A stretch of 64,000 nt of DNA from the sequence record PQ850626.1. One strand, written 5' to 3'. Both the position numbers and the translations under genes were made by a program. Below the pieces are notes generated by a model. It saw nothing but the letters and a program-made list of their open reading frames with translations, did no database searches and was not told where the DNA came from. Shown one piece after another: positions 1-64,000 of this stretch; positions within the stretch are counted from its first letter, which is position 1, and each line of letters begins with the position of its first letter. The stretch is from Escherichia phage SkaterBoy_Bas90.

Positions 1-1
1 T

Positions 2-562
2 CCGGGAACTGGTGACAAGGATGTTGTTACTAAAGGCCAGATGGAAGCGTTCATGAAGAACTGGATGGAGAATAAGCTCTATCGAATTGGTTCTTACTAC
101 ATCACTGAAGAAGACATTAACCCCGGTGATTCAATCTCCTTAGGGTTTGGCTCTTGGGCTAAAGTGACTGGTGTTATCATGGGTACTGGTGTAGTAAACC
201 CTGATGGTTCTGTTCCTAACGCTCAAAGAGTTGAGTTCCAAGCAGGTGGTACTGGTGGTCGTGTCTTCAATACTATTCGAACTGAGAACGTACCTTTGAT
301 GACAGTTAATGGCTCCAGCTTCTCTCTATCCAGTAATACTCACAGTCACAACATGGTATTTGGTCGTGGAGATGCTAGTGGTCATAACAGCTCGCCAAAC
401 TGGTATAGTCCGGGTGGTGGATATAGTCAGAGAACTGATAATGACACACATACTCATACAATCTCTGGTAGTGTAAGTCTTGGTCGTGATGATATCTCTC
501 GTCAACCTATTAACACTTTGCCACCATTCAGAGCAGCTCACATTTGGAGACGTATTAGCTAA
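2..562 (+). CDS. 3' part of a structural, tail-fibre-like protein (5' end lies outside the window)
   Basis: Reading frame is open from nt 2 with no stop until 562; Gly/Ser/Thr/Asn-rich with His-rich HxH stretches; immediately followed by the AGGAGG RBS of the next virion gene. Confidence 0.45.
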   Translation, partial: PGTGDKDVVTKGQMEAFMKNWMENKLYRIGSYYITEEDINPGDSISLGFGSWAKVTGVIMGTGVVNPDGSVPNAQRVEFQAGGTGGRVFNTIRTENVPLMTVNGSSFSLSSNTHSHNMVFGRGDASGHNSSPNWYSPGGGYSQRTDNDTHTHTISGSVSLGRDDISRQPINTLPPFRAAHIWRRIS

Positions 563-571
563 GGAGGAATT

Positions 572-3500
572 ATGGCGCTGTATCCAATAAAGTCACTAGG
601 TGCTGTGGGCGTTATCGCTGATCAGGCTCCGACAGACTTAGCTCCTAATGCTTTCACTAATGCTATAAATGCTCGATTTGTTGAGCAGAGAGTATTTAAG
701 ACGGGGGGCAATGCCCCTCTTTCTTATGTAGATGAAGATAAGGATTTAACCCCTCTGTCTTTCGTTTCTATGCCTTTCGATTATTATAGCGCAGGTAATA
801 GCTTTCTTGTTGTAGGTACAAATAAGAAGTTATATAAACTAACAGATGAAAGCTTGACTGATATTAGCCGTAAGGTTGCTACAGTCACTAAGAAGGCTTC
901 TGCCTCAATTAAGATTTATCCAGTTGTTTCTCAGATCGTTCCTAAAGAATCAACTATCTCAATGAACTTCAATCAGACCAAGAATCTAGAGGTTTCTCTT
1001 CTCCCTGCTGATGCTAACAATACCGATCTTATTTGGGAGGTTAGTAACTCATCCTATGGAAGTATTACGGTAGACCCTAGTGACTCTAAACTTGCTACTC
1101 TAACATCTTTTGAGAAAGAGGGTAATCTTGTAGTAACTATCTCTACTGCCAATGAATCTGTAGTGGCTCAGATTGCTGTTAATATCATCGATGGTGATTC
1201 AGGCATCTTCTTGAGTCAAGATACTGTTACAATTCGTAAAGGAGGGACTACTACTCTCACGGCTGTTACTGGCAAAACTCCTGTAACTTGGTCCAGCAAT
1301 AACGCTTCTATTGTATCTGTAACTCCTAACGCCAACTCTTTAACTGCTGTCATTACAGCGAATGGAGAAGGTAATGTAACAATCACTGCTGATAACGGGA
1401 CTAAGACTGCTTCTTGTGAGATTGTTTCTATCCCTCAGATTGATAGCATTTCTTTAAGCCAGTCAGATGTTACTGTGAGTAGAGGTTCTCAGTATATCTT
1501 AACTGCTACCCTTTCTCCTGCTAACGCCCCTAATCAAAATATTACTTGGACCTCTTCTAATCCAAATATTGCAACAGTATCAGGGACTGGCACACAAGGG
1601 ACGATCAACGCTCTACTTGCTGGTTTTACTGAGATTACAGCTACCACTGAAGAAGGTAGCAGAGTTGCTGTCTGTACTGTACGTGTGGATTTAGCTGGAA
1701 GGACAATGAGAACAAGTGCTATGGCATTTGCCGCTCCTGTGTCAGAGTCAGTAGAAACTCAAGAGGAAGAAGTAGTAACTCCTCCTGAAAGTGAAGAGAC
1801 GGTTTATTTTGCTGAGCCTACATCCGGTATTGATACGTCAGGGATGTACGAAGGTAATAACTTCTATGACTACTCTAACGTGAACGACATTGAAGGTTTT
1901 GCAAGAGCTTCTTTACTGGCAACCCCTCTGTCATCTGTAACCTTAGATATTGTCAGCGCTTCTCTTGATGTTGGTGAAGAGATTGTCATTACCGCTACGG
2001 CTTCTCCAGAAGGCGATTATTCTTATCAATGGTCTGTTGATAAAACTGGCTATGTTTCTACAACTTCAGTCACTGGTAAATCTATCAAACTGGTTGCTCT
2101 CCGTAAAGGGGAGATTAATGTAACTTGTACTGTTAGTCAGATGACTCAGAAAGATTACGATGCTTTTGATGACTATCCTTGGTATCACGCTGTTATCTCT
2201 AACTGTGCAGTTGCTACAACTCACTATGAAACTCCTCAGGTAAAAGAATTCGAATCAGAATACTTTGTAGACCTTCCGGGGTGGGGTGAGCAAACAGTTG
2301 TTGATAATGATGGAAACCCTTCAGTCAAGAAGTTTAACTGGAAATGTGAGAGAGTAAGATCTTTTAACAACCGTCTTTTTGCTCTGAATATGAGAGAGGC
2401 TAATGCTTCTGGTGTTACCACTAACTACCCGCTTCGTCTTCGTTGGTCTAACTTTGCCAATGAGAACAAGGCTCCTACACTGTGGGATGACTTTGCCTAT
2501 GATCGAGTTGTGTCTTCGGACTTAGCTTCTAACATCGTAGGGCAGACTCAGGCTCTAGAGAATGGGTATGCTGGTTACATTGACTTAGCTGACTCTAATG
2601 GTAGCTTGATTGATATCCTGCCTCTTAAAGATTACTTGTTCGTTTACACAGAGTTTGAAACGTATATTGGTTCTCCGACTAATAACACGTACCAACCTCT
2701 AATGTTCAAGAAGCTCTTTAACGACTCTGGTATCCTTGCTCCTGAGTGTGTAGTTGAAGTAGAAGGTAGTCACTTCGTAGTTACTCAGAACGATGTAATC
2801 TTACATAATGGTGCAACCAAGAAATCAATTGCATCTAACCGTGTCAAGAACATGCTGATTAACGAGGTGTGTCTGGTTAACCCTCTAGCAACTAGAGTAC
2901 ACTTGCATCAGGATAAGAAAGAAGTCTGGGTTCTCTATGTAGGACCGGGGGAGCCAAAAGAAAGCTTCGCTTGTACCAAAGCTGCTGTATGGAATTATGA
3001 GTTTGATACCTGGTCTTTCCGTACTATCCCATATGCTCAGTGTATTGGTCTGGTTGATCCTCCTGTTTTAGAAAGAGGTCCAATCTGGTCTGACTTCCAA
3101 GAAATCACTTGGGATGACCCATCTATTAAAGAACTCGTTTGGAGAAAGGATGCAACAAACTTTAGACAGAGGGTTACGATAGTAGGTTCATTCTTGAAGG
3201 GATTCTATCAAGTGGATGTAGGTGCTCTTGATTATTTCTATGACAGGCTAAACGATGTTGTTATAGAGAAGCCTCTGGAAATGAGGTTGGAGAGGACTGG
3301 TATAGATTTTGATAATGTGACGAATGAGTGGAATCAGAAGCATATTAACAGGTTCCGACCTCAGACAACTGGTTCAGGTACTTACATATTTGAAGCTGGT
3401 GGTAGTCAATTCTCAAATGAATATGGACACCCACACACATCTAAGACATATACGATCGGTGTTGACAGGCATGTCTCGGTGAGACTGAACCATCCATACC

Positions 3501-3589
3501 TTTTCTATAATGTTATAGATAATGATGTTAATAGTAATGCTGCTATCAATGGTTTAACGATAGAGTTTGCTGTTGGCGGGCGGAGATAA
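572..3589 (+). CDS. tail fibre / tailspike-like protein with bacterial Ig-like (Big_2-type) repeats
   Basis: 1005-aa ORF with AGGAGG RBS 7 nt upstream; repeated ~80-aa Thr/Ser/Val-rich modules (e.g. ITATTEEGSRVAVCTVRV) typical of Ig-like domains on phage fibres; followed by a terminator. Confidence 0.6.
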   Translation: MALYPIKSLGAVGVIADQAPTDLAPNAFTNAINARFVEQRVFKTGGNAPLSYVDEDKDLTPLSFVSMPFDYYSAGNSFLVVGTNKKLYKLTDESLTDISRKVATVTKKASASIKIYPVVSQIVPKESTISMNFNQTKNLEVSLLPADANNTDLIWEVSNSSYGSITVDPSDSKLATLTSFEKEGNLVVTISTANESVVAQIAVNIIDGDSGIFLSQDTVTIRKGGTTTLTAVTGKTPVTWSSNNASIVSVTPNANSLTAVITANGEGNVTITADNGTKTASCEIVSIPQIDSISLSQSDVTVSRGSQYILTATLSPANAPNQNITWTSSNPNIATVSGTGTQGTINALLAGFTEITATTEEGSRVAVCTVRVDLAGRTMRTSAMAFAAPVSESVETQEEEVVTPPESEETVYFAEPTSGIDTSGMYEGNNFYDYSNVNDIEGFARASLLATPLSSVTLDIVSASLDVGEEIVITATASPEGDYSYQWSVDKTGYVSTTSVTGKSIKLVALRKGEINVTCTVSQMTQKDYDAFDDYPWYHAVISNCAVATTHYETPQVKEFESEYFVDLPGWGEQTVVDNDGNPSVKKFNWKCERVRSFNNRLFALNMREANASGVTTNYPLRLRWSNFANENKAPTLWDDFAYDRVVSSDLASNIVGQTQALENGYAGYIDLADSNGSLIDILPLKDYLFVYTEFETYIGSPTNNTYQPLMFKKLFNDSGILAPECVVEVEGSHFVVTQNDVILHNGATKKSIASNRVKNMLINEVCLVNPLATRVHLHQDKKEVWVLYVGPGEPKESFACTKAAVWNYEFDTWSFRTIPYAQCIGLVDPPVLERGPIWSDFQEITWDDPSIKELVWRKDATNFRQRVTIVGSFLKGFYQVDVGALDYFYDRLNDVVIEKPLEMRLERTGIDFDNVTNEWNQKHINRFRPQTTGSGTYIFEAGGSQFSNEYGHPHTSKTYTIGVDRHVSVRLNHPYLFYNVIDNDVNSNAAINGLTIEFAVGGRR

Positions 3590-3593
3590 CAAC

Positions 3594-3621
3594 AAGGGGC
3601 TTCGTGCCCCTTTTATTGTTT
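3594..3621 (+). terminator. rho-independent terminator
   Basis: GGGGCTTCGTGCCCC hairpin followed by TTTTATTGTTTT directly after the stop at 3589. Confidence 0.6.
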
Positions 3622-3632
3622 TGGAGGAACTT

Positions 3633-4601
3633 ATGGGTGCAGGTGGTTTTCGTAAGAACACTGGTCGCAATAACACCACACTCCCGTACAACGTTGGGTT
3701 TCTCAATAATGTACAGGACACAGAAACATATAACGTAGCCGTGTATGATGAATTACAAAAAGTTAGCACAGCTACTAACCAAATGTTCCAAGCTATAGAT
3801 GAAATTCACGAAGAGATTGATGTTCGTATTAAAGCTCTTAATGCAATGAATCTACAATTCGATGAGCTTGAGAATAGAATTACTACAGAGATAGAGACAG
3901 CTATTGCCGATATCCAAACACAGATGGGGAACCTCTCCACTGAAGATATTTGGGATAATTCTGTTCAACCTCCTGTAAAATTAGAAAGCACTGTATCTGG
4001 CTTTAAGACAAGTATTGAAGGTAACACAACCAAGATTCAAACTGTAGAAGGTATCGTCAACGACCAAGGTCAAGAGATTGCTTTGGTTCAGACAGAGATT
4101 CAAAATATTAATGGAAGCCTATCTCAGTATATGAAGCTCTCTGAATATGAAGCTACGTGGGGTATTAACTCTACAGTAAACGGAAGATATGCTGGGGTCA
4201 AGTTAACTAACAACGGAACAAACAGTCAATTCCAAGTAACAGCTAACAAGTTTATTGTTGGTGATGGCAGCTCTGGTAACACACCTTTTGTGTTTGAGGG
4301 TGGTAGGGCTAGGATGGAGTTCGCTGACATAAAGAACGTCAACATCACAACAGCTCAGATTGCCAACGCTAGGATCCAATGGGCACAGATTGATAACGTA
4401 TCTATCTCCAATGCTCAGATTCAGAACTTGTCAGCGGATAAGATTACTGCTGGCTCTATGTGGGGTTCTAACTGGAGACTTACTGTTGGTGGGGACTTTG
4501 TTATGGGTGGCACAGGTGGGGCACAATTGTGGATGAATGGTAACAGAATAGACTTCTACGATGGAAGCGGTGCTCTGAGAATCAGGATAGGGAGTTGGTA
4601 A
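3633..4601 (+). CDS. tail fibre-like protein (start trimmed to ATG 3633 behind a GGAGGA RBS)
   Basis: Track ORF 3567..4601; the upstream codons overlap the terminator, and the internal ATG at 3633 has a strong RBS; contains repeated ...NVNITTAQIANARIQWAQIDNVSISNAQIQNLSADKI... beta-helix-like repeats. Confidence 0.5.
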   Translation: MGAGGFRKNTGRNNTTLPYNVGFLNNVQDTETYNVAVYDELQKVSTATNQMFQAIDEIHEEIDVRIKALNAMNLQFDELENRITTEIETAIADIQTQMGNLSTEDIWDNSVQPPVKLESTVSGFKTSIEGNTTKIQTVEGIVNDQGQEIALVQTEIQNINGSLSQYMKLSEYEATWGINSTVNGRYAGVKLTNNGTNSQFQVTANKFIVGDGSSGNTPFVFEGGRARMEFADIKNVNITTAQIANARIQWAQIDNVSISNAQIQNLSADKITAGSMWGSNWRLTVGGDFVMGGTGGAQLWMNGNRIDFYDGSGALRIRIGSW

Positions 4602-4602
4602 T

Positions 4603-5634
4603 ATGGCATATGGAATATGGACACAACCAGTAGGGCCGGGGCCAGCAACCCCCGCTCCCTTATTTATTGATAGCGGAAGCACTTTCCCTCAGTTCAAGAA
4701 TAGTATAAGAGGGAGTTTTAACTTTAATGGGGCTGGGAGATCTTTCCCTATTAGTGGATGGGATGGCAGTGGTCAGATAGTTATTGTTCCTACCGGTTCT
4801 TTATGCTGGCAATGGGAAGTCCCTCCTAACCTAGTTCCTGATGTTTATTGTGTGAATAACATCTACGTAGAAAACAGTTCCTCTTTTAGAGTTACTCTGA
4901 ATCAGAACCCCGGCAGTAACCCCTTATTTGACTGTGGGTTCAACGTATATCAAATATGGCCTAGAGCGGATAGGAATTACGGAATTACCTTTTCTAATAC
5001 AGCAGACTACTTCTCGATATCTGATAGTGGGGTCGTCGGTCAATGTATTTGGGCTTGGCAGGGGACTATAAACAATGCCCTCCAGATACCAAATATCGGT
5101 GGGTTCAATATGACCAATGCTGTTGTGTTTGCTAATTGGTCTGATGGAGGGATAGGACTGTCTTATACCTCTGATGACAGGGTTATTCGTGTTTATCAGA
5201 ACAGACCTTACATAAACGGCAACACTAATGAGGGTGGTTCTGTGTTTGCTAGAGTTGCAGTATTCTGCAATGGAGCAGGAGTTCCGGAACATAATGGAGG
5301 TTTGAATATTTATTCTCCGGGTACCACGCAATGTGTCTTCTCTACTAACAGAACACCTTTCACTGTTGATACTTTTATAGGCTCAGGAGGTGGTAACACA
5401 GGAATGGCATACCCTATGATACCTCTTACCTCTGGAATAGGTGCGATAAAAGGCCAAGGCAGTGGATGGAGATATCAGCAAATGAGATCTCACACAATGA
5501 GTGGCTCTAGCATAGGAACTGGCTATGGAAGGTATCTATTTCAGTGGGATCAAAATTACGACCTAGGGGCTGATACTGTAGTTAATTTGTCAGTTCCTGT
5601 AATAAATGCAGCTAAGGTTTTTGCTGGACTATAA
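4603..5634 (+). CDS. Gly-rich structural protein (tail fibre / receptor-binding candidate)
   Basis: 343-aa ORF, start overlaps the previous stop (TAATATG); Gly/Asn/Ser-rich. Confidence 0.45.
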   Translation: MAYGIWTQPVGPGPATPAPLFIDSGSTFPQFKNSIRGSFNFNGAGRSFPISGWDGSGQIVIVPTGSLCWQWEVPPNLVPDVYCVNNIYVENSSSFRVTLNQNPGSNPLFDCGFNVYQIWPRADRNYGITFSNTADYFSISDSGVVGQCIWAWQGTINNALQIPNIGGFNMTNAVVFANWSDGGIGLSYTSDDRVIRVYQNRPYINGNTNEGGSVFARVAVFCNGAGVPEHNGGLNIYSPGTTQCVFSTNRTPFTVDTFIGSGGGNTGMAYPMIPLTSGIGAIKGQGSGWRYQQMRSHTMSGSSIGTGYGRYLFQWDQNYDLGADTVVNLSVPVINAAKVFAGL

Positions 5635-5646
5635 CAAGGAGATATT

Positions 5647-6429
5647 ATGGCAATTAAAATGGGTATTGAAGAACTAGACCCAATGGTTCAACAGGCTTCA
5701 AAGAAGTATGGGATTCCTGCTGCTTTGATTCATGCTGTAATCCAAAGGGAGTCTAGTGGTCGTCCTACAGTGGCTTCTGGAACTGGTCCTGTAGGTTTAA
5801 TGCAGATCAGTAAAGGATTGGCTAAAGACTACGGTTACAAACTAGAAGACAGACTTGACCCAGCAAAGAACATTGATATGGGTGCTCGTTATATTAGAGA
5901 TAATTTAAAAGCTTTTAATGGTGATGTTAAGAAGGCGATGGTTGGTTACTCAGAAGGCATTGGTGGTGCTAAGCAAATGTTCGCTGGTAAAAAGGGATTT
6001 ACACCTCAAGCCCTTGACTCAATGAACAACAAACACTTTCTTCCTTTCTATGGTGATGCAGCTTCTCAGATTGCTAACCCTGTTGGAGCTTTACAAGCTG
6101 TTCAACCAGTCAATCAGTTTAGTCCTGACTTGTTAGATAGAGAGAAGGCCGCACAAGCTCCAACTCAGGCAGACATTACTGCTTCTAAGACAGGTGCTTT
6201 AGGCGGAAATCCAGTAGAGTTTTACTCTGATGAAGCACAAGAAGGGGAAGATCAGAAGCCTCAACAGAACTTTGGTAATGCAGTATTAGGTGTAGCTGCT
6301 ATGCTTGCTGGTAAACCTCCGACTTCTCAAACAGTTCAGAGGGCAAGTGCACCACATGCAGCAGGTTCTCAGTACAGTCCACAAACACAAGCAGTGCTCA
6401 GACGTTTGGCTAGCATTGGTGTAAAGTAA
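5647..6429 (+). CDS. lytic transglycosylase (SLT domain), probably virion-associated
   Basis: N-terminal ...IQRESSGRPTVASGTGPVGLMQISKGLAKDYG... matches the SLT catalytic motif (ES...GLMQ); sits inside the virion gene block. Confidence 0.75.
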   Translation: MAIKMGIEELDPMVQQASKKYGIPAALIHAVIQRESSGRPTVASGTGPVGLMQISKGLAKDYGYKLEDRLDPAKNIDMGARYIRDNLKAFNGDVKKAMVGYSEGIGGAKQMFAGKKGFTPQALDSMNNKHFLPFYGDAASQIANPVGALQAVQPVNQFSPDLLDREKAAQAPTQADITASKTGALGGNPVEFYSDEAQEGEDQKPQQNFGNAVLGVAAMLAGKPPTSQTVQRASAPHAAGSQYSPQTQAVLRRLASIGVK

Positions 6430-6448
6430 TAATCTTTAAGGAGGACTT

Positions 6449-7501
6449 ATGTCTTTATTTGGAAAATCAGCTTCTAGCAAAACCACAGTGGCCCCTTCCT
6501 CTCAGGTTGATGCCCTGCTGAAGCAGATTGTTGCTAATGCTCAGAATATGCAGAACAACGATCCGGGATTCATCTCCCAACAGCTGGCTGGGTTTAATGG
6601 CAACCAACAAGGTGCTCTGAACAACTTAGCAGCTTCTACTACTCAGAAGAAACTAGCTGATATGTATACACCACGTACACAGCAAGGGTTGGACCAATTA
6701 AACGCTCTTGCCCAGCAGTATCAGAATATTGTTAATGGTGGTGGAGTAACAGCTGAAGGGGTTAATAACTTTAGTAAAGGTTTGAATAACTCAGCCCTTG
6801 CACAAGCTACTAGCAAAGCAGCTTCTAATGTCTCTCTTGGCAATGGCTCTGACTCTGGCTCTCTCCGTAGGGCTGCGGCTCAAGGGGCTGCTTTGAATGG
6901 CGCTAACACTAACCTGTCTCGTACTATCAGTGGTAAGAATATGGGTGTAAGTGCTCTGCAACAAGATCAGAACTTCCAGAGAGGGTTGCTTGGTGCTCAG
7001 TCTGGTTTAGCTGGACAGAACCTCAATCTTGGTGCTCAAGGCGTTCAGGCAACTCAACAAGCTATTCAGAATCAGCTGATGGCTGGTAATCTGCAACAGC
7101 AACAAGCTCAAGCTCAAGCTGATATTAATTGGCAGAACGCTATTGGCTCTCAGCAGTATGGGTGGAATCAGCTTAACAACCAACTTAATGTATTAAATAG
7201 TGTAAGCCCAATGGCTGGGTATACAATTAAGAATGCTGCTCCGGGGGTTAATACTGGACAACAGCTCCTAGGTGCTGGTATCACTGGTTTAGGTATTGCA
7301 GGTCGTATGGGTGCTTTCTCTCCTAACCAACAGACTCAGAATGCTTGGAGTTCCTATAACAACTCAGGTGGGCAATCTGGAATGGCTGGTCCTATGATTG
7401 GAGGTTCTAATCTTTCTCAACAGAAAGGTCAGTCTAACTGGTTATCCACAGCAGGTAGTAATATCTTAGGTGGTGTCTTAGGGGCATTTGGAGCAAACTA
7501 A
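6449..7501 (+). CDS. Gln/Asn/Gly-rich virion protein
   Basis: 350-aa low-complexity Q/N/G/A-rich ORF with AAGGAGG RBS. Confidence 0.5.
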   Translation: MSLFGKSASSKTTVAPSSQVDALLKQIVANAQNMQNNDPGFISQQLAGFNGNQQGALNNLAASTTQKKLADMYTPRTQQGLDQLNALAQQYQNIVNGGGVTAEGVNNFSKGLNNSALAQATSKAASNVSLGNGSDSGSLRRAAAQGAALNGANTNLSRTISGKNMGVSALQQDQNFQRGLLGAQSGLAGQNLNLGAQGVQATQQAIQNQLMAGNLQQQQAQAQADINWQNAIGSQQYGWNQLNNQLNVLNSVSPMAGYTIKNAAPGVNTGQQLLGAGITGLGIAGRMGAFSPNQQTQNAWSSYNNSGGQSGMAGPMIGGSNLSQQKGQSNWLSTAGSNILGGVLGAFGAN

Positions 7502-7513
7502 AGGAGATTTGAT

Positions 7514-8482
7514 ATGGGACTTTTCGGAGGCGGGGGTAGTAAAACTACTTCCCAAATGATTCGCCCTGAATACATTCAACAGTATATTGACCAGCTTAAC
7601 CAACAGATTGGTAATACTAGTTCAGGGGATTATGTCTATCGTGACAATGTAGGGTTTAATAATAATCAGACAGAGGCACTTAATAACCTAGCACAATCTG
7701 GCGCTTTGGGCACTCTCTCACAGCAATACATGGATGCAGCAGGTCAAGGGTTAGGGTATCTGGATAATGCCTATAAAGGCTATCAGAGCCTTTCTGGACA
7801 AGGTGGGATTACTGGAGAACAGATTGGTGCTCTCGCTGGTCAACTGTATGATGATGACGCTGTGCAAGCAGCCATTACAGCTAACAATGAACAGGTTCAA
7901 CAGAATCTAGCACGTAATGCTCTTCCTCAGTTAGCTCAACAATATGCGGGTCAGCAAGGTTCAGGTGCTCGTATGGCTAAATCTTTTGCCCAAGGTGATG
8001 CTCTGAATCAGATGCAAGGTCAAGCAACAGATATTACCAACAGTGCCTATAACTCGGCTATCAGCCAAGCTGAAAGCATCCTCTCTGGTAATAGACAGAA
8101 TCAGGCAGCTGCTCTCTCTGGTCTTTCTAATATTGGTTCTAACCTTTCTAACCTAGGTCAGCAGGGTGCTAATTTGTCTCAACAGCAAATAATGAATCAA
8201 TGGAATGCAGGGTTGCAGCAACAACAGCAACAACAGAATGAATATGATAATGCCTACCAGAATGCTCAGAACGCAGCTAATTGGGGATGGCAAGATATCA
8301 ATAACCAACTCGGTGCAGCAGGTGTACTTAATGGTGCTCTCGGACAAACTACAACTACTAAAACATCTGGTGGCAAAGGTGGTTTCCTTGGTGGAGCTAT
8401 GAGTGGTGCAGCAGCTGGCTCTTCCTTTGGACCTTGGGGTGCATTAGCTGGGGGTGTAATCGGTGGGTTGGCTAGTACTTAA
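7514..8482 (+). CDS. Gln/Asn/Gly-rich virion protein (resembles the preceding gene)
   Basis: 322-aa ORF with the same composition and shared N-terminal motif (SLFGKS / GLFGGGGSKTT); AGGAGA RBS. Confidence 0.5.
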   Translation: MGLFGGGGSKTTSQMIRPEYIQQYIDQLNQQIGNTSSGDYVYRDNVGFNNNQTEALNNLAQSGALGTLSQQYMDAAGQGLGYLDNAYKGYQSLSGQGGITGEQIGALAGQLYDDDAVQAAITANNEQVQQNLARNALPQLAQQYAGQQGSGARMAKSFAQGDALNQMQGQATDITNSAYNSAISQAESILSGNRQNQAAALSGLSNIGSNLSNLGQQGANLSQQQIMNQWNAGLQQQQQQQNEYDNAYQNAQNAANWGWQDINNQLGAAGVLNGALGQTTTTKTSGGKGGFLGGAMSGAAAGSSFGPWGALAGGVIGGLAST

Positions 8483-8495
8483 TTAGGAGATAAAT

Positions 8496-10151
8496 ATGCA
8501 ACAGACAACTTACGCTCAGGTCAGAAGTCGTGACCCGAGAAATACTTTCTATGGTGTTAATCCGGGAGCGGCTTCGGCCTCTCCTTATATGGCTAGACCT
8601 ACTCAGACAGCAGATATTTCTATGTATCAACGTCCTGCTGTACCTTCATCTCTTGCGGGTCTTGTCTCTCAGGCAGAAGAAGATCAGAATGCTATGGTTA
8701 ATCCGGGATTCCAGCAACGTCTTATGGAACAGCAGAATCAAGGAACTCCTACCAGTCTTCAGGGTATTGATATTGGAGCACCGGCCCCTGTAGCAGCTAA
8801 TCCTAACCTATCCACTGATCAAGGTTTACAGGATGCTGGGCTTATGCCTAGTGACCCTCTTCCGGTAACACCTCCTCCTAAACCACTAGAAGCTGGTCCT
8901 ATGGAGTTTACTCCTTCTCAGGTGGAACAGGCACAGGGTGTGATTAACACTCTTGCTCAAGGACAAGACACTGGTGATGGAATGGCTGCTGCTACTCGTG
9001 CTAAAGATCAGGAACGTGTTAACAACGATATCTTGCAAGTTGCGAAAGCTAAAGACCCTTCAGAAGCTTGGAACAAATTACAGAAAGAACCATTCTATCA
9101 GAACTCTAGTTTCTACACAGGTTTGATGGGTGTAGGTCTTTCAATCATGTCAGGTAAGTCTCCTATCGAAGCTTTCCAGATTGGTCAGGGAATGGCTAAT
9201 CAAGATGAGACTAAGAAGCAACTGGAAGCTAACCGTGATGCTCTGATTGAACAAGGCTTCTCTCAAGACTCGATCGCAGCTGCTATTGCTAACGGAGACC
9301 CGTCTCTACTGAAGATGAGAGCTGTAGACCCTGCTCAGAAAGAAGCGTTGTATGCTGCTCGTGAAGAACGACAAAATGCTGAATGGGATAGACGTCAACA
9401 GATTCAAGAGCAAACTATGCGTGAGCGTGCTGATGAAACTCGTCGTGCCGCTGAAGAAAGGGCTAACATGAACTTTGAACGTCAGAAAGAGTTGATTGGT
9501 TATCGTGATAAAGTTAAGGCTGAACGTGCTGAACAAGCTGCTCAGAGTTTTAACTTTAACCCGAAAGAAGTTCGTCTTGCTCAGAATACAGCTGAAGGTA
9601 CGGTTGCTAAGCAGTGGGCAGAGAAAGGTGGCCTGTTTAACCAGTCTAACAAAGACTTGGATTTGGCTGATAAGGCTGTTAAGGATAAAGACTATCAGAC
9701 AGCTCGTTCTGCTTACATGCAGGCTATCATGAACTCCGCAAGGGCTGAAATCGGTGCTACTCGTTCTCTTACCGAAGAAGACTTGGGGCACTTTGCAGAA
9801 GACCCATCAATCTTCGTTCGTGTTGGCAACAAGTTTGCGCTGAAATCTGGATGGCGTCCTACTGATTCTGCTCTTGCTTATGCTCGTAAGCAAGCTAATG
9901 TTGGTCACACCTCTGCAATGAAAGGTGTTGCTGATGCTAAGAGAGCTACGATTGAAGCTTACATCGGTTCTGGTATGGATAAGAAGAGAGCTACTGCATT
10001 GGTTAACCGTGCAATCCCTTCTGGTGGTTTCTATGACCCTCTAGGTGTTTTCTCTGAACAAGCAGAAGAAGCAGTTGGTGGTGCAGCAACCAATCCTAAG
10101 CTTAATGGTGCTTTATCAGCTGTCGAAGACACTAGCTGGTTTACTCAATAA
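8496..10151 (+). CDS. internal virion protein (function unknown)
   Basis: 551-aa ORF with AGGAGA RBS; charged coiled-coil-like C-terminal half. Confidence 0.45.
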   Translation: MQQTTYAQVRSRDPRNTFYGVNPGAASASPYMARPTQTADISMYQRPAVPSSLAGLVSQAEEDQNAMVNPGFQQRLMEQQNQGTPTSLQGIDIGAPAPVAANPNLSTDQGLQDAGLMPSDPLPVTPPPKPLEAGPMEFTPSQVEQAQGVINTLAQGQDTGDGMAAATRAKDQERVNNDILQVAKAKDPSEAWNKLQKEPFYQNSSFYTGLMGVGLSIMSGKSPIEAFQIGQGMANQDETKKQLEANRDALIEQGFSQDSIAAAIANGDPSLLKMRAVDPAQKEALYAAREERQNAEWDRRQQIQEQTMRERADETRRAAEERANMNFERQKELIGYRDKVKAERAEQAAQSFNFNPKEVRLAQNTAEGTVAKQWAEKGGLFNQSNKDLDLADKAVKDKDYQTARSAYMQAIMNSARAEIGATRSLTEEDLGHFAEDPSIFVRVGNKFALKSGWRPTDSALAYARKQANVGHTSAMKGVADAKRATIEAYIGSGMDKKRATALVNRAIPSGGFYDPLGVFSEQAEEAVGGAATNPKLNGALSAVEDTSWFTQ

Positions 10152-10172
10152 GACCTAAGTCCTGCCTTCTAT

Positions 10173-10181
10173 AATGTATAT
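10173..10181 (+). promoter_or_regulatory. TAATGTATA motif (candidate late promoter for the phage sigma factor)
   Basis: Exact TAATGTATA about 40 nt upstream of the ATG at 10219. Confidence 0.4.
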
Positions 10182-10218
10182 AGGGGGTAGGACATTTTTA
10201 TTTATAAAAGGAGACGTT

Positions 10219-13200
10219 ATGGCTAACATTAAACCGTGGGAAGAAGCTTCCAAAGCTCCTGCGTATCTGAATGCCTCTCCGGAGCAACAAGCTCAAATGA
10301 GAGAACAATATAAGGCAGCAGGTGGCTCTATTCCTGAGGAACAACCAGTAGCACAACCACAACAAGAAGAACGTGGTGCTATAGGTGAGTTTGCTCAAGG
10401 TGTGTCAAATGCTCTTCAATCTGGTGGTGCAAATATTGCAGCTAGTGCTGCTAAAGGTATTGGTGGTTTAGTTGAGATTGGTGAGAATCTAGCTGGAGCA
10501 CAAACTAGTTATGGTAAGCGTATCCAAGAGAACTCTCAGAACCTTCTGAAAGAACGTATGGATAAGATTGAGGATGGGATTGGTAAAACTGTTGGTCAGT
10601 ATGCTGGTGTTGCTGGTGATATCGGTTTGACAGTTGCTAACCCATTGGCTGCTGCTGCTATCATCGCAGGTCGTGAGACAGGTCGTGCATATGCAGACCA
10701 AACCCCTGAAGAGGGAGAAGATAAGTCTATTCTAGATGCAGCGTTAGTTGGTGGTGCTAACTATGCGGCTCAGAGAATCCTTCCGGGTGCTGTTGGTACA
10801 GCTGAGTCCACACTTGGACGTATTGGTCAGAACGTTGCTAGTAACGCAGTGGCTGGTGCTAAAGGTGGTGCTCTTGTGGGTGCTGCTGAAGCTCAGAATA
10901 AGCACGGAGATGACACAACATTTGCTAATGTATTAGAAGGTGCTATCGAAGAAGGTGCTATGGGTGCTGCATTCGGTGGTGCAGTTGGTGGGGTTCATGG
11001 TTTGATTAGCCGTCCGGATTCTGCTGTCTTCAAGAATACTCCAGAGTATGCGAAGACTGATATTGCTGCTGATGATGAACTAATTCGTAGTGCTAAGAAT
11101 ATTGATGAACTGAAAGAAGCTTACTCTAAAGCTGAAACTGCTAACGCTGCTTCTGCTCTTAACCTTCTGGATGAGAATGGATTCCGTATTACAGATGCTG
11201 TTGCTGTAGATTCTCCTGCCGCTCAGCGTATTCTTAATACTGACCAAGCTCGTGCTGAGAAAGCTGCTTCCGTTCAGAAAGAACATTCCAACATTCCGGG
11301 CCTCAACCCTTTAGCTTCTCCTGCTAAGACTCGTGGTAAAGCATTCGCTGATAACGAGCACAACCAGAAGCAGGCTGTTGCTATGAAGGATGCAATGGCT
11401 GACTACACCAAAGACAACACGAAAGCTCTTACAGATGTTCTAGATAATCTAGACCGTGAATTAACCTCTCTCCGAGCTTCTGGTGATTTTACTGGTAGTC
11501 CGATTGATATTAAGAACCGTACACAAGCTGACCGTGATTTCATTGATGCTTACAAGACTTTCTACAATGAAGCAAATCGATTCAAAGCTCGTGATGGTGA
11601 AGACTTTAATAACTTTGTAGAGAAAGCTGCTGAACTACAGAAGATGGCTGATAATGTTTCTCCAGAGATGAAGAAAGCTATCGGTGGGTTGAAGAAACTG
11701 AAAGGTATGCCTGAAGGTTTTAATCCTATTCAAGATGCTTACACTCTGAACAATACAGCTAAGTTCATGAGCAATCAAGACCGTGGTTGGACTTCCCTGA
11801 CTGATGATGGATTCCGTGAGGCTTCTTCACCTAGTCTGGTAATGAACACTCTTGGTGCTGCTAAGTATGCTCTGAATCGCTTCTCTTCTCAGCGTGCTCG
11901 CTCTCAACGTGTTAAGCAACAAGAATCTAACAGCGAAGCTATCCGCTCTCTTGCTCGTGGTGATTTGGAAGTTGCTCGTGCTAAATCTACTGCTGATGAA
12001 GCTCGTGCTAAAATGGAAGAAGAACCAGTTGTTGATGACATTAAATTTAAGACGCAAAATGACGTGGAAACCGAACCGGTTCGGGAGCCTTCTTCTAGTA
12101 CTGTGACGGAAGAAAATCTTCCTTCTTCTGCTCCTCAAGAAACTCCTCTTACAGCTCGTGATTTAGTTGCGCAAAGACGCGCTATCCGTCAGGCTGAACA
12201 GCGTCGCGCTGAAGAAGAGGCATTGGCTGCTCAAGAAGCTCCGGTCGAACAAACTCCACAGGCTGAACCTCTCCCTGCTCGTAACCCTCTAGAGGAGCGT
12301 CGTGCAATGGAACAGCAACGTGCTCAAGAAGAGGCCGCACAGGCTCCAGAACCAACCGTAGAGGAACCAACAGTCAAAGCTGAGCCATTACCTGCTCGTG
12401 CTCCTAAAGCTCCTAAGGAAGCTGTACAGGACGTTAAACCGGCAAGTGGTGTAGAGCGTTTAGCTGCTATGTCAAGTGCTGCTCGTCAGGCTACTAAAGA
12501 TCGTGCAGAACGCTTTGCTCGTTCTCTGTACTCTAAGGCTGCTAAAGCTAAAGCTACTGCTGAAAACTTCTTGGCTTATAAAGGTGATCCTAAGGAATTG
12601 ATGCGTCGTATCCGTCAGGAAGACAATGCTATCAACACTGAACGTCATGAAGAAATGGCTCGTAACCAGCTGGCTTCTCAGCAAGGTATTGCTACTGCTA
12701 AGAACAACACTGTACGAACTAATTTTGCTGAATGGGTTAAAGAACGTGGTCTGCCAGAAGATATTGCCACTAAGGCATTACGTGCTGAAGAGAAAGGCTT
12801 AGGTGGGAACGTAACTAACTTAGATAGTCTGAAACGTCGTGCTGAAAGGTTGTATCAGAAGCAGCGTGAGGATGAGTTTGATAGGCTATATCAACAAGCT
12901 CTTGAAGAGAACAAAGCTTTCGATAATAAGAATGCCCCTAAGCTGGTTGACCAGAAGAAAGAGCTTCAGTCTGAGATTGATGCTTTGATTGATTCAGAAC
13001 CTTTACGTCCTGCTCAGAAAGATGCTATGCGTAAGCTGATGAATGACTTTGTAGATGGGAAGTTTAAATCTTCAGAGAAGGCTGGTAGGGAAGAGGCTTT
13101 GGAAGTTGGTCAGATGAAGGATATTTGGGATGGGTTTATTAACACCTACAACAGAGAAGTGAATGCCTTCAACAAAGCTAACAAGAACTCTCAGTACGAA

Positions 13201-14640
13201 GCTGCTGCTAAGCACTTACAGGCTCGTGAAGAACGTCTTGCTACCCTCAGGAAAAAGGCTCAGGCTCGTTCAGATGCTAAGGCTGCTGTTGAGAATGAAC
13301 GTAAAACTCTAGAGGCTATTGCAGCTCAGAAGAGTGAGATTGAGAAGATGATGGAAGGTTTACCTAAACCTGTTCGTGAGGCTCAGGAATCTCGTACATT
13401 GAAACAGTTAGCTGCTCACCATGACAAGAACTCTCCAGTTCCTCCAGAGAAGTTCCGTAGTTACATTGAACGTATCCATAACGCCGAGTCAGATTACCTT
13501 GATCGTCAGCGTCGTTTAACTGATGCAGAGGAAGATGCTCGTCAGGCCAAGTGGAACAAGATGTATGAGCAAGCGGAAGAGATGAACCGTAAGTTTGATG
13601 TGGACAAGAGAGTTAAGCGCAGTGAAGAGCTTAAAGCGGCCCAAGAGCGTGAGAATGACCTTATGGCAGTACAACGTCAACGTGATGACATTCATCGCCG
13701 CCTGATGCGTACTATGGAAGATAAGGGCATATCTAGAGAGGATGCTGAAGCGTTTGCTGGTTCCTATATGGACAACCGTTATGCACTTCTTGAGAAACCT
13801 ATGACTCCTACTGAACATCAGAATGCTCGTTCTCGTATCGAAGCTGATGTTGAGAAGTTCGCTAAGAAGTACGAATCAATGACTCCTATTGAGAAAGAGA
13901 TTGTTAAGGTTACTGGAGATACTGAAGGTAAGCTTGATAACTTGGATGCAGATACTAGGAAGGCTATTGAGGAGGCTCAGAAGGTTGACTCTGATATTAA
14001 GAAACTGCAAGAGGAAGAGTTGGAGATGGAGAAGATTCGTTCTGCTCTGCCTGATGATGAAAGATCTCAAGCAAATTCTGATATCTTGGAAAGCATTAAA
14101 CAACAGGAAGAGGTCTTTGCTGATAAAGTAGAGAAAGCTTTCTTGAGTGGGAAGAGCTTGGATGAGTTGGCTAGTGTGGCTGAAGTTTTAGACAGGGTTC
14201 ATGGTGCAGATAAGGCTGGTAACAACCGTCGCTTTGTACGTGCATTGCAGACTGCTGCTGAAAACAAGAAGAAGTATGGTGATAATCCAGTAGCTTGGTT
14301 TAGTGCTGATGATTACTCTGCCATTGCTAAACTTGGTGCTTCTTCCGCAGGTGGTAACAAATCCAGAGCACTGGAGAAGATCTTTGGTTCTACAGCTGAA
14401 CAGGCTAAGAGTAAGTTGCTTGGTAGGGATGATGTAGCGAAGATGAGACATGTGATTGAAGAGAACCCTGATATTAAGATTCCTTCTTACAAGACAACGA
14501 ATCGTACTGAGTACTTGCAGTTCTTGGAGAAGTTTAATGACGAAGGGAAGCCGAAGATTAAACGTGGCTCATTATCAGAGAAGCTTGAACGCAGTAAGCG
14601 TCAATCGAGACTCCGTGTAAGAGTTCGACCTAAGGAGTGA
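10219..14640 (+). CDS. large internal virion / DNA-ejection-type protein (~1473 aa)
   Basis: Track ORF 10174..14640; ATG at 10219 has an AAAGGAG RBS; Ala/Glu/Lys/Arg-rich predicted coiled coils over >1000 aa; last gene of the + strand block. Confidence 0.5.
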   Translation: MANIKPWEEASKAPAYLNASPEQQAQMREQYKAAGGSIPEEQPVAQPQQEERGAIGEFAQGVSNALQSGGANIAASAAKGIGGLVEIGENLAGAQTSYGKRIQENSQNLLKERMDKIEDGIGKTVGQYAGVAGDIGLTVANPLAAAAIIAGRETGRAYADQTPEEGEDKSILDAALVGGANYAAQRILPGAVGTAESTLGRIGQNVASNAVAGAKGGALVGAAEAQNKHGDDTTFANVLEGAIEEGAMGAAFGGAVGGVHGLISRPDSAVFKNTPEYAKTDIAADDELIRSAKNIDELKEAYSKAETANAASALNLLDENGFRITDAVAVDSPAAQRILNTDQARAEKAASVQKEHSNIPGLNPLASPAKTRGKAFADNEHNQKQAVAMKDAMADYTKDNTKALTDVLDNLDRELTSLRASGDFTGSPIDIKNRTQADRDFIDAYKTFYNEANRFKARDGEDFNNFVEKAAELQKMADNVSPEMKKAIGGLKKLKGMPEGFNPIQDAYTLNNTAKFMSNQDRGWTSLTDDGFREASSPSLVMNTLGAAKYALNRFSSQRARSQRVKQQESNSEAIRSLARGDLEVARAKSTADEARAKMEEEPVVDDIKFKTQNDVETEPVREPSSSTVTEENLPSSAPQETPLTARDLVAQRRAIRQAEQRRAEEEALAAQEAPVEQTPQAEPLPARNPLEERRAMEQQRAQEEAAQAPEPTVEEPTVKAEPLPARAPKAPKEAVQDVKPASGVERLAAMSSAARQATKDRAERFARSLYSKAAKAKATAENFLAYKGDPKELMRRIRQEDNAINTERHEEMARNQLASQQGIATAKNNTVRTNFAEWVKERGLPEDIATKALRAEEKGLGGNVTNLDSLKRRAERLYQKQREDEFDRLYQQALEENKAFDNKNAPKLVDQKKELQSEIDALIDSEPLRPAQKDAMRKLMNDFVDGKFKSSEKAGREEALEVGQMKDIWDGFINTYNREVNAFNKANKNSQYEAAAKHLQAREERLATLRKKAQARSDAKAAVENERKTLEAIAAQKSEIEKMMEGLPKPVREAQESRTLKQLAAHHDKNSPVPPEKFRSYIERIHNAESDYLDRQRRLTDAEEDARQAKWNKMYEQAEEMNRKFDVDKRVKRSEELKAAQERENDLMAVQRQRDDIHRRLMRTMEDKGISREDAEAFAGSYMDNRYALLEKPMTPTEHQNARSRIEADVEKFAKKYESMTPIEKEIVKVTGDTEGKLDNLDADTRKAIEEAQKVDSDIKKLQEEELEMEKIRSALPDDERSQANSDILESIKQQEEVFADKVEKAFLSGKSLDELASVAEVLDRVHGADKAGNNRRFVRALQTAAENKKKYGDNPVAWFSADDYSAIAKLGASSAGGNKSRALEKIFGSTAEQAKSKLLGRDDVAKMRHVIEENPDIKIPSYKTTNRTEYLQFLEKFNDEGKPKIKRGSLSEKLERSKRQSRLRVRVRPKE

Positions 14641-14648
14641 TAAAAGAA

Positions 14649-14685
14649 AAGCCCCAACCGAAAGGAAGGGGCTTTATTTGTTTCT
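14649..14685 (+). terminator. rho-independent terminator at the convergent end of the late block
   Basis: AAGCCCC...GGGGCTT hairpin followed by TATTTGTTTC right after the stop at 14640. Confidence 0.55.
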
Positions 14686-14999
14686 AAGTTTTAAAAACCA
14701 TCAAATTCGTCATACATCCCAATTCTCTTCAGAAGTCTGGATGTTCATCTTCAAAGCATCCTGAGATGCCTCCGTAGAACCAATCTGATTTATTGCCAAG
14801 AATGACAACTTCTTCATTCATATACCCTCCTAGATTGTGTTTATAAAATTAGTAAGTTTCTCTTCACTTTCATCAAAAGCTTTTCCAGCTGCTTCCATCT
14901 CCCAAGTATCGGCATTGTCAATAAAGCTCTGAGCTTCTAATAGGTCGTGGATTAAGTCGAAGAGTTTATTTTTATCTGCTTGTGTGATCATGTCAGTTC

Positions 15000-15260
15000 C
15001 TAGATTAAATCGTAATACTGAATAATATCTGAGAGCTTGAACTCTCGAATCTCGTCTTTCTCTACATCAATTGCTGTCATAATCCAACAAGGTTTGCCAC
15101 CGTTATGAAAACGGGAGCTAGCAACGGAGGTTCGGAGTGGAATAACGGACCGGTCAGCAACCTCGCCTCTCCAATTGCGATAGCGAAAGCGAAGCACTTG
15201 TTGCGTAGATTTTTGATCATCACTCATTTCCTTTTTTGAATTGTTTTCTTGCATCATTCT
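15000..15260 (-). CDS. hypothetical protein (N-terminus uncertain; overlaps the HNH gene in another frame)
   Basis: Track ORF 15000..15368; internal ATG at 15260 chosen; no recognisable motif. Confidence 0.3.
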   Translation of the reverse strand, partial: RMMQENNSKKEMSDDQKSTQQVLRFRYRNWRGEVADRSVIPLRTSVASSRFHNGGKPCWIMTAIDVEKDEIREFKLSDIIQYYDLI

Positions 15261-15621
15261 CTTCTTTTGTTTTAATCTTATGACAAGGGTCTTTACACAG
15301 AACCTGAAAACCTTCTTTCTCACACAGAGCACGAGAGATGATCTCATCCCAAGTGGCTTCATGGTCAAGAGGAACTATAGGCTCTATGTGGTCAATAGCC
15401 ATATCCTTTACAGGGTGGTCAGAACCACACATGGCACACTTAAAGTGCATTGCCAGTCTGCCTGTCTTTGGATTAATCTTCTGCTCTGTCTTGGCGTCTG
15501 CTAGTGCATCGAACATGGGCTTCCATTTTCTAGTCAGAGAACGAATCCCTGACTTGATGAAAGAGTTGTAACGAGCTTCAGTCCACATTCCACTACAGCG
15601 AGTCTTCTCAGACTTCGCCAT
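15220..15621 (-). CDS. HNH homing-type endonuclease
   Basis: CxxC ... DHIEP ... N ... CKDPCHKIKT arrangement typical of the HNH motif. Confidence 0.6.
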   Translation of the reverse strand: MAKSEKTRCSGMWTEARYNSFIKSGIRSLTRKWKPMFDALADAKTEQKINPKTGRLAMHFKCAMCGSDHPVKDMAIDHIEPIVPLDHEATWDEIISRALCEKEGFQVLCKDPCHKIKTKEENDARKQFKKGNE

Positions 15622-15800
15622 AATCAGCTTCTTCCCAAACTCGTTTGTTTACACGATGACTCACTTTGCCCTCACGAGGAATACGACCAGTTCGCTGATC
15701 AAACAGTTGATGTTTAATCTTTTGATCTTTACGAGATTCACGATTGGATGAGTTTTCATCATATGAACGATAATCAAATTTACCCATTATAATATCCTTA

Positions 15801-16628
15801 TTACCAAGATTTATCTAACCATGTCCAGTCGAACAGGTCTTCCGGAGCCTGACCAACAAAGAGCAGCCGAGCATTCTCAAGCATCTTCTCTTCATCTTCA
15901 GTATCGAACTTCTTATAGTATTCCATTCGTACTATATGATACATGGTCCACTTATCTGTAACACCAGCCAACAATTTAGCTGCTGCCTTCTTCCCTATTC
16001 CTTGACGTCGAAGCTGAAGCTTACCGCCCCACATAACTTCTTTACGTTCCCCACATCCGGGGATATTATCCGTACCATCTCCAATCAACATTTGATAGAA
16101 GAAGTTTTGCCATGAGACTAAATCGGATACATAGTGAGGAGGAACTTCTTTCTGTCTTTCTCCACAAGCCCAGCGATAATGCCATCCGGGAGTTATCAAC
16201 AAATCCTTGTCTCTAGTACAGATGATAGTATTCTTATCCCTACGTTGTCTTTCAGCTAGTGCATCATCAGCTTCTCTCCCAAAGACCTCAATGTATTCGT
16301 ACTTGGCTTTAATGTAATCACCAACGTTTTGCCAGTGAAAAGGTCTTTCTCCGGGAGGTCTGTTTGCCTTGTAATCTTGCTGCTTAGCAACATCAAAACG
16401 GAAGTTACCACCTTCGCTGAAGTAGAACACAACCTTACTGCAACCTGAGCGAGCAATGATTGTATCTATCTTGTACTGAAGTCGTTCAATCATGAAATTG
16501 TAATCAACTGGAACACGTCCTGTGTCAAGAAAGGGATGCTCCTGAGTAAGAGCACCCACTTCATATCGAAGAACGTCAGCATCCACTATAGCAACTTCAG
16601 GGAGCTTAACTTCTTCCATAAATATCAT
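15801..16628 (-). CDS. 5'-3' exonuclease / flap endonuclease (T7 gene 6 / RNase H-like)
   Basis: GREADD and GDGTDNIPG motifs characteristic of FEN-family nucleases; start uncertain (track start 16643 is TTG; ATGs at 16628 and 16619). Confidence 0.6.
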   Translation of the reverse strand: MIFMEEVKLPEVAIVDADVLRYEVGALTQEHPFLDTGRVPVDYNFMIERLQYKIDTIIARSGCSKVVFYFSEGGNFRFDVAKQQDYKANRPPGERPFHWQNVGDYIKAKYEYIEVFGREADDALAERQRRDKNTIICTRDKDLLITPGWHYRWACGERQKEVPPHYVSDLVSWQNFFYQMLIGDGTDNIPGCGERKEVMWGGKLQLRRQGIGKKAAAKLLAGVTDKWTMYHIVRMEYYKKFDTEDEEKMLENARLLFVGQAPEDLFDWTWLDKSW

Positions 16629-17495
16629 CCTGAGCTTGAGCAATAATCCAATCTAGATCTGAGACTGCTGATTCGATGGTTGAGTCATTAAACAGTAGAT
16701 ATGTTTTTCTCTGTTCGCCTTCAATATATGAACGAGAGTCTCCATCAAAAGAGCAACCATCTCTAAGAACTTGGACAACTTGGACATGGAAATTCTTTTC
16801 TAGTTCTCGTACCTCTGCATCAAAACCTCCGTCAGTAAACACGACAATATCATCCTGACCTAGCCCTTCTTGTTTGATACTTTTTACAGCAAGATTCCCC
16901 ATATGATTGTTGCCAAACATAGGTTTTAAGAAGTCTTCACTTGTAGAAATCATCAAATCTCTTACAGACTTCCCTCCCCATTCTGGTCTAGGTTTTTCTT
17001 TCCATTCACGATCTTCATAGCGTGCTAGAAAATTTTCTAGAGGTATTCCTAGTGCAGCAGCAGCTACTCTGTACATTGGCTCCTTGAAGGATTTGGTTGA
17101 ATATCCGTGGTGGTATGAATGGGCATTGACCCAAGCATTGGCTATCGTATCTTTACCACAACCCGGAGGCCCATTAAGAATTACTACTAAAGGCTTATAG
17201 TGGGAATCTCCCACCATATTGGTCAGTGCTGGATTGCCTTGAGATTCCATTTCTAATTGCTCCGTGTGGTCATGTGAGTAATCTACTGGAGAAGTTTTGT
17301 TACCAGTAACTTTAGGTAAAATCGCTCTAGTTGTTTCTACGTACCTACCGCCATCAACATTGATTTGAAACTCTACAAGTTCATTCTGTAATTCATACCC
17401 TGATAAGTTGGATAGCTCCTCCAACTCATCTCTGACGAAATTTAAATGTTTGATTTTAATTGCAAGAGCTTTCTTTAAAGCTTTTACCTCTTCAT

Positions 17496-17505
<10 letters not shown>
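16606..17505 (-). CDS. P-loop NTPase / kinase-like protein
   Basis: Walker A GPPGCGKDT; N-terminal coiled coil; exact family not determinable by eye. Confidence 0.45.
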
Positions 17506-18991
<1,486 letters not shown>

Positions 18992-18992
<1 letters not shown>

Positions 18993-19252
18993 TATTCTAT
19001 TCCACGCTCTTTCAGAGCTTCTAACAATCCATTGTGATTAGCAGCACATTCTGTGTACTGGTCCTGATACCACTCCAACGTAGTGGCTAGTGCTTTTCCT
19101 TGAGCACTTTCTAAAAGAGGTAGGTCAACCCTACATTCAGCTTTTAGGTTTGTTGGTAAGGGCATTGATTGCCTGCTGTTGTCGCTCGTTGAACAAGCTG
19201 ACATACTCATCACTAGCGCAGACATTATAAAAAACTGGTTTAGTTTTCTCAT
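18992..19252 (-). CDS. o-spanin-like outer-membrane lipoprotein (overlaps the i-spanin gene out of frame)
   Basis: From ATG 19252: signal peptide MRKLNQFFIMSALVMSMSAC with a lipobox-like Cys, short periplasmic domain with Cys and Pro; starts inside the upstream gene in the +1 frame, the Rz/Rz1 overlapped architecture. Confidence 0.5.
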
Positions 19253-19487
19253 AATGCATCTCTTTATAAACGGTTTCCGTGTTCTTCTTCCAGTTAGATA
19301 AACCGGTAAGAACTCTCTGAGCAACTTCATCAGCTGCTCTACTTCTTTCAATCTCTAATTCTTGCTGGTGCTTCTCTTTGTCCAGATTACTGCTGTCTGT
19401 TTGATATTCGTTAAACTTCATACCACCAAAGAATACAAGAGCTGAGAAAACGATAAACCCTAAGTTATCACTTAATGTGTTTTGCAT
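19137..19487 (-). CDS. i-spanin-like protein (N-terminal TM segment plus periplasmic coiled coil)
   Basis: From ATG 19487 (GGAGA RBS): MQNTLSDNLGFIVFSALVFFGG transmembrane segment then a charged helical domain; the first ATG of track ORF 19137..19511 lies inside the upstream terminator. Confidence 0.5.
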   Translation of the reverse strand: MQNTLSDNLGFIVFSALVFFGGMKFNEYQTDSSNLDKEKHQQELEIERSRAADEVAQRVLTGLSNWKKNTETVYKEMHYEKTKPVFYNVCASDEYVSLFNERQQQAINALTNKPKS

Positions 19488-19499
19488 GTTGTCTCCAAC

Positions 19500-19525
19500 G
19501 AAAAAAGCCACCCGGAGGTGGCTAA
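19500..19525 (-). terminator. rho-independent terminator after the SSB gene
   Basis: On the - strand TAGCCACCTCCGGGTGGCTTTTTTCG: GC hairpin plus T6. Confidence 0.6.
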
Positions 19526-19544
19526 GCTATAACAAGGAGAGTTA

Positions 19545-20291
19545 TTAGAATGGGCTATCGTTGTCGTCTTCGTAAGTAGAAGCAGGCTCTTTATCAATCG
19601 TAGGGATTGAAGGAGTAGCTTCTTTCTGCTCTGTTTCAGAAGCACGAGTAATTTCACGACCAGCCAGAGGCATGTTCTTAGCGTCATTAGCTTGAGTAAG
19701 CAGGTTGCGCTGGAACGGGAACATCAGTTGGTAGGATGCTACGTTCTCGTCGGTTTCAGCATATGGTTCGAAGAATACCAGAGGACTACGAGCTTCACCA
19801 ACTGCTGCACGATATTTGGTTGGGATTGGAGAAATGGTCTTGATGGAGTTTTTAACTTCACCAGCTTTGTTAGTATAAGAGTTAACCAGAATGTTAACAG
19901 GCTGACCTAACAGAACATCCTTGAACCAAGATAGATCACCTTTCAGTGCTTGAATACTTGGGTCAATCATCTTGCAAAGATCAAGAATACCAGAGTTCTT
20001 AGCTCGTGGGTTTACATCATAGCTCTTGAACTGGCAAGCTGGACGTGGTTCTAATGCCTTACCATCGGAATCTTTACCAGTAGCATCAACACCAATCAGC
20101 TCGAAAGCTAAATCCATACGGAAAGCCGGATTCTTAGGAGTCACTGCTTTGGTCTTCGGGTCAATCCAAGGGTCACGATTGTGAACACCCAAACCTACTA
20201 CACGAACGATACGTGCTTCGTACTCACCATCAGGGATTACATCGTAGTTGGATTTACGGGAAGCGGTTGCGATAGTTGGAATCATAGACAT
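19545..20291 (-). CDS. single-stranded DNA-binding protein (T7 gp2.5-like)
   Basis: Acidic C-terminal tail ending in Phe (...TYEDDNDSPF), the hallmark of gp2.5-type SSBs; position beside replication genes. Confidence 0.45.
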   Translation of the reverse strand: MSMIPTIATASRKSNYDVIPDGEYEARIVRVVGLGVHNRDPWIDPKTKAVTPKNPAFRMDLAFELIGVDATGKDSDGKALEPRPACQFKSYDVNPRAKNSGILDLCKMIDPSIQALKGDLSWFKDVLLGQPVNILVNSYTNKAGEVKNSIKTISPIPTKYRAAVGEARSPLVFFEPYAETDENVASYQLMFPFQRNLLTQANDAKNMPLAGREITRASETEQKEATPSIPTIDKEPASTYEDDNDSPF

Positions 20292-20350
20292 ATTTTAATT
20301 TCCTTATTTAATTTGAAAGATTGTTGCTCTCTTTGAGCGGTTATGTATAG

Positions 20351-20359
20351 TATACATTA
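20351..20359 (-). promoter_or_regulatory. TAATGTATA motif on the - strand, about 60 nt upstream of the SSB gene
   Basis: Plus strand reads TATACATTA; lies in a 415-bp AT-rich intergenic region. Confidence 0.4.
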
Positions 20360-20422
20360 CGCTTATACCGATAAGAGTACTATATAATATAAGTATCTTT
20401 GGTAGTAGATATATCACACTAG

Positions 20423-20431
20423 TAATGTATA
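20423..20431 (+). promoter_or_regulatory. TAATGTATA motif on the + strand in the same intergenic region
   Basis: Exact TAATGTATA; it points into - strand genes, so it may drive antisense transcription or be non-functional. Confidence 0.25.
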
Positions 20432-20707
20432 TATTGTATAGCTGATAAAGTTATTGCAGGCTTGTATATTGGGCAATTCACAGAATCCCTTGCAAGTACC
20501 GAAGGGCAGGAGCCACCTGCGAGATAAAAATAGAGAATTAAGGAATCCTTGATTTAGGTTGTAGGGACTCCTAGGGACTTTGATTCTCTATTTAAAAGAA
20601 TATTAATTACTTATTACCTAAATAATTAACTAACTTACTTAAACCAAATTCAAGAATAATAGATAAAAAGATTATTCCTAAGAAAGCTAAAAAGTAAAGA
20701 ATATAAG

Positions 20708-20872
20708 TTACCATTCAAGTAAACCTTTAAAATTAGATTTTTCTACTATCCTCTGATAACGAAGATTAGAATCAGCTTGTTTCTTTAACATCTCATTATA
20801 TTGATCTCTAATAGAGTCTTTATAAACTACAGGTTCTTTAAATAATGAGATCTTGTTCTTTTCTTCTTTCAT
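20708..20872 (-). CDS. hypothetical small protein
   Basis: Track ORF 20708..20956 trimmed to the internal ATG at 20872 (MKEEKNK...). Confidence 0.3.
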   Translation of the reverse strand: MKEEKNKISLFKEPVVYKDSIRDQYNEMLKKQADSNLRYQRIVEKSNFKGLLEW

Positions 20873-21341
20873 CAAAGACCTTCCTAATCTCTTGCAGAGA
20901 AACAGCTTTATAGTCAATTTGCTCCATTGATGTACAGAAATATCTCCAATCATCAATTACATGGTTGTGTGTATGAGCATAAATGTTAAACTTTCCTCTC
21001 ATCTCATCAGTGTGAATAGGAATATGAGTTACCCAAAACTCTTTATATTTATAATCACCAGAGATTCTACGGAAGACTTTCATCATATCATGGAGAAGTT
21101 CTAACCTGTCATGGTTTCCTAAGACTAGATGCTTCTCTCCTCTTACTTCAGCGATGATATCAAGGGCATACTTTTCAAACACCCAATCACCGGTAAAGAA
21201 GATTTTATCACGCTTAGTTACATGATCAAATGCAGCTAGGATTGCTTTGTCGTGTTCTTCGATGGTTTTAAATTGCTTACGAAAACTACAGATGTTGCGA
21301 TGGCCTAAGTGACCATCCCCTGCAAAATAAACTTCAGCCAT
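20838..21341 (-). CDS. calcineurin-like metallophosphoesterase (Ser/Thr phosphatase-like)
   Basis: GDGHLGH, GDWVFEKY and GNHD motifs of the metallophosphoesterase fold. Confidence 0.6.
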   Translation of the reverse strand: MAEVYFAGDGHLGHRNICSFRKQFKTIEEHDKAILAAFDHVTKRDKIFFTGDWVFEKYALDIIAEVRGEKHLVLGNHDRLELLHDMMKVFRRISGDYKYKEFWVTHIPIHTDEMRGKFNIYAHTHNHVIDDWRYFCTSMEQIDYKAVSLQEIRKVFDERRKEQDLII

Positions 21342-21350
21342 AAAGACCTC

Positions 21351-21566
21351 TTAGATAGTACACCCATCACAAGTTAAGTCACCTAGCAGGGACAGGGAAA
21401 GTAATCTGGATTGCTCATCGCTGTATAGTTGATCAATCTCTTCTTTAAGTTTTGCCAACTCCATAAAGTTAATGAGCTGACCATGTTCGAGGCAGTCTGT
21501 TTTTAGTACGAACAAAACTTCAGCGTTGGTTGAGTCTTCACTTGAGTATTTATCAATGTATTCCAT
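21351..21566 (-). CDS. hypothetical protein
   Basis: 71-aa ORF packed tightly against its neighbours. Confidence 0.3.
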   Translation of the reverse strand: MEYIDKYSSEDSTNAEVLFVLKTDCLEHGQLINFMELAKLKEEIDQLYSDEQSRLLSLSLLGDLTCDGCTI

Positions 21567-21568
21567 TT

Positions 21569-21811
21569 TTATGCCACATCTCCTTGTTTGTTGTTAATAA
21601 CATCCAGTGCTGTATAAGCTTTACCTGTTCCTAAGTATTCCAAAACTGGAGGACTCTTCTTTTCTTCAGCGACTACATAAGGTGTGATCTTCCCTTTCAG
21701 TACAGCCTGAGATGCTTTAGCACTGTCTTCAGAGGTATGAATAGTAGTAAGCCCTTTCTTTCCAATTCTATAAGTGTGAACCCAAATCATTCTTCTTCCC
21801 CATATTCCCAA
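21569..21811 (-). CDS. hypothetical protein
   Basis: 80-aa ORF packed tightly against its neighbours. Confidence 0.3.
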   Translation of the reverse strand: MGIWGRRMIWVHTYRIGKKGLTTIHTSEDSAKASQAVLKGKITPYVVAEEKKSPPVLEYLGTGKAYTALDVINNKQGDVA

Positions 21812-21950
21812 TTTCTTTCATAATATCCAGAGTTATAGTTTAGGGCGCACTTCTCGGCCTCTTCTATGTCGTCGGTGTTTAGGATATTCACCCACCCTCC
21901 AGCTTCATCAAAACCTTCTTCTTCCTCGTTAATCCATACACTATATTTCT

Positions 21951-22343
21951 TCATCGAATCACCAAAGGCTCTTCAGAGTACACAGGAGCGGCTATTTCTA
22001 CAGGAGGTGCTGCCCTAAGGTCATTAAGTCTTACGCCCTTCAGCATACCGTCTAGGTGGTCCTTTTTGGGGATTCCAACAGGGAAGTCATCAATCCAGAT
22101 ATCGACGAAGAAACCTAACTGTCGACACACCTCATCCTTCTGCACACCATTACAAAAGATGATAGGAATCTGCAAACACTCTGCATCAATCTTAATGTCA
22201 TAATTATCATACCCATTAGGCTCTGCAAAGCGATAAGTTACAAAGCGTACATCGTAGCCCTTTTCTTGCATTAATGCCACCACAGAGCGCCACAGCTTTT
22301 TATCTGAGGTGTAAGTGTCATCGTAATCTAAACCAATATTCAT
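21951..22343 (-). CDS. HAD-like phosphatase (candidate nucleotidase or polynucleotide 3'-phosphatase)
   Basis: From ATG 22343 (AAAGGA RBS) the protein begins MNIGLDYDDTYT, i.e. the HAD motif I DxDxT at the N-terminus. Confidence 0.4.
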   Translation of the reverse strand: MNIGLDYDDTYTSDKKLWRSVVALMQEKGYDVRFVTYRFAEPNGYDNYDIKIDAECLQIPIIFCNGVQKDEVCRQLGFFVDIWIDDFPVGIPKKDHLDGMLKGVRLNDLRAAPPVEIAAPVYSEEPLVIR

Positions 22344-22350
22344 GTCAAAT

Positions 22351-22391
22351 CCTTTAGACAAGAAAAGCCGCCCGAAGGCAGCTTCTTATTT
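22351..22391 (-). terminator. rho-independent terminator (member of a recurring GGC(T/C)GCC-TTCG-GG(C/T)GGCC hairpin family)
   Basis: On the - strand AAGCTGCCTTCGGGCGGCTTTTCTTGTC; T-rich on both sides, so possibly bidirectional. Confidence 0.5.
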
Positions 22392-22575
22392 AACTGTTCA
22401 CTTTAGCTTCAAGTGTTTCGTTTTCAATACTCAAGTCAATCACTACACCAGTAAGCTCAACGACTGCTTGGCGAAGGGCATCTTTACCCATAGAGTGTAC
22501 TTGAGATAAGAAGAAAGCTTTACCTTCTTCAGTGGATAGGGTTTCTTTTAATTCAGAAGCAGTCATTGATATTCC

Positions 22576-22770
22576 TTATGTTATGTTATAAATTCGCATG
22601 ATTGTACCACCATTGGCTTCAATAGCAGCAACCATTTGGTTTCGTTCTTCATCCGTGTAAACTAACACACTTCTAAACTCGCCTGTTGCATCAGTATAAA
22701 GGATGTTATATTTTGGAGGCGGTTTACGGTAAATACCTTCCATCACTCTTTCTCCTCTCGTTCTTTCCAC
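22576..22770 (-). CDS. hypothetical protein
   Basis: 64-aa ORF. Confidence 0.3.
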   Translation of the reverse strand: MERTRGERVMEGIYRKPPPKYNILYTDATGEFRSVLVYTDEERNQMVAAIEANGGTIMRIYNIT

Positions 22771-22926
22771 AGTTCGGCTAGCTCTAGATAGAACTCAGCC
22801 TCATCAGGACGACCTTGTTCATTACAGATGGCGCTCTGACGATAACACCAATCCGATGGCATCTCTTCCACTTCAATCTCCTTGTTACGAACCAATCAAT
22901 AAGAATAGTTCATTCGTCTTATTTAT

Positions 22927-23121
22927 TCACTCTACCAATGCAGGTACTTCTATCCTTTTAACTGTGAATGTCTTGTTTGGAAACTTTCGAACTAGCTCTG
23001 CTGCTTTGGTTATTGCTAAGTTCTCTGTCTCAAAGATACACAGTTGACCATTTAATGCTACGAGAGTGGAGCCACCGCTGAAGACGGCCCAAGATTCATA
23101 ATAACCACGAACACTCATCAC
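22927..23121 (-). CDS. hypothetical protein
   Basis: 64-aa ORF, stop overlaps the next start. Confidence 0.3.
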   Translation of the reverse strand: MMSVRGYYESWAVFSGGSTLVALNGQLCIFETENLAITKAAELVRKFPNKTFTVKRIEVPALVE

Positions 23122-23486
23122 TCAACCTCAATATTATATAGAGTTTTCAGTGTATCTTTAATCCAAGTAATTCTTTTTTGGTTCTTGTGGTGTGATCTGT
23201 TATCCCTATCTCTGAAATATTGGTCACAGCCAAAAGGGTATGTATGGTCCGAGAATTTATCTTGGTTAAACATATTCTTCATGTCATCCACGTCTAGATG
23301 TTTTGTGAAATAATAATACTTCTTATAACAGCGGAAGTTGAAGCATAGTCCGTGATCTTCGTTAAACCAAGGAGGACACTCTTCTGTTTGAGTTATATGA
23401 TAATACTGGAGGAGGAAATCTTCCATCCCTCTCTCCTTGAATAAACACCTAAGTGTTCTATAGATTATATTAGTTTCTTTCATCAC
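23118..23486 (-). CDS. hypothetical Cys/His-containing protein
   Basis: 122-aa ORF immediately downstream of the polymerase gene. Confidence 0.3.
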   Translation of the reverse strand: MMKETNIIYRTLRCLFKERGMEDFLLQYYHITQTEECPPWFNEDHGLCFNFRCYKKYYYFTKHLDVDDMKNMFNQDKFSDHTYPFGCDQYFRDRDNRSHHKNQKRITWIKDTLKTLYNIEVE

Positions 23487-23491
23487 TCACC

Positions 23492-25336
23492 TTAGTGTGT
23501 GTGCATCCAGTTAAGTCCAATCTGACAATCAGATGCCAGAGGACATTCCATGTTCAGATACTCGCCAGCTTTCTTAACACAAAGCTCAGTGTGCTCTTTG
23601 AGTTTCTGTACATCATTACGGTTTACTGAGAATTGACCTTCATCGTGCATATCAATTACCTTAGCACAACGAACCTTATCTTTCTCAATCCACTTGTTAA
23701 GGAACATCATAGCATATTTCATAACAACAGCACCAGCACATTGCAGGAGTGTGTTAAGGGCTTTATGAACCATAACCTTACCAGTGGCATCCCGTCTCAT
23801 TGTAATCTTACGACCATCAACTCCAATCAAGTATCCTTGAGCAGCTTTCTCTGTCATACGATCAATGAGGATTGCAATACATGGGTTCTCTGCTAAGAAA
23901 CGTGCTCGCATCACTGAACCTTCGTCAGCCCCACCACCTACAATTGAACCAAGCTTAGCATCGCCAGCACCGTAGTTGAATGCATAGATAAACGTTTTAG
24001 CGTTGTCACGAGTAGGAAGACCAGCAAGTTTCTGGTTGTGGGAGTGGATATCACCTTCAAGGAGAATATCACGATACATAATAGCAGAAGCTAAACCACG
24101 TTCTGCCAGAGCTTTCTTAGCTGGGTTGTTCTCTTCAATTGCCTCAGCAAGCATATCCCTACACTCTTTAATGAGGTAGTGAGCGAGCATACGAAGTTCA
24201 AGTCCAGAACCATCATACCCCAAGAATACTTCTTTACCAGCGGGTATGTAATATTTGTAAGCGCCTACAGGTTTGTCTTTCTTCCCCGGCTTACCTTTCT
24301 CGTAAATTACGTTAGTACCTTTTCGTATATAACAACCATCAGGAACAACGTTAGTAATAACGAAAGGACGAGAGTGATCACTGTCTGAGTTATAGTCAGA
24401 CTCAAACAAACTGCGACACTCGTGACCAAACAAACCACGGGAGGGAATATTAACCACGATACGATGTTTGAATCGAAAAGTTGGCGTAGCGCAGCTGTTA
24501 GCTTCTGCCGAAAGTTTACCATCTTCGCGTTCCTTTGCTATGAGTCCACTGATAAGACCTAGCCTGTGAGCCGCTACAACGCGTCTCTTAAGCAAACTTC
24601 CGACACTCCCTAGCTCACCCCCTAACCCTTCTTCAAGAGTCTCCTCGAGGTTTGTAGGAGCTGTAGGCCACTTGTTTGATGTGGCTAGTGCTTTCTTAAT
24701 CTCATCAAACGTTACAGGATTACGACGATTCGGGTTTAATCCCAAACCAAATACGTAAGCCTTCATATAATTCTTAGTTTTAAACCTGAAATGCTTTTCT
24801 AAGAACTTCTTAATATCAGCGTCAACCATCTCGGCTGTCTGCTTCTGCTTAGCATTGCCTCGCATCCAAGCAGTATACCATGCTTGGTACGTTCCATACT
24901 TTCTCATATCTTTCTTAATTTCGAAAGTATTCCAAGGCTTCTTAGATACGTTAAACTCTGGAGGAAGAAAGCCCTCATCCATAAGAGCTTCTTTAACTCG
25001 TGCATCTTTCGATGGGTCAAAGTCTACGTATTCGACACAGGTGAAAGCTCCACCAATATCTTCTCTCTTCAGCCCAACCCTATCACAATAGGCTTGAGGC
25101 CACTTCTGTAAAGCTCCAGACTTCTTAAACGGCTTCATGTAAGTAGAGCCGTCTAATCTCATCTTAGGTAAGAGAGGAATCAACTCTCTGTCAATATTAA
25201 CAATAATCTCTTTAAGGAGGTGAACATACCACCGAGCATTTCTTCGGTTGAAACTCACTCCGTGCTTTGCTTGCTTAGAGATTATATCAGCGACAGTCAT
25301 CTCTGTCAAAAATGGAAGAGCGTCCGGGTTGCTCAC
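23492..25336 (-). CDS. DNA polymerase, family A, polymerase domain only
   Basis: Motif A LGYDGSGLELRMLAH, motif B RDNAKTFIYAFNYGAGDAKLG, motif C VIDMHDEGQF; no DEDD exonuclease motifs in this ORF. Confidence 0.8.
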   Translation of the reverse strand: MSNPDALPFLTEMTVADIISKQAKHGVSFNRRNARWYVHLLKEIIVNIDRELIPLLPKMRLDGSTYMKPFKKSGALQKWPQAYCDRVGLKREDIGGAFTCVEYVDFDPSKDARVKEALMDEGFLPPEFNVSKKPWNTFEIKKDMRKYGTYQAWYTAWMRGNAKQKQTAEMVDADIKKFLEKHFRFKTKNYMKAYVFGLGLNPNRRNPVTFDEIKKALATSNKWPTAPTNLEETLEEGLGGELGSVGSLLKRRVVAAHRLGLISGLIAKEREDGKLSAEANSCATPTFRFKHRIVVNIPSRGLFGHECRSLFESDYNSDSDHSRPFVITNVVPDGCYIRKGTNVIYEKGKPGKKDKPVGAYKYYIPAGKEVFLGYDGSGLELRMLAHYLIKECRDMLAEAIEENNPAKKALAERGLASAIMYRDILLEGDIHSHNQKLAGLPTRDNAKTFIYAFNYGAGDAKLGSIVGGGADEGSVMRARFLAENPCIAILIDRMTEKAAQGYLIGVDGRKITMRRDATGKVMVHKALNTLLQCAGAVVMKYAMMFLNKWIEKDKVRCAKVIDMHDEGQFSVNRNDVQKLKEHTELCVKKAGEYLNMECPLASDCQIGLNWMHTH

Positions 25337-25352
25337 TTTATACTCCTTTAAA

Positions 25353-25775
25353 TTATTGGTAAAGTAAATCTGTAAATGCTTGGTTATCTTCTACTACATT
25401 CAACATGGTAGCTTCATCACTATAAGCCCTAACCGTCCCGTTGACAACTGTCCAAGGAGGAGGTGGAGGTGGTGCATGGTTAGCCCTATCTTCACGAGGT
25501 TGCTCTCGTACTAAATGAGCCACAACCCTCTGATTAGCAACTTCTTCTCTTTCTCTGATAGCTCTCTGAATGTAGGCCAGCTTCATGCCCCAAGCTTCTT
25601 CAAACTCTTGAGGGTGTTTATCACTGATAACAACATACTGACGTTCAGTAATACCAGAGCGAATTTCTGATAATAATTCATGGAACAAATCCAGTTCATG
25701 TTCAGTGAGATTCATTTCGATATCATCCCACTTGAGAACTAAGAAACGGTTTGGATATCTAGCTGGTAATGGCAT
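25353..25775 (-). CDS. hypothetical protein with a poly-Pro stretch
   Basis: 140-aa ORF. Confidence 0.3.
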   Translation of the reverse strand: MPLPARYPNRFLVLKWDDIEMNLTEHELDLFHELLSEIRSGITERQYVVISDKHPQEFEEAWGMKLAYIQRAIREREEVANQRVVAHLVREQPREDRANHAPPPPPPWTVVNGTVRAYSDEATMLNVVEDNQAFTDLLYQ

Positions 25776-25938
25776 CCTACTCCACCTCTACTTCAATGTA
25801 AGTTCTCTCGCCAACATCGTCTTTTAAGACCCATGACTTGGCATCTTCTTCCGACTTAAAAGCTTTCACAACGCTGTATCCGCCTTCCCATTCATCGCCG
25901 AACCAGCGCTGTCCTACGTAAATGTATTCTTTCATCAC

Positions 25939-26223
25939 TCAACCTCTTGGGAATGGCATCAAAAATTCCATAGCAGATTTAATCTCATTATTGATTCGTG
26001 AATCACGATAAGAGATAAACTTACCTTTGCTATCACGTAACATCACATGGGTTCTGGCTGTTTTGTGAGGGAGCAATGTGATACTAGTTGGAATAGCATC
26101 AATCCCTACAGCGTATTTGTCAATAGTCTTACTTTCAGCCAACAGATAAGACCAAGTACGCGGTTTCTGCTCCGGGCGGTTAGGGTATGTGTCCCGAATT
26201 TGAACCATAGCTAACTTATTCAT
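25939..26223 (-). CDS. small protein, paralogue of 26225..26479
   Basis: Shares ...RT(N/H)V(L/M)LR...GKFISY(K/R)...FPKG with the adjacent ORF. Confidence 0.4.
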   Translation of the reverse strand: MNKLAMVQIRDTYPNRPEQKPRTWSYLLAESKTIDKYAVGIDAIPTSITLLPHKTARTHVMLRDSKGKFISYRDSRINNEIKSAMEFLMPFPRG

Positions 26224-26224
26224 A

Positions 26225-26479
26225 TTAAACTCCTTTAGGGAATGGGATGAGATTTTCTACTGCAACACGGAAAGATTTTTCTACGTTCTTATTCTTATAA
26301 GAGATAAATTTTCCATCAGCTCCTCGAAGGAGTACGTTAGTGCGAGCTGTATTTGGGTTTTGTTGAATCATAGAACGAATGATGTTCTCTGAACCTCTAT
26401 GCTTATTGGTGAATTTCCAACTGATAGTTTTACCGGTACGAGTTACATCAATGATATTTACGATTTTTACAATAGACAT
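26225..26479 (-). CDS. small protein, paralogue of 25939..26223
   Basis: Tandem duplicate; start overlaps the neighbour's stop. Confidence 0.4.
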   Translation of the reverse strand: MSIVKIVNIIDVTRTGKTISWKFTNKHRGSENIIRSMIQQNPNTARTNVLLRGADGKFISYKNKNVEKSFRVAVENLIPFPKGV

Positions 26480-26511
26480 ATTTATTACCTAAGAAGTTTA
26501 ATTTGGTTTAT

Positions 26512-26545
26512 ATAAAAGAAAAGGCCACCTGATTAGGCAGCCTTT
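26512..26545 (-). terminator. rho-independent terminator (same hairpin family)
   Basis: On the - strand AAGGCTGCCTAATCAGGTGGCCTT followed by TTCTTTTATAT. Confidence 0.45.
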
Positions 26546-26548
26546 GTT

Positions 26549-26842
26549 CTAGAGACGAAGCCAAGTTTGATAGTCAGCTTCAGTGTAATGGTTGTTTCGA
26601 GAGTTATTTTTCATTTCCTTGAGAGTAGCTCTCAGGTCAATGTTATGCTCTCTCCTTGTTCTATTCGGGTCTGTATCTTCTAATAGATGGGAGTGATCAC
26701 TACAAGAGTAGTGCTTATAGTGGTCCCTGTATCCTCTACTTGGAGAATACTTGGTCATTAAAGTTGCAACTCTTTTTACACCCTCTGCTTTACAGAATTT
26801 ACAATAAGTGTGAATTGTACATCTTTTTGTTTCTGCTGACAC
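26549..26842 (-). CDS. hypothetical Cys/His-rich protein
   Basis: 97-aa ORF, CxxC and His-rich. Confidence 0.3.
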   Translation of the reverse strand: MSAETKRCTIHTYCKFCKAEGVKRVATLMTKYSPSRGYRDHYKHYSCSDHSHLLEDTDPNRTRREHNIDLRATLKEMKNNSRNNHYTEADYQTWLRL

Positions 26843-26852
26843 TATAACCTCT

Positions 26853-27167
26853 TTATGAGCTTAAAGCTCCTTTGCGTGCTCCAGCTGCTTTTCCAGCTCG
26901 ATCACCACTTTTGCCGCCGTTTGAACGGTTTGAGCTGACTGATTCAACACGTAAGTTGCTTGACGCATTAGAGCCTCCAGACTTGACAGCTCGTTTGTGT
27001 CCAACGTCTTTACCTCTGACAGCAGCTTTTCCATCGCGCTTTTCAACGATGCGACGTGCACGGTGGCGCTGAGCATCTCCGCTCTTGCTCCCAACGCCTG
27101 TTTCACCACGGGCAATTGCGGTACGTCTTTCTTGTGCATAATCTCTCTTTCCTACATGATCTGCCAT
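26853..27167 (-). CDS. hypothetical basic Gly/Ser/Arg/Lys-rich protein (alternative frame over the same DNA)
   Basis: 104-aa ORF with a strong AAGGAG RBS 6 nt upstream of its ATG; low-complexity composition, so it may be a frame artefact. Confidence 0.3.
   Translation of the reverse strand: MADHVGKRDYAQERRTAIARGETGVGSKSGDAQRHRARRIVEKRDGKAAVRGKDVGHKRAVKSGGSNASSNLRVESVSSNRSNGGKSGDRAGKAAGARKGALSS
26861..27139 (-). CDS. hypothetical helical protein (fully overlapped by another ORF in a second frame)
   Basis: 92-aa ORF with protein-like amphipathic composition; AAGAGAG RBS-like sequence upstream. Confidence 0.35.
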   Translation of the reverse strand: MHKKDVPQLPVVKQALGARAEMLSATVHVASLKSAMEKLLSEVKTLDTNELSSLEALMRQATYVLNQSAQTVQTAAKVVIELEKQLEHAKEL

Positions 27168-27223
27168 TTAGAACTCCTTAATATATCAGTGTACACTAAG
27201 GAGTATACATTATAAGTTACTGT

Positions 27224-27961
27224 TTAAGCTTTCTTTTCCATTGCTTTAACAATCGCCTTACAGAAACCAGAACGAACAATATCATCTGATTCACCATCTA
27301 CAATCTCAGCAAACTCATACAGATCATGTTCATCAATAAAGTTAGTAGCCCAAGTAAGACCACTCTCACGACCACGCATATCATGCTGGTTAGTATCGCC
27401 CATGCAGAACAGCTGAGAGGTTTCTCCCAATCGAGTCATGATCGAGAAGGCTTCATCTTTAGTGGTGTTCTGGAATTCATCAACAATAACAATAGCATCA
27501 TTGAAAGAACGACCACGGAGATATTCCAGAGGTACGAACTCAATGTTACTGTTACCGAGCTGGCATTCATAGAATCCCTTACCATATCGCTGAGTAATAA
27601 CATCAATGATAGGCATCAGGTAAGGTTCAAACTTCTCACGCATTCCTCCCGGAAGTAACCCAAGAGAGTTACCCATGCCGACCGAAGGACGACTCAGAAT
27701 GATCTTCTGAATCTTACCGCTCTTCAGTGCATCAATAACCGTGGAAGTGATTACAAAGGTCTTACCACAGCCCGCAGGAGCGTCTGTGAACACAACTTGT
27801 TTAGTCTTAATAGCATTGAGTAGCTCAGACTGAAACTGGTTCTGAGGGACTACAGGCTTTGCTAAAACCACCTCTTCATACTCTCGCTTACCCTTACGAG
27901 TAACAAGTGCTTCCCGACGAAGGTCTTTCCGTGATTCTTTCCGTGATTGACGACGACTCAT
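27224..27961 (-). CDS. phoH: PhoH-like ATPase
   Basis: Walker A DAPAGCGKT and Walker B IVIVDEFQN with overall PhoH-like layout. Confidence 0.7.
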   Translation of the reverse strand: MSRRQSRKESRKDLRREALVTRKGKREYEEVVLAKPVVPQNQFQSELLNAIKTKQVVFTDAPAGCGKTFVITSTVIDALKSGKIQKIILSRPSVGMGNSLGLLPGGMREKFEPYLMPIIDVITQRYGKGFYECQLGNSNIEFVPLEYLRGRSFNDAIVIVDEFQNTTKDEAFSIMTRLGETSQLFCMGDTNQHDMRGRESGLTWATNFIDEHDLYEFAEIVDGESDDIVRSGFCKAIVKAMEKKA

Positions 27962-28155
27962 TTACGCTCTCCAATTTCTTCGTAATGACATTCAGTAGTT
28001 AAGCAGTCTTTACAGATTGCTGTATAAACCCTGACGTTAGTAAATCGTTTGTTCTTCCCTTTGGTTGGAGAGCCTTTGGCAAGCTCTCTGATAACCTTGT
28101 TACTTAAATGAAGGTTTGTTCCTTCACATCTAGAGCACTTCACCACAATGTCCAC
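27958..28155 (-). CDS. small zinc-ribbon-like protein
   Basis: CSRCEG ... CKDC ... C pattern; start overlaps the PhoH stop. Confidence 0.3.
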   Translation of the reverse strand: MDIVVKCSRCEGTNLHLSNKVIRELAKGSPTKGKNKRFTNVRVYTAICKDCLTTECHYEEIGERK

Positions 28156-28340
28156 TCAGTAAGAGACCACAAGGAGTCACCTATGTGGGAATTGTCATTT
28201 CTGATGAGGTCTTTGATTTTATCAACATCAGTTAAGTTGGTCACATTCAAAATGTCCTCAACATCCGGGGCATATTTAAATATGGCAACAATACTGTTGT
28301 GATCTTCAGCGTATCTTTCTAGAACATAAACTACGCTCAT
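28140..28340 (-). CDS. hypothetical protein
   Basis: 66-aa acidic ORF. Confidence 0.3.
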   Translation of the reverse strand: MSVVYVLERYAEDHNSIVAIFKYAPDVEDILNVTNLTDVDKIKDLIRNDNSHIGDSLWSLTEWTLW

Positions 28341-28660
28341 GCGACGTTAACCTCTTTATGAAGTCTGTAAACAGCTGTCGCCATACAAGCAACAGCTTCG
28401 TTATGTGGGAGATGCATACCTGTAGAACCATCCCAATCTTTAAACTCGTTGTCAAAGACTCCAGTAGGTTCTGGATACAGAGATTGCAACTCAACCAAAT
28501 CGTTAGCAACTTGTTGCCATTTATCATCAGACCAGATAGGGTCATCCAACCAGTAATACAAATAGGAATGGATGATCAATTGCCTTCTATGACGATTGAT
28601 TACTTCAGCGGGACTTATTTCACTTCCATTTGAAGTCCTAAATGTATTACTGTCAATCAT
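28337..28660 (-). CDS. hypothetical protein
   Basis: 107-aa ORF. Confidence 0.3.
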   Translation of the reverse strand: MIDSNTFRTSNGSEISPAEVINRHRRQLIIHSYLYYWLDDPIWSDDKWQQVANDLVELQSLYPEPTGVFDNEFKDWDGSTGMHLPHNEAVACMATAVYRLHKEVNVA

Positions 28661-28905
28661 TTCACAACCTTAAATTTGAATGTTGTTGGGTGATAATAAT
28701 GCAATCTATTGATAGTGTGTTTTGTTTCAAGATATATCCTGCAAGAGTGGCACATGACATGGGTCAGACCAGTTACAGGATTAGGTTTAAAGTTGGCGAC
28801 AGTCTTCTCTTTATTACAGAAGCTACAGATTTTCTTTTCCATCTTTTCTCCAGTGGTCAACGAATTGCTGAAACACTTTACGATCAAATGTGAAATTACG
28901 AGCAA
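28657..28905 (-). CDS. hypothetical Cys-containing protein
   Basis: 82-aa ORF with CSFC ... CHSC. Confidence 0.25.
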   Translation of the reverse strand: MLVISHLIVKCFSNSLTTGEKMEKKICSFCNKEKTVANFKPNPVTGLTHVMCHSCRIYLETKHTINRLHYYHPTTFKFKVVK

Positions 28906-29056
28906 TTCCGCATTCTCTAAAAGTGGCAGGCATATAATCTACATCACCTTCAGATGTATGACCATAGACTTGAATAAGCTTCTTAATCTTATCCTTCTCT
29001 CTTCGAGGAAGCATTCTAAATGCCTCCTGAATATCTGTAATATGTTTTATCTTCAT
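28823..29056 (-). CDS. hypothetical protein
   Basis: 77-aa ORF. Confidence 0.25.
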   Translation of the reverse strand: MKIKHITDIQEAFRMLPRREKDKIKKLIQVYGHTSEGDVDYMPATFRECGIARNFTFDRKVFQQFVDHWRKDGKENL

Positions 29057-29453
29057 AAGGAATTCCTGCTAATCCTCTGAGTTGTGGGAACAGCAATATT
29101 CACATACTCCGCAACATGGACAAATTTCTACACTTGGGTCATATGCATCATCAACTGTCATCCCACACTTGGTGCAGAACACATCGTCATCTTCTTCCAA
29201 CATTAATCCTCCAAACAAGAATCATTCATCAGTAGCTCCAAGCTATCAAGTGTGTAATAATAACCAAAGAATGGGGCTGTTGACTTGGAAACCTTTTTAT
29301 CAAAAAGAGATTGAGAAACATCCTCTTCTACTCCAACATCCTCAAGCTGCGGTTTTGTAGGGTAGTCAGTGAAAGAGCAAAGTACTTCTCTGTCCTCCCC
29401 TCTGTCCGTTTCTTCGACACGACTCAGAATCCAAATACTTTTACTAGCCATTT

Positions 29454-30110
29454 TTAACTCTCCAAAGTTTTCTTCAGAGCTGCCCATGAGATTGGGTAGA
29501 GTTTAGCCATCTCTTCATCCAGAGATTGAGCAAACACTCTAACTTCGTATTGAGCGTGAGAGGAGAGTCGCTGACGACACAACTCAAACCATCCATACAA
29601 AGAACCAGTCCACACCCACTCAGTGATCATCCCCTGAGGGAGTACAAATCTGGCTTGCTCTGGTGCAATAAACTCAATTAACTTGTCATATGCTGCTAGA
29701 GAAGCTTCATATGCATCGTTAATCAACATTAATGCTTCAGCTCGTTCTCCGTCGATGAGTTGAATCCCTGAACCTGCATGGAGGTCCGAAGGTCTAGCAA
29801 AAATCTCTTTAGGGATGAAGACTTCAACTGCTCCATCTTTATACCGCCGGGACATTTCGTTCCACGAGAATCCAACCTGATGCTTGCCCAACTGTCTCGC
29901 AATTGCAATAGGTGCTTTGCATCGGAAACTGACTTGCGGGTGTCGGAATGGGGTAACATGCTTCTCTCTTGCGAGGAAGTTGATGAGACGTTCATCACGT
30001 TCATTTAAATCACCTTCACGGGTTACGCCAAAGGAAACTCGAGCTGCGTTTACTACGCTACGATCACTTCCCATAGCTTCGATTAATGTTGCTTGTAGTT
30101 GTTCATTCAT
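29454..30110 (-). CDS. thyX: flavin-dependent thymidylate synthase
   Basis: ThyX signature ...RHPQVSF ... GKHQVGFSWNEMSRRY... (RHR-x7-S-type motif). Confidence 0.75.
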   Translation of the reverse strand: MNEQLQATLIEAMGSDRSVVNAARVSFGVTREGDLNERDERLINFLAREKHVTPFRHPQVSFRCKAPIAIARQLGKHQVGFSWNEMSRRYKDGAVEVFIPKEIFARPSDLHAGSGIQLIDGERAEALMLINDAYEASLAAYDKLIEFIAPEQARFVLPQGMITEWVWTGSLYGWFELCRQRLSSHAQYEVRVFAQSLDEEMAKLYPISWAALKKTLES

Positions 30111-30125
30111 CCGTGAATATCCTTA

Positions 30126-30401
30126 TTACTTATTGCTCAGGGCTGTGTCCAAAAATGCTTTCAGGTTTGCTTCAGTCTGCATACCAGAGAGGCTATAGTG
30201 TGCACCACTGTTACGGTCAGGCACAACGAAAGCAGGGATACTTCGTACACCATACTTAACAGCTTGTTCACGACCATCACCTTCAAGGATGTTAATCTCT
30301 TCAACTTCTACATCAAACTCCTTAACAACCTTCTCAAAGGTAGGAGCCATTGCTTTACATGGAGCACACTGATCACTATAAAACTTAATTACTTTAGGCA
30401 T
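30126..30401 (-). CDS. thioredoxin / glutaredoxin-like redox protein
   Basis: CAPC active-site dithiol and a cis-Pro-type SIPAF motif in a 91-aa Trx fold. Confidence 0.65.
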   Translation of the reverse strand: MPKVIKFYSDQCAPCKAMAPTFEKVVKEFDVEVEEINILEGDGREQAVKYGVRSIPAFVVPDRNSGAHYSLSGMQTEANLKAFLDTALSNK

Positions 30402-30650
30402 GTAAATCCTTATGCAGTCAGGAGGTGAAGCAGGAATGGGATAACAACAGCTACGATAACCATGATAGTTGATGCTGTTTGAATCTCACCTTTCTTATCA
30501 GGAGTTTCTTCAATAAGCTTACCAGAAGCCCAATAAATACCACCACCAATAAAGATAGCCCAAATACCCCATACGATTGCTGATAACATATATCTATATC
30601 CTTATAAATAAGTTCGCCCCACCTCGGGTTAGGAGACAGGGCGGAGGTTT

Positions 30651-31214
30651 TTAGTAAGACACGTCACCACTTGAATGGGACATGTTGCTCTTGACGAAGT
30701 AGCAATACTTGCCAAGACCTTCATTAATTTCTTGAAGCATACTCTGATCGACAGGGTAGGTGGCTAAATCACCATCAAACTCATCCATCTTCTCAATAAT
30801 ACACATCAAGGTCATGCACATATCAGAGAGCATACCGTCCATGTCTAGATCAGCGTTACCCTCTGAGAACCAAGCATGAGAGAGGTAGTTAGCTGCTGTA
30901 GCGTCCACTTTAACACAGTGGTAACGCATACGTTCAGCAATACGATCTCCTACCTGTCGTGCGTAATCTTCCAGCTCGTCAAACATACCATGAACACCCT
31001 GAAATCCTGAACCAGAGACGTTCCAGTGGTAGTTTTTAGCTTTGATATGCAAGAGTTCCATGTTAGCTTGCAAGCAGCTCAGAATGTGTTCTAGGCTGTT
31101 TCCACTAATCATACCCTGCATTGTTTCAAGGCGAGAGATTGATAGGTCGGACCGGTCTAACATACTATAGCTGTCACGACCAATCTCAGGTAAATCAAAG
31201 ACATTCTTATGCAT
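30651..31214 (-). CDS. Dps / ferritin-like protein
   Basis: NYHWNVSGSGFQGVHGMFDELEDY matches the Dps signature HW-x-V-x-G-x5-H-x-x-F-x-E; start trimmed to ATG 31214 (GGAG RBS). Confidence 0.55.
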   Translation of the reverse strand: MHKNVFDLPEIGRDSYSMLDRSDLSISRLETMQGMISGNSLEHILSCLQANMELLHIKAKNYHWNVSGSGFQGVHGMFDELEDYARQVGDRIAERMRYHCVKVDATAANYLSHAWFSEGNADLDMDGMLSDMCMTLMCIIEKMDEFDGDLATYPVDQSMLQEINEGLGKYCYFVKSNMSHSSGDVSY

Positions 31215-31536
31215 TTGGGTTTTCTCCATCAAGTTCAACCGAGTTAGCAACATTACGTGCAATATTATCCATTACCTGCTGGGTAATTACGATGCAGTTC
31301 TGTGGGTCTACTGACTTAGAACGCCCCATTTCAGGGTCATACACCTTAACCCGCTTAGCAGTTGAACCTGTAACCTGAAGAACCTTCAACAGATATCCCT
31401 GATTACCAATAGACCAAGCAACAACATCACGATTCTTGATAAAGCGACCAAGCATATCACGATGATAAAACTGTTGCATCACCTTGGATTTTGTAATCTC
31501 TTCAGTGGGCGGGGCCACTTTACTCAAATCTAACAT
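31207..31536 (-). CDS. hypothetical protein
   Basis: 109-aa ORF; an AAATGTATA motif lies about 40 nt upstream (31576..31584). Confidence 0.3.
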   Translation of the reverse strand: MLDLSKVAPPTEEITKSKVMQQFYHRDMLGRFIKNRDVVAWSIGNQGYLLKVLQVTGSTAKRVKVYDPEMGRSKSVDPQNCIVITQQVMDNIARNVANSVELDGENPNA

Positions 31537-31608
31537 AACTCTCTCCTGTAAAATACAAATTCTTATTGTACTCTATATACATTTGAGAGTTACCATATCT
31601 ACTACCAA

Positions 31609-31818
31609 TCAGTAGTAAATTACTTTAGACATAAAAGAACCAGTGTTAGGGTCTTCATACCAGCGATGTATGTCAGCGCTTTTTACTATTGTGCCCAGAG
31701 TCTTCAACTGTTTCTTAGCAATACGAGCCTCTTTGCGAGTATCAAACAATTTGATGTTATCTTTTCTCATGTGTTGCTCAAGATCCCAAACAACATGAAT
31801 AGCCCACATCTTTTTCAT
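31609..31818 (-). CDS. small basic protein, member of a tandem triplet
   Basis: About 69 aa ending in ...YY; resembles the next two ORFs. Confidence 0.4.
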   Translation of the reverse strand: MKKMWAIHVVWDLEQHMRKDNIKLFDTRKEARIAKKQLKTLGTIVKSADIHRWYEDPNTGSFMSKVIYY

Positions 31819-32027
31819 TAGTAATGTACCTTTCCGCTGATATAAACACGACCAGAAGAATACTCCTTGGCCTTATGGATACTGATACTATTAACCACGT
31901 CACCAGTAAGCATAGTCTTTTTAAAATCTCGAGCTTGTTGGCGAGTGGGTAGTGCAGTCATAGTCATGCCACCTGATGCCCACTTAATCTTTGCTAACCA
32001 AAATTGTCTCATGGTGATTGGTCTCAT
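31818..32027 (-). CDS. small basic protein, member of a tandem triplet
   Basis: About 69 aa ending in ...VHY. Confidence 0.4.
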   Translation of the reverse strand: MRPITMRQFWLAKIKWASGGMTMTALPTRQQARDFKKTMLTGDVVNSISIHKAKEYSSGRVYISGKVHY

Positions 32028-42420: not shown

Positions 42421-43034
42421 AACGAATCCACCAACGTAATATTGTAATTGCTAAGGTTTTCAGAAATGTGATGAAAGTGTTCCAGAAGTCGCATCGGTTG
42501 CTGACCGTAAGAGTCACGAGGCGCTTCCAGATCTACCTGACCTACCAGTGCACCTTTATAATGCACTTTACCATCTGTAGGATTGATGTAAATATAACGA
42601 GTAACCAATCCATCAAATTCAGGATTGAACAGACTGTAAACCATTTCACCAGAGATCGAACGACCAATCCCAGGAGCGTTTCGAATCTTGTTACCCATCA
42701 AACCCTTCGCTCTCTGACGAACAGGATTGATATGAGTCCAGCTTACAGTGTTACCGTTATGGAACAGATAACCAACATCAGGTGATTCAAGAATCAAGGT
42801 TGGGTCGAACACTGGAATATTCATCGTAGTGTTTCGGAGATTCCCATGCTCATTCTTGTACCACTGCTCTACAACAAAATACAGAGCCTGTTCTGCTTCA
42901 TGCGAGAAGTCATCGCTGCGGAAGTTACCGCTCTGCTCAACACCAATCACAAAACACGGAAGGTTGATATTGCCTGCTCGTTTAGCAATCCATGTACCAT
43001 TATAGTAATGAGAAAAATCAGCTACTAAGCTCAC
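42417..43034 (-). CDS. hypothetical protein in the amidoligase cluster
   Basis: 205-aa ORF translationally coupled to its neighbours. Confidence 0.35.
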   Translation of the reverse strand: MSLVADFSHYYNGTWIAKRAGNINLPCFVIGVEQSGNFRSDDFSHEAEQALYFVVEQWYKNEHGNLRNTTMNIPVFDPTLILESPDVGYLFHNGNTVSWTHINPVRQRAKGLMGNKIRNAPGIGRSISGEMVYSLFNPEFDGLVTRYIYINPTDGKVHYKGALVGQVDLEAPRDSYGQQPMRLLEHFHHISENLSNYNITLVDSL

Positions 43035-43043
43035 GATAACCTC

Positions 43044-43850
43044 TTATGCTACCTGAAGGAGTTTGATCTGCTGGTCAGCTTCTTTAACGTTGTTCCCGTT
43101 AATGATTTCATGAAGCTTCTCAATCGGAAGGCGAGAGTGCAATGCCATCAGAGTGGACATATCACACTGCTGAACAACCTTGTCAACCTGATCGTAAACA
43201 AACTTACGGTTTTCACGATCACTAATCCAGAAGTTAGACAGAGAGCGGTATTCAATACCATAGTCTTTATAACGGATTGCAGATGCTTTACCGTAGAGTT
43301 CTTTACGGCGAGTATCTTTGTCCATAATTACTGCTGGGAGAGACAGGAAGTAGTCACACAACACACCCAGCATCATCTGAGTTTGCAGAGTGATATCCAA
43401 AGCACCAACTACGCCAAGATGTACGTGACCACCGGCAGTACGAAGTCCCTTATTCTGAGAAGTCGGGGATGGGTTTTTCTGACCAGTGAAGGCGTTGAAA
43501 TCAGGAGTGCACCCGAAGATGAACGCTGATTCGTTAAAGGTCTTCATCTCTTCTTCAGTGAAGATGTGAGAGCTAACACCCGGAGCTGTTTCCATGTCCA
43601 GTTTGTTCAGGACATTATTGGTGAGATCAATACCACGTTGCATGTTATCGTTAAACGCTTCAAAACCGCTCTGTGGGTCAATATCAAACTCAGCCAGTAC
43701 GTTGTCCTCTTGGAGACGAACATCCTTAGCCAGAGCGATCTTATCGTCCTTAGAGCAGCCTAATAAACCGGCTACAGAAGTGATGATACCATTACTAGTA
43801 CGAACGAACATTTCAGGGTCAGAGCCGATGAGGAATTTGCGCTTAGTCAT
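43044..43850 (-). CDS. hypothetical enzyme, possibly a second carboxylate-amine ligase-like protein
   Basis: IGSDPEMF near the N-terminus and GGHVHLG later, loosely resembling ligase motifs; weak. Confidence 0.3.
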   Translation of the reverse strand: MTKRKFLIGSDPEMFVRTSNGIITSVAGLLGCSKDDKIALAKDVRLQEDNVLAEFDIDPQSGFEAFNDNMQRGIDLTNNVLNKLDMETAPGVSSHIFTEEEMKTFNESAFIFGCTPDFNAFTGQKNPSPTSQNKGLRTAGGHVHLGVVGALDITLQTQMMLGVLCDYFLSLPAVIMDKDTRRKELYGKASAIRYKDYGIEYRSLSNFWISDRENRKFVYDQVDKVVQQCDMSTLMALHSRLPIEKLHEIINGNNVKEADQQIKLLQVA

Positions 43851-44814
43851 TGTAATACTCCACTAGTTCAGAAAAGAGAGATGAGATTGTGTTACCAACT
43901 TCTTCAAGAGTAAGACCGGAATCTGCTCCAGTTCTTTGAATCAGTCGGGATGTAAAGTTTTGTACCGTAATGTTTCCCAACTTGTCGTCTATTGCTTCAC
44001 GTTTGTGACCATAACAGTTGGACCAGAGTCTTAACCACTCTGACATTGTTTCATACTCGTCTGGGTCTTGATCTTTAGCACGAGCAAATCTTCGTAAGGC
44101 ATCTTGGTTGTGGTTACGAACATAACCATTCTCATTGTCGCCAACACCGAAGGGGTTTTGAACCCATACTTGCTTCGTATATTCATCAGAGTCTACAACC
44201 AAAGGAAGGAAAGCTGCTGCTGACATATTGTTGTTAATAACAATAGAGGTGCTCTCGCTACTCCCATTGGCTCTTCCTCGTTGAGACCACCCACCGAAGA
44301 AGTCACGACCCAACCCAGCTAACACTAGAGCGATGCCGATGCGTTTACGCTTCAGCCACTCTTCCCTGTCTTCAATTCCTTCTGCTAGGAAATCCATTCC
44401 ACGATATTGCCCTTCCAGAATACTACGGAAGAGCATAAGTCCTGTGAAGATCTGATCTGCTGGATGCTCACGAAGATTGACAGCAACACTGTTCGCTGAA
44501 GTGATAGTAAATACATCACGATAGCAAGACATAGAATTCATAATGTCTGCTGTTTCAATCAAGTTCTTTTCAATATCAGATGGAACATGACCATGAAAAG
44601 AGTGGGTCCAGTAATTCAACATCTCCAATTGCAAGTTAATGTCACGGTTGAAGCGTTTATGGCGCCCATCTTCCATTACACATTCGTCATTAACATCATA
44701 TACGACTTGACCTTGCATGTAGTTGTGGATACCGAAGCACCCACGACCTAAGAACTTCTGTTCCCCTAAATCCTGTTGAAGATTAAGAGGTACGATCGTT
44801 GTGGAGATTGACAT
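43843..44814 (-). CDS. hypothetical protein in the amidoligase cluster
   Basis: 323-aa ORF overlapping the next start. Confidence 0.35.
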   Translation of the reverse strand: MSISTTIVPLNLQQDLGEQKFLGRGCFGIHNYMQGQVVYDVNDECVMEDGRHKRFNRDINLQLEMLNYWTHSFHGHVPSDIEKNLIETADIMNSMSCYRDVFTITSANSVAVNLREHPADQIFTGLMLFRSILEGQYRGMDFLAEGIEDREEWLKRKRIGIALVLAGLGRDFFGGWSQRGRANGSSESTSIVINNNMSAAAFLPLVVDSDEYTKQVWVQNPFGVGDNENGYVRNHNQDALRRFARAKDQDPDEYETMSEWLRLWSNCYGHKREAIDDKLGNITVQNFTSRLIQRTGADSGLTLEEVGNTISSLFSELVEYYND

Positions 44815-44824
44815 AACTAACCTT

Positions 44825-46024
44825 TTATTTTCCTAAAAATAATCCGCTCATAATACCATCCCACTCAGAGGACGGAATCACTGAATACTCCGAACTTTGG
44901 TCCAGAGTTCCACTACTAAATCGCTGAATGATGTTGTAGATGTTGAACAGGTCTTTAGCCTCGGCACGAATGCCGTAGATTAACCTGTTAGCTGTTTTCT
45001 CATTTTTAGACACGCGACGGGTAAAGTTAACCAAAAGATTATCACCTTTAAGTGTCTCTGACCCGTCTTTTACTAGATCGGGGTGCATCACTGGCAAGAA
45101 CATTGAGTTGTTAACTCGTAATTCTGCTGTTTCATCATTCTCGTAATGAATCCACTTAAAGTCTTCATCACGGAAATGACCGCATCCATCTCTATATGAC
45201 TGTTGACGCCAAGGCACTTGAAATACTTCAGCGTATTTATTAGCCATGCCAACTGTAAACAGCGACGCTGGGAAGATACAAGCATCCCAATCATTACCAA
45301 CCAGAGTTGCTTTCGTTTCCCCTAAGAGGTTAGTGTAAGTGCTAACCATTCGCGAGTAAACATAAGCCTGAAGGATTGTCCAGCCTTCAACCAACCATTT
45401 GTGGAGGAAGGTTTCAACTTGACTCTCTTCATCTTCACAATAGAAGATTCGGTCTAACATCAAATAGAACAGACAACGATCAGCAGGGATATTCTCAGTT
45501 GCTACCCCCATAAAACCTTTATCGTGCCAGCGTAAACAGGAGGGACGATCTTTGTCCACAAATGCTTCCATAGCTTCCAGTACAGCACGAGGTGTGGTTC
45601 GATGCTCAGGGTTTTTGTCGTTCCAACGTTCGATGTTGTTCTTAGGGGGCGTGTCTTCATCTTCATACGAACACCAACTTAAAGCTTCAGCTACATGCTT
45701 TTCATCACGCCAACGTCTAAAACCTAACATCTTCATATGAGTTCCAGAGTTCCAGATATGCTTGATTTTACACATATCCATCTCTCGGCTTAACAGGAAC
45801 TCTTCCCCATCAGCACTACGAACGTTAGCTTCTTCATGCCACACTCGAACGTGCATATTCCATCCATGAGTTGCCTCATACATGTTAGGGTCGAAGTAGT
45901 CATCATACTCTTCATCGTCTTCATCAACGCCACCGTTATAGTTGCGAAGCTGAAGGAACCCATAACAAGGAGGGTTGACTGTTAAAACATTACCTTCAGT
46001 ATCTTCTAATGTTACTGGAAACAT
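44825..46024 (-). CDS. hypothetical acidic protein, first gene of the amidoligase cluster
   Basis: 399-aa ORF. Confidence 0.35.
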   Translation of the reverse strand: MFPVTLEDTEGNVLTVNPPCYGFLQLRNYNGGVDEDDEEYDDYFDPNMYEATHGWNMHVRVWHEEANVRSADGEEFLLSREMDMCKIKHIWNSGTHMKMLGFRRWRDEKHVAEALSWCSYEDEDTPPKNNIERWNDKNPEHRTTPRAVLEAMEAFVDKDRPSCLRWHDKGFMGVATENIPADRCLFYLMLDRIFYCEDEESQVETFLHKWLVEGWTILQAYVYSRMVSTYTNLLGETKATLVGNDWDACIFPASLFTVGMANKYAEVFQVPWRQQSYRDGCGHFRDEDFKWIHYENDETAELRVNNSMFLPVMHPDLVKDGSETLKGDNLLVNFTRRVSKNEKTANRLIYGIRAEAKDLFNIYNIIQRFSSGTLDQSSEYSVIPSSEWDGIMSGLFLGK

Positions 46025-46035
46025 TATACCAACCT

Positions 46036-46398
46036 CTATTGGTTTTTAATCAACTCAATCGACTTACGAATATAAAGAATATCTCGGAAGTTTCGATAGT
46101 TGTTCATAAATTGATGCTTCTGGAACTCAGCTTCTTCCAGAGCTTTCTTTGCTTCTGCGTAGTTTTTACGGGCAAGATGTACAACCCGCTCCGGTAACAC
46201 GTTTGCACGATGGATTAGATACTTATGAGCTTTCATGTTACTTTGCTCACGAGCAATCTTACCTTTAGCAACCTTGATACCATTTGCAATCCAAGCAAGT
46301 TCTTGCTCAAGCTCATCGTTGGACATTCCACCGAGGTTTGATGCAACCTTGTTCAGAGTTTCAATATTAACGTTGCCCTTGATGGGACGTGTATTCAT
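46036..46398 (-). CDS. hypothetical protein
   Basis: 120-aa ORF with AGGAG RBS. Confidence 0.35.
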   Translation of the reverse strand: MNTRPIKGNVNIETLNKVASNLGGMSNDELEQELAWIANGIKVAKGKIAREQSNMKAHKYLIHRANVLPERVVHLARKNYAEAKKALEEAEFQKHQFMNNYRNFRDILYIRKSIELIKNQ

Positions 46399-46572
46399 AC
46401 TTACTCCTGTTGTTTACACTCGTCAATAACCCACTGATAAGTGGATTGCCCAGAAAAGAAACACTGAATAAATCCAGATGTTCTCTGCGTTACCAGTGCT
46501 AGTGCACAAATCACTACCGCTGCTGCTAGCAGTTTTAAATCTAATTTAGACATATTTCCTCTCTTTGAATTT

Positions 46573-46598
46573 AAAAAAGGACTCTCCGAAAAGAGTCA
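46573..46598 (-). terminator. rho-independent terminator
   Basis: On the - strand GACTCTTTTCGGAGAGTC followed by CTTTTTTAAATT. Confidence 0.55.
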
Positions 46599-46660
46599 AG
46601 CTTTAAATACAAAAAGATATTACCCAATATCTGTGGATAACCTGCTCTTAAAATATCTAT

Positions 46661-46776
46661 CCGACGGATGTTCGAGGAATGTTCCTCTCCCTAGCATCGG
46701 CCCCATACGGGAAATATATTAAGATTAGGTTAGTTGAGTCAGAATAACTCACATAGCCCTCCGAAGAAGGCTATAG
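46661..46776 (-). repeat. conserved ~110-nt intergenic element, copy 1
   Basis: Shares CGGATGTTCGAG, CTCTCCCTAGC and CTCACATAGCCCT...AGGGCTAT with 52068..52174. Confidence 0.5.
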
Positions 46777-46788
46777 GCGTTACTACAA

Positions 46789-47007
46789 CTAAAAATCACC
46801 TGATTTTACAAAATCATCACTAAGAATTTCGTCAATCTCTTTGCTAGTCAAATCTTTCCTGAACCAGCAACAAGGAACATTCACCCATTGACCAGAGTTG
46901 TTCTCTACAGAGCATAGATTCCCTGTCTTACTCTTGCATTTATAAGATTTTCCTTTATCTAGGCGATAGTGTAATCTGTAAACTACAGACACAAGTGTTA
47001 TCATCAC
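46789..47007 (-). CDS. hypothetical protein
   Basis: 72-aa ORF. Confidence 0.3.
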   Translation of the reverse strand: MMITLVSVVYRLHYRLDKGKSYKCKSKTGNLCSVENNSGQWVNVPCCWFRKDLTSKEIDEILSDDFVKSGDF

Positions 47008-47237
47008 TCACCTTTCTTAGCACGATCTTTGGCAGTTTTGCCAGTGCGGATGCGATGAGAAACGTTAACCAGAGTGCCACCATCAACTACGGTAACGCTC
47101 TTGTTTTTAGCCAGATCAAACACAGTCTTCTCTGTACCACCCAAGCGAATTTGCTTAGGTTCGCTGAAGGTTTGGGTTGATTTGGATTGGAACTGAAACG
47201 GTTGACGGATTGCATCGATTGCGCTTACTTTAGACAT
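47004..47237 (-). CDS. hypothetical basic protein
   Basis: 77-aa ORF with AAGGAA RBS. Confidence 0.35.
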   Translation of the reverse strand: MSKVSAIDAIRQPFQFQSKSTQTFSEPKQIRLGGTEKTVFDLAKNKSVTVVDGGTLVNVSHRIRTGKTAKDRAKKGE

Positions 47238-47469
47238 AGGGGAAATTCCTTAAAAAATTATGGCTGCGTAGAGGGAATTCCCTACGCAAATCGGGCCGCC
47301 CACAGAGAGGCGTCATAGTACTAAAAGGAGGAGAGAAGAGGGCTTATTTAGCTACCTTTTTCTGTCCGTTTACGAACCAGATAATTGAACCGTCAGGCTG
47401 TCGTTGACCGAAGCCTTTCTGGTTAATCATATCGTCATAAGAATATGCTTTACGTCTCATTTGTTTTCC

Positions 47470-47724
47470 CTACGAAGTTAAGATGATTTCAGCCTTAATA
47501 AACTTCTCACCAACAACCATATCACCAGAGATGACACGTAGTTCTCCAGTGCCTAGGTTAACAGCTCCAGCAGGTTGACAACCCCTGCTTTTAGCTGTCA
47601 TCATATAAACCTTTTGATTTTGGCACTCTTGGAGAGTGAACACATCTGACATATTTAGATCTCTGACGCGGAGGATTTTTTCCTCTTTGTCTTTAACTTT
47701 AATGTTAATAATGCTCATATGCAC
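47470..47724 (-). CDS. member of a ~80-aa paralogous family
   Basis: Shares the L-x2-L-x2-G-x-(V/T)-F core and length with at least nine other ORFs. Confidence 0.45.
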   Translation of the reverse strand: MHMSIINIKVKDKEEKILRVRDLNMSDVFTLQECQNQKVYMMTAKSRGCQPAGAVNLGTGELRVISGDMVVGEKFIKAEIILTS

Positions 47725-47969
47725 TACTCCTGAACCACTGACATACGAATCATTTCTACCTGATCATCAAGACCTTTAACAGATAACACACCTGTGGAAA
47801 GGTTTACCACAGGAACCCAACCACTGGCTATACGGATGTTACCAGAAGCATTTTCAACCCTCATGTAATACTGAGGAGAGGCACTTCCGTTCTGAACCAC
47901 GAAAGGGTTTCCGGGAATGATTGTTTCCAATCGTACCGTATTATCCTTTTTCTTTGGGATGATTTTCAT
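47724..47969 (-). CDS. member of a ~80-aa paralogous family
   Basis: As above; tandem, start overlaps the neighbour's stop. Confidence 0.45.
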   Translation of the reverse strand: MKIIPKKKDNTVRLETIIPGNPFVVQNGSASPQYYMRVENASGNIRIASGWVPVVNLSTGVLSVKGLDDQVEMIRMSVVQE

Positions 47970-48217
47970 TGCGTATTATCCACCAAAAGTTCTGCTGATA
48001 CAGGAACAACTCGGCACCAGATAGAAGGTGCTGTTACGTTACCATCGGATAGACGAAGAGTAATTGTTCGATCAGAGTTAACGGTTACATTAGGACTTTC
48101 AGACACAGACCCTTTAACATAGAGAGTAGCACTCTCAGGGAATTTAAACACTGCTCCGCTGGGGAGGGAGTTGAGATCAATCGTGGTCACTTCTTCTTTC
48201 TTGTGGGTAATCTTCAT
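47966..48217 (-). CDS. member of a ~80-aa paralogous family
   Basis: As above. Confidence 0.45.
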   Translation of the reverse strand: MKITHKKEEVTTIDLNSLPSGAVFKFPESATLYVKGSVSESPNVTVNSDRTITLRLSDGNVTAPSIWCRVVPVSAELLVDNTQ

Positions 48218-48468
48218 TTAGAATCCTTAATAACGTTAGCTTCAACCTTAACAGGAATAACAGAGATGCCCTCAACGGGGCCACTTAAGTGTCCATCTTC
48301 CAGTCTGACACACACGACTCGATCTCGTGCAACTTCTACCCAATTAGTAGATGCCGCAGTACAGACCATATGAATTGGACCGTTCTCTTCCAGCCGGAAG
48401 GTATCGCCCTTCTTCAGAGTGTGGAGTTTCACAGTCTTGATAGTTTTGTTCAATTCGTTAACTTTCAT
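48214..48468 (-). CDS. member of a ~80-aa paralogous family
   Basis: As above. Confidence 0.45.
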   Translation of the reverse strand: MKVNELNKTIKTVKLHTLKKGDTFRLEENGPIHMVCTAASTNWVEVARDRVVCVRLEDGHLSGPVEGISVIPVKVEANVIKDSK

Positions 48469-48476
48469 ATTGATTC

Positions 48477-48788
48477 CTATTTAAGTTTGAGGCTAATGTT
48501 AAGGTGCATACATGCTCTGTTCTGTACAGCAGCATAACTTCTACCGAGCATGTCAGCCATTCTCTGAATAGACATGAACCCAGCATTACGGATAAGGAAC
48601 TGGTCCTCTTCTTCAGACCATTTAACTCGGATTGAAGCTCTTGATATGCCGAATTTAGTGCAAGCTGTGTTAACAGCATTCTCCGTTACATTCATAATCT
48701 GAGCTACTTCTTGAACCGAGTACTCTTTGATTAGTCTCCGAAGATTTTCAATCTGCATCGGAGTCCATATAGTTCTTCGTGCTTTCAT
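48477..48788 (-). CDS. DNA-binding protein with two HTH-like repeats (candidate transcription regulator)
   Basis: Two similar ~45-aa units (W...EVAQIMNVTENAVNTAC and WSEEEDQFL...MADMLGRSYAAVQNRAC). Confidence 0.4.
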   Translation of the reverse strand: MKARRTIWTPMQIENLRRLIKEYSVQEVAQIMNVTENAVNTACTKFGISRASIRVKWSEEEDQFLIRNAGFMSIQRMADMLGRSYAAVQNRACMHLNISLKLK

Positions 48789-49466
48789 ACATCCTCCAAT
48801 TAATTGTTAAAACTATCAGGGGAGAACACTAGCTCTGGGCCACGCTGTAGATATTGGCCTACCTTCCACAGCTAATCAGCTAATATACTCCCCTAATAGT
48901 TTATGAATAGGGGGAGGGGACGAATCCTCCCTTATCCTATTAGTTAATATTGCATGTAAGATCTAACAATCGGTTGCCTTTGTAGGAATAAGCGTAAAGC
49001 CAATCCAGCACTAAACTCCCGCCCCCTTAGTGGGCTGGGTTATTAAAGGGTAACGCCCTTATGGGCTAGTTACATGAATGTTAGTTTGATAGGAGATCTG
49101 AAGTCCTATCTCAAAGGACTCTCGTAAGAATCCTTCACGATATTACTTATTCATCTCTCGTCGGCTATCTCTCCAAGCCAACCAAGTGTAGGTTTTCAGT
49201 TCTTCAAAGTCTTCTGGAGAGAATAGATACTCTTTGAAGGTGTTCCCAAACCACTCTAAAAATTCTTCAGTCATAAGATTCTCTTAACAAGATTGGTCAC
49301 ACGGCTGATCACCACATGTTTTACAGATCACTGGTGAGTAACTACAGGCAGGATAAACAGACACCCCATCAAACGTCTCACATCCACAATCAGGACATGT
49401 ACCGTTGGATTCCATGTCATCATCGTCATCTACTTCACCGCCACCAAAACAACTCATACAGGCTCC

Positions 49467-49688
49467 TTAGTAAACTAAACCTGTAGCCTTTGCATCAGGC
49501 TGAGGGACTACTTTTGCACTAGGGCGATAGCCATCCACTGAGCCGTTCCAAAGATTGACACAGGTGATATATCCATCGTCTATGATGTCTGTTTTAATCC
49601 AGAAGTGTTTATCATGACCAAAAATACTTCCGTTTGGCAGCGTGGACAATTCAACAGTTTTAAGTGACTGCTTAGAGTCTAGTTTCAT
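49467..49688 (-). CDS. member of a ~80-aa paralogous family
   Basis: Contains LSTLPNGSIF...FWIKTD core. Confidence 0.45.
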   Translation of the reverse strand: MKLDSKQSLKTVELSTLPNGSIFGHDKHFWIKTDIIDDGYITCVNLWNGSVDGYRPSAKVVPQPDAKATGLVY

Positions 49689-49697
49689 ATAAGTTCC

Positions 49698-49895
49698 TTA
49701 ATATACCAAACCATGTAAAAGAAACATCCTCTTTGTAAGCTCTGCTTTAGCTCTGTAATAAGCCTTAGAACCTAACAGGCGGCTCTTAACAAAGAACTTA
49801 ATGTCATTGCTAACATCTTGTATTAAACGCTCCTGTACAGTTTCTGAGGAGTTATTAATCGAATCAATTAACACCTTTGTAGATGTGTAATTCAT
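49698..49895 (-). CDS. hypothetical small protein
   Basis: Track ORF 49698..50087 trimmed to the internal ATG (MNYTSTK...), because the upstream part overlaps the lipoprotein gene. Confidence 0.3.
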   Translation of the reverse strand: MNYTSTKVLIDSINNSSETVQERLIQDVSNDIKFFVKSRLLGSKAYYRAKAELTKRMFLLHGLVY

Positions 49896-49896
49896 A

Positions 49897-50196
49897 TCAC
49901 CACTCCTTACCGGTTGTAATCGTAGAGCCACCACACCACAATGCTGTATCAATAACAACATTATCCGGTGTAGACTTCTCTTCGTTGATAGAAGGGTTAG
50001 CATTAGAACAGGTTGCTCCGTTCCATCGCATATCAATTTCACCAGAAGGAATCTTCTCACCCTTATGCCAGCGAGAAACACAAACACCTTCCACTGCTAC
50101 TGCACACCATCCATCAGGACGGCTCTGTACGCAGCCTGTAAGGGCTATGCAGACAAGGAAGATACAGATTAAGGATATTACACCACCCCAACTCAT
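49897..50196 (-). CDS. Cys-rich lipoprotein (candidate superinfection-exclusion or receptor-blocking protein)
   Basis: Signal peptide with lipobox LTGC, then a Cys-rich periplasmic domain. Confidence 0.45.
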   Translation of the reverse strand: MSWGGVISLICIFLVCIALTGCVQSRPDGWCAVAVEGVCVSRWHKGEKIPSGEIDMRWNGATCSNANPSINEEKSTPDNVVIDTALWCGGSTITTGKEW

Positions 50197-50215
50197 AATT
50201 ACCTCCTATTAGATT

Positions 50216-50331
50216 TGGTGGACTATCTGGAATCGAACCAGAAGCTCACTAAGAAAGTAATTCCCACTGTTATAAAAGCACTTGCCTCAACAGGGATACA
50301 CTAACTCTGGTGCCGCACCCATACTAGCCCT
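50216..50331 (-). ncRNA. tRNA-like fragment (intact T-arm and CCA-type 3' end, but no canonical acceptor or anticodon stem)
   Basis: - strand ends ...TCTGGTTCGATTCCAGATAGTCCACCA (T-stem, GTTCGATTC loop, 3' CCA); no cloverleaf could be completed by hand. Confidence 0.3.
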
Positions 50332-50336
50332 AAATG

Positions 50337-50412
50337 TGGTGCGCCCTACAGGACTCGAACCTGTAACCAATAGCTTAGAAGGCTACTGCTCTATCCATTG
50401 AGCTAAGAGCGC
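50337..50412 (-). tRNA. tRNA-Arg, anticodon UCU, 3' CCA encoded
   Basis: Hand-folded cloverleaf on the - strand: acceptor GCGCTCT/AGGGCGC, D-arm GCTC-AATGGAT-GAGC, anticodon stem GTAGC/GCTAT with loop CUUCUAA, T-arm ACAGG-TTCGAGT-CCTGT, discriminator A, CCA. Confidence 0.8.
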
Positions 50413-50587
50413 AGAATTATTTAGATCATATCTCGCTTGGTGATATGACCACATGTTTTACATCGAAGTATATAACGAGTACCTGTGTCTTCTATTTGAC
50501 CAATCTCATTATATATGTGTAAACGAACTTCTTTTATTGTCTCCCAATCATGCAGATGGAATAGACGTTTAAACCACTTGAACATAA

Positions 50588-50881
50588 TTACACCACCTCA
50601 ACGAGAGATGTTTTCCATGCAAACAGAGGTCCATTATCGTTAAGATAAACAGCTCCTCCCGTCTCGAACGGAGTCCCATAAGGAAGTGCCCAAGCATACC
50701 CACGAATTTCTGGCTTATGGGTAAACCCATATACCTCGCCGTTGCTATCAGTTGCTAAATATCTTATAGAGCTGTCCACTTTAACAACTTCGCCAAAATA
50801 TTTAACCTCTTTTCCTTTCATATTAACCTCAAGCACAAGCAGGGAGTGTGATGATTTTATGCTTACCATCAAATTCTCCAA
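50588..50881 (-). CDS. hypothetical protein, distant paralogue of 50829..51080
   Basis: Shares Y(L/I)A(T/I)D..G(E/Y)V(Y/W) core; N-terminus probably shorter than the track ORF. Confidence 0.35.
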   Translation of the reverse strand: MENLMVSIKSSHSLLVLEVNMKGKEVKYFGEVVKVDSSIRYLATDSNGEVYGFTHKPEIRGYAWALPYGTPFETGGAVYLNDNGPLFAWKTSLVEVV

Positions 50882-51080
50882 ATAAACCTAAGAATGTGGG
50901 ACTGTAAGTTCCAGTACAAACAAACTCATCAAACAATGCGTTATAACTAGGCTTGATCTTCCAAGCCCATACATAACCCATCTTGTCAATTGCAATGTAA
51001 CGAGTGTTCAGAGGAACAGTCATCATTATACCATCAACTTCGATCACTTTAGTGATTGGTGCAGCTTGGAAGTTTTTCAT
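50829..51080 (-). CDS. hypothetical protein, paralogue of 50588..50881
   Basis: 83-aa ORF. Confidence 0.35.
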   Translation of the reverse strand: MKNFQAAPITKVIEVDGIMMTVPLNTRYIAIDKMGYVWAWKIKPSYNALFDEFVCTGTYSPTFLGLFGEFDGKHKIITLPACA

Positions 51081-51245
51081 ACTTTACCTTTGATAAAAAT
51101 GTCATTACCACAGACACAGCATGAACGAACAACAGTAGCGCCACGCTGAACAATACGAACCTCTTCCTTAACCAGACTAATACGAGCACCGCAGCAAGGA
51201 GAGTTGACATAAGAGTAACCAGCTTGCGTATGTTTGATTATTTGC

Positions 51246-51602
51246 TTAGACATTTGATTCTAGATCTCTTAGTTGTTCAGCCAATTGTTCGCATTCATTA
51301 ACGCATAACTCTTCTGTTCTTGGTATCCCGTTAGGGTTGAACCGTGTCTTATCACCTGCATGGGCACAATCAAATCCGATTGTATCTAAACCACCCATCT
51401 CTTCAAGGGTGTCTTGCCATGTGACACCACCATGAACACTTACATAACAAACCTCTTCCTTTCCGTTATATCCGGTGAAGTTTTTATGTTTTAAGCTGTC
51501 TGGTAGCTCTACATATCCACAAAAATGGGAGTCGTTCATGTGCATAATCACAGCACGAAGACCTGATTTAGTGACCCAATCTTTAACCATGCGTCTCATA
51601 TA
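51246..51602 (-). CDS. hypothetical protein
   Basis: Track ORF 51246..51659 trimmed to ATG 51602 (AAGAGGTG RBS), because a terminator hairpin occupies 51636..51672. Confidence 0.35.
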   Translation of the reverse strand, partial: YMRRMVKDWVTKSGLRAVIMHMNDSHFCGYVELPDSLKHKNFTGYNGKEEVCYVSVHGGVTWQDTLEEMGGLDTIGFDCAHAGDKTRFNPNGIPRTEELCVNECEQLAEQLRDLESNV

Positions 51603-51635
51603 AGCACCTCTTGTTAGTTTAAGTAAGAGTTGTCC

Positions 51636-51672
51636 CTTAATTAAAACAACAAAGGCCACCCGAAGGCAGCCT
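51636..51672 (-). terminator. rho-independent terminator (same hairpin family)
   Basis: On the - strand AGGCTGCCTTCGGGTGGCCT followed by TTGTTGTTTT. Confidence 0.5.
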
Positions 51673-52067
51673 CTCTTTATTTGTTAACTGTTATACGTCC
51701 AATTACCTTGCTTGTTACGGATGGCTGACATTGCATGAATCCAGAAGCCTTCCAGTTTCAGAGCACCATTAGCTACTGCATCCATACGTTCAGGGCGGTT
51801 CATACGTTTGGTTGATACTTTCATACCTATCTCTCTTTGTTAGTGGAGGCATTATTGCCAGTTGATATAAGGGATAGCCCTAGTCAGTAGACTAACCCTG
51901 ACCGCGTACTCATTGCCGACCTTCTCTGCCTAAGAGTTCAGGTTCTAGAGCTATCTCTTATCCCAACTGGTGAAGACTCCCTACCCCTAGGAAGTCTCCT
52001 GAATCCCAAACCAATACGTACCCCTACATATCGGAAAGTCTTTCGAAAATTAACAGGTTTTAGTCTA

Positions 52068-52174
52068 ACACCGGATGTTCGAGCAAGCTCTCCCTAGCGG
52101 TGTGGCATATGCCTGAATTAATAAGTTAATGAGGAACACCCTCACATAGCCCTCTGATAAACACAAGGGCTATA
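52068..52174 (-). repeat. conserved ~110-nt intergenic element, copy 2
   Basis: Same motif order as 46661..46776; hairpin ATAGCCCT...AGGGCTAT at 52146..52173. Confidence 0.5.
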
Positions 52175-52182
52175 AGTCGGTG

Positions 52183-52401
52183 TTACTTTTGGGATAAACA
52201 CAGATCGGGACGTGGCATAACAGTGGTTGATAGACCGAAGACTTCAACAGAACCACTGCTCAAGTTAGCAGCCTTACACAAACCATCAGGGGTTTTATCT
52301 TCTAGCATCAGCCAGAAACGTTTATCATAAGAGAAAACATCACCACCTTTAATGTCCTCTGCATTTGCATATTTAGGATAATCAACTACTTTAATTTCCA
52401 T
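52183..52401 (-). CDS. member of a ~80-aa paralogous family
   Basis: IKGGDVFSYDKRFW core. Confidence 0.45.
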   Translation of the reverse strand: MEIKVVDYPKYANAEDIKGGDVFSYDKRFWLMLEDKTPDGLCKAANLSSGSVEVFGLSTTVMPRPDLCLSQK

Positions 52402-52411
52402 CTAATTGCCC

Positions 52412-52630
52412 TTATTGATATATAGAAAGGTGGATAAGTTTATTAACATGAGCGAAGTTAGGAAGGATTTGCATCTCATTGTTGAAGATATTAAAACAAC
52501 GAACCCCGCCCTCTACAGCATAAGCAGATTTCTGAAACAGACTGCCTCCCCACACAAATACATCATGTGTTTCAAGAGATCGTAACTGAACAGCCTCGTC
52601 AACAACCTTCTTTTCAATGTTCATATTCAC
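52412..52630 (-). CDS. member of a ~80-aa paralogous family
   Basis: LRSLETHDVFVWGG core. Confidence 0.4.
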   Translation of the reverse strand: MNMNIEKKVVDEAVQLRSLETHDVFVWGGSLFQKSAYAVEGGVRCFNIFNNEMQILPNFAHVNKLIHLSIYQ

Positions 52631-52878
52631 TTCCGATTGGTAATTACTGCATCATGGATAACTGAAACAGGTAAGTTTGAATCTAGCTTCATTACTTGAT
52701 TGGTGCTTAAACTGAGCACTACACAACCATTCCGAAGATCAGTCTCTGACACATGTGGTGTATATAACTGAACGATCATGTAATAATCAATACATGTTGC
52801 CTTAACTTGGAATACATCACCAAGTTTCAAAGCACCCACACACAATTCTTTAGCTTTCATCTCAAGATCAATCTTCAT
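52627..52878 (-). CDS. member of a ~80-aa paralogous family
   Basis: GALKLGDVFQV core. Confidence 0.45.
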   Translation of the reverse strand: MKIDLEMKAKELCVGALKLGDVFQVKATCIDYYMIVQLYTPHVSETDLRNGCVVLSLSTNQVMKLDSNLPVSVIHDAVITNRK

Positions 52879-53104
52879 CTTTAGCCTCTATGTTGGTTAT
52901 GTGAAGATCACTACGTACTTGGCAGACTTCATCCCGTTTAAAAGGCATGAGCTTTCCAGTTACCACATCAACACAGTTGACATAATTGTCTGCGTACAAT
53001 GTGTCGGTTCTGATGTAAAGGGATTCTTTACGCTCAAACAGAACCCCCGGCTTCATGTTATTTAAGCGAAGCATTGTACGATCGGATTTAATATTAACTT
53101 TCAT
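52868..53104 (-). CDS. member of a ~80-aa paralogous family
   Basis: LNNMKPGVLFE core. Confidence 0.45.
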   Translation of the reverse strand: MKVNIKSDRTMLRLNNMKPGVLFERKESLYIRTDTLYADNYVNCVDVVTGKLMPFKRDEVCQVRSDLHITNIEAKDED

Positions 53105-53106
53105 CT

Positions 53107-53364
53107 TTAATCCACCTTATTGGTAAGTCGAGCATTATCAACTACCTGAACAACAGTATCTTTTCTCAACATTGTTATTCTATCCGAAGTGAGATCTACT
53201 ACTACTCTTTCGTCAGGCTTCCAACTAGCTGAATAAACGGTTGAGGAATCTAGCTTTACTGTAAGATATATTTTATTTTTAGGTGGAACAGTTTCAAAAA
53301 CACTCCCCACCTTCAGGTCTTTCAGTTGCTTGACTACAGGGGCTGTATTAATATCATGCTTCAT
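53107..53364 (-). CDS. member of a ~80-aa paralogous family
   Basis: Track ORF 53107..53421 trimmed to MKHDINTAP...; LKDLKVGSVFE core. Confidence 0.4.
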   Translation of the reverse strand: MKHDINTAPVVKQLKDLKVGSVFETVPPKNKIYLTVKLDSSTVYSASWKPDERVVVDLTSDRITMLRKDTVVQVVDNARLTNKVD

Positions 53365-53650
53365 TGTTAATCTCCTGCTGTTTAGCAATAGCCACTCGCA
53401 AGTCTTCATTAGCACGAGCAAGGCGTAACACTTCGTGGTTGAGGTTCTGAAGACGCTTGTTTCTGTCCTCTACTTGCATAATAAGATCGTTAAGTGTTAC
53501 TTTAACTTTCTCATTATACATCTCATCCACTCGAACTAGGGATTTATACATTCTCTCCCAGCTTGCTGCTTTGTTTCTGAGAATAATAAATCCTAGAACG
53601 CTGATAGTTAAACAGCTTACAAAAAGGAATTTATATACTTCTAAAGTCAT
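53354..53650 (-). CDS. membrane-anchored coiled-coil protein (holin/spanin-like, function unresolved)
   Basis: N-terminal TM segment FLFVSCLTISVLGFIIL followed by a charged helical domain; downstream of the cell-wall hydrolase gene. Confidence 0.35.
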   Translation of the reverse strand: MTLEVYKFLFVSCLTISVLGFIILRNKAASWERMYKSLVRVDEMYNEKVKVTLNDLIMQVEDRNKRLQNLNHEVLRLARANEDLRVAIAKQQEINNEA

Positions 53651-53849
53651 ATTATTTACCCTTTATCAGAGATTAAAAGTAATATTATTTAAGTAAGTTA
53701 TATTTAGTAAACTTATTTTCTAAGAAATTTTCAAAGGGTCTATATACAGAGCATTACCCATAGTCCCAGAATACTGCCATCTTTTTCAATAAATTTACTA
53801 AGTGGTTGGTTTATAAAGGAATTTAGTTTGTCAAATCTGGCACTAGTGA

Positions 53850-54239
53850 TTATTCCCTAGAGCTATTATCGAACACTAAATCACCACAATACATAGGATT
53901 GGCATACCATTTTGGCACCCCTTCGCTCTTACTCTGAAAGTAAGTCCCACTGTACAGCGGAACATAATTCTTCTTAAGGGCACGTTTAGCAAGTCGCTCG
54001 CTTTCTCCAATGGCTTGCTTAGTCATCGGATTTTTATCACGAATCAGCTTTACATAACGTTTATAAGGTTTCTCCTGTTTTAATAGTACCGGAATCCACT
54101 CAAACTGGTTCTTTTGTCTTATCACCTGTTCAGCGGTCAGTTTTCGTTGGGCCATTCTATTTATCACGGTATCCGCAACTAAAGCCTTACATGCGGTTGG
54201 CTGATTCCCTGCCTCATAATAAATAGTCAATGTCAACAT
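53850..54239 (-). CDS. cell-wall hydrolase (SleB/CwlJ-like), candidate endolysin
   Basis: TIYYEAGNQP ... ALVADTVINRM ... NQFEW pattern resembles the SleB/CwlJ hydrolase domain. Confidence 0.5.
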   Translation of the reverse strand: MLTLTIYYEAGNQPTACKALVADTVINRMAQRKLTAEQVIRQKNQFEWIPVLLKQEKPYKRYVKLIRDKNPMTKQAIGESERLAKRALKKNYVPLYSGTYFQSKSEGVPKWYANPMYCGDLVFDNSSRE

Positions 54240-54317
54240 TAGCTGTGCCGTTGTTATCAGAACTTGCTACCTCCTGTTTTGTTGTTTCAATAAACACCCT
54301 CGAAAAGATGCTTATAG

Positions 54318-54345
54318 AAACACCCCTCCCTTTCGGGAGAGGCAC
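54318..54345 (-). terminator. rho-independent terminator downstream of the collagen-like gene
   Basis: On the - strand CCTCTCCCGAAAGGGAGGGG hairpin followed by a T-rich run. Confidence 0.45.
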
Positions 54346-54349
54346 TATC

Positions 54350-55138
54350 TTACCACTCGTAACTTACACCAGCGCCCAGAACAGCGTCACTCTCTGAAGT
54401 CATTGCCACTGATGCTTTAGTTACTACGTTTTCATTGAAACGAGCACTAACACCAATAGCAAGAGCAGATTCACCATCGTAAGCACCTACCCCAGCACCA
54501 ACAGAGAAAGCAGATCCTTGACTTACTTGCGGGATGTTAGCCATTGCAGCCACGCCAGAAATACCAGCAGAGGCATGATCACGGTTACGGTCTATTTGTT
54601 TTTGCAAAGAAGCAAAACGTTTATTGGTGGATTGTTCCAGAGCTTTGATGGATTTGGCGTTAGCATTAACGGCAGACATATCTGCATCTTTACCATTTTT
54701 GCCATTTAATCCGTCAACGCCATTCAAACCTGCTGCACCAGTTAGGCCAGTTTCGCCTTTCTTACCATCTGCACCAGAATCACCTTTTTCACCTTGAGCG
54801 CCTTGTTCTCCATCAATTCCATCTTTACCATCAATGCCATCTTTACCATCAATGCCATCTTTACCATCAATGCCATCTTTACCATCAATGCCATCTTTAC
54901 CATCAATGCCATCTTTACCATCAATGCCATCTTTACCATCAATGCCATTAGCGCCAGTGTCGCCTTTCTCTCCCTGATCACCTTTTTCACCTTTAAACCA
55001 ATCTCCGATACCGCAACCATTGGTAGATTGACCTACACCACAACCTCCATTGCCATTGCCATTGTTTCCACTTTTAGCAATAACAGGCGATGCCATTACG
55101 GACAGAGCTAGGATTGAGGATAATACAATTGCTTTCAT
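54350..55138 (-). CDS. secreted collagen-repeat protein with a YadA-like (trimeric autotransporter) C-terminal anchor
   Basis: From ATG 55138: signal peptide MKAIVLSSILALSVMASPVIA; (GIDGKD)n collagen-type Gly-X-Y repeats; C-terminus ...AIGVSARFNENVVTKASVAMTSESDAVLGAGVSYEW resembles the YadA-type beta-barrel anchor. Confidence 0.55.
   Translation of the reverse strand: MKAIVLSSILALSVMASPVIAKSGNNGNGNGGCGVGQSTNGCGIGDWFKGEKGDQGEKGDTGANGIDGKDGIDGKDGIDGKDGIDGKDGIDGKDGIDGKDGIDGKDGIDGEQGAQGEKGDSGADGKKGETGLTGAAGLNGVDGLNGKNGKDADMSAVNANAKSIKALEQSTNKRFASLQKQIDRNRDHASAGISGVAAMANIPQVSQGSAFSVGAGVGAYDGESALAIGVSARFNENVVTKASVAMTSESDAVLGAGVSYEW
54819..54946. repeat. 18-bp perfect tandem repeat, about 7 copies (CATCTTTACCATCAATGC), encoding the GIDGKD collagen-like repeats
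   Basis: Directly visible in the sequence; lies inside the CDS 54350..55138. Confidence 0.9.
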
Positions 55139-55149
55139 TTCATAGATTC

Positions 55150-55182
55150 CTATACAGTAGACATAAAAAAGCCCCAGCCGTA
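55150..55182 (-). terminator. rho-independent terminator upstream of the collagen-like gene
   Basis: On the - strand GC-rich hairpin (CCCCGGCTACGGCTGGGG) followed by CTTTTTTATG. Confidence 0.5.
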
Positions 55183-55249
55183 GCCGGGGCAAACCTGAAA
55201 GCAACACATGACCGTTGCTATAAATACACTCGCAAATGCACTTACAGCA

Positions 55250-55282
55250 ACGCAAAAAGCCGCTCAAAGGCGGCTATGCGGA
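55250..55282 (-). terminator. second tandem rho-independent terminator
   Basis: On the - strand ATAGCCGCCTTTGAGCGGCTTTTTGCG. Confidence 0.5.
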
Positions 55283-55355
55283 AGCTTCAAATGGGGAGAG
55301 GGCACGACGCTACAGAAAGAGCGTCACAGTACTAAAAGAGGGGGCTATATTCCTA

Positions 55356-55799
55356 CTACTTAACCCTTGCCTCTTTGATGGGGTCAATGTATTTCTCAAC
55401 GCCCCACTTGTGTTTACTATCTGCGTAGAAAACATCAGGTGCACACTGGCTTGTCTTAGGGAAAGCCTGCGGGTCTTTCGTGCTACCTTTAAACTTCTGT
55501 TTACCACGGGTGCGACCATTACAGAAGATTTCTAACTTCTTCTCCTCTTCTGTTTTAGCTCCCCCGCTCTGTAACAAAGAACGTTTATGATCAGCTAACA
55601 ACAACGCATCAGCCCGATGGACACGATGGCCTACACGCTTTGCAACACTGGAAGGAACATGGGATTCAGCCTCAGCCTTTGCAGCACGACGTTTTAAACT
55701 ACGCTTACTAATGTGATTAGTTGCCTTCGGTTTCTCTTTCTCCAGTTCAGAGATAGAAAAACAACGCCCGCCCTTCATGCTGATTTTAGATTTAGCCAC
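55356..55799 (-). CDS. hypothetical basic protein
   Basis: 147-aa Lys/Arg/His-rich ORF. Confidence 0.35.
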   Translation of the reverse strand: MAKSKISMKGGRCFSISELEKEKPKATNHISKRSLKRRAAKAEAESHVPSSVAKRVGHRVHRADALLLADHKRSLLQSGGAKTEEEKKLEIFCNGRTRGKQKFKGSTKDPQAFPKTSQCAPDVFYADSKHKWGVEKYIDPIKEARVK

Positions 55800-55868
55800 A
55801 ATCTTATTCCTTTTAGTGATAAGTTATATCGGGCAAGCCCATCAAGGCGATAGGCTTGAACAAATAAC

Positions 55869-56078
55869 TTAATCAAGTAAACTAAACGATTTCCAACTAC
55901 GTAGAAGGATTGTACCGTCATCCATAGTTACACATAATTTTAGTAGTTTCTTATTGGCACTACTCACCGTTGTAATTCGTCCGGTTGTACATTTACCTTT
56001 ATTGCTATAAAGATACACTACACGACGGCCTAACAGACGAGAGGGAGCTTTCTTAAACTCTGAAATGTTAGTGATCAT
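55869..56078 (-). CDS. hypothetical protein
   Basis: 69-aa ORF. Confidence 0.3.
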   Translation of the reverse strand: MITNISEFKKAPSRLLGRRVVYLYSNKGKCTTGRITTVSSANKKLLKLCVTMDDGTILLRSWKSFSLLD

Positions 56079-56299
56079 GATGCTTGATACCTTTGAATGT
56101 GTTCAATACGGGTTGATTGAGCAAATGACGCTTTAACAGCCATTTTCCTAACTTCTTCTTTACGCTGGTTAGTGTGTACAGTATCCCAATGTTTGTTATC
56201 ACGTTGGCGCTGTAATATCTTACTACATTTGCGATGGTTTCCCGTGCTGCGATGTTTCTCACAAATAGGACACTTGCCAAAATTACTACTGAATATCAT
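56075..56299 (-). CDS. hypothetical Cys/His-containing basic protein
   Basis: 74-aa ORF with CPICEKH; overlaps track ORF 56068..56280 in another frame. Confidence 0.3.
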   Translation of the reverse strand: MIFSSNFGKCPICEKHRSTGNHRKCSKILQRQRDNKHWDTVHTNQRKEEVRKMAVKASFAQSTRIEHIQRYQAS

Positions 56300-56523
56300 T
56301 TTCTCAATCCCAGCTTTCTTAAGATACGGCCTAACGTTGTTTCTTGCGTGATAATATAACTGATCGCTTCACGTTCCAGCGTTTCAATCTTCATTGGCGA
56401 CGGATACCATTCACCGGTAATAACACATTTACATTCAACGCCATATTTTTTAGATAGGCGGTAATGTTGACCGTTGACAAGATTCCGATAAATCGTGGTA
56501 TGCGTAATTAACATGATCATCAC
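56296..56523 (-). CDS. hypothetical protein
   Basis: 75-aa ORF. Confidence 0.3.
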   Translation of the reverse strand: MMIMLITHTTIYRNLVNGQHYRLSKKYGVECKCVITGEWYPSPMKIETLEREAISYIITQETTLGRILRKLGLRK

Positions 56524-56625
56524 CTTTGATTAGATTCTTTGATTAATGCACTGAATCAATGCACTGATAAAAGAAAAGGCGCTACCCGTTAAGATAGCGC
56601 CTTATGTTTATTCAAATTGTCTTAC

Positions 56626-57534
56626 TTATGCCGCCTGACGTGCCGCCATAATTTCAGCCGCTTTACGCAATACTTCTTCCTCTTCTGCTTTCGCCGCTTG
56701 TTCGGTACGGGTAGCAACCGTTGAAGAGATACGACCGCGCAGACTTTCTAACTTCTCCTGCATAGCTGCAACAGTCTTTTCCATTTCATCAGCGTATGAA
56801 TCGAGTGATTCTAATTCCTTGCTTGATGCGTTCATCAGATAATCATCCGAGATCGCTACCGTCGAGGCCGTGATTTTCTTGATGAGTGAATCAAAGGACT
56901 TTTTAACCTTCCCAACTTCTTCACTCAGGGCGATAGTGTTATCGCTGGTTGCGCCGTTGCGCTCATCAGCCAGTAATTTGGCTTCAATACGGATTGCATT
57001 CAAGCGTTCAACCAAAGCGTAAATATCCTGATTAAAATCTTCCTTGTTTTTCGCCGGAATTTGCAGGTGTGCCGCCACGTTGTCATTGCAACCTTTGTAG
57101 AAGTTAGGATTATCCACTTCAATTGCACGACCTAATGCAAAGTTTTCGAAAGCGTTTGACCAGCGAGCGCGGTTTTGTTCCATTTTGGCCTTAATTTGCG
57201 CTTCTTTCGCATCTTCTTTAGCTTTCGCTTCACCTTCCAGATTAATCCACTTTTTACGACCATTCGCCGCATCAGTGTTAAACTTGATAGGAGTTAAGAA
57301 AGTAATCGCGGTGGCAATAACATCCATATCGCGGAAACGTTCGGTTAACAGGAAGTCAACCGCCGCCTGCAATACATCTAACTTCTTACCGTTGCTACGA
57401 AAGTGCTGCAAATGACCTAACAGGAAGTTAGAAACATCTTGTTTGATCGCCGCGTTATTACTGCGAATGTTGTTAGCCAGAGCATTAAAACCGGATTCGT
57501 TAACCAGAGTAAAGATTTTAGCCATAATATTCAC
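56626..57534 (-). CDS. hypothetical protein with a coiled-coil C-terminal half
   Basis: 302-aa ORF; first gene after the ORF-poor region; looks more GC-rich than its neighbours by eye. Confidence 0.4.
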   Translation of the reverse strand: MNIMAKIFTLVNESGFNALANNIRSNNAAIKQDVSNFLLGHLQHFRSNGKKLDVLQAAVDFLLTERFRDMDVIATAITFLTPIKFNTDAANGRKKWINLEGEAKAKEDAKEAQIKAKMEQNRARWSNAFENFALGRAIEVDNPNFYKGCNDNVAAHLQIPAKNKEDFNQDIYALVERLNAIRIEAKLLADERNGATSDNTIALSEEVGKVKKSFDSLIKKITASTVAISDDYLMNASSKELESLDSYADEMEKTVAAMQEKLESLRGRISSTVATRTEQAAKAEEEEVLRKAAEIMAARQAA

Positions 57535-57539
57535 CTTTC

Positions 57540-59490
57540 AATTGTAAGGGCGCTATTGCCCCGCTCTCTATGAGCTTGTTTAAGTCACTATTAACTTAAC
57601 TATAACCACTCGTTGTTAAGTAGTTATAGGTAAGCGGGGCGGTCTTATCAGGAGTTAACCTTGCCGCCCCCTTATCCGTGATGTTTCATCTGGTATCTTT
57701 AATTAGTCGCTATAAACGAAGCCGACCTGATAGCGATGATCAATCATCACAATAAGGCAGTGCGTCCGACTCTAATTAGTTACGTTATTGTAACCGTCGG
57801 CAATATCGTTTACTTTGCTTTCGCTCTCGCCTATCCTTTTATATCAACTCTCAATCGCTAGTCATCGCCCACTACGGGATACTATTGCGAAAGAGTCATT
57901 GACCGTCTAATGTTCCGACGTTTTATATCTTTCGGCAAGTTTACTACATAAACCGACTATGTACTTTCATCATAAGATGAATCTCAAGCCGTTCACATTG
58001 TAAACGTTCACACTAAACCTTATTGTTAAATAGCAATTTGCCACTTTTTAACCACTCCCCGCCGCTCTCAATTGAGCGTTAATTCGTCGGGATTGCCTAC
58101 CCTGATTAACTTCTTTCACTGTAGCACCGTGTTAGCAATGACCGCCGCTACCCTTAACCGTGGGCGATTAGCTCAAGTCTTTGCGTGTACTCAATGAATC
58201 CGTTTATCAATGGTGACGTTTCCAGTAAGGGAATGTAAAACTGTTTACCCTGATAATTTAGGGAGTTTTACGCCGTTTTATCTGGTATGCTTTCCGATGG
58301 TTATTATCATCAAGCATATTCAACCGATATAGGAGAATGTTTAAATTATTAAAGAGCGGTAAATCTATCAGTGTGCTTTCTCACACTATGCAACTGTTAG
58401 CCGTTGTTACGCTTTTCACTGAAGCGATGATTTGCTTAGTGAGTGCTCATTATGAATCATGTTGTTTTCGCTGTCAACCGCTTTTTAATCTTTTTCGTCG
58501 TTCCCGCTATTGGGAGGATATATCAATCAGCTTTATTTGATTGAAGATTAAGCGGTGAGGCTTAACTTATGACTCATATTGTTAAAGAGCGTTTAGCCTT
58601 TTAAAGTGTCTGCTAATCACTGTCACATTGAAGGCTTACTGATTCATTAACAGGCCGCCTACACCTGAACTAATCGCTGCACTATGTGCCACCTTTCCCG
58701 CGATACGTTGATTTGGGAACTAGTTAGCGATGTTTTGCTAACTTGTGGTTAGTATGGACTACTTTAACCACGTTTGCAACTCTTTTTATCATCTTCTTTT
58801 AATTCCTTTCCCTTATCTCGCGTGAATCTATGCGAAAGGGCAAGATGATAAGTCTGATTTGTCTTTCAGGGAATCTAGTGCGCTTTCAAGCATTAATCTT
58901 TTGAAAGTATCGAACAAATAAGGCTTATTGATATTGCTTATTGTCCGCCTGCGTCACGTATGAATCAGGAATCAATTCTACCGATTAACTGAGCGCCTTA
59001 TAGTAATGACGTCGCCGCCACCCGTAAGACAAATCATATTTTTAAAGAGCGGGATTTTTTAAGTCATCGCTGACTATGCTCACTATATATCAGGCTGTTT
59101 TCGGTGTCAATACTCTTTTTAAGAATATTTTCACTTTCTAGCCTGATTTTTAAAGAGCGGGGCAAGTTTCCTTGCCTTGTATGTTTTACATCGTACCCGA
59201 TGAAATGAAGTATACATTAATCAGTGAGGGATGCAATAGGGTAAAACAAAATATTTTAAACTTTTTCACTATAGGAAGGTAAAAGAGCGGGCGAACGTGA
59301 TACATCATAGGAAAAGGCTTGTAAAGCGATAACAAGCGGCCTATAACGCATCACAATGAGCTAAAAGGGAGTAAGGTATACAATCACCTTAGAAAAGAAA
59401 AAAGCCTCATAGCGAGGCTTATAGGAAGGATTTAAAGCATCAGATAGATTATGACCATAGGCATGACTACGGCACAATACAGGAGAAAGA
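57540..59490. repeat. ~1.9 kb ORF-poor, repeat-rich region (five TTAAAGAGCG(G) direct repeats, two TTT(C/T)ATCTGGTAT repeats, several hairpins)
   Basis: Only one track ORF (67 aa) in six frames; TTAAAGAGCG copies near 58349, 58582, 59042, 59150, 59280; a - strand TAATGTATA at 59211..59219. Confidence 0.6.
59211..59219 (-). promoter_or_regulatory. TAATGTATA motif on the - strand inside the ORF-poor region
   Basis: Plus strand reads TATACATTA; would drive transcription leftwards through the repeat region. Confidence 0.35.
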
Positions 59491-59496
59491 TTAAGC

Positions 59497-59874
59497 CTAT
59501 GGATTTACACATTGACCATTACCGGACTCAATTTCATTCATGGACTCATCAAAGAGCGTCAACGATGAGCGCATCAAGTGATCTATCGTGATTTGTTTAC
59601 CGGTAGTTTCATTTACCAGCAGAATAGCTTTGTTATCTGATTGCACATGATCAAAATCATTTACATGCAAAATAATAACTTTAGGTGACTGTTTACCAGT
59701 TTCATAGTTTTCTATCAAATAGGTGCACTGTAAACCGTCAACCGTAGCAGGGGAGAACATTGCAGCCTTAACACTACCCATAGACGATAGGAGAACGCCC
59801 AGCAGGAGAACGACAAGGAAGAAGCCCACGAATACTTTTACTACAAATTTGATAATACCCATGATAATAATCAC
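59497..59874 (-). CDS. membrane protein (N-terminal transmembrane segment)
   Basis: MGIIKFVVKVFVGFFLVVLLLGVLL hydrophobic N-terminus. Confidence 0.4.
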   Translation of the reverse strand: MIIIMGIIKFVVKVFVGFFLVVLLLGVLLSSMGSVKAAMFSPATVDGLQCTYLIENYETGKQSPKVIILHVNDFDHVQSDNKAILLVNETTGKQITIDHLMRSSLTLFDESMNEIESGNGQCVNP

Positions 59875-59959
59875 CTATAGTTAGAGAATATAAGAATAAA
59901 GCATATCAGCGACGAATAACGCCACTGTAACGACGAACAAGCAACGCCAAAAATAATCA

Positions 59960-60235
59960 CTATTCATCGTTGCTATTCTCGCCAAAAAATGCTACGCTAA
60001 TCTGTTCCACTTCTTCCAGCGACAGGAGAATCCCGCGTTGGGCTAAATACTTCCCAACAGTTAGATAATCTTGCACTAAACAGACAATAGGAAAGCGTAT
60101 ATTTTGAATCTCACCTTTGGAAAGAAAAGACAAATATCCAACGTCGATTGATTCATCAAAGGACAATGTAACGCCACCGTAATTATGCGTATCAATTAAC
60201 GCAATAGTTTCATTTCCCATTGGTATCATCCCCAA
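59960..60235 (-). CDS. hypothetical protein
   Basis: 91-aa acidic ORF. Confidence 0.35.
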   Translation of the reverse strand: MGMIPMGNETIALIDTHNYGGVTLSFDESIDVGYLSFLSKGEIQNIRFPIVCLVQDYLTVGKYLAQRGILLSLEEVEQISVAFFGENSNDE

Positions 60236-60476
60236 TCAGACCATGATTAAGCAGGTTAGCCAGCGACAAATCACCGTCAATATAGATTGATCTGAAATCA
60301 TCGCGGGTAATTTCGAAATCAGCAAAGGCTAGCCAATCTTTAAGAGGCTGATATTCCATCCTGCAAAAAGTGATAACAGGCAAGATTATCTGACCATCAA
60401 GTGTATTAAACAGGATAGAGCTTCCACCAACAAAACAAGAAAAGCCATTAGATAACTTAATTTCTTTGATAGCCAT
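60210..60476 (-). CDS. hypothetical protein
   Basis: 88-aa ORF overlapping the downstream gene start. Confidence 0.35.
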   Translation of the reverse strand: MAIKEIKLSNGFSCFVGGSSILFNTLDGQIILPVITFCRMEYQPLKDWLAFADFEITRDDFRSIYIDGDLSLANLLNHGLIGDDTNGK

Positions 60477-60500
60477 TTTTACACTCCCAAAATAGGTTAT

Positions 60501-61373
60501 TTACTTACTAGCCTTAATGCAGTTGGCTAAATTAACGTGAACGGTATAAACAGCGTTATCAGCGTTATTATAAACGGTAGTGGCGATCATCGACTCATTA
60601 ACCGGACCATAACTCACTAGATTGGTTACAGCTTTAACGTCTTCGTAACGTTGTACAGTGCCAAATGTAACCATATCCGAGTCACTATCGGTGCGCTTGA
60701 GAACTAGATCATTGTTAGGCTGATTGTCTAGTGTCTTAGACTGAAAGAGAACGCCATCATTAGTTACGTTGCTAAACTTCATTTTTAATACAATAGTATT
60801 GCCGTCACTATCCGCACCGTTGCAAATCATCCAACCTTTATTGATGGAACTAGCGAAAACATCAGCGGCATTAGTTGCAGGAGCAGGGCCAGCGATAGCC
60901 TTATCAGAAAGAGATGTGACCAGTGCACTAACACCAATAGCTGCAACCAGTGCATAACTTGCCAGATTAACAGACTTCATAATCTTACTTGCAACAGTGG
61001 GCTTGATTGGCTGTTTCTTGTTTTTCTTGTTCCATGCTTCAACCATGACAGACAAGCGGGATAATTCAGCTTTCACATCACGGCATGACTCAGGCCAATC
61101 CTTCTGATTCCAGCTATCTAAATTTGCCTGAATGTAACAGTTGATAGCGTCCTGCATATCGGTAAAACCGTTCTCTTTGAACGTGCTTTCATCTTCACAC
61201 TGTAAAGCGTTCGCAGTAGAATTGATGATTAAGCAAGCCAGCATTACAGAGTTTTTGAATCCTTTACGTGCACTTTCGTTTTCCATCCACGCATCAGGAC
61301 TACCAACAGTTAAGCCTAAAGAGGAAAGGCTTTCGTTTGCTTTATTCAAGTGGTTAATCGCTACTTTAGACAT
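60501..61373 (-). CDS. hypothetical protein with a central hydrophobic segment
   Basis: 290-aa ORF; helical N-terminal domain, SYALVAAIGVSALVTSL segment, Asn/Thr/Val-rich C-terminal domain. Confidence 0.4.
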   Translation of the reverse strand: MSKVAINHLNKANESLSSLGLTVGSPDAWMENESARKGFKNSVMLACLIINSTANALQCEDESTFKENGFTDMQDAINCYIQANLDSWNQKDWPESCRDVKAELSRLSVMVEAWNKKNKKQPIKPTVASKIMKSVNLASYALVAAIGVSALVTSLSDKAIAGPAPATNAADVFASSINKGWMICNGADSDGNTIVLKMKFSNVTNDGVLFQSKTLDNQPNNDLVLKRTDSDSDMVTFGTVQRYEDVKAVTNLVSYGPVNESMIATTVYNNADNAVYTVHVNLANCIKASK

Positions 61374-61559
61374 TTGATATTCCTTATGGTTGATGAAAAC
61401 TACAAACTACAATCGCAACTATATAATAAAGGAAAAGGCTGTCAACCGTTTATTTTCTAACTTTCTTGCATCCTACTGAAAACTAAAGGAATTTAATTTG
61501 CTAAACTTTCCATACTCAGAGAATCAGCTTACTAGATATTGTTACTTTATAACACTACG

Positions 61560-62020
61560 GGTAACAGACCAACAGACCAGGACAAACGGGGATACAACAA
61601 CCGCAGGACAGACCACGGGGAAACATGCAAGATAGTGCGGTAATAATATACCACTTAAATAATTGTATAACTCAAACATCAAAGACGTTCGCTACGCTCA
61701 CAAAGGCACGCTGAAAAAGAAAAGAATAAAAGAAATAATTAAAAGAAATACAATCATCCACTTAATTAATACATACATCATTATTGCACTCATAATAACA
61801 ACTATTGAAACTATTTACATTCAAACTATGGGGGATGGGATGGTTACTATACGGTATTATTAACCCTCTTATGGTAGTGCCTGTACTAGTTTATACAGTG
61901 CTGGCCTTTCTCTCACTCAGTAAAGGGGAACTAAATAAACGGGTAGATAATGTATTGGGTAGTATACACGGGGGAATAATTACGGGGAGTAGGCACGGGG
62001 AAAGGTGAAACGTTGAAAGG
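61560..62020. promoter_or_regulatory. divergent intergenic control region with iteron-like ACGGGGA repeats
   Basis: ACGGGGA at about 61586, 61616, 61969, 61992, 62006; CAGGACA(A/G)ACC repeats; a TAATGTATT variant at 61948..61956; lies between leftward and rightward genes. Confidence 0.45.
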
Positions 62021-62155
62021 GAAGGTAAAGGCATTGCCAATAACCCTTTTTTAAATGAGGACTCCCCCCTTTTTAGGAAACGCGCGGGAAGCGGCTAGCC
62101 CCATTCGGTCAAATCAGAATTTTAAACTCTTATATATAAGGTTGAAAGAGAACTT

Positions 62156-62320
62156 ATGTGGAAAATTAAGTTAATCATTAAGCAATTCAAATGTGATCAT
62201 GAGTACTATCGGATACGCAAAGCTTACGGGGATGAAAGAGTTCACACCCTTTATAAGTCCACTTGGAGATGTAGTAAATGTGGAAAGCTTAAACACAGCA
62301 CATGGATGGATAGGCCTTAA
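62156..62320 (+). CDS. small zinc-ribbon protein (54 aa; not in the ORF track)
   Basis: ATG at 62156 behind a GAAAGAG RBS; MWKIKLIIKQFKCDHEYY...RCSKCGK... with a C-H/C-C pattern; overlaps track ORF 62193..62498 in another frame. Confidence 0.35.
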   Translation: MWKIKLIIKQFKCDHEYYRIRKAYGDERVHTLYKSTWRCSKCGKLKHSTWMDRP

Positions 62321-62521
62321 CGTGACATGGCCTTTACGGGTATGTCTTATGATGTGCCCTTTATACTTTTATTCAGAGGATAAGAATATGAGGTTTTTAA
62401 AAGAACTACACTCCTTGATTTATAAGGACATAGTGTACTCAGTATCCCGCAATGCATGGTTCTACCAAAAAGGTGGCAACGGTGAATGGGTAGATTGAAT
62501 CTTATTCAGAGGAGATGAATT

Positions 62522-62776
62522 ATGAATTTAGTATTAGACTTTTTATCAGAGATGGTGCCTCGGTTCAGAACGGAGACATACGCTTTCGTAATCAACAGTG
62601 ACTCTGAAGAAGAGATGGAAGCTACATGCTTAGGTCGACTTGTTGACTTAGATGATGAAACAGATTTCGATATTACAATTGATGTGAGTAGCTTAGGTTG
62701 GCTCTTCTTCAGAGCATTCCGCACTTACAAAGTAGAAACATACAAAGATTACAGCAAGGGAGAGACAGATGAATAA
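62522..62776 (+). CDS. hypothetical acidic protein
   Basis: 84-aa ORF with GAGGAG RBS. Confidence 0.4.
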   Translation: MNLVLDFLSEMVPRFRTETYAFVINSDSEEEMEATCLGRLVDLDDETDFDITIDVSSLGWLFFRAFRTYKVETYKDYSKGETDE

Positions 62777-63401
62777 TTTAATCAAAGCGATGGACCTTAA
62801 CGAGTATAATTCACAGCTGTGTCGCTCTGGCTGTAGCTTACAGAATTTAGAAACTATGGGAAATGTTTCAGGACTGGCTGTACAAGATTTATATAGTGGA
62901 AGTATTCTTAAACCAACTATTACGGAGAAGAAAGATATGATGAGTTTAGTAGAACAATACCGTGGACTTCAAGTCGGTACTATTGGTGATAAATATGAGA
63001 ACTATTACAAAGATCGATCAAAAGTACTTGAAGAAGTTGCACGGGCTAAGCCTTCTACTCTGGAAGTAGTTGAATACGAATCTACTAAACATGATCACCT
63101 CCCTGACTATGCTCGTGCAATGATTGAGATGATTGAAGAAGCTGAATATGAAATGCTCCATGATTACATTACCTCCAAAGATGAATGGCATCGTGATGTT
63201 CGAATCGAAGAGGATGGTACAGAAACAATTACGTGGATTCACAAGAGTGAGCTAGTAGACGACGCACTGCGAGACTACGAAAAATTTTTGGTCGACGGCT
63301 CTATTGTTTTAGAGGAAGAGAAGGGTGCAGAACTTCCGTGGGAAGGTGAGACGATTGCTTTAGGTAAGATGTTCAACCTGTCCGTTGGTGATTGTAAGTA
63401 A
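62769..63401 (+). CDS. hypothetical protein
   Basis: 210-aa ORF overlapping the previous stop; followed by a terminator. Confidence 0.4.
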   Translation: MNNLIKAMDLNEYNSQLCRSGCSLQNLETMGNVSGLAVQDLYSGSILKPTITEKKDMMSLVEQYRGLQVGTIGDKYENYYKDRSKVLEEVARAKPSTLEVVEYESTKHDHLPDYARAMIEMIEEAEYEMLHDYITSKDEWHRDVRIEEDGTETITWIHKSELVDDALRDYEKFLVDGSIVLEEEKGAELPWEGETIALGKMFNLSVGDCK

Positions 63402-63402
63402 T

Positions 63403-63432
63403 GTTTGCCTCCCTTGGGAGGCTTTTTGTGTT
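63403..63432 (+). terminator. rho-independent terminator
   Basis: GCCTCCCTTGGGAGGC hairpin followed by TTTTTGTG. Confidence 0.55.
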
Positions 63433-63457
63433 GTTGATAATGTAGAAGGAGTATAAA

Positions 63458-63931
63458 ATGTTTGGAGAAAACGGAGAACTCACGCCTGCACAGGTAGCTG
63501 AGATTACAGGAAGATTACCCGGAGTAACGGAAGAACTTGAAGGCCGTGGTATGAACCCAAGCAATGGGAAGTTTCAAAAGGGAAATAAATTCGGACGACC
63601 CAGAGGTAGTAGAGGTAAACTGACACAATTAATGTTGGACCGTGTTGCTGCAAGTCATTTGTCTCCTGATGAAGTGTTAATTCAAATTTACGAAGATCCT
63701 AATATTCCACCTGATCTTAGATTCAAGGCTGCATCAAAAGTTGCAGATCTGGTATATCCTAAGGCGGCCTCTGTTGAAGTTAAGATTGAGGAAGAGAATG
63801 TAATCAACGAAGAATCATTGAATGCACAAATCAAGGACTTCTTGACTGGAGCACTTGGTATCGACGTTATGCCTCCAGAAGAAGACAACTCTGAGGACGC
63901 TGAAAAGGGGGAGGAAGCGGACGAGAGTTAA
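63458..63931 (+). CDS. possible small terminase subunit (DNA-binding)
   Basis: N-terminal ...NGKFQKGNKFGRPRGSRGK... resembles the GN-x-NA-x-G-x-GRP motif of some small terminase families; AAGGAG RBS; acidic C-terminus; a TAATGTAGA variant about 15 nt upstream. Confidence 0.3.
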   Translation: MFGENGELTPAQVAEITGRLPGVTEELEGRGMNPSNGKFQKGNKFGRPRGSRGKLTQLMLDRVAASHLSPDEVLIQIYEDPNIPPDLRFKAASKVADLVYPKAASVEVKIEEENVINEESLNAQIKDFLTGALGIDVMPPEEDNSEDAEKGEEADES

Positions 63932-64000
63932 GTAAAGGAAAGAAGGGGAGGTTCTTTGACGAAGGGACTTTCCCTTTTCTATTTTTAAACTGGAGGAAGT

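Follow-up and report, generated by a model that had tools for sequence, protein, structure and literature searches.

A non-coding stretch with candidate BoxA elements and a large covarying RNA in phiEco32-like phages

A ~1.9 kb stretch of Escherichia phage SkaterBoy_Bas90 (positions 57540–59490) is non-coding and under purifying selection. We consider it likely to be an untranslated early transcription unit resembling an rrn leader, in which BoxA elements placed after strong promoters would engage host Nus-factor (rrn-type) antitermination. Between the last BoxA and gene 124, strand-specific covariation strongly supports a previously unannotated, conserved structured RNA of ~800 nt. Coordinates refer to the 64-kb window, the whole stretch of DNA that was analyzed, which is from a phiEco32-like Kuravirus; features are collected in Table 1.

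Results

The gap between genes 124 and 125 is non-coding

The stretch is the gap between genes 124 and 125 and carries no annotation. Of 98 related GenBank records, nearly all, that of phiEco32 (72,796–74,730) among them, likewise leave the gap blank, and some records place 5–11 tiny ORFs in it. The early genes of phiEco32 are transcribed in the same direction as the − strand of the stretch (PMC8948821). An initial annotation had described a repeat array in a gene-poor stretch, and the sequence was confirmed to be as described. Its count of a single 67-aa ORF is accurate at a 60-aa cut-off; below this, there are 12 ORFs of 31–67 aa on the two strands. The 67-aa ORF (58337–58540, + strand) was not conserved: 8 relatives have ACG or AAG in place of its ATG, and in most relatives only 20–50 aa of it are left.

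Variability at the three codon phases was 0.045/0.028/0.195 in gene 124 and 0.072/0.082/0.067 in the leader, with overall variability of 0.089 and 0.077, respectively. Three-base periodicity was absent from every 120-nt segment, the top phase ratio being 2.1 compared with ~7 in gene 124. Indels in the leader alignment were not multiples of three, no − strand ORF of at least 30 aa was present between 57540 and 59060, and the stretch contained no rRNA or tRNA.

Table 1. Features of the stretch and its borders, in the order of − strand transcription
Feature	Coordinates	Strand	Basis or remark
Intrinsic terminator after gene 125, AAGCCTCGCTATGAGGCTT then T-run	59402..59420	−	Terminator scan
Degenerate BoxA-like element GCTCTTTTACC	59278..59288	−	Hairpin before it, ~59348–59303
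gp36 (phage sigma)-type promoter element TAATGTATA	59211..59219	−	Motif match
Hairpin GGCAAG-GAAA-CTTGCC	59161..59176	−	2 nt upstream of BoxA B, boxB-like position
BoxA B, GCTCTTTAAAA	59148..59158	−	Perfect consensus match; kept in relatives
Sigma-70 promoter TTGACA-17-TATAGT (11/12)	59082..59110	−	Predicted; A/T-rich upstream; start ~59075
Hairpin AGTCA-GCGA-TGACT	59062..59075	−	Upstream of BoxA C
BoxA C, GCTCTTTAAAA	59040..59050	−	~+25 from predicted start site
Structured domain "element 2" (~185 nt)	58855..59036	−	Alignment and consensus fold
BoxA D, GCTCTTTAACA	58580..58590	−	Internal to predicted transcript from 59110
Sigma-70 promoter TTGACA-17-CATAAT (11/12)	58449..58477	−	Predicted; UP-like AAAAAGATTAAAAAG upstream; start ~58442
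Hairpin UAGUGUG...CACACUG	58369..58388	−	Before BoxA E, boxB-like position; helix 3
BoxA E, GCTCTTTAATA	58347..58357	−	~+85 from predicted start site
Large RNA, domain I (~300 nt)	58047..58345	−	Helices 5–18
Large RNA, central hairpin and domain II (~300 nt)	57749..58046	−	Helices 19–31
Large RNA, 3' hairpin series	57547..57748	−	Helices 32–40; ends 8 nt before gene 124 Shine-Dalgarno
Gene 124 Shine-Dalgarno GAAAGGTGAAT and ATG	57523..57539	−	Large RNA always immediately upstream

The repeated 11-mer matches the host BoxA consensus

Read along the − strand, as early transcription runs, the repeat TTAAAGAGCG(G) becomes CGCTCTTTAA(N)A. The 64-kb window holds exactly four copies of its core, TAAAGAGCG (58350, 58583, 59043, and 59151; 0.29 expected), each of them on the + strand, a count reached by none of 100 shuffles. 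The gamma-proteobacterial BoxA consensus is GYTCTTTAANA (PMC5725501). Perfect matches to it number four in the stretch, all on the − strand within 58347–59158, alongside one degenerate copy, and five in the whole window versus 0.59 expected. The initial annotation had read the 11-mer on the wrong strand and missed its apparent identity as BoxA, the host NusB/S10 RNA signal. Four of its five copies are exact; the fifth (59280) is degenerate, TAAAAGAGCGG. The corresponding GCTCTTTTACC element fails the consensus and was found in only some relatives.

Homologous phages were checked for conservation of the repeats. Thirty distinct relatives held 121 perfect BoxA copies (3–5 per phage), all sense and none antisense, with every consensus position invariant except N. 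Nine distant contigs, whose gp124 is 47–70% identical, carried 1–3 sense copies each and no antisense copy; their last BoxA lies 870–936 nt before gene 124, and its flanks have diverged. BoxA E belongs to a block of 18 nt without any variation among the 30 relatives, and in nine contigs of 48–65% identity GCTCTTTAACAAT is unchanged while the flanks diverge. BoxA D sits within CGCTCTTTAACAAT, which matches the rrn BoxA TGCTCTTTAACAA at 12 of 13 positions; in SU7, NC-B, EK010, and Bas88, this copy has its own promoter 52 nt upstream. BoxA B is located 48 nt upstream of the next promoter, and a DNA-level role is conceivable for this copy.

No boxC-like GU-rich element was seen by inspection 3' of any BoxA copy, using the boxC sequence UGUGUGGG for comparison. 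In the related Salmonella phage 7-11, BoxA was absent from the right-end 12 kb. The consensus match, the predicted promoter context, and conservation beyond that of the flanks suggest that the repeated 11-mer is a host-type BoxA.

Predicted sigma-70 promoters and hairpins precede the BoxA copies

The 64-kb window held only six sigma-70 sites scoring at least 11/12, each on the − strand, and the stretch accounts for two of them. Promoters homologous to 59110–59082 are present in relatives. The 58477–58449 promoter holds the same relative place (~−945 to −982, counted from the ATG of gene 124) in 15/15 phages, and a similar promoter stands at the equivalent position in six of the nine distant contigs. 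Among 15 phages, a near-consensus promoter (10–12/12) was always followed by a BoxA 52–153 nt on, usually 52–120 nt; from near-consensus sigma-70 promoters, the BoxA copies stand 25–120 nt downstream. The promoter at 61445 leads into a translated gene after ~40 nt and has no BoxA.

The gp36-type element TAATGTATA (consensus from PMC8948821) has five copies in the window versus 0.55 expected, and one BoxA comes after such a promoter. The initial annotation had placed this motif on the − strand at 59211–59219, where it is indeed found, and had taken it to point transcription into the region. The 59211-equivalent site is present in some relatives only, being found in ECBP2 and KBNP1711 and not in phiEco32. 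The predicted sigma-70 promoters at 59110–59082 and 58477–58449, rather than the TAATGTATA site, appear to be the conserved drivers of the stretch. On its upstream side, the predicted terminator at 59402–59420, for which the SU7 record annotates a terminator independently at the equivalent place, would mark off the leader unit from the early operon at the far right.

Of 102 distinct upstream contexts, most have a small hairpin that ends 0–13 nt 5' of BoxA, and the mean minimum free energy (MFE) upstream of BoxA was −7.0 kcal/mol compared with −4.9 kcal/mol for control 40-mers. In helix 3, before BoxA E, three of seven pairs were changed on both sides (e.g. UA:18, CG:10, AU:2).

Covariation supports a ~800-nt structured RNA upstream of gene 124

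The ~800-nt RNA lies between the last BoxA and gene 124 and comprises ~36 helices. Its consensus fold has 243 pairs, with 99.1% of cells paired. Both sides were changed in 73/243 pairs, compared with 31.5 in shuffles and 6–12 when partners were slid by 1–3 columns. In the strand test, 99.1% of cells were paired in the sense orientation and 88.2% in the antisense orientation; the G-U pairs indicate that the − strand is the RNA strand. The MFE z-score was −8.39. Scans of IMG/VR and metagenomes gave few new relatives, and the useful divergent sequences were contigs encoding distant gp124 homologues. In these out-of-sample sequences (48–65% identity), compensatory changes were found in 143/243 pairs, versus 30–36 in the slid controls. 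These data strongly support the initial suggestion that a long structured RNA or leader is conserved here as nucleic acid, the stretch being non-coding, under purifying selection, and rich in strand-specific covariation.

The closing helix of domain I spans 13 columns (11 pairs) and begins 2 nt after BoxA E; in the group with ~70% gp124 identity, this helix was 100% paired and had 17 compensatory cells. A 24-nt block, GCAAATTGCTATTTAACAATAAGG (58041–58018), is invariant in the 30 close relatives. Helix 20 shows no variation in close relatives and compensatory changes in distant contigs, and the central hairpin and domain II portion of the RNA was found by nhmmer in all distant contigs. The 3' hairpin series includes the helix 57629–57620/57609–57600, and in distant contigs its helix 37 was 92–100% paired with 37 compensatory cells.

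Upstream of the large RNA, the closing helix of element 2 begins 4 nt after BoxA C. The consensus fold of this domain has 53 pairs, seven with compensatory changes, two of which are in the closing helix. Element 2 is common to the unrelated phage PJNS034 at ~75% identity (BLAST E 1e-21 to 1e-24). Closing helices thus directly follow only two of the four BoxA copies, at 2–4 nt.

At gathering thresholds, Rfam recognized within the window only a tRNA-Arg elsewhere; at E values up to 10, eight matches fell in 57400–59600, scoring 15–22 bits against thresholds of 34–98. A blastn search of 5,426 complete E. coli genomes gave no match to the large RNA, and nhmmer comparison with the PJNS034/TacPo2 leaders and phage 7-11 found BoxA only. 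Two further ideas were dropped. A helix between the BoxA E 5' flank and the gene 124 Shine-Dalgarno is invariant in close relatives and only 49–55% paired in distant contigs, and the GGA motifs of a CsrA sponge are not enriched (8 versus 16 expected).

Discussion

By analogy with known BoxA systems, we judge host Nus-factor (rrn-type) antitermination, together with RNA chaperoning of an untranslated phage transcript, to be the likeliest mechanism. Host RNA polymerase would read the stretch leftward, along the − strand, from the predicted sigma-70 promoters, each strong promoter leading into a small hairpin and then a BoxA; the gp36-type promoter would behave likewise in the SkaterBoy_Bas90 lineage. 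The transcript would carry the folded domains of ~185 nt and ~800 nt, the latter ending just before the gene 124 ribosome-binding site. From established BoxA biology, we infer that nascent BoxA RNA would bind host NusB–S10 and, with NusA, NusG, and SuhB, make the polymerase processive and Rho-resistant. Such a complex could traverse ~1–2 kb of untranslated RNA and arrive at gene 124 and the early genes beyond it. Tethered to BoxA, the complex would probably assist long-range closing helices in forming as well, as proposed for 16S rRNA, because two BoxA copies stand 2–4 nt before closing helices. As G exceeds C (211 versus 174) and the large RNA is densely paired, on its own it would serve Rho poorly as a substrate, and a purely anti-Rho rationale is weaker for it.

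The unit resembles the E. coli rrn leader, which likewise has a strong sigma-70 promoter with A/T-rich upstream sequence, a hairpin, and then BoxA. It also shares with the rrn operon a long untranslated, highly folded RNA with long-range closing helices, and the internal position of BoxA D recalls the 16S–23S spacer BoxA. Several relatives read GCTCTTTAACAATTTA, which matches the rrn leader over 16 nt. Element order and a proposed dual role against Rho and in folding are further likenesses (PMC4807359, PMC10250234). Unlike an rrn operon, the phage stretch lacks rRNA, tRNA, and a recognizable boxC, has up to five BoxA within 1.2 kb, and ends in a protein-coding early operon of a virulent phage. 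The putative use of host NusB/S10 through BoxA in early transcripts has a counterpart in lambda nutL/nutR, and the C at the first base agrees with the lambda CGCTCTTA form. However, the lambda boxB hairpin follows BoxA and binds N, whereas here a hairpin precedes BoxA and a long-range helix or a promoter follows it, and the phage BoxA has the full rrn-type consensus. A full rrn-type BoxA works without N in E. coli.

Non-rRNA targets of the Nus complex, whose BoxA shields a long untranslated transcript from Rho, are found upstream of CRISPR arrays and in the suhB 5' UTR (Stringer 2020, PMC7665894; Baniulyte 2017, PMC5725501). The phage stretch may be another such target, the same consensus having been applied to it; those BoxA are single and chromosomal, whereas here a multi-copy array in a lytic phage is coupled to large RNA domains. 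In size (~0.6–0.9 kb), many covarying helices, and invariant single-stranded blocks, the large RNA is similar to GOLLD, ROOL, HEARO, OLE, and raiA; GOLLD and ROOL are also phage-associated (bioRxiv 2024.12.08.627333). Unlike these RNAs, it has no relevant Rfam match even at E values up to 10, and it has a predicted promoter and BoxA leader, a fixed downstream gene, and cultured E. coli phages as carriers. In T7, the near-consensus host promoters A1, A2, and A3 are clustered near one genome end and drive the early genes. The phage studied here similarly clusters several near-consensus host promoters near one end; however, T7 has a short leader and then translated genes, whereas here each promoter has a BoxA and ~1–2 kb of untranslated structured RNA follows.

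Several other explanations were weighed against an rrn-like antitermination unit. A long, gene-free, conserved region with direct repeats and strong promoters could be a replication origin, possibly transcription-activated like the T7 primary origin, with the repeats acting as DNA-level iterons or operators, and in several phages a fixed 47–48 nt does separate BoxA B from the promoter downstream of it. We nevertheless regard this as quite improbable. All 121 copies have one orientation, that of transcription; copy number (3–5) and spacing to other repeats and to promoters vary widely, and variable distances of 108–460 nt in a single orientation are atypical of iterons. Moreover, the motif equals a host RNA signal at 10/10 specified positions, its sole variable position being the consensus N, the last BoxA has no promoter after it, and the adjoining ~800 nt are conserved by one-strand RNA pairing with G-U wobble rather than by DNA symmetry. 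Sequence analysis gave no positive support for the origin or protein-binding array suggested by the initial annotation, and its packaging or terminal-repeat suggestion was rejected on position: the final 400 nt of phiEco32 align with positions 61688–62096 of the window, placing the phiEco32 right end at ~62,096, 2.6 kb away. The direct terminal repeat is 193 bp (PMC9965538).

Covariation also bears on the view that the 11-mer is a functionless passenger in duplicated promoter cassettes, with redundant early promoters and spacer DNA making up the region. The 59110 and 58477 promoters share their spacer and initial transcribed sequence, and the number of modules differs among phages, indicating duplication and loss. 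However, the sequence from promoter to BoxA differs across modules and phages while the 11-mer is invariant, contigs of ~50% identity keep the motif and not its flanks, and 73–143 covarying base pairs are not expected of spacer DNA, which makes such a passenger very unlikely. Less easily set aside, yet still unlikely, is a genuine BoxA that serves mainly to hijack or titrate Nus factors (NusB, S10, SuhB), depressing host rRNA synthesis or shifting polymerase into rrn-like foci, with the folded RNA secondary. Several BoxA per genome behind near-consensus promoters with UP-like elements would be expected to give a high early transcript dose; however, titration leaves unexplained both the strong selection on ~800 nt of structure and the constant BoxA ~0.9 kb before gene 124. 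That annotators have missed several small proteins is hardly credible: the tiny ORFs exist and some records annotate 5–11 of them, but substitutions lack periodicity, most relatives have the longest ORF cut short or lacking its start, indels do not come in threes, and the − strand is empty of ORFs of at least 30 aa over 57540–59060.

Within the preferred rrn-like unit, the ~800-nt RNA could serve gene 124 as a leader acting in cis or function as a free RNA. It is possible, though on balance doubtful, that it exemplifies a new class of functional phage RNA, large and autonomous (an RNP scaffold, decoy, catalyst, or self-assembling particle) made from an rrn-operon-like unit that borrows the Nus/SuhB machine. 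If so, a virulent phage would be exploiting the rrn system to make an RNA that is not ribosomal, and this RNA may have the co-inherited gp124 as its protein partner. Gene 124 encodes 299 aa and belongs to PHROG 13018, listed as unknown function. For gp124, Pfam matches were sub-threshold only and PDB sequence matches were coiled-coil noise; a Foldseek search of the PDB with its AlphaFold model (pLDDT 78) gave no match at E ≤0.001.

BoxA/Nus antitermination is textbook knowledge for rRNA operons and lambda and has lately been extended to a few other host transcripts. If our reading is correct, a multi-copy rrn-type BoxA array in a virulent coliphage would be a new phage way past Rho on untranslated RNA, and it suggests an answer to the antitermination question left open by the phiEco32/7-11 literature. 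A literature search found no paper joining boxA with phiEco32, the original reports (Savalia 2008; Pavlova 2012) being outside its scope. The gap is not discussed in the SU10, Kuravirus-expansion, 7-11, and svsR papers, and a phage structured-RNA catalogue makes no mention of phiEco32, Kuravirus, or BoxA. Annotators now leave the region blank or insert small ORFs that would be spurious.

Few structured RNAs are known that combine a length of 0.8 kb with dozens of covarying helices, and the majority belong to organisms that are uncultured or difficult to handle. The presence of the large RNA in ~100 sequenced E. coli phages, including the model phiEco32, makes its expression, processing, partners, structure, and phenotype directly testable. 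Together, BoxA and the large RNA would offer a natural system for studying a BoxA-tethered polymerase as an RNA-folding chaperone. The large RNA region also contains the repeat pair GTTT(C/T)ATCTGGTAT listed by the initial annotation, which was found at 57683 and 58275.

The repeated motif of the gap matches the BoxA consensus

In the stretch between genes 124 and 125 (the gap), TAAAGAGCG occurs four times on the + strand, all within 58350-59159 (0.29 expected). The initial annotation had described an array of five copies; four are exact, and the fifth, at 59280, is degenerate. The other motifs that it listed, a second repeat pair and TAATGTATA on the - strand, are present too. Read on the - strand, the repeat is CGCTCTTTAA(N)A, and the gamma-proteobacterial BoxA consensus is GYTCTTTAANA (PMC5725501). 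Perfect matches to this consensus number five in the window versus 0.59 expected, four of them in the gap and all on the - strand. Among 30 distinct relatives, the 2 kb upstream of gene 124 contains 121 perfect matches (3-5 per phage), 121 in the sense and 0 in the antisense orientation. All specified positions are unchanged in these relatives and only the consensus N varies, giving the extended consensus C-GCTCTTTAA-N-AAT. Copy D, CGCTCTTTAACAAT, differs solely in its first base from the E. coli rrn BoxA, TGCTCTTTAACAA. The fifth match in the window, GTTCTTTAATA, runs antisense to the late genes, which point rightward; a single such match fits the ~0.6 expected by chance.

Coordinates of the features discussed
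Feature	Position	Strand	Remark
BoxA B	59148-59158	-	perfect copy
BoxA C	59040-59050	-	perfect copy
BoxA D	58580-58590	-	perfect copy
BoxA E	58347-58357	-	perfect copy
GTTCTTTAATA	3124-3134	-	perfect BoxA match
Sigma-70 sites	61445, 59110, 58477	-	predicted
Middle-region promoters	25309, 38603, 18580	-	11-12/12, predicted
Other exact TAATGTATA	20351-20359, 27204	-
Other exact TAATGTATA	20423-20431, 10172	+
Gene 125 homologue	59497-59862	-	121 aa
Intrinsic terminator	59420-59402		terminator scan; annotated in SU7 too
Element 2	59036-58855	-	~185 nt; closing helix starts 4 nt after BoxA C
Variable segment	58600-58835		~240 nt, between element 2 and BoxA D
Large RNA	58345-57547	-	~800 nt
Domain I	58345-58047	-
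Domain II	58026-57749	-
3' hairpins	57748-57547	-
AUACCAGAU(G/A)AAAC	57683-57696, 58275-58288		RNA sense
GCAAATTGCTATTTAACAATAAGG	58018-58041	-	invariant block

The gap is a non-coding part of the early arm

The 2.2 kb around the gap shows 99.9% identity with Escherichia phage YW01 and matches 97-98 phiEco32-like phages (Kuravirus, Suseptimavirus and Nieuwekanaalvirus). The phiEco32 equivalent, 72,796-74,730, is unannotated and lies between two - strand genes, phi32_124 and phi32_125. GenBank records of relatives mostly leave the gap empty, a few annotating 5-11 tiny ORFs there. The early arm of phiEco32 is transcribed leftward (PMC8948821), and the right end of the phiEco32 genome aligns at ~62,096 of the window, which places the gap 2.6-4.5 kb inside this arm, so that it is not a terminal repeat. 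The gene 125 homologue is called 'terminase' in many GenBank records and PHROG 13168, with no Pfam match found for this early-region protein, and the YW01 record calls its 88-aa neighbour 'polymerase'; both names seem to be misannotations passed from record to record.

Variability was analyzed in an alignment of 30 distinct sequences. Gene 124 showed the expected periodicity by codon phase (0.045, 0.028 and 0.195), and the 830 nt upstream of it showed none (0.072, 0.082 and 0.067). Mean variability of the upstream stretch (0.077) was lower than that of gene 124 (0.089) and far below that of third-codon positions. Judged by this pattern, the 830 nt is non-coding but constrained. Small proteins encoded in the gap were rejected because codon periodicity is absent and the 67-aa ORF, which is the sole ORF at a 60-aa cut-off, is not conserved in relatives.

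Predicted promoters of the gap are paired with BoxA

The promoters, start sites and all other transcription features described here are sequence predictions. A promoter scan of 56.5-62.5 kb gave three best-scoring sigma-70 sites, and the entire window holds six of that score. In 15 phages, a BoxA lies 52-153 nt (usually 52-120 nt) downstream of every near-consensus promoter in the gap, and the number and spacing of these modules differ. One BoxA in SkaterBoy_Bas90 is preceded by a gp36-type TAATGTATA element and not by a near-consensus sigma-70 promoter. The promoter at 61445, with a translated gene beginning ~40 nt on, has no BoxA. As an intrinsic terminator follows gene 125, the gap unit is separate from the upstream operon. 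Most BoxA copies have a small hairpin ending a few nucleotides 5' of them; the one at BoxA E is helix 3, which covaries. No boxC-like element was seen near BoxA copies in the gap sequences.

Further near-consensus sigma-70-like promoters lie deep in the middle-gene region, none with a BoxA downstream. The other exact TAATGTATA copies, including a divergent pair 72 nt apart (20351-20359 and 20423-20431), are presumably the gp36-dependent middle/late promoters described for phiEco32.

A large structured RNA precedes gene 124

The region between the predicted start site (~58442) and the ATG of gene 124 was folded with RNAalifold for all 30 sequences together, yielding 40 helices and 243 pairs, with ~36 helices in the large RNA between BoxA E and gene 124. 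In this consensus 99.1% of cells were paired, compared with 95.1% in shuffles and 33-47% when partners were slid by 1-3 columns. Both sides had changed in 73 pairs (shuffles, 31.5 ± 2.8, with 0/500 reaching 73; slid, 6-12) and in 331 cells (shuffles, 87.5; slid, 13-31). G-U accounted for 11% of cells, and the same pairs read from the opposite strand fell to 88.2% paired, indicating a - strand transcript. The MFE of the single sequence was -283 kcal/mol (z = -8.39). The large RNA always lies directly 5' of the gp124 gene; blastn against 5,426 complete E. coli genomes found no counterpart, and no Rfam family matched. Element 2, the structured domain 3' of BoxA C, has a consensus fold of 53 pairs with compensatory changes in 7, two of them in the closing helix. 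Some Kuraviruses carry this element, and so does PJNS034, an unrelated phage of 65.7 kb whose copy is ~75% identical.

The second repeat pair, AUACCAGAU(G/A)AAAC in RNA sense, lies within the large RNA; its two copies are almost invariant in 30 phages, and their predicted structural contexts differ; by our estimate ~0.3 such 13/14 matches are expected, so the likeness is not significant. GCAAATTGCTATTTAACAATAAGG is the longest invariant block among the 30 close relatives. Within it, UGCUAUUUAACAA is one base off the rrn BoxA (C4 to A, C4 being reported as critical). As the block is predicted to be base-paired and varies with compensatory changes in distant contigs, UGCUAUUUAACAA is probably structural and not a sixth BoxA.

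Distant contigs support the RNA structure

Because the structure came from the same 30-sequence alignment, independent sequences were sought. Through distant gp124 homologues (47-70% amino acid identity), nine contigs were found in public read-set assemblies. The first three examined have ~3 kb without called genes 5' of the homologue; in the remaining six at least 1-3 kb is gene-free, bounded by the contig end in 3/6. L042, L044, L045, L047 and L051, all Logan contigs, have ~3 kb without called genes and keep both RNA and BoxA; two of these, 87-96 kb long, were not in the GenBank phage collection searched. All nine carry 1-3 sense BoxA copies and 0 antisense, the last copy 870-936 nt before the gene, and nhmmer detected the large RNA with E from 1e-108 to 1e-22.

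The structure was then projected through a sequence-only alignment onto the nine contigs, which are 48-65% identical to the window. Here 69.5% of cells were paired versus 36-43% when slid, and 143/243 pairs showed compensatory change versus 30-36. In helix 20, which does not vary in close relatives, both sides change, from AACAATAAGG/CCTTATTGT to AACAATATGG/CCTATATTGT and TAACAATTTGG/CCAAATTGTG. Domain I, domain II and the 3' hairpins were supported, domain I aligning poorly in the most distant contig group. One helix of the prediction, pairing the BoxA E flank with the ribosome-binding site of gene 124, received no support from these contigs and was dropped.

Proposed host antitermination of the leader

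It is well established that BoxA in a nascent transcript binds NusB-S10 and, together with NusA, NusG and SuhB, protects RNA polymerase from Rho; without this protection Rho ends untranslated transcripts. The complex has also been implicated in the folding of rRNA (PMC3177189, PMC4807359, PMC7665894, PMC10250234). In the phage, BoxA is found only on long untranslated stretches of the early transcript. Each promoter in the gap has its own copy, and two copies directly precede long-range closing helices. The hairpin-then-BoxA order is that of rrn leaders, whereas element order differs in lambda nut sites, and one internal copy is similar to the BoxA of rrn spacers. Since this anatomy fits BoxA biology, we infer that transcription of the leader uses the rrn-type antitermination complex of the host. 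The same complex would probably help the leader fold, and the antiterminated polymerase would thereby get as far as gene 124 and the genes that follow it. A purely anti-Rho reading is less convincing, because the large RNA is tightly folded and richer in G than in C.

Titration of Nus factors is unlikely to be the main purpose of BoxA, although it is possible as an additional effect. That the 11-mers act as DNA iterons, or the gap as a replication origin, is unlikely: the copies share one orientation, their spacing varies, the motif is identical to a host RNA signal, and the RNA covariation is specific to one strand. Passive carriage in duplicated promoter cassettes is very unlikely, as the flanks diverge while the motif stays invariant.

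Among the papers searched, none ties BoxA or a structured RNA to phiEco32-like phages; the two original phiEco32 papers may already mention the promoters or the gap. The proposal is that rrn-type BoxA antitermination, a known mechanism, acts in a new setting and is coupled to a large RNA that is so far unclassified; as phage and host can be cultured, it is open to direct testing.

Leaders of other phages

PJNS034 (L012, 2372-4195) and Pantoea phage TacPo2 (L041, 1749-3374), both outside Kuravirus, have their own gene-free leaders of ~1.6-1.8 kb, in which consensus sigma-70 promoters are followed by sense BoxA (two in PJNS034, one in TacPo2). Homology of these leaders to the Kuravirus RNA was not detectable by nhmmer. 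BoxA-led untranslated leaders may thus be wider spread in phages of Enterobacterales.

The variable segment occurs only in phages with the longest gap (the window, YW01, ECBP2, KBNP1711 and a few others); in other phages 130 or 315 nt separate BoxA C and D. The right-end 12 kb of Salmonella phage 7-11 (L040, 78000-89916) lacks the BoxA consensus and, at the thresholds used, any sigma-70 match of >=10/12, although two early promoters have been experimentally mapped there. One gene in this region is annotated 'anti-termination protein Q-like'.

Follow-up and report, generated by a model that had tools for sequence, protein, structure and literature searches.

The 64,000-nucleotide stretch analysed here, referred to as the window, is a sequence of Escherichia phage SkaterBoy_Bas90 (PQ850626.1), a phiEco32-like (Kuravirus) phage. 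The intergenic region of interest (61374-62155) lies between the last leftward gene, 60501-61373, and the first rightward gene, 62156-62320, as the first-pass annotation of this DNA had described. The region matches approximately 96 phiEco32-like phages of E. coli and Shigella, which belong to Kuravirus and its sister genera in the subfamily Gordonclarkvirinae. The features of the region and of the nearby terminase gene are listed below, with a slash marking an edge of the direct terminal repeat (DTR).

61418..61445, minus strand: early sigma-70 promoter of the last leftward gene
61557..61563, plus strand: cluster 1 copy a, ACGGGTA; core kept in 13 close relatives
61564..61614, plus strand: companion motif of cluster 1, ACAGACC, whose copies (61564, 61572 and 61608) are interspersed among those of the cluster
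61586..61592, plus strand: cluster 1 copy b, ACGGGGA, with CAGGACAAAC directly before it
61615..61621, plus strand: cluster 1 copy c, ACGGGGA, with CAGGACAGACC directly before it
61630..61830, no strand: sequence-conserved A+T-rich block (72% A+T) between cluster 1 and the DTR
61901..61906, no strand: left DTR edge, CT/GGCC (CT/AGCC in phiEco32)
61903..62096, no strand: DTR equivalent of 194 bp, single copy in the window, by homology to the 193-bp DTR of phiEco32
61939..61945, plus strand: cluster 2 copy a, ACGGGTA; begins at position 37 of the DTR and shows no variation in 13 relatives
61968..61975, plus strand: cluster 2 copy b, ACGGGGGA, one G longer than the ACGGGGA of phiEco32
61982..61988, plus strand: cluster 2 copy c, ACGGGGA
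61995..62001, plus strand: cluster 2 copy d, ACGGGGA
62044..62074, plus strand: CCCTTTTTTAAATGAGGACTCCCCCCTTTTT, the most conserved element of the whole junction
62095..62100, no strand: right DTR edge, CT/AGCC (CT/AGGC in phiEco32)
62226..62232, plus strand: ACGGGGA within gene 1
62336..62342, plus strand: cluster 3, one copy, in the context GCCTTTACGGGTA
63458..63931, plus strand: putative small terminase subunit (TerS); in relatives, the large terminase gene follows directly after the homologue

The phiEco32 genome carries an exact 193-bp DTR, and its match to the window ends at the last base of the linear phiEco32 record. Alignment of this DTR with the window gives 177 identical positions over 195 columns. 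DTRs are also annotated in the records of YF01 and 4E8. A 193-bp repeat with blunt ends is reported for SU10 from sharp read drop-offs (PMC4281155), the ends of YF01 are reported as resolved by full-length nanopore reads, and DTRs of 192-193 bp were found by similarity in 30 phages (PMC9965538). The termini are described as experimental in phiEco32, SU10 and YF01 (PMC4281155, PMC9965538). The DTR equivalent is present only once in the window because the assembly runs through the collapsed genome ends. By homology, the window is a circularly permuted assembly across these ends, and what appears as a divergent intergenic region is the concatemer junction. The context that the first-pass annotation missed is thus that its strand-switch region is, judged from homology to the DTRs of phiEco32, YF01 and 4E8, the junction of the physical ends of two genome units, with half of the repeat copies located within the DTR. 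Both DTR edges in the window share the short sequence CT/RGCC. Each of the two edges of the phiEco32 DTR holds a CTAG that is cut in the middle, in agreement with the blunt ends that SU10 is reported to have.

A search of both strands of the 64-kb window identified five exact copies of ACGGGGA (61586, 61615, 61982, 61995 and 62226), all on the plus strand and spanning less than 650 bp, with no copy on either strand of the remaining 63 kb. The total of five is by itself unremarkable against an expectation of 2.6 per window, and the unusual feature of ACGGGGA is its clustering rather than its count. The clustered repeats described in the first-pass annotation are therefore real, and its positions 61586, 61616 and 61969 were right to within 1 nt; the remaining two (61992 and 62006) were about 10 nt away from the true positions 61982 and 61995. 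Its flanking repeat, in the form CAGGACA(A/G)AC, does precede the first two copies (at 61578 and 61604) and is confined to those two. With the relaxed form ACGGGKA, eight of the 12 copies in the window fall within 61550-62350, on one strand throughout. The broader motif A-Y-G-G-G-K-A (AYGGGKA), with an expectation of about 0.15 copies in 800 nt and a Poisson P of about 6e-12 for its clustering, gives three same-strand clusters at 61557-61621, 61939-62001 and 62336. Cluster 1 (61557, 61586 and 61615, with spacings of 29 and 29 nt) is located approximately 290-350 bp upstream of the DTR. Cluster 2 (61939, 61968, 61982 and 61995, with spacings of 29, 14 and 13 nt) lies 36-92 bp inside the left DTR edge, and the homologue of its copy at 61968 is an exact ACGGGGA in phiEco32 and most relatives. 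Cluster 3, approximately 240 bp downstream of the right DTR edge, is a single copy in the window phage versus three to five copies at the same site in relatives of the ATGGGTA class described below. Tandem Repeats Finder misses the arrays because the copies are interspersed, and an Rfam scan of 61000-62700 at E<=1 gave no match. The accessible portions of the SU10 and YF01 reports (PMC4281155, PMC9965538), which describe the DTR, the CCCTTTTTTA repeat and the conserved block, contain no mention of the ACGGGGA arrays.

The copy at 62226 differs from the others in its behaviour. ECBP2 retains ACGGGGA at the homologue of this position although its own DTR carries ATGGGTA, and since the copy is independent of the motif class of the phage, it is probably held by coding constraint and stands outside the site system. 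Gene 1, in which it lies, encodes a 54-aa protein directly beside the DTR with a C-x-H...C-x2-C pattern and a weak rubredoxin-like match. This small Cys/His protein (gp1) was rejected as a reader of the motif, as it is the same in all motif classes.

The first-pass annotation had named a lack of conservation in related phages as a finding that would count against its reading; the heptamers are found at homologous positions and on the same strand in every relative inspected. Among 13 relatives of the ACGGGGA class, motif positions are 97.5% conserved compared to 84% for the intervening and flanking positions (Mann-Whitney p=2e-5). No ORF is conserved across the arrays, where the extra G at 61968 and other indels break the frame, and because relatives differ by such frame-breaking indels the arrays are, on this comparison, non-coding. 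The small ORFs 61663-61863, 61805-62008 and 61891-62040 were likewise rejected as genes, given that the indels of the relatives are not multiples of three. ATGGGTA replaces ACGGGGA in every cluster present in SU7, Bas86, Bas88, TH42 and several metagenomic contigs, the metagenomic loci in this comparison being those that reach upstream of the DTR. A third group consisting of EP335, 4E8, Bas89 and KBNP1711 carries ACGGGGN, and ACGGGTA is found at fixed positions in both main classes. Parallel change at no fewer than eight separate sites indicates, from the sequences compared, a single sequence-specific reader. All classes infect E. coli, so this reader is probably encoded by the phage.

The arrays could instead be a functionless by-product, left where terminal DNA was locally duplicated or gene-converted, with an apparent conservation that is merely regional. 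High conservation extends to much of the non-coding DNA around them, and the arrays fade in the most distant relatives, including the 7-11-like phages; IMG/VR yielded only further distant relatives in which the arrays are faint. Regional conservation does not account for motif positions being significantly more conserved than spacers, for a strand lock maintained across lineages or for copies hundreds of bp apart shifting to the same new heptamer, and the same layout is seen in the unrelated phage T7. We regard a by-product as very improbable.

Exact metagenome matches to a 19-mer anchor were chance matches at 22 of 31 loci. In several more distant relatives (L061-L066, L071 and L073-L075), 1.7-3 kb without any called gene separates the last leftward gene from the first rightward one. 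L075 contains 12 same-strand ACGGG copies over 625 bp, eight of which are ACGGGG. The portal gene of L062 (7137-10192) is interrupted by a GIY-YIG endonuclease ORF and the large terminase gene of L075 (5240-7083) is split into two ORFs; from their sequences, both interruptions look like homing-element insertions into packaging genes.

The heptamers are accompanied by other conserved elements at the junction. The block at 62044-62074, approximately 36 nt before the right DTR edge, has a core, GAGGACTCCCC(C), that is kept even where the small terminase is only about 62-67% identical. This GAGGACTCCCC block is present wherever the family is recognisable and is far more conserved than the heptamers. 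The most conserved part of the DTR is reported to be nt ~130-170 (PMC9965538), and the CCCTTTTTTA repeat has been described as well (PMC4281155). Judged by this conservation, the GAGGACTCCCC block may be a candidate primary terminase site or cut-directing site. The conservation of the A+T-rich block at 61630-61830 lies in its sequence, beyond mere composition. The block holds ACGCTGAAAAAG at 61708, of which the CGCTGAAAAAG part is invariant, and two co-varying copies of CCACTTAA (61651-61658 and 61758-61765) located 107 nt apart. The CCACTTAA pair changes jointly: other lineages have CCAATC(T)AA or CCAGTC(T)AA in both copies.

The first-pass annotation suggested that clustered direct repeats at a strand-switch point mark a replication origin or an operator array. 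The general part of this reading stands, as the repeats are clustered, conserved and in the same orientation, which is the kind of short repeat that proteins bind; neither an origin nor an operator gains specific support. An operator role is unlikely because no copy overlaps a promoter: over 110 bp separate the nearest heptamer from the only sigma-70-type promoter near the arrays (61445..61418, minus strand). This promoter matches one listed upstream of CDS125 in SU10 (PMC4281155, S2 Table). The sequence TAATGTAT, given in the SU10 report (PMC4281155) as the core of phage-sigma (gp36) promoters, occurs at 61948-61955, within the DTR and between heptamer copies. The window contains eight copies of TAATGTAT versus 2.8 expected, and the one at 61948 is not conserved in phiEco32, which has TAATGAAT there, as does half of the relatives. 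An 18-nt repeat, TCATATTGTTAAAGAGCG, is present in five same-strand copies (58018, 58341, 58574, 59034 and 59142; window 58018-59159) within a gene-poor region of approximately 2 kb that has strong leftward sigma-70-like promoters at 59110..59082 and 58477..58449.

As a replication origin, the heptamers would serve as iterons for a phage initiator or primosome-loading protein and the A+T block as the unwinding element. The resemblance to origins such as those with lambda O-binding or plasmid Rep iterons consists of direct repeats in one orientation adjoining a conserved, A+T-rich 200-bp block (72% A+T) in a strand-switch region, a layout that suits other readings equally well. A distant relative has a comparable A-rich run ahead of an ACGGGG array. 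In T7, phiOL and phiOR are annotated beside the junction arrays, and both are associated with secondary origins. Origin iterons are usually 17-22 bp, helix-phased and located in or beside the initiator gene, unlike the 7-bp units here, which are set on a lattice of 13-15 or 29 nt. Pfam, PHROGs and NCBIfam show no Rep, DnaA or O-like domain in the flanking genes, and there is no adjacent initiator gene. The half of the copies that lies inside the DTR would be duplicated at both genome ends, and the motif type in the DTR follows the small terminase and no identifiable replication protein. The cumulative GC skew, proposed by the first-pass annotation as a check, does reach its minimum at this region, but the turn coincides with the switch in gene orientation and provides no independent information; being confounded by gene orientation, GC skew is uninformative as evidence for an origin. 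An origin at this site is in our estimate improbable. With the arrays in and beside the DTR, they most likely guide packaging, as may the heptamer arrays of T7, rather than mark an origin.

A comparable arrangement is found at the ends of T7. The heptamer CCTAAAG occurs at 17, 41 and 60 inside the 160-bp DTR of T7 (three copies), with eight copies just downstream of the DTR (175-332) and two just upstream of its right copy (39671 and 39700). None is present on the other strand of those stretches, and the spacings are multiples of approximately 13 nt. PacB and PacC are the packaging signals of T7. The T7 heptamers themselves are not known to have a proven role and are at most candidates for these signals. 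They are the 'SRL/SRR' repeats of Dunn and Studier 1983. T7 and the phiEco32-like phages share a short exact DTR (160 and 193 bp, respectively), strand-locked heptamers on a lattice of about 13 nt, three clusters located upstream of the DTR, in its left part and downstream of it, and terminase genes that adjoin the junction. They differ in the heptamer, as CCTAAAG is unrelated in sequence to that of the window, and in the position of the terminase genes, which are downstream of the junction in the window and upstream in T7. The window phage belongs to Gordonclarkvirinae and uses the host RNA polymerase with a phage sigma factor, and its TerS is PaP3/NV1-like and not gp18-like. Pausing of T7 RNA polymerase at the junction during maturation (PMC3276506) has no counterpart in the window phage. 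It is reported that gp18, the small terminase of T7, recognises PacB in the concatemer and that gp19 cuts at PacC (PMC9860248), and the packaging specificity of T7 maps to the terminal 5% of its genome (PMC3276506).

The position of several short repeats beside a terminase cut site and the terminase genes is also a feature of cos and pac sites. The lambda cosB R sites, the P1 pac hexamers and the SPP1 pacL boxes are all short repeats read by an oligomeric small terminase. Those systems produce cohesive ends or package by the headful, whereas in phiEco32-like phages two cuts 193 bp apart give rise to the DTR. The R sites of lambda are 16 bp long and in mixed orientation, in contrast to the heptamers of the window, whose binding is putative and which are all in one orientation. 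Models for small terminases have been reviewed (PMC7672466), and the TerS of PaP3 binds its site sequence-specifically.

A profile search with the product of the putative TerS gene of the window matched small terminase structures of Pseudomonas phages (7joq, E=0.005; 6w7t/PaP3, E=0.14); single-sequence searches against PDB and NCBIfam gave no match. The YF01 homologue of 63458-63931 has been assigned as TerS by HMM comparison (PMC9965538). The AlphaFold model of the protein is of low confidence, and a fold search with that model gave nothing informative. Upstream of TerS, 62769-63401 encodes an acidic 210-aa protein whose N-terminal half is swapped for unrelated sequence in ATGGGTA-class phages while its C-terminal half is conserved; PHROGs and GenBank records wrongly label this protein 'ABC transporter'.

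TerS is at least 90% identical among close relatives, yet its residues 33 and 36 follow the motif class of the DTR arrays. N33/N36 is found with ACGGGG, E33/T36 with ATGGGT, N33/T36 and D33/T36 with ACGGGT, and S33/T36 mostly with ATGGGT. In a TerS tree built without residues 30-42, the E33 and S33 forms fall in separate clades, each beside an N33 sister, and the tree contains three concordant sister contrasts between residue 33 and motif position 2. The pairing of T36 with T at motif position 6 was predicted beforehand and held for P0041 and P0061. The contigs of P0044 and P0077 are too short, and these two were left out. A residue-36/base-6 'code' was rejected because it fails in the distant P0088/L075 (T36 with eight ACGGGG) and P0101 (N36 with ACGG(A/T)A). 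The heptamer variants are thus conserved by lineage and follow the terminase module in the DTR arrays, with the rule breaking in distant relatives and cluster 1 excepted: ECBP2, L067 and L068 combine ACGGGG in cluster 1 with DTR arrays that read ATGGGT or ACGGGT.

At the junction, ECBP2 is a natural recombinant: up to approximately 130 nt short of the DTR it is almost identical to KBNP1711, and its DTR and the sequence that follows, as far as the small terminase, resemble SU7 (L026/L027 for ECBP2, L028/L029 for KBNP1711). In this phage, cluster 3, gp4, gp5 and the small terminase have stayed together with the DTR arrays as one module. With the arrays, gp4, gp5 and the small terminase all confined to 2 kb, much of the co-variation could stem from linkage. 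The E33 lineages may also be non-independent if a cassette was transferred, and the N-terminal segment of P0048 may have been gained by recombination rather than convergence.

A reader other than the terminase would be a different phage DNA-binding protein acting on the first-entering DNA, where it could protect the end, control the entry of the genome or regulate the early or gene-1 promoters at long range. The early promoter points leftward and is approximately 650 bp from the right physical end; from this placement, the right end with clusters 1 and 2 probably enters first. That the copies change in concert speaks for a reader encoded by the phage rather than by the host, as such a protein would be. 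The first-pass annotation had offered the helix-turn-helix protein 48477-48788 (minus strand) as a possible binder. It was found in the ACGGGG-type phages checked, and ATGGGTA-type phages were absent among the 60 of its 109 matches that were listed. This candidate was rejected, since its counterpart in phiEco32, a phage with identical repeats, shares only 64% identity, and no homologue was found in ATGGGTA-type phages such as ECBP2, which keep full arrays. A genome-wide presence/absence screen of the window ORFs in ECBP2 and KBNP1711 returned many candidates without singling one out. The lack of any heptamer over a promoter speaks against promoter control, and the T7 parallel together with the small terminase co-variation fits packaging better, leaving another binder unlikely in our view, though less so than an origin.

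The reading we favour is that the heptamers are recognition sites for the packaging machinery, to which we give about an even chance on the comparisons above. The arrays would be bound by this machinery in the replicative concatemer, and the likeliest binder would be the oligomeric small terminase encoded 1.4 kb downstream, with one TerS subunit per heptamer on the 13-15-nt lattice. Bound TerS would position the large terminase to cut both CT/RGCC edges, 193 bp apart, and duplication of the terminal repeat and its packaging would follow the pattern of T7. Clusters 2 and 3 would represent initiation-side sites comparable to lambda cosB or T7 PacB, and cluster 1 could be an accessory or termination-side element. 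A more specific proposal, which we hold only tentatively, is a packaging-specificity system in which each subunit of a PaP3-type TerS ring would read one A-Y-GGG-K-A through GM-x33-P-x-x36-G. Replacement of N33 by E or S would retarget the ring from ACGGG to ATGGG, giving rise to 'packaging incompatibility groups' among co-infecting Kuravirus-like phages, and the role of T7-type arrays would be accounted for.

The heptamer arrays of the window belong with the T7-type terminal heptamer arrays, and the useful addition made here is their co-variation with the small terminase. The recognition and duplication of genome ends in short-DTR phages are much less understood than cos or headful packaging. 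This family makes the question testable, as it offers natural heptamer variants, a small and highly conserved TerS with one or two co-varying residues, the recombinant ECBP2 and experimentally defined blunt ends, and swaps of sites and residues in Kuravirus-like phages could test TerS-DNA recognition directly. The repeats also mark the true genome ends in circularly permuted deposits such as the window, and knowing these ends helps the annotation and engineering of Kuravirus therapeutic phages. If the packaging-specificity proposal is true, it would be the first explanation for the purpose of the long-known T7-type terminal heptamer arrays.
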